A stretch of 63,449 nucleotides of DNA, filler included, from Octopus bimaculoides (GCF_001194135.2; 3 parts of 3 records of this genome joined end to end with filler, not necessarily neighbours in it), one strand, 5' to 3'. Shown: positions 1 to 63,449, counted from the whole stretch's first letter. Notes: a model not told the origin generated them from the letters alone. Made by a program: numbers and translations.

Positions 1-14400: not shown

Positions 14401-15766
14401 TTTGTCTTTTTTTTTTATCTGATCATCTGTTCGGTTATTTTGTATTTATCTAAAATGTATCCTTCAGCGTAGTTAGCTTTCAGTTTGTAATTAATTATTT
14501 CTTGATATAGAGAATAAGAATTCTTTCTCATTTACTTTTTTGTCTGCAAATTATATCCTTACTGCACTGATCAGATTTCTCCTTGTTTACTCATAATTAC
14601 TTTTCTAGTCCTATTATTACTTTAGTTACATAACCCACTGGCCCTTATGAGTAATGTAAATAATACCCGATTTGTATCAGTTATTGCGTCGAGACTTTGG
14701 AACGCAGTTTCTGGTTTGGATTTGTTATAGTCTGATCACTTGCATTCATAAGCTCAAAAGCAAAACAACTTCCAATAGCGGTATGTCAGTCTTGTTCTCT
14801 TCAATAATAAAAACAAACGATGCAATTGCTACTCATATAAAGAAAATGATTATTGCAAACTATCATCTTAATCATGGAGTACACAAATGAGATCTCCAAC
14901 AATCACTCAAAACATTGGACATCGTTATCACAAAAGTCTCTCCTGGTGATGAAAGTACATTTTTAACATAGTTATGGTATCACTTAGCAAGTTTCTCTAT
15001 CTGCTGTAGAAAATACTGATATATCTTAGTGAAGTCCATAAGGTAGGACATCCAATCTAGATTTTCTCTACACACAACCATTTATCAATCATTAAAAGTA
15101 TTGCAACTGCGGATGCTGTTACTTTTCTATCAGTCCACGATTTTTTGCGGACAGGTAATCAAAGTAGGCACCAATATCAATTACCAGCTATGGTCAAACG
15201 TTCGTCCTGAAAAGTTGAGCTAATTTCCGTATATGGAATCGGCCGATTGTCCTTACGATCACATCAATCTTCTGCAATCGGGTCCCATTATTATGATTTA
15301 GAGAGCCCGCTTCACTTCGTACATCATTCGTTTCAAATAAAATAAAGTATCGTGAACATTTCTGCAGGCAACTATTTTCTCTAAGGCTAATTATTTGCTA
15401 AAGCTTAACCCTTCGACACTCTGATCATCCTCTTCATACAAACGTCCCGTTGCTGGTTATAAGGTGTTTGCTTCATCAATCACCGCCTAATTTGATAAAA
15501 CTATCATGTATGTTCTGTTTGAGCGGAATGATGCAGCGTGAATAAATGTCTTTTAGACAATTTTTCTTGTTTGTCTTCTAACAAATTTATTCTGACGCAG
15601 CATAATAAAAAGTGGAAGTAGGTCATATTTCATTTCCCTCGCGATCTGTAAAAATGTGCTTATTTTGGTAGTTTTGACTTATGAAGTCCCTCTAAGCGTG
15701 AGGCATTATTGTATAGTAATGCCCTTATATAAATTAGATTATAGATGGATATATATATATATATAT

Positions 15767-15837
<71 letters not shown>

Positions 15838-18056
15838 TTCACATATGCATACATATATCATCAATGTATGTGTGTCTGTGCGTGATTGCATTTGTATAAA
15901 CTCTGAAATTGCATTGACATCCTAACAGTAAATTTTTGCCTAAACTGTAGTTGACCAATGATATCTCCTCAGCATTGAAATACGTTATCATTTTTAGAAT
16001 TTCCCTGGCTTATAACGGCCCATCGGAACCTGGTTCTTCCAAAGCTAAATGGAAATGAGTAAACCGTATTCTATATTTAAATCAGTCTAATTGAATTTTG
16101 TTCTCAATGCTATTGAGATGTGCCCTTTAGATAAAGTATTTAATTAAAATACTCACTGGCCCTTTCCATTAGTGCATAAATCTAATTTGTTATATGAAAT
16201 GCAATGTAGTTGGAAGCAATTTGAAATATTTTCGGTTTGTTTCCATCGAGTGAATTAACGTCCATAATTTTCAGACGTGATCTGAATTAGTTTCTGTAGG
16301 TGTATGTATAAACGAGGTCATGAGATTTATTTGTAAACGTTTACATCTGCAAAAACATACAGCAATGCAACCACTTTTTAGTATAATTAAAGTCAGCTCC
16401 TTAAAACGCTTTAACCACATCCATTGTTCAGTGTTTGGTGTTTCTAAATATCTGTCTGGATTGTATGTTATCTGGAAAAAAAAAGACTGTGTATAGCCTA
16501 AAGGTAGCTGGGGAGAACAGATCCTAAACTGGCCTTATTGTTGATCATTGTCAGAACTCAGTAGTAAGAAAGTGCTCTTAACAAGCCGTGTACTATTCTG
16601 GACATAACAATTAATAACGGCTGCAGTTTAAGTCGCAGCACAGTATATCAGTGAAGGCCCAAATTGTGATAATGCCCCGTATAGATTATATGTAATGTAT
16701 CAAAGACTACAACGACCGATGTAACGTTTACCTATCTAAGATAGTAGTGTGTTATTAAAGTTTTTGTTTGCTGTTTCTCGCAATCAACGTAACAAGTAGA
16801 ATGTTTACTTCAAATGGGTTCCAATAATAAACACCCGTCTTTTTCATACATGATGTATTTAGAAATAAGAAACGGTCTGCTAAATTGAAATTTGATTCTC
16901 TTCCTCTGATCACCACGTTTTAGACCCAATAAACGTCAGAAGGTCGACTGGTTCAAGAATGTTCTTTCCAAACGTCAGTCATCTGCGTTTCTCTTTCTTT
17001 ACATACCATTTCCATAGATGCTGCGTTACAACAGTTTAGATAAGTGTTTTTCAACCATTTTTTAACACATGGACCTCTATAACCATTCGTTGTATATATT
17101 AAAAAATCCCGTTTCATTTTTATAATCTAATATTATTAGGAATTGTACAATAAATGTAAGAATATGTTTAAAATGTAGAAATATAACCAATTTATTGCTC
17201 ATACATTTCAACAACAAAATCTTATATGCACACCCCATGAGTTATATAGCCCTCGGTTGAAAATAACAGTTTTAAAGAAAACATCAACTTCATCAATCTT
17301 ATCGTTCTCGGACTGCATGCAAAGAACATGACCATTGCTTCTTCCTCCAGACGTTACAAATAAAAAATAAATTACGAACATGGTCAGCATTAAATAAAGA
17401 AAAATTATTTGAAATAAACCAATATTCGGTGGTGGGGTTGGCTCTTAAACTTCATTTAGTTACATGCTATTCCGTGTTTTCTTTAAAATCAATATACTTT
17501 TCGGAACATTAATCACTGAAAGCAACAAAATAGAAAATATATCAGAAGCAAATAATATCAGATCGGACAATGTTCATTTATCTCGCTGAAAAATACTTTC
17601 CGATATTTTCTATTTTATGTGCGGTTATTTTTAGTGTCCATTGTGAGCATTCTTGTGTTTGGCATGGAACAGCCACATTCTACAAAATTGGCACATTACA
17701 AGGAATCGGTGCGTTGCAAAATGAAGAATCAGTTCTGAAATTGTTTGTTATATTTTCTTTACACAATAACCAACAGAAAACGAACTGGTGTGCAGTTTAA
17801 ATGATTTTCTAATTACATTATCATTGGTTGGATTGCGTGATCAGCAGAGCAAAGGAGCAAAAGTAGATATTGCAGACAATCACGTTACGTAGCTTTTAAC
17901 TTCTGAGCTTAAACACCACTTAGTTCTAGTCTGGCTTTCGTTATTTCCGAAGTCAACAAAAGATAGCACGGATGGCAGACCAAGAACATTGAAATTTAGA
18001 TGGATATGATCAAGCTTGACCATAGTCACAATCGAAACCTGTAAAAGAACGAAATA

Positions 18057-18820
18057 TTGAGCAGAACGATGCAGGAAGCATCGGAGACGTATCAGACACT
18101 GGATCGAAGAGTGAAGAAGAGCTGTCGAAAAGACAAGCGGGTTTGGTTGGAACAAAAGAGCCAGGAGGCGCAGGAGGCGCAGGAGGCAGCGGATCGAAAT
18201 GATACGAAGGCTTTATACCGTATCGTACGTGACCTTACCGGAACGAGAAGCGAACAAGGGGTACCCATCAAGGACAAGAACGGGAAGGCGTAACTGACGG
18301 TCGAAGATCAAACAAAAAGACGGGTCAAACATTTTAAGGAGATGCTAAATCAGCCAGCGCCTGCGGACCTCCTTGCCCTTGACCTACTGTTCCCCGACAA
18401 AGATCTGACGGTGGCGGTGATATGGCTCCTGAAGAACAACAAAGCACCGAGACTGAATATGGGGCAGCGTAGATGCTGAACACGAAGGTCATCCTGTGTT
18501 CGAACATCTGACGGCCCTCTTAAATGTATGCTGGACGACAGGCCGGGTCTCGGATTTGGAAAACATCAGCTCTCTTTCAAAGACTCAAACCCATCTGGGC
18601 AGGCAAGGTGATCTCCACCAATACCAAAGGGCGCCTCTTCAATAGCATCGTCATACAATCCGCAATATACGCGGCGGAAACGTGGAAGACATCGGCAAAG
18701 ATCGCGCGGAAGCTCAATATATTTTAGTTACGATGAGTCCGGCGGATACTGCGAATATTATACCAGGACCACATCACCAGCGATGAGATACATCACCGAA
18801 CTGATACCCGTCCACTCCAT
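18057..18820 (+). mobile_element. RTE-clade LINE remnant with RT core missing
   Basis: LDRRVKKSCRKDKRVWLE...ALYRIVRDLTG...IKDKNGK...HFKEMLNQP...LKNNKAP (pre-RT region) joined near 18550 to ALFQRLKPIW...KGRLFNSIVIQSAIYAAETWK (post-RT region). Confidence 0.85.
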
Positions 18821-20773
18821 GACAGTAGACAAAACATGCTCACTATCATCACACAAAGTCTCAAACTATCTTTATGAAGTAGCGTCATGAAAGAGACTGC
18901 TAGAAACATCTGATTGCCCAGGTGTTAAATAAACACTAGAACTTGACTGAAAATGTATTTTAACGGCACCTCAAGGACGAAAATCAAACATGACGTCAGG
19001 GACATTTAAACTTAACGGAAGGCGTTTTGTCCGATACGGCATCGATCCGATTGGTCAATTTATTGTATTTATACACTCTCTGATATTCTTTATCTCACGC
19101 AGCAGTAAGAGTCCGAATAAAATGAACCAGTGTCATTAAAATTCTCTTATCTGTCAAAACAATTAATTGAAAACATACTGGTTTTCCTTGTTGTTGCCGG
19201 AATCAGAATCGTTAGGTTTCAGTTATCATCCTTCATTAAACTTCAATGACTGACATGAATGACGATAAGATTCATAAACATAAACTCCCCATATTTCAAT
19301 AATTGCCAGCATACATTTATTATATTATACTAAAAGTAAGAACCACACCTAGAAACTGCAAATTCATATGTATTATTTGAAATGCACTTCAAGCTGAAAC
19401 TGATAGTAACTGTTGTAAAGAGTCTGGTGATAAGAGTAGTTGATTGAAGCACAGAGCCAAGGATATGAAATAGCTACATATTCTATCGCTCACAGGATGG
19501 TCTGTATGCTGACTGTGATGTAGGTACACTTGCACTTTCGAAGTCAATAATAGGTTCTTAAAAATTTGACCTTATAGTCTTCTAACAATGAATATTATAT
19601 CTCATCAAGTGTCTTTAGATACATGTGGAAAATGACTGAAAAATTAAATGGTCGTGGCTAGAAAGCCTTTAGTAAGTTTATTTGATTTATGACTTATCGT
19701 TATTATTCATGTCTGACTTCACATTTAACTCTGAGTTATCATGACAACAGACAGTTAATCAACGAGAACAACTTCCAGCAATATATGCGAAACCTAAGCG
19801 GGCATGCCAACGTTTCAAAAACAGAATTTATGTATAAATCTGACATTTATAACGAACAAACAATCAACAACTTTGGATGAATATAGGGTGTTGGCTGTCG
19901 AAATAATATTTATATCAAATTGTGCAGACGATGAAAATAGCCGAAAAGTAATGAAAAAAAAAAAAGAACAGAGAAACTGTGCAGAATTAATGTCTAACAT
20001 AATTGTCTCCCTTTACGTCCATGTTCAGTTCGTACTTCATAAAAAGCAAAAACAATGAAATATTCATATTGCTTCTATAACCCATTTCTAGTTCTAGTGT
20101 ACTACAAAAGTTTTGTGGTTTAGTTTTAGGGTTTCTAGTGTTGTTTCATTTAAAGCTTTTTATTATTTTAAGTTAAATTGGAGGCTGATGAAAGTTTTCA
20201 TATGGTTATAAGCAATATCATTTAGGAAAGTAGTTGTATTAGAATCGTTAGGTTGGGCATTAGGTGATAATTACGTCTTGGTACATTTGTCACACGAGTG
20301 TATATGATGTTGCACAAGCACACACTACTCAGTGCAATGAATCTCATAACAGAAATAATCTCATAACAGAAATGCAAGTGATTTCTGCTTAATTGTCATT
20401 CATTAATTGGTATATAAAGTATAAATTCTATGAAAAAAACATATGTATATATGTATAATTTTATTGTGATTTTCATGCTCACCTGCTCGTGCTTATATAT
20501 AATTTTTCAAATCCACCGCGCAAGCGCCGTTTTTTGTCGGCAGTAAATAAAAATAATGCCGAATATCTTAATTTTTATTCCCTTCGAAATTTATCCCTAA
20601 AAGTGGTTTGGATTTTGGTTACTCATTCTAGCGAGCTAGGAGACCTATGATGGTCACCTCTTATGTGTTTTAATATACACTGTATTTATATGAATAATAT
20701 GTAGTCTATTGACTGGTTTTCTACATGCTAAGCCACTGGTAGTAAAACATTTCTAAAATTTGTTCATACCCTG

Positions 20774-20837
<64 letters not shown>

Positions 20838-20950
20838 CTATCTATGTATGTATGTATGTAAATACATATACATACATAAAAAAGGACCACTCTGTCGGTT
20901 ACGGCGACGTGGGTCCCAACGGAATGGCTTGCTCGTGAAATTAGCGTGCA

Positions 20951-21033
<83 letters not shown>

Positions 21034-21550
21034 AAGATAGGCAGAGAGAGAGAAATAGACAGACAAATAGGTGGATAGCTAGATAGAGAGAAAGAGAGAG
21101 AGAGAGAGAGACGCACATACGCACATATTTACACACGCATTCATACACATTAATGCCCAGAAGGTCATGCACGTATGTATATACACGTATGGAAATATAT
21201 GTAGGTATATGCTTGCATCTGCGCATGTATATAATAGTGCTTATATTACTCAAAAATTTTTTTAAAAACGGGGTTTGACAAGAAAACAACAGTGTAAATT
21301 AAACTAAAGCATTAAAGAAAGAGACCAGTGAAGCATCAGGGAGATTTATAACATGGCATAACGAAACGATATCAGATTAACGTATGTTGGAATATCTGGA
21401 AAGTCTTTCATGAATGTAAAGAACCCTGTATTGATATCTTTGAAATGCAATACTTTCTGCGTGATCAAAAAACTTATAAAATGATTTTTTTCCCCCTTAA
21501 TGCTGTGTAATATTTTGTTTAACGCAACAGTTAGGCTGTGAATATGATAT

Positions 21551-21741
21551 TCTTTCCTACGCTAGGCACAAGGCCTGCAATTTTGAGGGAGGAGGCACTC
21601 GATTAAATCGACCTCAGTACGCAACTAGTACTTATTTAATCGACCTCGAACTCGGCGGAATTTGAACTCATAACGCAAGGACACGAAATATCGCTAAACA
21701 TTTCGCCCGGCGTGCTAGCGAATCTGCCAGCTCGCCGCCTT
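21551..21741 (-). mobile_element. SINE family A (tail type 2), internal deletion
   Basis: Ends ctgccagctcgccgcctt (head); reverse complement matches 59231-59427. Confidence 0.85.
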
Positions 21742-21862
21742 AGAATGTATATATGATATTACAGTCATTGTCTTGGTTTCATTTAAAGGGGCTACTTTGT
21801 CTCCTTTGCTCCTCTTCTACGTTCTTGATCGGAAAATGTAGCCTCCGCTGGTGCTGTCAACA

Positions 21863-21937
21863 ATGGACGAGTTCGCTTTGCTTGAAAACGAAACTGTATT
21901 TAATTCTTCTGCAGCTGATGAAGTAAAATATTTACTG
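21863..21937 (+). CDS. Candidate first coding exon of an unidentified gene (MDEFALLENETVFNSSAADEVKYLL)
   Basis: aacaATGG start context, 25 open codons ending at a consensus CTG|GTAAGT donor. No homologue recognised; downstream exons not established. Confidence 0.3.
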
Positions 21938-22242
21938 GTAAGTTTTAGTGATCAGGGAAGAGGTAATTTGCAGTAAATATTTCATATTTTCTTTATGTGG
22001 TATGTTTGAAATTCATATTTTGTTTCGTTCATTAGACATATTGTCGTAGCTTCTGCTTCTCGTTGTGTCAGTTAGGAATCTTGGGATTCAATATCTTGCT
22101 TAGAAAAAACTAGAACTTTATTTGGCTTCATGTCCGACTATCAACTACTATTACTACTACTACTACTATCACATGAACACACACGCACGCCCACACATGT
22201 ATTTGCATATGTACATACATACAAATATACGTATGTGTGCAT

Positions 22243-22288
<46 letters not shown>

Positions 22289-22383
22289 GTGTATATATTT
22301 GTATATACGTGATGATATGTGAAGAGGTATGCATATCTACATTTATGTATACGAATACACAGACATTTGTGAGCGTGTGTGTG

Positions 22384-22415
<32 letters not shown>

Positions 22416-22459
22416 TGTATGTATGTACGTGTGTATACACACACATACACACACACAAA

Positions 22460-22546
<87 letters not shown>

Positions 22547-23319
22547 AGATGTCCGCCCACATGTTTCCTGCTATTGTTTCACGAGTGGCAGCTGGTCCTA
22601 TTTATATGTCGAATTGTCAAGGTAATTAGAAGCCTACTTTTCGTCGTGTTCATCTCGAATTACCTGTATCTGCACATTTTATTCTGCTGCATAAGAGTCC
22701 TCTCTCACCATTCAATTACTTCTGTGTAATATTATCGACCATGAATGCCAAGATTACTTCCAAATGAATCATATATTTAGATATACCACGACAAAACTAA
22801 ATAGCACAGAGAAGTTTGTTTCGTTTTACTTTCTCTTCATATTGCTGTCCCTTTGCCTAGAGCTGCTTCTCCACCTCCTTTTACTTCTCCAGTACTCTCA
22901 AAATGCATTCAGTGCCTCAGGGAACATCTACATAAGTTCCAATATAATGTAGGATTTCGCTTAGCCATAACGGTGCTATTAACCAGTTACTGGAAGTCAG
23001 TATACATATGCTTCAGAATAAAGCGTTAGGCAAGTACAGTGAGTAATATTAATTCTTTGAATGATTTAGGAACTGAAATTACACAATCAAATTCATTAGT
23101 TTACAACTGTTTCTGAGGCACCTGAATATATCATGCGTCACAAAAGTGTTCGTACACTAAATGTCGTTACAATTCTTTCTGAAGAATTTCTTTCTCCCCA
23201 TAGTGTGGCTTTCTTCTCTGCAGATGCTAGAATTTCTCTAGTGTAAGGAATATGTCATGGGTGTATAAACTTCATTGATTTAGGCTAAAAACCAGCAATT
23301 TAAAAGCGTGGACATTAGT

Positions 23320-23462
23320 GTGTACAATCAACCCAATGCTGGATATGTACTATATTTTATCCACTCAGAAAGTATAAAGGCAAAGTTTACCTCAGCAGAA
23401 TTTGAACTCAGAGTGCAGGAACTAGAAACAAATATCGCAAAGCATTTTCTCTGGCGATCTAA
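23320..23462 (-). mobile_element. SINE family A, degenerate
   Basis: aaaggcaaagtttacctcagcagaatttgaactcag matches the A core and B-box. Confidence 0.65.
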
Positions 23463-24494
23463 CTCCAATTATTACGTCGATGCGTGAAAGCTATTTAGAT
23501 AAATTCTTTACGATTTCTTATTTCACGCCGGTAAGCTTTTGATGTTTTTAACCCTCCACTAACGAAATTTAATGTATAATTGTAGTTGTATACATTGGCT
23601 CCAGTATTACTGCGTTTGTTATTTATTTACTCGAAGTGTATGAAATTCTATGTTAACATTGTTAATATTTGAAGACTGGCATAGCAGTAGGGAATTAATA
23701 TTCGCTCTATTCAATTTCTGTCACGTTGCTGATAATTTTTAAAATATACATTTCTATCCAGGTAACAAACACATACATATCGCTCATGGTAAAATGTTGC
23801 TAAGGTTTGTGGCTGTTATATTCGATTACATCTGCTCCCAACACTCAACTAGTGCTCGATTTATTCATCCATTCATCACCTAAAAAGAAAGGGTGTGTTG
23901 GTGGTATTGGCGGTATATGATGCCAGAAAGAGCAAAAGACGGAACTGAAGTACTCAAAACACCTCGTCAGTCATCCTTCTGTTTTAGCCAATTTTGTTCA
24001 CTATTTTAACAACAGTCTCTAGAATAGAAAGTATAGGAGAAGTAAGATGGAGTAGGAGATTGCAAAATAAAAGTTTAAGAAATAGAAATAAAAATCAAAC
24101 TAATAAAATATATTTTGTATTCCCATGATGGAATTAATTACTGTTAGCAAATTGAATTTCTTAATTTAAAAATATGTAATTTAGAAACAACTCAACAATA
24201 AATACACATTGAGGTTGCAATTTTTGGAGAAGAAAGGTGAAAAAATAGAATAGAAGAATTAAAATCAAATTTATTTTTTTAAAAAGCCGAATTAAAATTT
24301 TCTTTACAAAACTAATTTCATTTAAATTTTCTGTTTTATTGGATTGCAGCTTTAGACCGGAATCGGAAATTGTTTGCAGTACAAAGATACGTTAATTGCT
24401 AACATAAACAGTTTTGGGTTGACTTGTCAACTATGTATCGATTTGTGTGTGCGTATAGATCTACACGCGTGTGTGTGCGTGTATCTCTCTTTTA

Positions 24495-24885
24495 CTCTTT
24501 TACTTGTTTCAGTCATTTGACTGCGGCCATGCTGGAGCACCGCCTTTAGTCGAGCAAATTGACCCCCAGCACTTATTTTTCGTAAGCCTAGTACTTATTC
24601 GATCCGTCTCTTTTGCCGAACCACTAAGTGACGGGGACATAAACACAACAGTATCGGTTGTCAAGTGATGTTGGGGGGGACAAACACAGACACACAAACA
24701 CACACACACATATATATACATATATACGACGAGTTTCTTTCAGTTTCTGTCTATCAATCACAAGGATTTTGGTCGGCCCGAGGCTATAGTAGAAGACACT
24801 TGCCCAAGATGCCACGCAGTGGGACTGAACCCGGAGCCATGTCGTTGGTAAGCAAGCTACTTACCACACAGCCACTCCTGCGCCT
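24495..24885 (-). mobile_element. SINE family B, full length
   Basis: Minus-strand tRNA-like head aggcgcaggagtggctgtgtggtaag...ggttcagtcccactgcg, then ttgggcaagtgtctt and an internal CA/TA tract; closely matches 58222-58597. Confidence 0.9.
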
Positions 24886-24934
24886 CTATTAATATTTTAT
24901 TAACAAATCATTAATCTTTTCTTTCTTTCTTTCT

Positions 24935-25620
24935 GTAATGGTCCTTCCCTTGGACACCCAGGATTGGTCAGATGCTGTGCTCGTTCTCTTGACCAATCTT
25001 TTCCGTGGTGATTCCTTCAATGCTCATATCCTTCCATAGAATCATTCTATTTCTTTCTTCCTGTTCCTGTATAATTAACATTTACACAGTTCTTGATAAA
25101 ATAGTTGTGTATTATAATCGAAATGTTTGTTTTCTTCAATTTACCGTTGGCATTTTTCGTGCTAACGAATTCTTTACAATTCAGCAAGATTCTCTGTCTT
25201 GTTTTAAGGTGTATTTGATTTCAGATTCAATCTTGTTTTTATTTTTGTTATATTATGCTTCGTTAGTATTTCTTTGCTTTTCTTTCAGTTGTGTTGATTT
25301 CTTATCGATTTAACTAGGAATCCAGAGATCCTTTTCGATATTTGAATATTTTCCTTAATCTCTTGTCTAGTCTTCAGTATTGATACTCATATCTCAGTGG
25401 ACCACAGCGCCTCCCCAAATTTCCTTTGTAACCACAGACGCTACTGTACATAGTGCTTCGTCTAACCTGATAATGTTAATGATTCTGTCTGTTGTAAGAC
25501 ATTGATTGCCAAGTATATCTTTCTTACTGCTGTTGATCATTTTATTGTTGAGCGTTATCCTTGGACTTTCCTGATGACAACCGCAATCCTCTGCCGGCTG
25601 CTTTCTTCCCTCTTTTCATA
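24935..25620 (-). mobile_element. R4/Dong-like LINE, decayed pre-RT region
   Basis: Minus-strand fragments ENKHFDYNTQLFYQEL (cf. QNxxFxxNxKxFYRxL) and RLDEALCTVASVV; many stops and frameshifts. Confidence 0.5.
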
Positions 25621-25961
25621 TTAAGTACCGAGAATTTGGTAATCCCGAAATGAAGTAGACTGACATATCAAATTTTGAACCCGTTGAAGGTACACGAGAT
25701 ACCGAAATATCGTTCAGCAAATTTAATTATGGCACTCATCTTTATTTACATATTCTTTCCAGAGGAATCATAGCANNNNNNNNNNNNNNNNNNNNNNNNN
25801 NNNNNNNNNNNNNNNNNNNNNNNNNNNNNNNNNNNNNNNNNNNNNNNNNNNNNNNNNNNNNNNNNNNNNNNNNNNNNNNNNNNNNNNNNNNNNNNNNNNN
25901 NNNNNNNNNNNNNNNNNNNNNNNNNNNNNNNNNNNNNNNNNNNNNNNNNNNNNNNNNNNNN

Positions 25962-26057
25962 GGATGGAAAGTCGACCTCGGCAGAATTTGAACTTGGAAC
26001 GTAGCGACGGGCGTAATACCGCTAAGCATTTCGCCCTGCGTGTTAACGATTCTGCCC
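25962..26057 (-). mobile_element. SINE family A head (truncated by gap)
   Basis: aaagtcgacctcggcagaatttgaact...accgctaagcatttcgccc..cgtgttaacgattctgcc. Confidence 0.8.
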
Positions 26058-26199
26058 AGGAATTTATTAGGTGCTACATGTATGGATTAAAACAGTTTCA
26101 TTCATATTCGTTGGTACTCCGAGTTTCAAATTCAAAATTACTGAAGTCTAGCAACACGCCTGAAAATCGAGGTACCAACAAATTTGAATCAGACTGTTT

Positions 26200-26246
<47 letters not shown>

Positions 26247-26896
26247 GAGAAACAGAGGAAGAGTAGTCCGATTTTAGAGAAATACTTTTGAATTTTAATG
26301 ACATTATGCAACAAATGTAATTTTACGAATTATAATGCTCTTTATTAACCAGGATCACAAGCAGAAAATATGCAAATGCCAATCTAGCCCTAAACATCAA
26401 TACAGTAATATAATGCTACTCTATTTTTTCGTTATTGCTACAACATACTTTTACTTTTGTGTACAACAAACACTCCTTCAAATTCTTTATGAAACAAATA
26501 TATCACTACTACAATATATATATTGGATTACAAAATATGAATAAACATATTGCAATGGAATTCATCCGATTGTTATATCAGTTTGCTTAATGCATAAATA
26601 TTCTATAAATGTATAATAAATAGATACAAAGAAAATCCACCTGCTATATGTAATTTAATATTAAATGGGAAGATGTAAAATACAACATAAACTATATGGC
26701 ATTCTCCCTCGTCCATTGAACGTGTAACAAGGAGCAAAACCTTGATTCAATGATAATACTGATCTTGGTAAATAATTGCAGTCGTAGCAAACTGGCAGTC
26801 ATGGATATTGGCGGATACGAACTTAGCAACTTAGGTTAATCGGGAATTTAATACTATTGGAAGCGTATTGTCATTGTTCTGTAAAGAGTAACTACA

Positions 26897-26944
<48 letters not shown>

Positions 26945-29016
26945 GTATATGTATATTTATATCCATGATTACATGGAATGAGAATTTTGTCATTGTTGTT
27001 GATGTCGTCGTTGCTTACCTTCGCGCAAGTTCTCAACAAGCTTTCCTCACCAACCATGGTAAATTTCCAATATGTTACCCTTGCGTCTTGTTATTTCAAG
27101 CTCACGCTATCTAGGAATATATGGTCCAACATGATCTACCGTTTTAAGAGTCTAAGACAGTGACTAGATGCAGATTTGGCTGCTATATTTAGCAGAATGT
27201 GTTGCCATTTCGAGAAGCCTTTATTGCCTTTTATTTTTACCTGTTGCTGTCGTCCCTGGAAGCATTTCTCGGTTACACTAGATTGATCAAATCAATGATT
27301 ATAAGATTTATGGCCATGATAATTTCCTTTGTTATCAGGGAAAGGAAATCTAGCTCATGATTACCCTCGATGTTTTCTTTTATAAGTGGATATTTGTGAT
27401 TGAAGAGAGATTGTGCAACCGTAGCTAGAAGAAAACGCGTTAACTTCAATATATGTAGGTGCGATGATTGAATGAAAAATGTCGACTTTTGTATCAAGAA
27501 TGATAATCGAGATATATTTAAGTGTATTGTCAACTTGGTTGTATATTGTTAACGGAGGTAATGTATATCCATTGATATAATGTCAGAGCTCAGGAACGCC
27601 AAGATGTTTTCTTCATCATATCAACTAGATTTATTTCAACAACCACTTTTCGTTTGAATTATTTATTGCTAGCTCAAAACCACTCAAGTTCTTCCGATTC
27701 GGGATTTTAATATATCTACCTAGTGGATTCTGAAAAAGCGAAAGATATATGTCCTTGCCATAGATATATCTTAGAGGAAGTAGCGGAAATAGATATAAGA
27801 TTTAATGTCTGAATCTTAGGATTTTAAAAATAACATCTCGAGAGTTTAATTTAACTTACCACATGCAAATACAAATCGATTGCAAAAATCAAGGACAGAC
27901 ACACAGAGATAAAGAAAAGCTTACACACTTGTGTAACATATATTTAATTACAAGCCAACGAAGTGCCGGGCCTTTTAACCGAATTTCAATCAAAACAAAT
28001 TGGCAGTTTATATATCGACATTGACCCTTTCGATATTTTGAAATGACCTTGTAAAGCATGAAACAGTGCAATTATCTACACACAAAATGGCCGCACAATC
28101 CACTAGAAATATTTGTTAAACCGCTTTCATCTTCTTACCCATCTTTGAAATAAATATATTAGGTGTTCATAGATAATTTTAGGGTAATTATATTGCTAAT
28201 ATATAGAAATGAATAATTTATTCAGCATAAGTATCTTTAAATTATATTTCCCTAAGAATGTGTGTTCTGTCTTGAATTGAGAAACGTAGGCAACAAACCA
28301 AATTACTATTATAATGTAGTATTCTCAAAGAATGGTTATGAAGAGAAACCAAAACCGAAACTGAGAAAGATTAGTCACTTTTGTACAAGGAATTTTTCAA
28401 TCTCCATCAAAATAGCCTAAAACTCTAAACTCCTAGATAATCATTTCTACAAAATAAGACACACATTCAAAATATTTAAAACATACGCAGTTAAATTGTC
28501 ATATTCAACTACACACAATTTCACAAAAACTAATTAGTTCTTCAAACCGAACAAGAAACAACTAGCTATTCTAATAGCACTAGTCATTTACATTATTGCG
28601 ATGTAACTAGTGAGAACCTCAAAGAACAAAGCCTATCCAAAAAAGAAAACAAGAATCCCTCACAGGTAGTGAGCTTTCTAAAAATTCCATTTATCCATTA
28701 CTCTAGATTATTCACTTCCACAGAGAGAAATACAACGTTGAGTTGTGCTAGTTTTGAATTCAGAACTCAATGATCCGGAAGAACTTGATCGAGGATTTTT
28801 TTCTGAACTCTCAAACGTACCGCCAATTCTATCACTATCCTTTCACTTTGATACATCTTTGTTCAACCTATTTATGCAAACAGACGCACACACAAACACA
28901 CACACACATATGTGTGTGTTTATGTCAGTCTCTTTATATGTGAATGTACACACATTCGAGAAGGTATGCACATATATTTATATATTCATTCATGTGCGTG
29001 TGTGTGTGATGTGTGC

Positions 29017-29074
<58 letters not shown>

Positions 29075-29174
29075 NNNNNNNNNNNNNNNNNNNNNNNNNN
29101 NNNNNNNNNNNNNNNNNNTTAATTAATTAANNNNNNNNNNNNNNNNNNNNNNNNNNNNNNNNNNNNNNNNNNNN
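29075..29174. other. Scaffolding linker 44N-TTAATTAATTAA-44N (artefact)
   Basis: Exactly 100 bp; palindromic 12-mer with stops in all six frames; identical structure at 57158-57257. Confidence 0.9.
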
Positions 29175-31486
29175 CACACACACACGCACATCCACACACA
29201 TACACACACACGCACACACCCACATACACATACACACGCACACACACGCACACACACTTCTCACCAACACAACACACGCAGACACGCATACAATCACACA
29301 CACATGGGCATAAACAACACACGCACATACAATAGCAAACGCACGCACACACACGTACACAGCAATGCACATATACACACCATACACATACACACAAACA
29401 CACACGCACCCACAAAAACATACGCATACACACACGCGCACGTACAAAATGCACACACACACGAACACGTACCCAACACCTATAACCCCACACAAACACA
29501 CACACGGACACACACATACTCAAAAACTGCCTGCTGACCTGCCACTCACCATTGTCCATAAGCACCCATTAACTATTCCTGCTACTAATTCCTTCCAATA
29601 CGTCACACACACATACACACACAAACACACATACACACTAACAGATTAACCACCAAACCATGCACGCACACACACACACACACACATACATACGCACACA
29701 CACGTTCTGTTATCACACACACACACTCGCAGACTCTCGCGCACGCACAGATATTCACCTCCGTTTTTCACTTTCCTGTCTTAGAAATAACTTTTCCCCC
29801 ACCACCTCCTCTTCCGGTCCTTTCACAATGTAACCTCGTGGGCATCGGTGCCATTTTCCTNNNNNNNNNNNNNNNNNNNNNNNNNNNNNNNNNNNNNNNN
29901 NNNNNNNNNNNNNNNNNNNNNNNNNNNNNNNNNNNNNNNNNNNNNNNNNNNNNNNNNNNNNNNNNNNNNNNNNNNNNNNNNNNNNNNNNNNNNNNNNNNN
30001 NNNNNNNNNNNNNNNNNNNNNNNNNNNNNNNNNNNNNNNNNNNNNNNNNNNNNNNNNNNNNNNNNNNNNNNNNNNNNNNNNNNNNNNNNNNNNNNNNNNN
30101 NNNNNNNNNNNNNNNNNNNNNNNNNNNNNNNNNNNNNNNNNNNNNNNNNNNNNNNNNNNNNNNNNNNNNNNNNNNNNNNNNNNNNNNNNNNNNNNNNNNN
30201 NNNNNNNNNNNNNNNNNNNNNNNNNNNNNNNNNNNNNNNNNNNNNNNNNNNNNNNNNNNNNNNNNNNNNNNNNNNNNNNNNNNNNNNNNNNNNNNNNNNN
30301 NNNNNNNNNNNNNNNNNNNNNNNNNNNNNNNNNNNNNNNNNNNNNNNNNNNNNNNNNNNNNNNNNNNNNNNNNNNNNNNNNNNNNNNNNNNNNNNNNNNN
30401 NNNNNNNNNNNNNNNNNNNNNNNNNNNNNNNNNNNNNNNNNNNNNNNNNNNNNNNNNNNNNNNNNNNNNNNNNNNNNNNNNNNNNNNNNNNNNNNNNNNN
30501 NNNNNNNNNNNNNNNNNNNNNNNNNNNNNNNNNNNNNNNNNNNNNNNNNNNNNNNNNNNNNNNNNNNNNNNNNNNNNNNNNNNNNNNNNNNNNNNNNNNN
30601 NNNNNNNNNNNNNNNNNNNNNNNNNNNNNNNNNNNNNNNNNNNNNNNNNNNNNNNNNNNNNNNNNNNNNNNNNNNNNNNNNNNNNNNNNNNNNNNNNNNN
30701 NNNNNNNNNNNNNNNNNNNNNNNNNNNNNNNNNNNNNNNNNNNNNNNNNNNNNNNNNNNNNNNNNNNNNNNNNNNNNNNNNNNNNNNNNNNNNNNNNNNN
30801 NNNNNNNNNNNNNNNNNNNNNNNNNNNNNNNATACAATATCAATGGAGTTGTCTAAATTACAACATTATTACCGAGTCCTTATTATCTTTCTAATTCTAA
30901 TTTCAATAGATAGCCTATTAGAAGAAACAACAGAGAATACAATACAGACACAGTGGAAAAATATATATGCATCTTTTATTTTAAGTGAAATTATTAATCA
31001 TTGTCTCCAGTATAGCAATATACATCGATGACCATTTAAACACAGTTTATGTATATGTGTGTGTGAGAGAGAGTGTGTGTGTGAGAGAGAGAGTGTGTGT
31101 GTGTGTGTGTGCGATTATACAAATAACTGATTTCTAATTATATATGTATATGTGTATAAGAACATAGATATGTGTGTGTTTAGAGCCTAAACAACGGTTT
31201 TCAAATATGAAAGTTCTCGTGATTAAACACATAAACAGGAAACTAAAAACAAACCATCAAAAGAAAACCATGCATTAGCGTACTTTGACTACCTATTTAT
31301 GCACACACACACGCATAAATACGTCTCTCTCTCTCTCTCTCTATGTATGTATATATGTATGTATATATATATATATGTGTGTGTGTGTATAAACATATAT
31401 ATATAGATATATATATAAACATATATATATATATTATTATATATATAAAATATATATTATATATATATATTATTATATATATAAAA

Positions 31487-31518
<32 letters not shown>

Positions 31519-33112
31519 NNNNNNNNNNNNNNNNNNNNNNNNNNNNNNNNNNNNNNNNNNNNNNNNNNNNNNNNNNNNNNNNNNNNNNNNNNNNNNNNNN
31601 NNNNNNNNNNNNNNNNNNNNNNNNNNNNNNNNNNNNNNNNNNNNNNNNNNNNNNNNNNNNNNNNNNNNNNNNNNNNNNNNNNNNNNNNNNNNNNNNNNNN
31701 NNNNNNNNNNNNNNNNNNNNNNNNNNNNNNNNNNNNNNNNNNNNNNNNNNNNNNNNNNNNNNNNNNNNNNNNNNNNNNNNNNNNNNNNNNNNNNNNNNNN
31801 NNNNNNNNNNNNNNNNNNNNNNNNNNNNNNNNNNNNNNNNNNNNNNNNNNNNNNNNNNNNNNNNNNNNNNNNNNNNNNNNNNNNNNNNNNNNNNNNNNNN
31901 NNNNNNNNNNNNNNNNNNNNNNNNNNNNNNNNNNNNNNNNNNNNNNNNNNNNNNNNNNNNNNNNNNNNNNNNNNNNNNNNNNNNNNNNNNNNNNNNNNNN
32001 NNNNNNNNNNNNNNNNNNNNNNNNNNNNNNNNNNNNNNNNNNNNNNNNNNNNNNNNNNNNNNNNNNNNNTATATATATATATATACATACATGTATGTAT
32101 AGATACACATATATGGTGGGTTCTACGTCGGCGTGGAAGATAAGCAATGAAATGTTAGACTAAGCGATTTGGGATTCCTGCAATTCATGTGAATGTGCAG
32201 GGATACACGGACACTGAACGTATTTTTCAAATGCTTTTTACTTAACGTATTCGGTGAAACTGCGCTTTTGGAACTGTAGCCGCAATTTTAGAGGCCAAGA
32301 GACATACCAGTACAGGAACGAGGTTTCTCCAATGTAGATCTAGTTTATTATTTATAATGCATCTGAAAAAATTGATTTCATCTCTGAGGGAGACAACATT
32401 GAGATGTATATTTTATAAGGTAGTTCTAGTCGACTATGTAAATTTGTTCTGTTTGAACATTAGACATATACTTGAAATTGGCAATTTCGCATCGGTAATT
32501 AATATTGTTCGTTTATTTGCTGGTCTTTGCTTTTGATTATTTTCTGTATTCAAAGTGCATTTTTTTATCCATCTGTCTAGCTCCAGCAGTAGAATATTTT
32601 GATAGATAATATTTCATATTTTTGTATTCCTTTCATTGTGTATGTCGTGAAGAAAGGTAAAATATTTGGTGTATTTGAATAGTTTTGTGTTCTTCGTATT
32701 TCCCAAATATTTTTTGGTTTGGAACCTATTATTGTTATAAATTAATTACGTTGCATACTTTCAGTTTTTCTTATTCATAATCCGAACTCGATTAATTATA
32801 TTCTTCGTGCGACGCTAAACGGCATATTCATTTTCGTAAGTACTGGGTGTAAAGAAGTAAATCTTAATTATTGTTTACGTGTTACTTACGTATTGTTCAT
32901 AGTGCGTATCGGCTTTGATGCTTGATTTTTTTTTTTTTTTTTTCCTAATTAGTGTATCCTGTGGGTGTAGCTGAATTATAATGCATCTATTTTAGAACTG
33001 TATATTATTATTTAAGGTTTTGAAATCGTAGAATACAGTCGAGAATGTGGGTGCTCAGACTGAGGTGCACAGACTGTTTCCAGTTTCTTAATAGAATATT
33101 TCTGGAATCTTT

Positions 33113-33279
33113 GGTCATGAATGACAATGGGATTGCGACTAGAAAGTTCCCCTCTGATGCACAAATTCGGACAAGTTTTTTTTTTTAATGAAAGACCAGC
33201 TTCCCGTCTCCACACCAACAATTTTATCCAAAGGAAAGGAAAAGGCTGATGCAGCTTGGTACCAGTGACGTTGAAATTC
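33113..33279 (-). mobile_element. SINE family C fragment
   Basis: ctagaaagttcccctc..gcacaa.ttcggacaag...ttatccaaaggaaagg..aggctgat.cagcttgg.accagtgacg, matches ~60200-60350. Confidence 0.7.
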
Positions 33280-33557
33280 NNNNNNNNNNNNNNNNNNNNN
33301 NNNNNNNNNNNNNNNNNNNNNNNNNNNNNNNNNNNNNNNNNNNNNNNNNNNNNNNNNNNNNNNNNNNNNNNNNNNNNNNNNNNNNNNNNNNNNNNNNNNN
33401 NNNNNNNNNNNNNNNNNNNNNNNNNNNNNNNNNNNNNNNNNNNNNNNNNNNNNNNNNNNNNNNNNNNNNNNNNNNNNNNNNNNNNNNNNNNNNNNNNNNN
33501 NNNTGTTAAAATTTACGTATAATAAATCAGTTATACTTTTACAAAACAAAGTATTTT

Positions 33558-33789
33558 AACAATTGCAGCGTGGAATGTGTTTATAAGCCATTTAAAATAA
33601 CACACAAAAACCGTTAGATTCACTTCAACATTTAAATTTAATTTGTCAAAATATTTTGTCAGTGAACAGGTTGCGGTCTCAAAGCGACGAAAATATTTTG
33701 ACAAATTAAATTTAAATGTTGAAGTAAATCTAACGGTTTTTGTGTGTTATTTTAAATGGCTTATAAACACCTTCCACGCTGCAATTGTT
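33558..33789. repeat. Fold-back inverted repeat, ~103-bp arms, 25-nt loop (MITE-like)
   Basis: 33558-33660 is the reverse complement of 33686-33789 with 2 mismatches and 1 gap by hand alignment. Confidence 0.95.
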
Positions 33790-34255
33790 TTCGCTCCAGC
33801 ACTCCATCTCAGATCAAGTCACTTGCTATGCAAGTACATCCCCGTAATTTTAACAATTGTTTCTATACAATTCCTAATATCTAATTCTTAAAATACTTGA
33901 AGATTTTTTAGACATTGAATGGCTATAGGGTCCACCTGAGTAAAATGGGAACCAACATGTTCCATAAACAAAGAATGGTTCACACCCACTTGTCTAAATT
34001 GCTCATAAATATCTGGACTAAAAATATGCATGTTCTTAGAAATTTATCGGGAGATCACCTTAAGCGATATTTCAAGCTTATTTGATCCCCTCTATGATTA
34101 ACAATCACAGGCATCCTGAGCTAAGGCAAAAAATATTCGTTCTGATATAAAAATCAATAATCAACCTTTCATTGATTTGTGCAAAAGCTGACCCAGCTAG
34201 AATTATATTAGTTTCATTTTTTGGTACATGGCCAGCAATTCCTAATAAGGGAATA

Positions 34256-34404
34256 CATCGATTAGATCGAGTCCAGTGTTTGACTGGTACATACTTTATC
34301 GACCCCGAAATGATGAAAGTCAACCACGGTGGAATTTGAACTCACATCGTGAAGACGAAATGCCGCTAAGCATTTTGCACGACGTGCTAACGATTCTGCC
34401 AGCT
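34256..34404 (-). mobile_element. SINE family A
   Basis: ctggtac..tttatcgaccccgaaa...ggaatttgaactc...gctaagcatttt..gtgctaacgattctgccagct. Confidence 0.75.
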
Positions 34405-34983
34405 AAAAAGTGTGCAACAGCAGCTGCAATATTTTGTCTAAAAGAAGTTTCACTTTGAGACTTCTTTACTAAGAACACAAAACTTGATAGCAGGTCTCGG
34501 ATTGACCATTACATTTAGAAATTGATGAGGTATAAATGATGCTGAGTACAAATATATATTTGAACACACACACACACACGCACACGCACGCACACACACA
34601 CATATACGCACAACACACACACATACACACGCACGCACACACACACGGATACACACACGCACACACACACGCATACACACACGCACACACACACACGCAT
34701 ACACACACGCACACACACACTTATTGTTAGTTCTCTTAATATCGACAGAGCGGTGAGCTGGCAGAATCATTACCATGTAACAGAAGATGCTTCCGTTCTG
34801 AGTTCACATTTCGCATTAGTCAGTTTTAATATTAGTTGTCCAAGCCTCTCCTATCACGAATACTTACGAACAGATAGACAGACAGACAGATAGATAGACG
34901 GACGGACGGACAGACAGGCAGGCAGGCAGACAGACAGACAGACAGACAGGTAGATACATATATAGATAGATAGATATACATTC

Positions 34984-35019
<36 letters not shown>

Positions 35020-35079
35020 NNNNNNNNNNACAGACAGACAGACAGGTAGATACATATATAGATAGATAGATATACATTC

Positions 35080-35122
<43 letters not shown>

Positions 35123-37084
35123 CATGGTGAAACGAAGAGAGACAGTCGGTTATATATGCAGATACATAGAAAAACAAACATTAGGCAGGCAGGCAGACAT
35201 ATATATTTAAATGCTCGCTTTCGATATAAACTTCGTTTCATCCTAATTTCAAACACGAGCTCACTTTCAATTATTTCATAATATAGTTTTCAATTTTAGC
35301 CTGGCGTTCATCAACAAAAATAGCTATATAGTTAAAAGAGAATTTATTTCATATACATGCTTGATTCGATTTTTGCTTAACTTTCCATATAAGTAAATTA
35401 ATTCCAACTTTTAACTCATCGATAAAAAGTTTTACCTCATTATTCATATATTTCGATAACTTTCAGCTGTTACAAAATTTGCTCACAACTTTCGAAACAA
35501 CAATGGAAAAAAAAATTCGCTCATTTCCTCTATATATAAACTTCTAGTTATCTTTCAAAATAATTAGATTAATTGCGGTTTCAAAGTTTTCCTCGAAATT
35601 ATTCAATTAGGCGAAATTCTAATTACTTACTATTAGGTATTTCATCATCGATCATATGATAATTCATGCATCGTTCAGTGAGTCCTCATTAATGCAATAT
35701 TTTTCTCTTCCGTCTCGTCAACTAATGTCGGAAATCCGCTCGACAATAATAAACGCAACGTACTTTATTTTCATTTAGTAACTACTTCATTGTCGCATAT
35801 TTTCTTAATATATTTATGGCAATTACATTATATATTTCTTTTAATTACGCATCAGAAGGTCTACTGACAAAGGAGACATATTTCAAGTAAATGAGTTATA
35901 CAGGTAAACGTATTTCATTTTTCTTTTAGATTCTTCATTCAATCACATCTACTGCATACAGCTACGCAGTCTCACGTTCCATTAAGCTTCCCATCTATAT
36001 TCTTCGATGAAGTGAAATCCACTTTTTTCAATCATTCATATGACTCTCTTCAATAAATTCTTTTCTGTTGTGGCATATTTTCCATTAGCATCTCTTTTCA
36101 CATGCGTATATTTCTTACAAACACGATAAGCACACTGAGCACAACAACAACAACCAGCAATATACCTATATTTAGAGGGTGGGGGGAAAATACAAACATT
36201 TTCCTATACAGGCATGTATTTCGTTGTTTTTCCATTACATTGGTCCGTTGATACATCATTTCAGTCATTTCAGTATTTCAGTGCTTGTTGCTCCAATAAT
36301 AATTTTCATTTTTGAGCTCTTAAAACCTGTTTAGAGTTGCATATTTCAAGATAAATTAATATGTGAGACAGGACAAATACAAAGCCTGGGAGGGCACCAT
36401 TGAAACCACAACCGACATTGAAAACAAGTGTCATGTGAAAGATAAGAATCATGACTGGATCGTTTTACTCGTTTCTAGATCAAAACGTAGTGACCTTATA
36501 ATAAATTATATAATCTTGATATCAAAGAAGATTATCTTTAAAGACTATTGTTCAAGCGCTTTTATTACATGTAACTGACTGCACAAATTGAATGTGTAGT
36601 TCCACGTCCATGACACTAGCAGAAAAATCATTTACAGTAGAATTGTGCTCACCTCAAATCTCCCCTTTCCTCAAGAGGTAACTACTTTCCGTTTAGGCTA
36701 TCAACTACATAAGCAAAAATGAGGGCTATAACCTACAAAGTGAAACACTTGACAAGAATTGCACTATATTTACCAAAGTCCCTGCTCTCACATGGGCAGC
36801 TGTATGCATCTTTCTCTAAAATGTGTAAAGGTAAACAGATTTCAAAATGTTCACATCAAAAGAAGAAAGAACAACTAAAAATGTGATATACGAAGATGCT
36901 TAATAAGATGAAGGTTAAAATAATGTTTAAAATTACGTAACAAAAGACGAAAAAGTAAACATCAAATAAAATAATCTTCCTTGTATTGTTCCAATTTTAG
37001 TATATGTACAGCCGTAGCTAGTACAATATGATATGATGAAGAACAAACAACCATACTGAAAAATTCAAATTCTGGACAATCAAG

Positions 37085-37300
37085 TGTGGCTGGGTGATTA
37101 AGCAATTTGTTTTCCAATCAAGTGGTATTGAACTCAGTTCCACTGCGCGGCACCTTGTCGCAAGTGTATTCTACTTATGGGCCAAAGTCAACCAAAACCT
37201 TGCGAGTGGATTTAGAAAGGTGGAAACTAAAAGAAATCTGCCGTATATATGTTTGTATATTTGTGCGCGCGTGTGTGTGTGTGTGTGTGCGCGCGCGTGC

Positions 37301-37331
<31 letters not shown>

Positions 37332-37580
37332 CGTGTGTTTTTGTATGTGTGTTTGTGTGTGGGTGTGTACATGTCTGTATATATGTGTCTTTGGTGTTTG
37401 TAACATCCACCTCTTGACAACCGGTTTTAGTTCGTTTGCGTCCTCGTGACTTTGCGGCAAAAGAGATTGGTAGAACAAGTACCAGACGTTAAAAGAATAA
37501 GCGCTGATTCGATTTGTTCTCTTTCAAGTCGGTGCCCCAGCATGGCCGAGGTCCTATAACTGAAATACTGCAAAATAAAA
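37085..37580 (+). mobile_element. SINE family B, diverged, with expanded GT/GC microsatellite
   Basis: cagttccactgcgcggcacctt..caagtgt head; 3' end ggtgccccagcatggccg...actgaaa. Confidence 0.75.
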
Positions 37581-38917
37581 ATAAAAAAATAAAATGAAGC
37601 ATTACATATAATAATATTACTAGACATAAAGAGTAAATACATGTATAATAAAGCATAAATATAAGGGAGAGGTATACGGCTATAAATTTAATAATATTTA
37701 GAAATGAACAAAGCGAACCTTCAAGTAAGAAGTATTGAATTGAAAGGCAAAACATGAAAAAGAAAGCAGATATCTCAATTTATGGAACAAATAATACACA
37801 TACCATAATAAACAATATAAACCCAGTAATGCAGAACTAATTAAACATGTAAAAACAAAGACTAAAATCTAACTTGAAGTACCAAGAACATAACCTATAC
37901 TATACATCTAGGAAAATTTATTTATATGATGAAGTATATAGCCAAGCATTCTGAACACTTGAAATAAAAAAAAAACTAAGAAGATAACCCGCTGTATAGA
38001 TTAAGGAAAATATACATACATGATGAAGTATAAAATCAAACATTCTGGACACTTTTACTGTAACCAAATATGAAGAGACCTAAATTCAATCAAACATGAG
38101 GTTGACAGATTATAACTAAGAAACATTAAGTATATAGAGACTTCAAAGTAGAATATAACGACATAGACAGGAGGCGATGGATGGAAGTAAATCGAAATGA
38201 TATACAAGTAAAGAATGTTTTAAGATGAAGATAATAAAAAAAACCAGATACACTAATAAGTTCCCAAAAGAATACACCTTAAAGTACAACAAAATTCAGA
38301 TTATGTAACGACACATGGAAAGCTTTAAAAGTATTTCCCTAAATCAGCATGAGTAGGGATGAGGGGAAATTTATAACGAGAAAAGATACGTAAACTATAA
38401 CTAGAAAAAACAGAGGTAAACTAAAATGACTAGCAAAGAACAACATAAGGCCAGGTACAAAAAAAAAATAAACAGAAAGAAAGAACAACCAAAATGACTA
38501 ATAACCAGAGCAAACTATAAAACAAATAATGTAATATTCAGAAATGAACTTGTGCGGAAACGAAATCAGAAAAAACTTTTGAACAAATTTATTCTTTCGA
38601 GATATCCAGTTTACTACAAGGTTCTCGATCATCAATCAAGGTTCCATTTGGCGGTTTCATTTCTGACTGACCCTGCACCTCAGTGCCCAGTACAACATTG
38701 TTATCTTGCAAAGTTTTCAGATCTTGATTCAACTTCTTTAGGCGTAACTGATAATCAGAAACATCCGTATCCATTATTCAGTTTAATTCAAGTTGTCGCG
38801 CATCAACATCGTTTATTGCTCGTAGTTTTATTTCATCGTACTCCACGCATCAGTATCGAACAAAATACGGTCCAATTTAACAAGTACTAAGGTCTTTCTC
38901 TTGTATATTCAATTCAG

Positions 38918-39060
38918 GAAATGACAATCATAGTTGTAATAAATACCAAAGTAATCATTACTGAATAACATATCCAAACACATTCTCCACTACTGACCTA
39001 AACGAATGCAAACCTCAATTTGTATCAGCTCTAGCTAACATCTGGGGAATATTGCAAAAG
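38918..39060 (+). other. Exon-like segment with strong splice sites but a stop in every frame
   Basis: tctttctcttgtatattcaattcag|G acceptor and AAG|GTAAGA donor; best frame has a single TGA at 38962-64. Confidence 0.3.
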
Positions 39061-39479
39061 GTAAGATTATATATCAGATTATTTGCTCTCCCAGTCTTTC
39101 ATCTCAGTTGTTAAAATAGAAAATCAGCAGGTGGCGATAGCCTTGAGACTAATTTCACTAACATTCTTTATATTAGAATATTGGAGAAAACAAAGAGATC
39201 GATAAGAACTGACAGCTAGGAGAGAAGAAATATCCCGATTTGGTATTTGTTTTAACTACCCACTTATCCGCGCTACTGGTACAGCCCAAGTACAGTTTTT
39301 TTTTTGTCACATTTACTGGTCTTTGTAATTGAACTTTTAGGTGCCTGGTCACTGAGGAATTGTGATCCCTCGATTTGCAGAACGAGTTATTTTCCGCTTT
39401 TTGTAAAATGAAATGTGCGTGTGTATGTGCACGCGTGCCTATGTACTAGTCCGTATGTATGTTTGTACATATGTATGTA

Positions 39480-39516
<37 letters not shown>

Positions 39517-39689
39517 ATCTATTTCTACACACACATACACACACACACACATGATAAAGCCACTTAGAGTAGATTAAATAACCAATGCTAAGTGTAAGCA
39601 AGTTTTATTGACGGTGTGCATTCAACAGATACACACACACTTATGTCTATCAGTCTATCTATCAATATCGATATCTATTTATATATGTA

Positions 39690-40385
39690 TGCCATTATTC
39701 AGTTTTATTTAAAGATTTCTTGCCAATAGAATATAGAAATAGCCGGTTTCTAACCTCGATCCAAGGCTCCTTCGTTGCAATCTCAACATCAACAACAGGG
39801 TATTTTTGCATGTATGTATGTATGTATGTATGTATGTGCAGATTTTAAAGTTTTTTGTATGTATTCTCATGCATATAGTTGCATATCTAGACATGCACAT
39901 ATATATCTAAATGATAAACTTCTGGAATGTTTTACAGATTTTTACAGTTCCTGTGATGGATTGGATCTCTAGACTTCGAATTAGCTTTCTCCTTTCTAGT
40001 TTTGAGAAGCTTAATTTCTCAAGGTTGGTATTTAGGCAGTGCGTTGCATATTCCAGGACCCCAATAATTACAGGTATAAACCTGAACTTGTAATCTGGAT
40101 AGACTAACTACAGATTTCTCAATAGTTCAGCATAGGTGTTCTCTTTTTCCTTGATCTTCAGCTTTATGCTGACATCTGCTGGGCAGCTAATTTCCACAAC
40201 TGTGCACAGTTTCTCTTCTCTCTCGCAAATCATTATATCAGGTCTGTTGTGCTTAAATTTTATTGAGGTCTTCACTGGTACATTCCACCAGTATTCCTTT
40301 GTATTATGACTGGCTATGGATTGTACCATATTGTGGGTTCTTATTTCTTTGTCCTCAGGATTATACTTCCGACGGATGTCATAAT
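39690..40385 (-). mobile_element. R4/Dong-like RLE LINE, 5'-truncated copy (endonuclease domain plus 3' UTR)
   Basis: YWWNVPVKT...HNRPDIMI...CTVVEISCPAD...KEKENTYAELL*..YPDYKFRFIPVIIG: the PD-(D/E)xK restriction-like endonuclease pattern of R4-clade elements. AATAAA near the 3' end (+ coordinates 39704-39709). Confidence 0.85.
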
Positions 40386-42861
40386 GTATGCATGCATGTA
40401 TGTATGTATGTATGTATGTATGTATGTATCTATGTATATAAATAAATAATGGAAAAACTTATTTAGAATATTAATTCTACAGTTACNNNNNNNNNNNNNN
40501 NNNNNNNNNNNNNNNNNNNNNNNNNNNNNNNNNNNNNNNNNNNNNNNNNNNNNNNNNNNNNNNNNNNNNNNNNNNNNNNNNNNNNNNNNNNNNNNNNNNN
40601 NNNNNNNNNNNNNNNNNNNNNNNNNNNNNNNNNNNNNNNNNNNNNNNNNNNNNNNNNNNNNNNNNNNNNNNNNNNNNNNNNNNNNNNNNNNNNNNNNNNN
40701 NNNNNNNNNNNNNNNNNNNNNNNNNNNNNNNNNNNNNNNNNNNNNNNNNNNNNNNNNNNNNNNNNNNNNNNNNNNNNNNNNNNNNNNNNNNNNNNNNNNN
40801 NNNNNNNNNNNNNNNNNNNNNNNNNNNNNNNNNNNNNNNNNNNNNNNNNNNNNNNNNNNNNNNNNNNNNNNNNNNNNNNNNNNNNNNNNNNNNNNNNNNN
40901 NNNNNNNNNNNNNNNNNNNNNNNNNNNNNNNNNNNNNNNNNNNNNNNNNNNNNNNNNNNNNNNNNNNNNNNNNNNNNNNNNNNNNNNNNNNNNNNNNNNN
41001 NNNNNNNNNNNNNNNNNNNNNNNNNNNNNNNNNNNNNNNNNNNNNNNNNNNNNNNNNNNNNNNNNNNNNNNNNNNNNNNNNNNNNNNNNNNNNNNNNNNN
41101 NNNNNNNNNNNNNNNNNNNNNNNNNNNNNNNNNNNNNNNNNNNNNNNNNNNNNNNNNNNNNNNNNNNNNNNNNNNNNNNNNNNNNNNNNNNNNNNNNNNN
41201 NNNNNNNNNNNNNNNNNNNNNNNNNNNNNNNNNNNNNNNNNNNNNNNNNNNNNNNNNNNNNNNNNNNNNNNNNNNNNNNNNNNNNNNNNNNNTATAAATA
41301 TATATATATGAGTTAAGGCTACCATTGGTTTCATGTTAACAAACCCTAGGATATTTTCCTACTTTTCTTAACATGAAACCAATGGTACCCTTAATCCACA
41401 AATAAAGAAATTATATCCACCAATGCGGTGTTGAGCACTCGCTTTCATCGTTAGACATTTACGTATATATATATTAATATGTATTTTTGTACATGTATAT
41501 TTTACAGACGCGAAAGTCACTTTCGGAGGCACTATAGCTTTAAAAACAGCGAACAAAATTGGGTATTTATTCCTATAAGATGGCAAAAGAAGTTGTGAGC
41601 AGATGAGGGCTTTACCAGTAAGTTAAACTGGCACCGTCAGCAATTACCGTCAATGTCACTGCTAAATAGTAGCTTTTCGAACTCTAACAACCATCTTCAA
41701 TGTTAATGCTAAATAGTAGCTTTTCGAATGGGAGAACATTCTATAAACAAACTTTGGACACGTCGAATGTGTTGTTTTACAGATTAGAAATTAAATTTCC
41801 AATGCAATATATAACAGTGAAAACAACAGAAAAACATTCAGTATTTACCCTTATAAGACGGGAAAATGTGTTGGTATTTACCAACACATTTGACGCTTCC
41901 CAAGTTGGTGCATAAAAATGTTCTAGCCTTCAAAAGCCTATTATTTATCATTAGATAAACCTTATCTCTCTCTGCTGTTTTCACAGCTATACAGCGTTCG
42001 AAATTTGCTTTCTTGTTTCTAAAATACCAACACAGTCGCCGCTTTCAAAATATTTGTAAATATATATATATATATATATAAACATAATTAAGGGATCAGC
42101 AAGCATTTGCTTCACCATATACCGAGCTAGCATAGTCGAATGTACTGCTGGAATATCATACCGATGACGGAAATTGAAATTTATCATTCATAATCCAGAA
42201 ACGCGTCTATGATTAACTTTAAATGGTTAGTTTTCATTGTTTTTTCTTCTTGTTTTTGCCTTTGTCAGTTACAAGTAATGCTATCTGTTGGAGTCTCAGC
42301 TTTTTTAGCTGCTATTTCTGAAATTATTAATTGTTGATTTATTAATAAATTAATAAATTGATAAATCTTTACCCTTTTAATCTATNNNNNNNNNNNNNNN
42401 NNNNNNNNNNNNNNNNNNNNNNNNNNNNNNNNNNNNNNNNNNNNNNNNNNNNNNNNNNNNNNNNNNNNNNNNNNNNNNNNNNNNNNNNNNNNNNNNNNNN
42501 NNNNNNNNNNNNNNNNNNNNNNNNNNNNNNNNNNNNNNNNNNNNNNNNNNNNNNNNNNNNNNNNNNNNNNNNNNNNNNNNNNNNNNNNNNNNNNNNNNNN
42601 NNNNNNNNNNNNNNNNNNNNNNNNNNNNNNNNNNNNNNNNNNNNNNNNNNNNNNNNNNNNNNNNNNNNNNNNNNNNNNNNNNNNNNNNNNNNNNNNNNNN
42701 NNNNNNNNNNNNNNNNNNNNNNNNNNNNNNNNNNNNNNNNNNNNNNNNNNNNNNNNNNNNNNNNNNNNNNNNNNNNNNNNNNNNNNNNNNNNNNNNNNNN
42801 NNNNNNNNNNNNNNNNNNNNNNNNNNNNNNNNNNNNNNNNNNNNNNNNNNNNNNNNNNNNN

Positions 42862-42928
<67 letters not shown>

Positions 42929-42977
42929 CATACATACACACACACACACATATATATATATACGTGTGTGTGTGTGT

Positions 42978-43014
<37 letters not shown>

Positions 43015-57157: not shown

Positions 57158-57257
57158 NNNNNNNNNNNNNNNNNNNNNNNNNNNNNNNNNNNNNNNNNNN
57201 NTTAATTAATTAANNNNNNNNNNNNNNNNNNNNNNNNNNNNNNNNNNNNNNNNNNNN
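57158..57257. other. Scaffolding linker 44N-TTAATTAATTAA-44N (artefact)
   Basis: Same structure as 29075-29174. Confidence 0.9.
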
Positions 57258-57307
<50 letters not shown>

Positions 57308-57366
57308 GTTCTTACTAAAGCTATTTAGAGTTCAAAATCTTGAACACGTTTTCCTTATTTTTACAG

Positions 57367-57535
57367 AAGCAGGGAAGACGAAGACCGAGTCAAAGCTACG
57401 TTTTACTCTCGTTTGCATGATATGTTACCCGAAACGGATGTTCTTGTTATTGCTTGTCCTTGCACAGAACAAACGATGAACTTGATTAGTACAGAAGAAT
57501 TCCGGTTGATGAAGAAAACTTCACTTTTGGTCGAG
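57367..57535 (+). CDS. Penultimate exon of 2-hydroxyacid dehydrogenase (glyoxylate/hydroxypyruvate reductase-like) copy 1; 3' end lacks the N-x-x-R motif, possibly pseudogenised
   Basis: Acceptor tttttacag| at 57365-66 and donor |GTGAG at 57536. Translates (R)SREDEDRVKATFYSRLHDMLPETDVLVIACPCTEQTMNLISTEEFRLMKKTSLLVE, matching the family segment L-x-x-L-L-x-x-SD-x-V...P-L-T-x-x-T-x-x-L-I...F-x-x-MK. Too short for the ORF track; read by hand. Confidence 0.9.
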
Positions 57536-57922
57536 GTGAGATAAAACATCATATATGAAACATTTTAAGTCATAGCTATCTATAAACATTTAAACTTCAA
57601 AAACAATAGAGTTAGTAATGAACGTTTCCGTTTCGATCTTTACATTTATGTCCAAAAACGGGGTCTCGTTTGTATTATTCTAGATGTTAAAGTTTAGTCC
57701 AGAGTCATCCTTTAGTCTCTCAACTTCCTTCAATGTATACATTACATGTAATACATTATCTATGTATCTTGTGTTTATCATATGTTCCACTTTTGCTTTT
57801 TTCTACTTTGGATGCATAGAATGCTGCAAACGTAGGTCCTAGGGGAGAATCCATTGTAACGTCATCTATTTATTTATATAAATTTCCTTACAAATAGCGA
57901 AAAGACACTGCAATTATCTCTA

Positions 57923-57969
<47 letters not shown>

Positions 57970-58221
57970 ATTGCATATAGCTTTATCTCATGGTATCTAT
58001 ATATGTATACGTGATTTCTAATGATTTCTATCGTTTTTATCACTGAGACGTTGGCAAGCAAATTTTCTGCATCCAAACAGCAAAAATTAAAATTTAACAA
58101 ATTGATTACAGCTATAAATGCATAGAGTGGGTCGCCTTACTATGTACACAGTGAAGGAGAGTTTCTCCACCACACACACATAAATACATACCAACATGCA
58201 TACATACACACACAACACACA

Positions 58222-58597
58222 CTCTTTTACTTGTTTCAGTCATTTGACTGCGGCCATGCTGGAGCACCACCTTTAGTCAAGTAAATCGACCCCAAGACTT
58301 ATTCTTTGTAAGCCTAGTAGTTATTTTATCGGTCTATTTTGCCGAACCGCTGAGTTACAGAGACGTAAACACACCAGCATCGGTTGTCAAACACAGACAC
58401 AAAAGCACACACACACACACATATATATATATACGACGGGTTTCTTTCAGTTTCCGTCTACCAAATCCACTCACAAGGCTTTGGTCGGCCCGAGGCTATA
58501 GTAGAAGACACTTGCCCAAGGTGCCACGCAGTGGGACTGAACACGGAACCATGTGGTTGGTAAGCAAGCTACTTACCACACAGCTACTCCTGCGCCT
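58222..58597 (-). mobile_element. SINE family B, full length, in the last intron of copy 1
   Basis: Closely matches 24495-24885. Confidence 0.9.
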
Positions 58598-58887
58598 ACA
58601 TATTTATTTATTTATTTATTTATTTATTTACTTATATGAAACTACGAAAAATCTAAAATGAAACATACAAATTTGGACATAGCCATGTACTTCATGAAAC
58701 ACACACGCATACCTACCTACCTACCTACCTACCTACCTACCTACCTACCTACCTACCTACCTACCTACCTACATACATACATACATACATACATACATAC
58801 ATGCATGCATACATACATAATTTTCCCGTGTAAAGCCATTGGTTATTTTACCATTTTCCCTTTTGTTTTTCTCCTTTCTTGCCACAG

Positions 58888-59138
58888 GACAGGTAGTTGA
58901 CACCGATGCCCTTGTGAAAGCTCTTCAGTCAAATGAAATTCAAAGTGCTGCCTTGGATGTCACCGAACCCGAACCTCTGCCGCGAGGACACCCATTGTTA
59001 TCCATGCCAAATGTTATCATAACCGCTCACTGTGGAGCAGACACTTTTGAAACTCGCATAGAAATGCATGATTTATTGATAGAAAATTTGAAATGTGGTT
59101 TGGAAGGAAAAGCGATGCCGTCTGAAGTAATTTTGTAA
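58888..59138 (+). CDS. Last exon of 2-hydroxyacid dehydrogenase copy 1
   Basis: Polypyrimidine tract plus cag| at 58886-87. Encodes GQVVDTDALVKALQSNEIQSAALDVTEPEPLPRGHPLLSMPNVIITAHCGADTFETRIEMHDLLIENLKCGLEGKAMPSEVIL*, with the family ALDV-x-x-x-EP (catalytic Glu) and T-P/A-H-x-G (catalytic His) motifs. Confidence 0.95.
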
Positions 59139-59230
59139 TGCTGATATCCAATCAAGAAACAAATATTCTTAAATTCATTTTTGATTGTAATTGGGATAGT
59201 TATAAATGTGTTAATTAATCGGGAATTGTA

Positions 59231-59427
59231 AGGCGGCGAGCTGGCAGAAACGTCGCTACGTTCTGAGATTAAATTCCATCGAAGTAAGCTTTGCCTTTCA
59301 TCCTTTCGGGGTCGATATATTCAGTACCAGTTGCGTACTGGGGTAGATCTAATCGACTCCCCTCATCAAAAAAAAAAAAAAAAAAAAAAAAAAAATTCGA
59401 GCCTTGTGCCTAGAGTAGAAACGAATT
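59231..59427 (+). mobile_element. SINE family A (tail type 2) with internal A28, 93 bp after the copy 1 stop
   Basis: aggcggcgagctggcagaaacg head, A core, A-run at 59368-59395, tail gccttgtgcctagagtagaaa. Confidence 0.85.
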
Positions 59428-59652
59428 AATCGTGAATTATATATTCCTAGAAAGGTAACTGTTAGTAAATGACTGGGAATTTGTTTCATTCTTGTTCATT
59501 CCGAAAGATATACCAATCCTAGAAGATCTTTAAAAAGGACAACAATAAATTTCCCATTTTATATTTTGTTACTTGATTATTAAAACTCAATGGAAAATAT
59601 TCCTTTTGACTTTTAAGTCTTATGTTATTCTTTAATGTTTAAAGATTTTCTT

Positions 59653-59873
59653 TGGCAGAAACGTTAGCACACCGGGCGAAATGCTTAGCAGTATTTCGTC
59701 TGCCGTTACGTTCTGAGTTCAAATTATGCCGAGGTCGACTTTGCCTTTCATCCTTTCGGGGTCGATAAACTAAGTACCAATTATGCACTGGGGGTCGATG
59801 GAATTGACCTTATCCGTTTGTCTGTCCTTGTTTGTCTCCTCTATGTTTAGCCCCTTGTAGGCAATAAAGAAAT
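59653..59873 (+). mobile_element. SINE family A (tail type 1), near full length
   Basis: High identity to 12203-12435. Confidence 0.9.
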
Positions 59874-59937
59874 ATGATGTTTTCGAACTTCAGGCAAAAA
59901 CTATTTTAATAAAAAAAAAAACGACATATATTTTCAA

Positions 59938-59985
<48 letters not shown>

Positions 59986-60032
59986 GATTATTCTATGAAT
60001 CTGCCTTTAGCTTCAATGCTAAAGAATAAAAA

Positions 60033-60490
60033 TCAGTCATGAACTTCCATAGGATTGCACCTAGAAAGTTCCTTCACCCCAAACCCGAAGCACAAGACCG
60101 GACAAGGTTGTTTATAGAAGACCAGCAGTTTCCTATGCATACCATTATATGTACTTAGGGTAAAGACTCCCTTCGGTAATGAATGATCGAAGGGTTACAC
60201 CTAGAAAGTTCCCCTCCCAGGCACAAGTTCGGGCAAGGTTGTTTATGGAAGACCAGTAGTCGCCCATGTATACCAGCCTTCCCTCTCCACACCACTGATG
60301 TTATCTAAGGAAAAGGCAAAGACCGATACAATTTGGCACCAGTCACGTCACAACTCATTTCTACAGCTGAGTGAACTGGAGCAACTTGAAATAAAGTGTC
60401 TTGCTCAAGAACACAACACAAATCCCGGTCAGGGTATCGAACTCACAACCTCATGGTTGTGAACCCGACGTTCTTACCACTGAGCTATAC
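60033..60490 (-). mobile_element. SINE family C with partial internal duplication
   Basis: Minus-strand head tagctcagtggtaag (A-box) ... gagttcgatacc (B-box), then ttgagcaagacactt. Segment acacctagaaagttcc..cacaag..cggcaaggttgtttat.gaagaccag occurs twice (~60057, ~60197). Confidence 0.8.
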
Positions 60491-60648
60491 ATCACAACTT
60501 ATATCGAATATCCATGTGTCCCACAGTTTTGCTAATCAATATGAGTTGTTTGGTGATAGTCCTCATTGATTTTTCGATATTATCATCGATAATATTTTGA
60601 ATGCTTTGGATGAAATGCTGCGTTCTTAAAGAGTCTGAGAGTTTAGAG

Positions 60649-60720
60649 CAGTGGTTCCCAACCGATTTTTGGCCATGCCCCATCAAATCATTTCTAAAAT
60701 CCTGATGCCCCCTTGGGATA
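60649..60720 (+). mobile_element. hAT (Charlie-like) terminal fragment
   Basis: CAGTGGTTCCCAACC terminus preceded by 8-mer GTTTAGAG (near the NTCTAGAN target consensus). No partner TIR seen. Confidence 0.45.
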
Positions 60721-60856
60721 TTTAATTTTTGTTATTCAAAATTTGGTTAATTTTTACAATATTACCGGGAAACAAAATTTAAAAAAATAATGCGCGGAAA
60801 TCAACGAGTGAGAGTAAGAGGACTTCGGAAATTTCACTAGATCCGAGTTTTTCCCT

Positions 60857-61057
60857 CAGTTAGGTGATACAAAAAAGGAGCAACAAAACATCCAGACAGA
60901 CGACACAAAGAAAACAAGGACCTGTCATTCGCAGTTTTCTATCCTCAAAGATAATCTGGGACTCGACTGAGGATTGAAAACTCCGAATGACCCGTCCTTG
61001 TTTTCTTTGCATCGTCTGTCTGGACGTTTTCTTGTCCCTTTTTGTATCACCTAACTG
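60857..61057. repeat. Fold-back inverted repeat, ~90-bp arms, ~20-nt loop
   Basis: cagttaggtgatacaaaaa...ccagacagacga..caaagaaaacaaggac...gtcattcg.agttttc.atcctca mirrored at 60967-61057. Confidence 0.9.
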
Positions 61058-61894
61058 NNNNNNNNNNNNNNNNNNNNNNNNNNNNNNNNNNNNNNNNNNN
61101 NNNNNNNNNNNNNNNNNNNNNNNNNNNNNNNNNNNNNNNNNNNNNNNNNNNNNNNNNNNNNNNNNNNNNNNNNNNNNNNNNNNNNNNNNNNNNNNNNNNN
61201 NNNNNNNNNNNNNNNNNNNNNNNNNNNNNNNNNNNNNNNNNNNNNCTCTCTTTCTGCCTCTTTCTCTTCCTTCACTGTCGCCAGAGATAAAAAGAGTCAA
61301 ATACTCATAGGCACATCCGCACACATAAGTCTGTCTCCAGTTTATTTCTCCATAGGGAATTAAGATGGCATTACTTTCAGTACTGACCAGTTCTATACTA
61401 CATACACGCACGCACACACACACAGAGACAAACACACGTCATTTTTTAAAATAGCCACGTGTCGCTAACTATAGAAAATGTAGGTTAAAACTAGGTTAGC
61501 AGACAGTCTTAGACGGGCGTCTGATGGACTGCAATAGTTCAAAAGCTGCAGCCTGGTCTTACTTTGCGCCATGCCGAGTGTGACTGAGAATAACTAAAAA
61601 GCAATGTATGTCAGTGGGATGATCAGTCAATTAGGCTTTAATTAATGAGCAATGTCGCCACAGTTCTTTGTACTGTTAGATTTCAAACACAAATAAGTTT
61701 TTGAGTTGTGCGTGATTTGGCTTAATTATTTATCCCTCACTACCTGTCCTGTTATATCTGCCAATTCTGATGTACTTTATATAAAACATTCGAATGCAAT
61801 CGATAAAATATACAGACGCGTACAACCGAACAGATTCTCATACCTTTCGCGGAATAGAGAGACGACGGCTTGTGAATCACATAAGGTCTAATAC

Positions 61895-62288
61895 ATGCCT
61901 ACAACGATGAAACCTCCAGTTCTAATCTGCGTACAACAGTACAATGACCATAAAGAGAAAAACGAATTCATTGAACAATGTTTGAGTCGCCTGAGATCTT
62001 ACTTTCAAGTTGTTTTCTTGGATGATATTGAGCAGAATCCAAACATAAAGAAAGATATTGTTGGTGTTGTCACACAAGCCCCTATTCAACCTCTTCTACA
62101 CAAACTGTTGACAACTCTTCCGAATGTGAGAGTATATTCAAATCATGGAATGGGAGTGGATCATCTTGATCTAAAATATGCCAAAGCAAAAGGGATACGA
62201 GTCGGAAATACAAGAAATGTTGTTTCTGACAGTACAGCAGATCTTGCCATTACTTTAATGTTGGTTTCGACGCGGAAAATACTGCAGG
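61895..62288 (+). CDS. First coding exon of 2-hydroxyacid dehydrogenase copy 2 (gene continues beyond window)
   Basis: 131 codons plus 1 nt, ending CAG G|GTAAGT (donor at 62289). Contains NHGMGVDHLD...GIRVGNTRNVVSDSTADLAITLMLVSTRKI, the G-x-G-x-D-x-x-D / NT-x-x-V-x-x-x-TAD substrate-domain motifs. Start is ATG 61895 or 61907. Confidence 0.93.
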
Positions 62289-62399
62289 GTAAGTCCTGTG
62301 TTGCTTAATTCAAAATTTAAAAAACAGAAACACTATTTCGACTGATAAAAGGCGCTAAAAATTTCAATTCTAATTCAGTTAAAATGCAATCAACATCTT

Positions 62400-62560
62400 T
62401 TATCTTTTACTTGTTTCAGTCATTAGACGGTGGCTATGCTGGGGCATCGCCTTGAAGAGCTTTTAGTCAAATGATTTTTTTTGCTAAGCCTGGTACTTAT
62501 TCTATCACTAAGTTACGTGGGGGACAAACACAGACACAAAGACACACGCACGCACACACA
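62400..62560 (-). mobile_element. SINE family B 3' part, deleted
   Basis: cttttacttgtttcagtcatt.gac..tggc.atgctgg...aagcct.gtacttattctatc. Confidence 0.75.
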
Positions 62561-62563
62561 CAC

Positions 62564-62679
62564 AAAGCATGTATCCCTGCCCCGTAAAATTCGGTTGATT
62601 GTTCTTTGAGCCACGTCTTCACTACAGTTTCCACTTCCTCGTCACTGGAATAATGTTTGCCTCTCAAACCCTCTTTCAT
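62564..62679 (-). mobile_element. mariner (DD34D-type) transposase C-terminal fragment in intron 1 of copy 2
   Basis: MKEGLRGKHYSSDEEVETVVKTWLKEQSTEFYGAGIHAL matches the mariner tail L-x-G-x-x-F/Y-x-x-x-E-E-V...W...FY-x-x-GI-x-x-L. Confidence 0.8.
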
Positions 62680-63147
62680 GTAATATTTTTGTACACAAGA
62701 ACAGCATTTTTACATATCCAATTGTCTCAGGTTAAGCAACACCTACACGATTAGTTCGACGTCTGTCTTAACCGCTGGGTTTATGGTGCTGAGATATAAC
62801 AGATTTTTTGGGAAACTGATCAGGCAACTGATTTACAAAATAATAGACTCTCAGGTGTGTGCAGGTGGAACATATATTTGTTTCAAATCGATGCCAATTT
62901 AAAGCAAGGACGAATGTTATAGGCTTTTGTTCTTTTGGGGATTACTGACAGGGTCTAAGACATCTGAAAAAAATTTCGCATTCGACTTCTATTGAAATAT
63001 AAATCCTTTAATGTCCTGACCAACTTTCTTGAGTGCCACTGTGCGTTCGTACCAGAAAATCATTTGCTTTATTTTGATCAATTCCCAAATTCTTGGTAAT
63101 TTTGTAAATAGTTGCATCATCGTGTCCCAGCATATGTTGTTGTTGGC

Positions 63148-63449
63148 ACTCCGTCGCTTACGACGTCGAGGGTTCCAGTTGATACGATCAACGGAACAGC
63201 CTGCTCGTGAAATCAACGTGCAAGTCGTTGAGCACTCCACAGACACGTGTACTCTTAACGTAGTTCTCGGGGATATTCAGCGTGACACAGTGTGACATAG
63301 CTGGCCCTTTGAAATACAGGTACAACAGAAACAGGAAGTAAGAGTGAGAGAAAGTTGTGGTGGAAGAGTACAGCAGGGTTCGCCGCCATCCCCTGCCGGA
63401 GCCTCGTGGAGCTTTAGGTGTTTTCTCTCAATAAACACTCACAACGCCC
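63148..63449. mobile_element. Interspersed repeat family D (probable SINE), cut by window end; fragment also at 20889-20950
   Basis: caacggaacagcctgctcgtgaaat.aacgtgcaag at ~63190 matches caacggaatggcttgctcgtgaaattagcgtgcaag at ~20917. Confidence 0.65.

What the first reader, a model, noticed from the sequence alone, without database searches (positions are those of the whole stretch)
57527..58896. Dehydrogenase copy 1 lacks the catalytic-Arg motif, and a second AG 5 nt downstream could restore the frame
Seen: exon 57367-57535 ends TTG GTC GAG|GT (phase 0 in its own frame), but the last exon opens cag|GA CAG GTA and needs phase 1. Joining them gives L-V-E-D-R-stop (TAG at 58894-96). A second acceptor CAG at 58890-92 would give in-frame LVE|VVDTDAL. 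Established: D-2-hydroxyacid dehydrogenases have N-x-x-R-G here; this Arg binds the substrate carboxylate and forms the triad with Glu and His, both still present here (EPEP, TAHCG). Inference: the remaining ...GT CGA G is the old Arg-Gly junction after a 10-nt deletion, TTG GT[C AAT NNN xGT] CGA G, possibly between short GT(C) microhomologies. The locus is therefore either a young pseudogene or a splice-rescued pseudoenzyme lacking N-x-x-R-G-Q. The 83-codon last exon is still fully open.
Basis: partly seen in the sequence, partly recalled or inferred. Interest (0 to 1): 0.7.

Follow-up and report, generated by a model that had tools for sequence, protein, structure and literature searches.

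The report
Ten-base deletion disables an octopus dehydrogenase copy
One gene in a tandem cluster of glyoxylate-reductase-like genes in Octopus bimaculoides has lost 10 bases that encoded its catalytic arginine and set the reading frame, so it is most likely a very young dead gene copy, which is an ordinary event rather than a new kind of biology.

Summary
The piece is Octopus bimaculoides chromosome CM046620.1. It holds the last two exons of the middle gene of a three-gene tandem array of GRHPR-like 2-hydroxyacid dehydrogenases, plus exon 1 of the next gene.

Seven homologous exons were compared: two O. bimaculoides paralogues, two O. sinensis copies and two O. vulgaris copies plus a further O. 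bimaculoides copy. All seven read TTGGTAAACAT(C/T)G(C/G)TCGAG|gt, which encodes L-V-N-I-A/G-R-G. Only this copy reads TTGGTCGAG|gt, an exact 10-nt gap. Canonical splicing then gives LVE-D-R-stop.

That model also bends another splice site to bridge an assembly gap, so it is not evidence of real splicing. An older model used a weak cryptic donor instead.

The deletion is specific to the O. bimaculoides lineage (split about 34 My ago). The rest of the gene shows no other lesion and no extra relaxation (dN/dS about 0.4-0.5, like its intact orthologues), so the lesion is young.

Best reading: a recent loss-of-function deletion in a redundant paralogue. An assembly artefact, a heterozygous allele or a splice-rescued arginine-less protein cannot be excluded without reads and RNA-seq.

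The parts
57258..57307 (.). (ATT)n microsatellite at the contig edge. A 2375-N assembly gap lies immediately upstream in the source record.
   Evidence: N run at L001 2989-5363 = L004 13550-15924. Orthologues carry the same microsatellite. The Rossmann (GxGxxG) exon is expected inside this gap.
57367..57535 (+). Penultimate coding exon ('exon A', 169 nt) of the middle GRHPR-like gene. It is 176-179 nt in all relatives.
   Evidence: Translation; PF02826 hit; alignments.
57527..57535 (+). Deletion scar TTGGTCGAG. Ten nt (TAAACATCGC or AAACATCGCT) are missing between 57530/57531 or 57531/57532. The surviving CGA is the former Arg codon, now read as (GT)C GAG.
   Evidence: all seven homologous exons have TTGGTAAACAT(C/T)G(C/G)TCGAG.
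57489..57490 (+). Weak cryptic GT donor (TTA|GTACAG). The older NCBI model XP_014768356.1 used it to keep the frame (…NLI-R-QVVD…).
   Evidence: P0039 sequence compared.
57536..58887 (+). Last intron (1352 nt), with donor GTGAGA and a long polypyrimidine tract before cacAG. It holds a SINE copy and microsatellites, and no micro-exon.
   Evidence: the orthologous introns are about 570-2000 nt.
58886..58892 (+). Two acceptor AGs 5 nt apart (AG|GACAG|). The first is the ancestral site in phase 1. The second gives the in-frame 'rescue' join. A copy-specific A>C at 58890 turns AAG into CAG.
   Evidence: All six compared relatives have AAG (Lys) here. P0195 uses the second AG.
58894..58896 (+). Premature TAG reached when the canonical donor and acceptor are joined (LVE-D-R-stop).
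58888..59138 (+). Last exon. It is fully open in the ancestral frame (G)QVVDTDAL…EVIL*, carries the catalytic Glu (TEPEP) and His (TAHCG), and ends with TAA at 59136-38.
61895..62290 (+). Exon 1 of the next gene in the array (copy 2, XP_052830933.1). Its exon A, outside the window, keeps LVNIARG.

Best explanation
The locus is the middle member of a tandem array of three GRHPR-like D-2-hydroxyacid dehydrogenase genes in Octopus bimaculoides. On the O. bimaculoides lineage, a 10-bp deletion in the penultimate exon removed the codons for Asn-Ile-Ala-Arg, the loop that carries and positions the catalytic arginine. The deletion also shifted the exon's end from phase 1 to phase 0.

With the strong ancestral donor and acceptor, the mRNA reads LVE-D-R-stop. 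The product lacks the arginine and the whole last exon, which carries the catalytic Glu and His. The gene copy is therefore a recent loss-of-function allele or very young unprocessed pseudogene, tolerated because intact paralogues flank it.

Shown: the deletion relative to all relatives, the frame consequences, lineage specificity, and the absence of any other lesion.

Inferred: that the deletion is in the germline rather than an assembly artefact, that the canonical acceptor dominates, and that the protein is non-functional.
For: 1. Exact 10-nt gap versus O. bimaculoides copy 0 and copy 2, O. sinensis a and b, and O. vulgaris b and c.
2. The flanking exon and intron align continuously across the scar to the O. 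vulgaris c copy at 92%. There is no switch between paralogues at the breakpoint.
3. Canonical joining gives a stop after two codons.
4. The lost residues are Asn227-Arg230 of the 2HADH numbering. PMC6303947 calls Arg230 the most conserved active-site residue and says Asn227 and Gly231 position it. The motif is kept in 139 of 149 nearest representatives.
5. Intact relatives: O. vulgaris 327-aa and 332-aa proteins, O. sinensis 332 aa, and O. bimaculoides copy 0 at 338 aa next door.
6. Youth. Exon 1, exon A and the last exon have no other stop or frameshift. NG86 dN/dS is 0.48 for exon 1 and 0.41-0.52 for the last exon, the same range as the intact b-versus-c pair. There is no copy-specific acceleration, with 6 versus 7 derived amino-acid changes.
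7. No other indel occurs in roughly 2 kb of neighbouring coding exons of this assembly. A 10-nt loss in non-repetitive sequence is not a typical short-read assembly error.
Against: - There is no independent sequence support. The window is 100% identical to the only O. bimaculoides assembly. That assembly is highly fragmented, with 713,915 contigs (PMC10700109). The scar lies only 273 nt from a contig end next to a 2.4-kb gap.
- An otherwise perfectly intact gene with unchanged dN/dS is also what an artefact or a heterozygous allele in the single sequenced animal would look like.
- An in-frame alternative acceptor 5 nt downstream exists, and the current NCBI model uses it. Some full-length arginine-less protein could therefore be made.
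Confidence: 0.6

Rival explanations
1. Assembly or sequencing artefact: the real gene is intact.
For: The draft short-read assembly has 713,915 contigs. N gaps lie on both sides of the contig, and the scar is 273 nt from a contig end. The paralogous exons are 92-96% identical. Everything else in the gene looks functional.
Against: Sequence on both sides of the scar is copy-specific and collinear with one orthologue. No other indels occur in neighbouring coding exons. Both NCBI annotation rounds had to work around the same lesion, though they rest on the same contigs and are not independent. From general knowledge: k-mer assemblers do not usually invent a 10-nt deletion junction that is absent from the reads.
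Confidence: 0.15
2. Splice-rescued pseudoenzyme. The downstream AG (exon start 58893) is used. The result is a full-length protein that lacks N-I-A-R-G-K (…LLVE-VVDTDAL…), cannot orient or polarise a 2-keto acid, and is retained for a non-catalytic or altered role.
For: - The in-frame junction exists and is the one in the current NCBI model P0195.
- The two AGs are only 5 nt apart behind one polypyrimidine tract.
- The one base at -3 of the second AG carries a change unique to this copy, AAG>CAG, which improves the acceptor consensus. All six relatives keep AAG.
- All remaining exons are open with dN/dS below 1.
- A few natural family members lack the Arg: P0092, P0114 and P0174.
Against: - The arginine-less state is not conserved in any other species examined.
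- The dN/dS values are equally explained by a very recent lesion.
- The same NCBI model also shifts the exon 1 donor by 25 nt to bridge the gap that hides the Rossmann exon. Its junctions are therefore chosen to keep an ORF, not demonstrably taken from RNA.
- The older model chose a different fix.
- The AAG>CAG change is a post-hoc observation, with roughly a 2% chance expectation.
Confidence: 0.1
3. Real deletion, but only a heterozygous or low-frequency null allele in the single sequenced individual. The species still has a working copy.
For: The lesion is the only defect and shows no downstream decay. The genome comes from a single assembly.
Against: Nothing here speaks against it directly, and it cannot be separated from the best explanation with these tools. 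It is a sub-case of a real, recent loss-of-function deletion.
Confidence: 0.15

Closest known systems
Human GRHPR (PDB 2gcg/2h1s), GHRB subfamily of the D-2-hydroxyacid dehydrogenases
   Same: It is the best solved-structure match (E=1.5e-24). It has the same C-terminal architecture, with DVT-x-PEPLP (Glu) and P/A-H-x-G (His) aligned. Pfam PF02826 and PF00389 both match.
   Different: Human FINISRGDVV aligns to LLV---EGQVV. Asn242-Arg245 have no counterpart, and the reading frame breaks at the following intron.
Octopus vulgaris 'probable 2-ketogluconate reductase' (P0196, 332 aa) and its neighbour (327 aa); O. sinensis XP_036366603.1 and the X1 isoforms
   Same: These are co-orthologues in the syntenic tandem array. 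They share the exon structure and the phase-1 intron inside the Gly codon after the Arg. Nucleotide identity across exon A, the last exon and their flanks is 89-93%.
   Different: They keep TTGGTAAACAT(C/T)G(C/G)TCGAG (LVNIA/GRG) and an intact frame. The b/c pair is a duplication specific to that lineage: dS between b and c is lower than dS from either to the O. bimaculoides copy.
Young unprocessed (duplicated) pseudogenes, or segregating loss-of-function alleles, in tandem gene families
   Same: There is a single frameshifting indel in one member of a redundant array. Introns are retained, no further decay has occurred, and neighbours are intact.
   Different: Loss of expression or function is not shown, and an in-frame alternative acceptor is available.
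Closely spaced tandem 3' splice sites (NAGNAG-type alternative acceptors)
   Same: Two YAG|G acceptors lie behind one polypyrimidine tract.
   Different: The spacing is 5 nt, not 3, so in intact relatives the second site would break the frame. Here it restores the frame. Its usage is untested.
2HADH members with a naturally incomplete catalytic triad (for example about half of subfamily X4, His>Trp with loss of Glu; PMC6303947)
   Same: Family members missing a triad residue do exist. Three nearby representatives lack the Arg.
   Different: Those are substitutions conserved within clades. This is a frameshifting deletion confined to one species' copy.

Membership tests
D-isomer-specific 2-hydroxyacid dehydrogenase (2HADH), GRHPR/GHRB-like | NAD-binding domain PF02826 and catalytic domain PF00389 | tested here: met
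   PF02826 matches at E=2e-31 on exon A plus the last exon. PF00389 and PF02826 are both precomputed on the gene models P0039 and P0195.
D-isomer-specific 2-hydroxyacid dehydrogenase (2HADH), GRHPR/GHRB-like | Catalytic Arg within N-x-x-R-G (beta-E/alpha-G loop) | tested here: not met
   The four codons are deleted. The role of these residues is described in PMC6303947.
D-isomer-specific 2-hydroxyacid dehydrogenase (2HADH), GRHPR/GHRB-like | Catalytic Glu and His | tested here: met
   Both are present in the last exon (TEPEP, AHCG) and aligned to GRHPR. They are out of frame under canonical splicing.
D-isomer-specific 2-hydroxyacid dehydrogenase (2HADH), GRHPR/GHRB-like | GxGxxG dinucleotide-binding motif | tested here: inconclusive
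   No such exon is found in the assembled sequence of this copy. Orthologues place it 0.4-2.2 kb upstream of exon A, which is inside the 2375-N gap.
D-isomer-specific 2-hydroxyacid dehydrogenase (2HADH), GRHPR/GHRB-like | Continuous ORF across the ancestral splice junctions | tested here: not met
   The phase 0 donor meets a phase 1 acceptor, giving a stop at 58894-96.
Unprocessed pseudogene | Disabling lesion relative to functional homologues | tested here: met
   A 10-nt frameshifting deletion is unique to this copy.
Unprocessed pseudogene | Neutral evolution (dN/dS near 1, accumulating lesions) | tested here: not met
   dN/dS is 0.41-0.52 and no further lesion is present. This is compatible only with a very recent inactivation, so 'pseudogene' here means a young null allele.
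Unprocessed pseudogene | No functional product | not testable with these tools
   No reads, RNA-seq or proteomics are available here.
Pseudoenzyme (retained catalytically dead homologue) | Dead state conserved across species or under purifying selection | tested here: not met
Pseudoenzyme (retained catalytically dead homologue) | Expressed full-length protein | not testable with these tools
   It exists only as the NCBI model P0195, which uses the second AG. That model is demonstrably ORF-driven elsewhere.

The most novel reading that the evidence does not exclude
After the deletion, splicing shifted to the AG 5 nt downstream. A copy-specific AAG>CAG change helped by creating a consensus acceptor. 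O. bimaculoides would then make a full-length 2-hydroxyacid dehydrogenase homologue that lacks the catalytic arginine loop. It would have been caught within a few million years of becoming a pseudoenzyme, through a frameshift compensated at the splice-site level.
Probability: 0.08. Interest if true: 0.5.

Novelty: new member of a known kind. Interest (0 to 1): 0.2.

Why it matters
Its main value is for annotation. The protein deposited for this locus (299 aa, named glyoxylate reductase/hydroxypyruvate reductase) is an ORF-preserving construct. It lacks both the Rossmann exon, which is hidden in an assembly gap, and the catalytic arginine, so it should not be counted as an active enzyme in gene-family or metabolic inventories.

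It also documents a 3-4 gene GRHPR-like tandem array in octopuses with lineage-specific duplication (b/c in O. vulgaris and O. sinensis) and lineage-specific loss, which is normal birth-and-death dynamics.

Only if the rescue splice proved dominant would it become a neat example of a frameshift compensated by a shift in acceptor site.

Tried and rejected
1. A micro-exon supplying N-x-x-R. No N-x-[STAGC]-R occurs in any forward frame of the intron, and no plausible AG…GT mini-exon was found. Orthologues show the motif belongs to exon A.

2. Exact-ORF look-ups of the last-exon ORF, the copy 2 exon 1 ORF and the old model P0039 in public assemblies, including read-run assemblies, found nothing. 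No independent read-level support could be obtained.

3. The first two word-indexed protein searches missed all octopus proteins. They were reached only through a cluster look-up, the exhaustive representative search and a third search.

4. A chimeric join of two paralogues at the scar was rejected. The alignment to one orthologue is continuous across the scar. The b/c copies are a later duplication in the other lineage.

5. Slippage between 5-nt TTGGT direct repeats applies only to the derived b-type sequence. The a, c and d types, and hence the likely ancestor, have ATCGCT, which leaves 1 nt of microhomology.

6. Pro>Ala before the catalytic His as a sign of decay was rejected. The intact neighbour, copy 0, has Thr at that position.

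7. A copy-specific rate acceleration was not seen.

8. tRNA and Rfam scans of the piece found nothing.

9. A literature search for octopus GRHPR found only an ink proteome paper, which was not followed.

Full report
**Origin of the sequence.** The piece 57258-63449 is 100% identical to Octopus bimaculoides GCA_001194135.2, chromosome CM046620.1. It is one contig (57258-61057), an N gap, and a second contig. In the record a 2375-N gap ends immediately before 57258. This assembly is highly fragmented, with 713,915 contigs (PMC10700109).

**Check of the observation.**
- Exon 57367-57535 translates to (x)SREDEDRV…KKTSLLVE and ends TTG GTC GAG|GTGAGA.
- The last exon follows a long polypyrimidine tract and cacAG (58886-87). 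It starts GA CAG GTA GTT and is open to TAA at 59136-38 as (G)QVVDTDAL…TEPEPLPRGHPLL…ITAHCGADT…EVIL.
- The canonical join reads GAC AGG TAG, that is D-R-stop at 58894-96. Starting the exon at 58893, after the second AG at 58891-92, gives LVE|VVDTDAL.
- The two exons match Pfam PF02826 at E=2e-31. Their best solved relative is human GRHPR (2gcg/2h1s, E=1.5e-24), where FINISRGDVV aligns to LLV---EGQVV.
- A 12-sequence alignment shows the same gap, with N and R nearly invariant elsewhere.
- Of the 149 closest representatives from an exhaustive search, 139 carry N-x-[STAGC]-R-[GP], and most of the rest still have the Arg.
- PMC6303947 describes this Arg as the most conserved active-site residue, part of the Arg/Glu/His triad. 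It describes the flanking Asn and Gly as the residues that position the Arg.

**Proof of a 10-nt deletion.** Protein cluster look-ups and searches led to the annotated neighbours and to syntenic loci in two other octopuses.
- O. bimaculoides has three genes in tandem (L004). Copy 0 is P0197, 338 aa and intact. Next is the gene in question, and then copy 2 (XP_052830933.1).
- O. sinensis (L002, no Ns) has copies a, b and c. O. vulgaris (L005, no Ns) has copies b, c and d.
- The 3' end of the homologous exon reads TTGGTAAACATCGCTCGAG|gt in O. bimaculoides copies 0 and 2, O. sinensis a and O. vulgaris c. It reads TTGGTAAACATTGGTCGAG|gt in O. sinensis b and O. vulgaris b.
- Only the studied copy reads TTGGTCGAG|gt. 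The gap is exactly 10 nt.
- The exon, the upstream intron and more than 200 nt of downstream intron align continuously across the scar to O. vulgaris c at 92%. There is therefore no paralogue switch at the breakpoint.
- The deleted bases are TAAACATCGC (or AAACATCGCT). With the ATCGCT ancestor shared by types a, c and d, only one T of microhomology flanks the deletion. The 5-nt TTGGT direct repeat exists only in the derived b type.
- No micro-exon is present in the intron.

**Orthology and age.** Synonymous distances show that b and c are closer to each other (dS 0.18 for exon 1, 0.055 for the last exon) than either is to the O. bimaculoides copy (0.27-0.30 and 0.085-0.094). The studied gene is therefore the single pro-orthologue of a b/c pair that duplicated later in the O. 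vulgaris/O. sinensis lineage. The deletion arose on the O. bimaculoides side of a split dated at about 34 My (PMC10700109).

The rest of the gene is clean.
- Exon 1 (132 codons, L004 10070-10465), exon A and the last exon have no stop or other frameshift.
- dN/dS is 0.48 for exon 1 and 0.41-0.52 for the last exon. The intact b-versus-c pair gives 0.24-0.79, and the copy 2/d pair gives 0.18.
- Distances to outgroups and polarised amino-acid changes (6 versus 7) show no acceleration specific to this copy.
- As a rough inference, with about 800 nt of coding sequence evolving neutrally at these rates, further disabling mutations would be expected within some millions of years. The lesion is therefore much younger than the speciation, or the gene is still under selection, or the lesion is not real.

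**What the gene models show.**
- The current NCBI product (P0195, 299 aa) reads …KKTSLLVEVVDTDAL….
- The older product XP_014768356.1 (P0039, 262 aa) reads …TMNLIRQVVDTDAL…. It uses a weak cryptic donor, TTA|GTACAG, at 57488/57489.
- Both models jump from exon 1 to exon A without the GxGxxG exon. To do so they abandon the consensus exon 1 donor ACT A|GTAAGT for a GT 25 nt downstream (…TCAGG|GTAGGT).
- The models are thus built to keep an ORF across a gap and a frameshift. They are not independent evidence that the 57535>58893 junction is used.
- In the orthologues the Rossmann exon lies 0.4-2.2 kb upstream of exon A. In this copy that position falls inside the 2375-N gap.

**Mechanism.** The ancestral donor (GAG|GTGAGA) and acceptor (Y-tract cacAG|G) are intact and strong. 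The default product is therefore an mRNA with a stop two codons into the last exon. From general knowledge, a stop in the last exon would not be expected to trigger junction-dependent mRNA decay. The likely result is a protein of about 250 aa that lacks the Arg, Glu, His and the C-terminal return to the catalytic domain, and is therefore inactive.

The second AG is ancestral coding sequence (AAG Lys, then G) in all relatives. In this copy alone it is CAG, which fits the YAG acceptor consensus better. That change is the only hint in favour of selected rescue, and it is post hoc, with roughly a 2% chance expectation. The rescued protein would lack N-I-A-R-G-K and gain E. By the roles given in PMC6303947, it could not bind or polarise a 2-keto acid.

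**Verdict.** The most likely reading (0.6) is a real, recent, lineage-specific loss-of-function deletion in a redundant tandem paralogue. The sub-case of a heterozygous allele (0.15) cannot be separated from it with these tools. An assembly artefact (0.15) and a functional splice-rescued pseudoenzyme (0.1) remain possible. This is ordinary gene-family turnover. The practical point is that the deposited protein for this locus should not be treated as an active enzyme.

Noticed in passing
L002 14314-14315 (O. sinensis CM016876.1, last exon of the 'b' copy): A 1-nt deletion (AAA>AA in CTTGTGAAAGCTC) shifts the frame of the last exon. This explains the aberrant C-terminus (…DALVKLFSQMKFKVLPWMS…) of XP_036366603.1. 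The O. vulgaris b copy, which diverged about 2.5 My ago, has AAA and a 327-aa product. The change is either a very recent independent inactivation or a long-read homopolymer error.
   Followed up: partly
window 62696-62827 (= L001 10802-10933) and L001 16714-16911: The NCBI model of copy 2 (XP_052830933.1, 289 aa) contains two exons with no homology to dehydrogenases. It lacks both the Rossmann exon and the catalytic last exon. N gaps sit where those exons are expected (L001 11556-12816 and 14177-15543). [quoted passage not shown]
   Followed up: partly
L004 10463-10487 (upstream of the window): Both NCBI models of the studied gene replace the consensus exon 1 donor (A|GTAAGT) with a GT 25 nt downstream. 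This adds SKWFYYSG so that the frame can be kept while skipping the unassembled Rossmann exon.
   Followed up: yes
window 60857-60947 and 60968-61057: A long inverted repeat (arms of about 76-100 nt, 87-96% complementary, 20-nt loop) directly abuts the N gap at 61059-61245. It may be a foldback or MITE-like element, or an assembly effect at the contig end.
   Followed up: partly
window 59254-59358 (similar copy by eye at about 59660-59790); L002 16325-17521; L005 8515-9893: A SINE-like element of about 105 nt downstream of the gene is single-copy here. In O. sinensis and O. vulgaris it forms a tandem array spaced about 182 nt apart, with at least 7 units, between the arrayed genes. No tRNA or Rfam match was found.
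   Followed up: partly
window 59023-59025 (codon GCT, Ala in ITAHCG); copy 0 in L004 (VITTHCG): The Pro that precedes the catalytic His in nearly all family members is Ala in the studied copy and Thr in the intact neighbouring copy 0. Both O. bimaculoides genes have lost it, while all O. sinensis and O. vulgaris copies keep Pro.
   Followed up: partly
L003 (CM046620.1 22.03-22.06 Mb): A more distant GRHPR gene (P0049, 327 aa, about 51% identical) lies 16 Mb away on the same chromosome. It sits head-to-head with another 2-Hacid_dh gene (357 aa). The octopus 2HADH repertoire is therefore larger than the array studied here.
   Followed up: no
window 58219-58570 and 62405-62540: Copies of a common octopus interspersed repeat (cttttacttgtttcagtcatt[tg]gac…ccatgctgg…) lie in the last intron of the studied gene and in intron 1 of copy 2. 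[quoted passage not shown]
   Followed up: no
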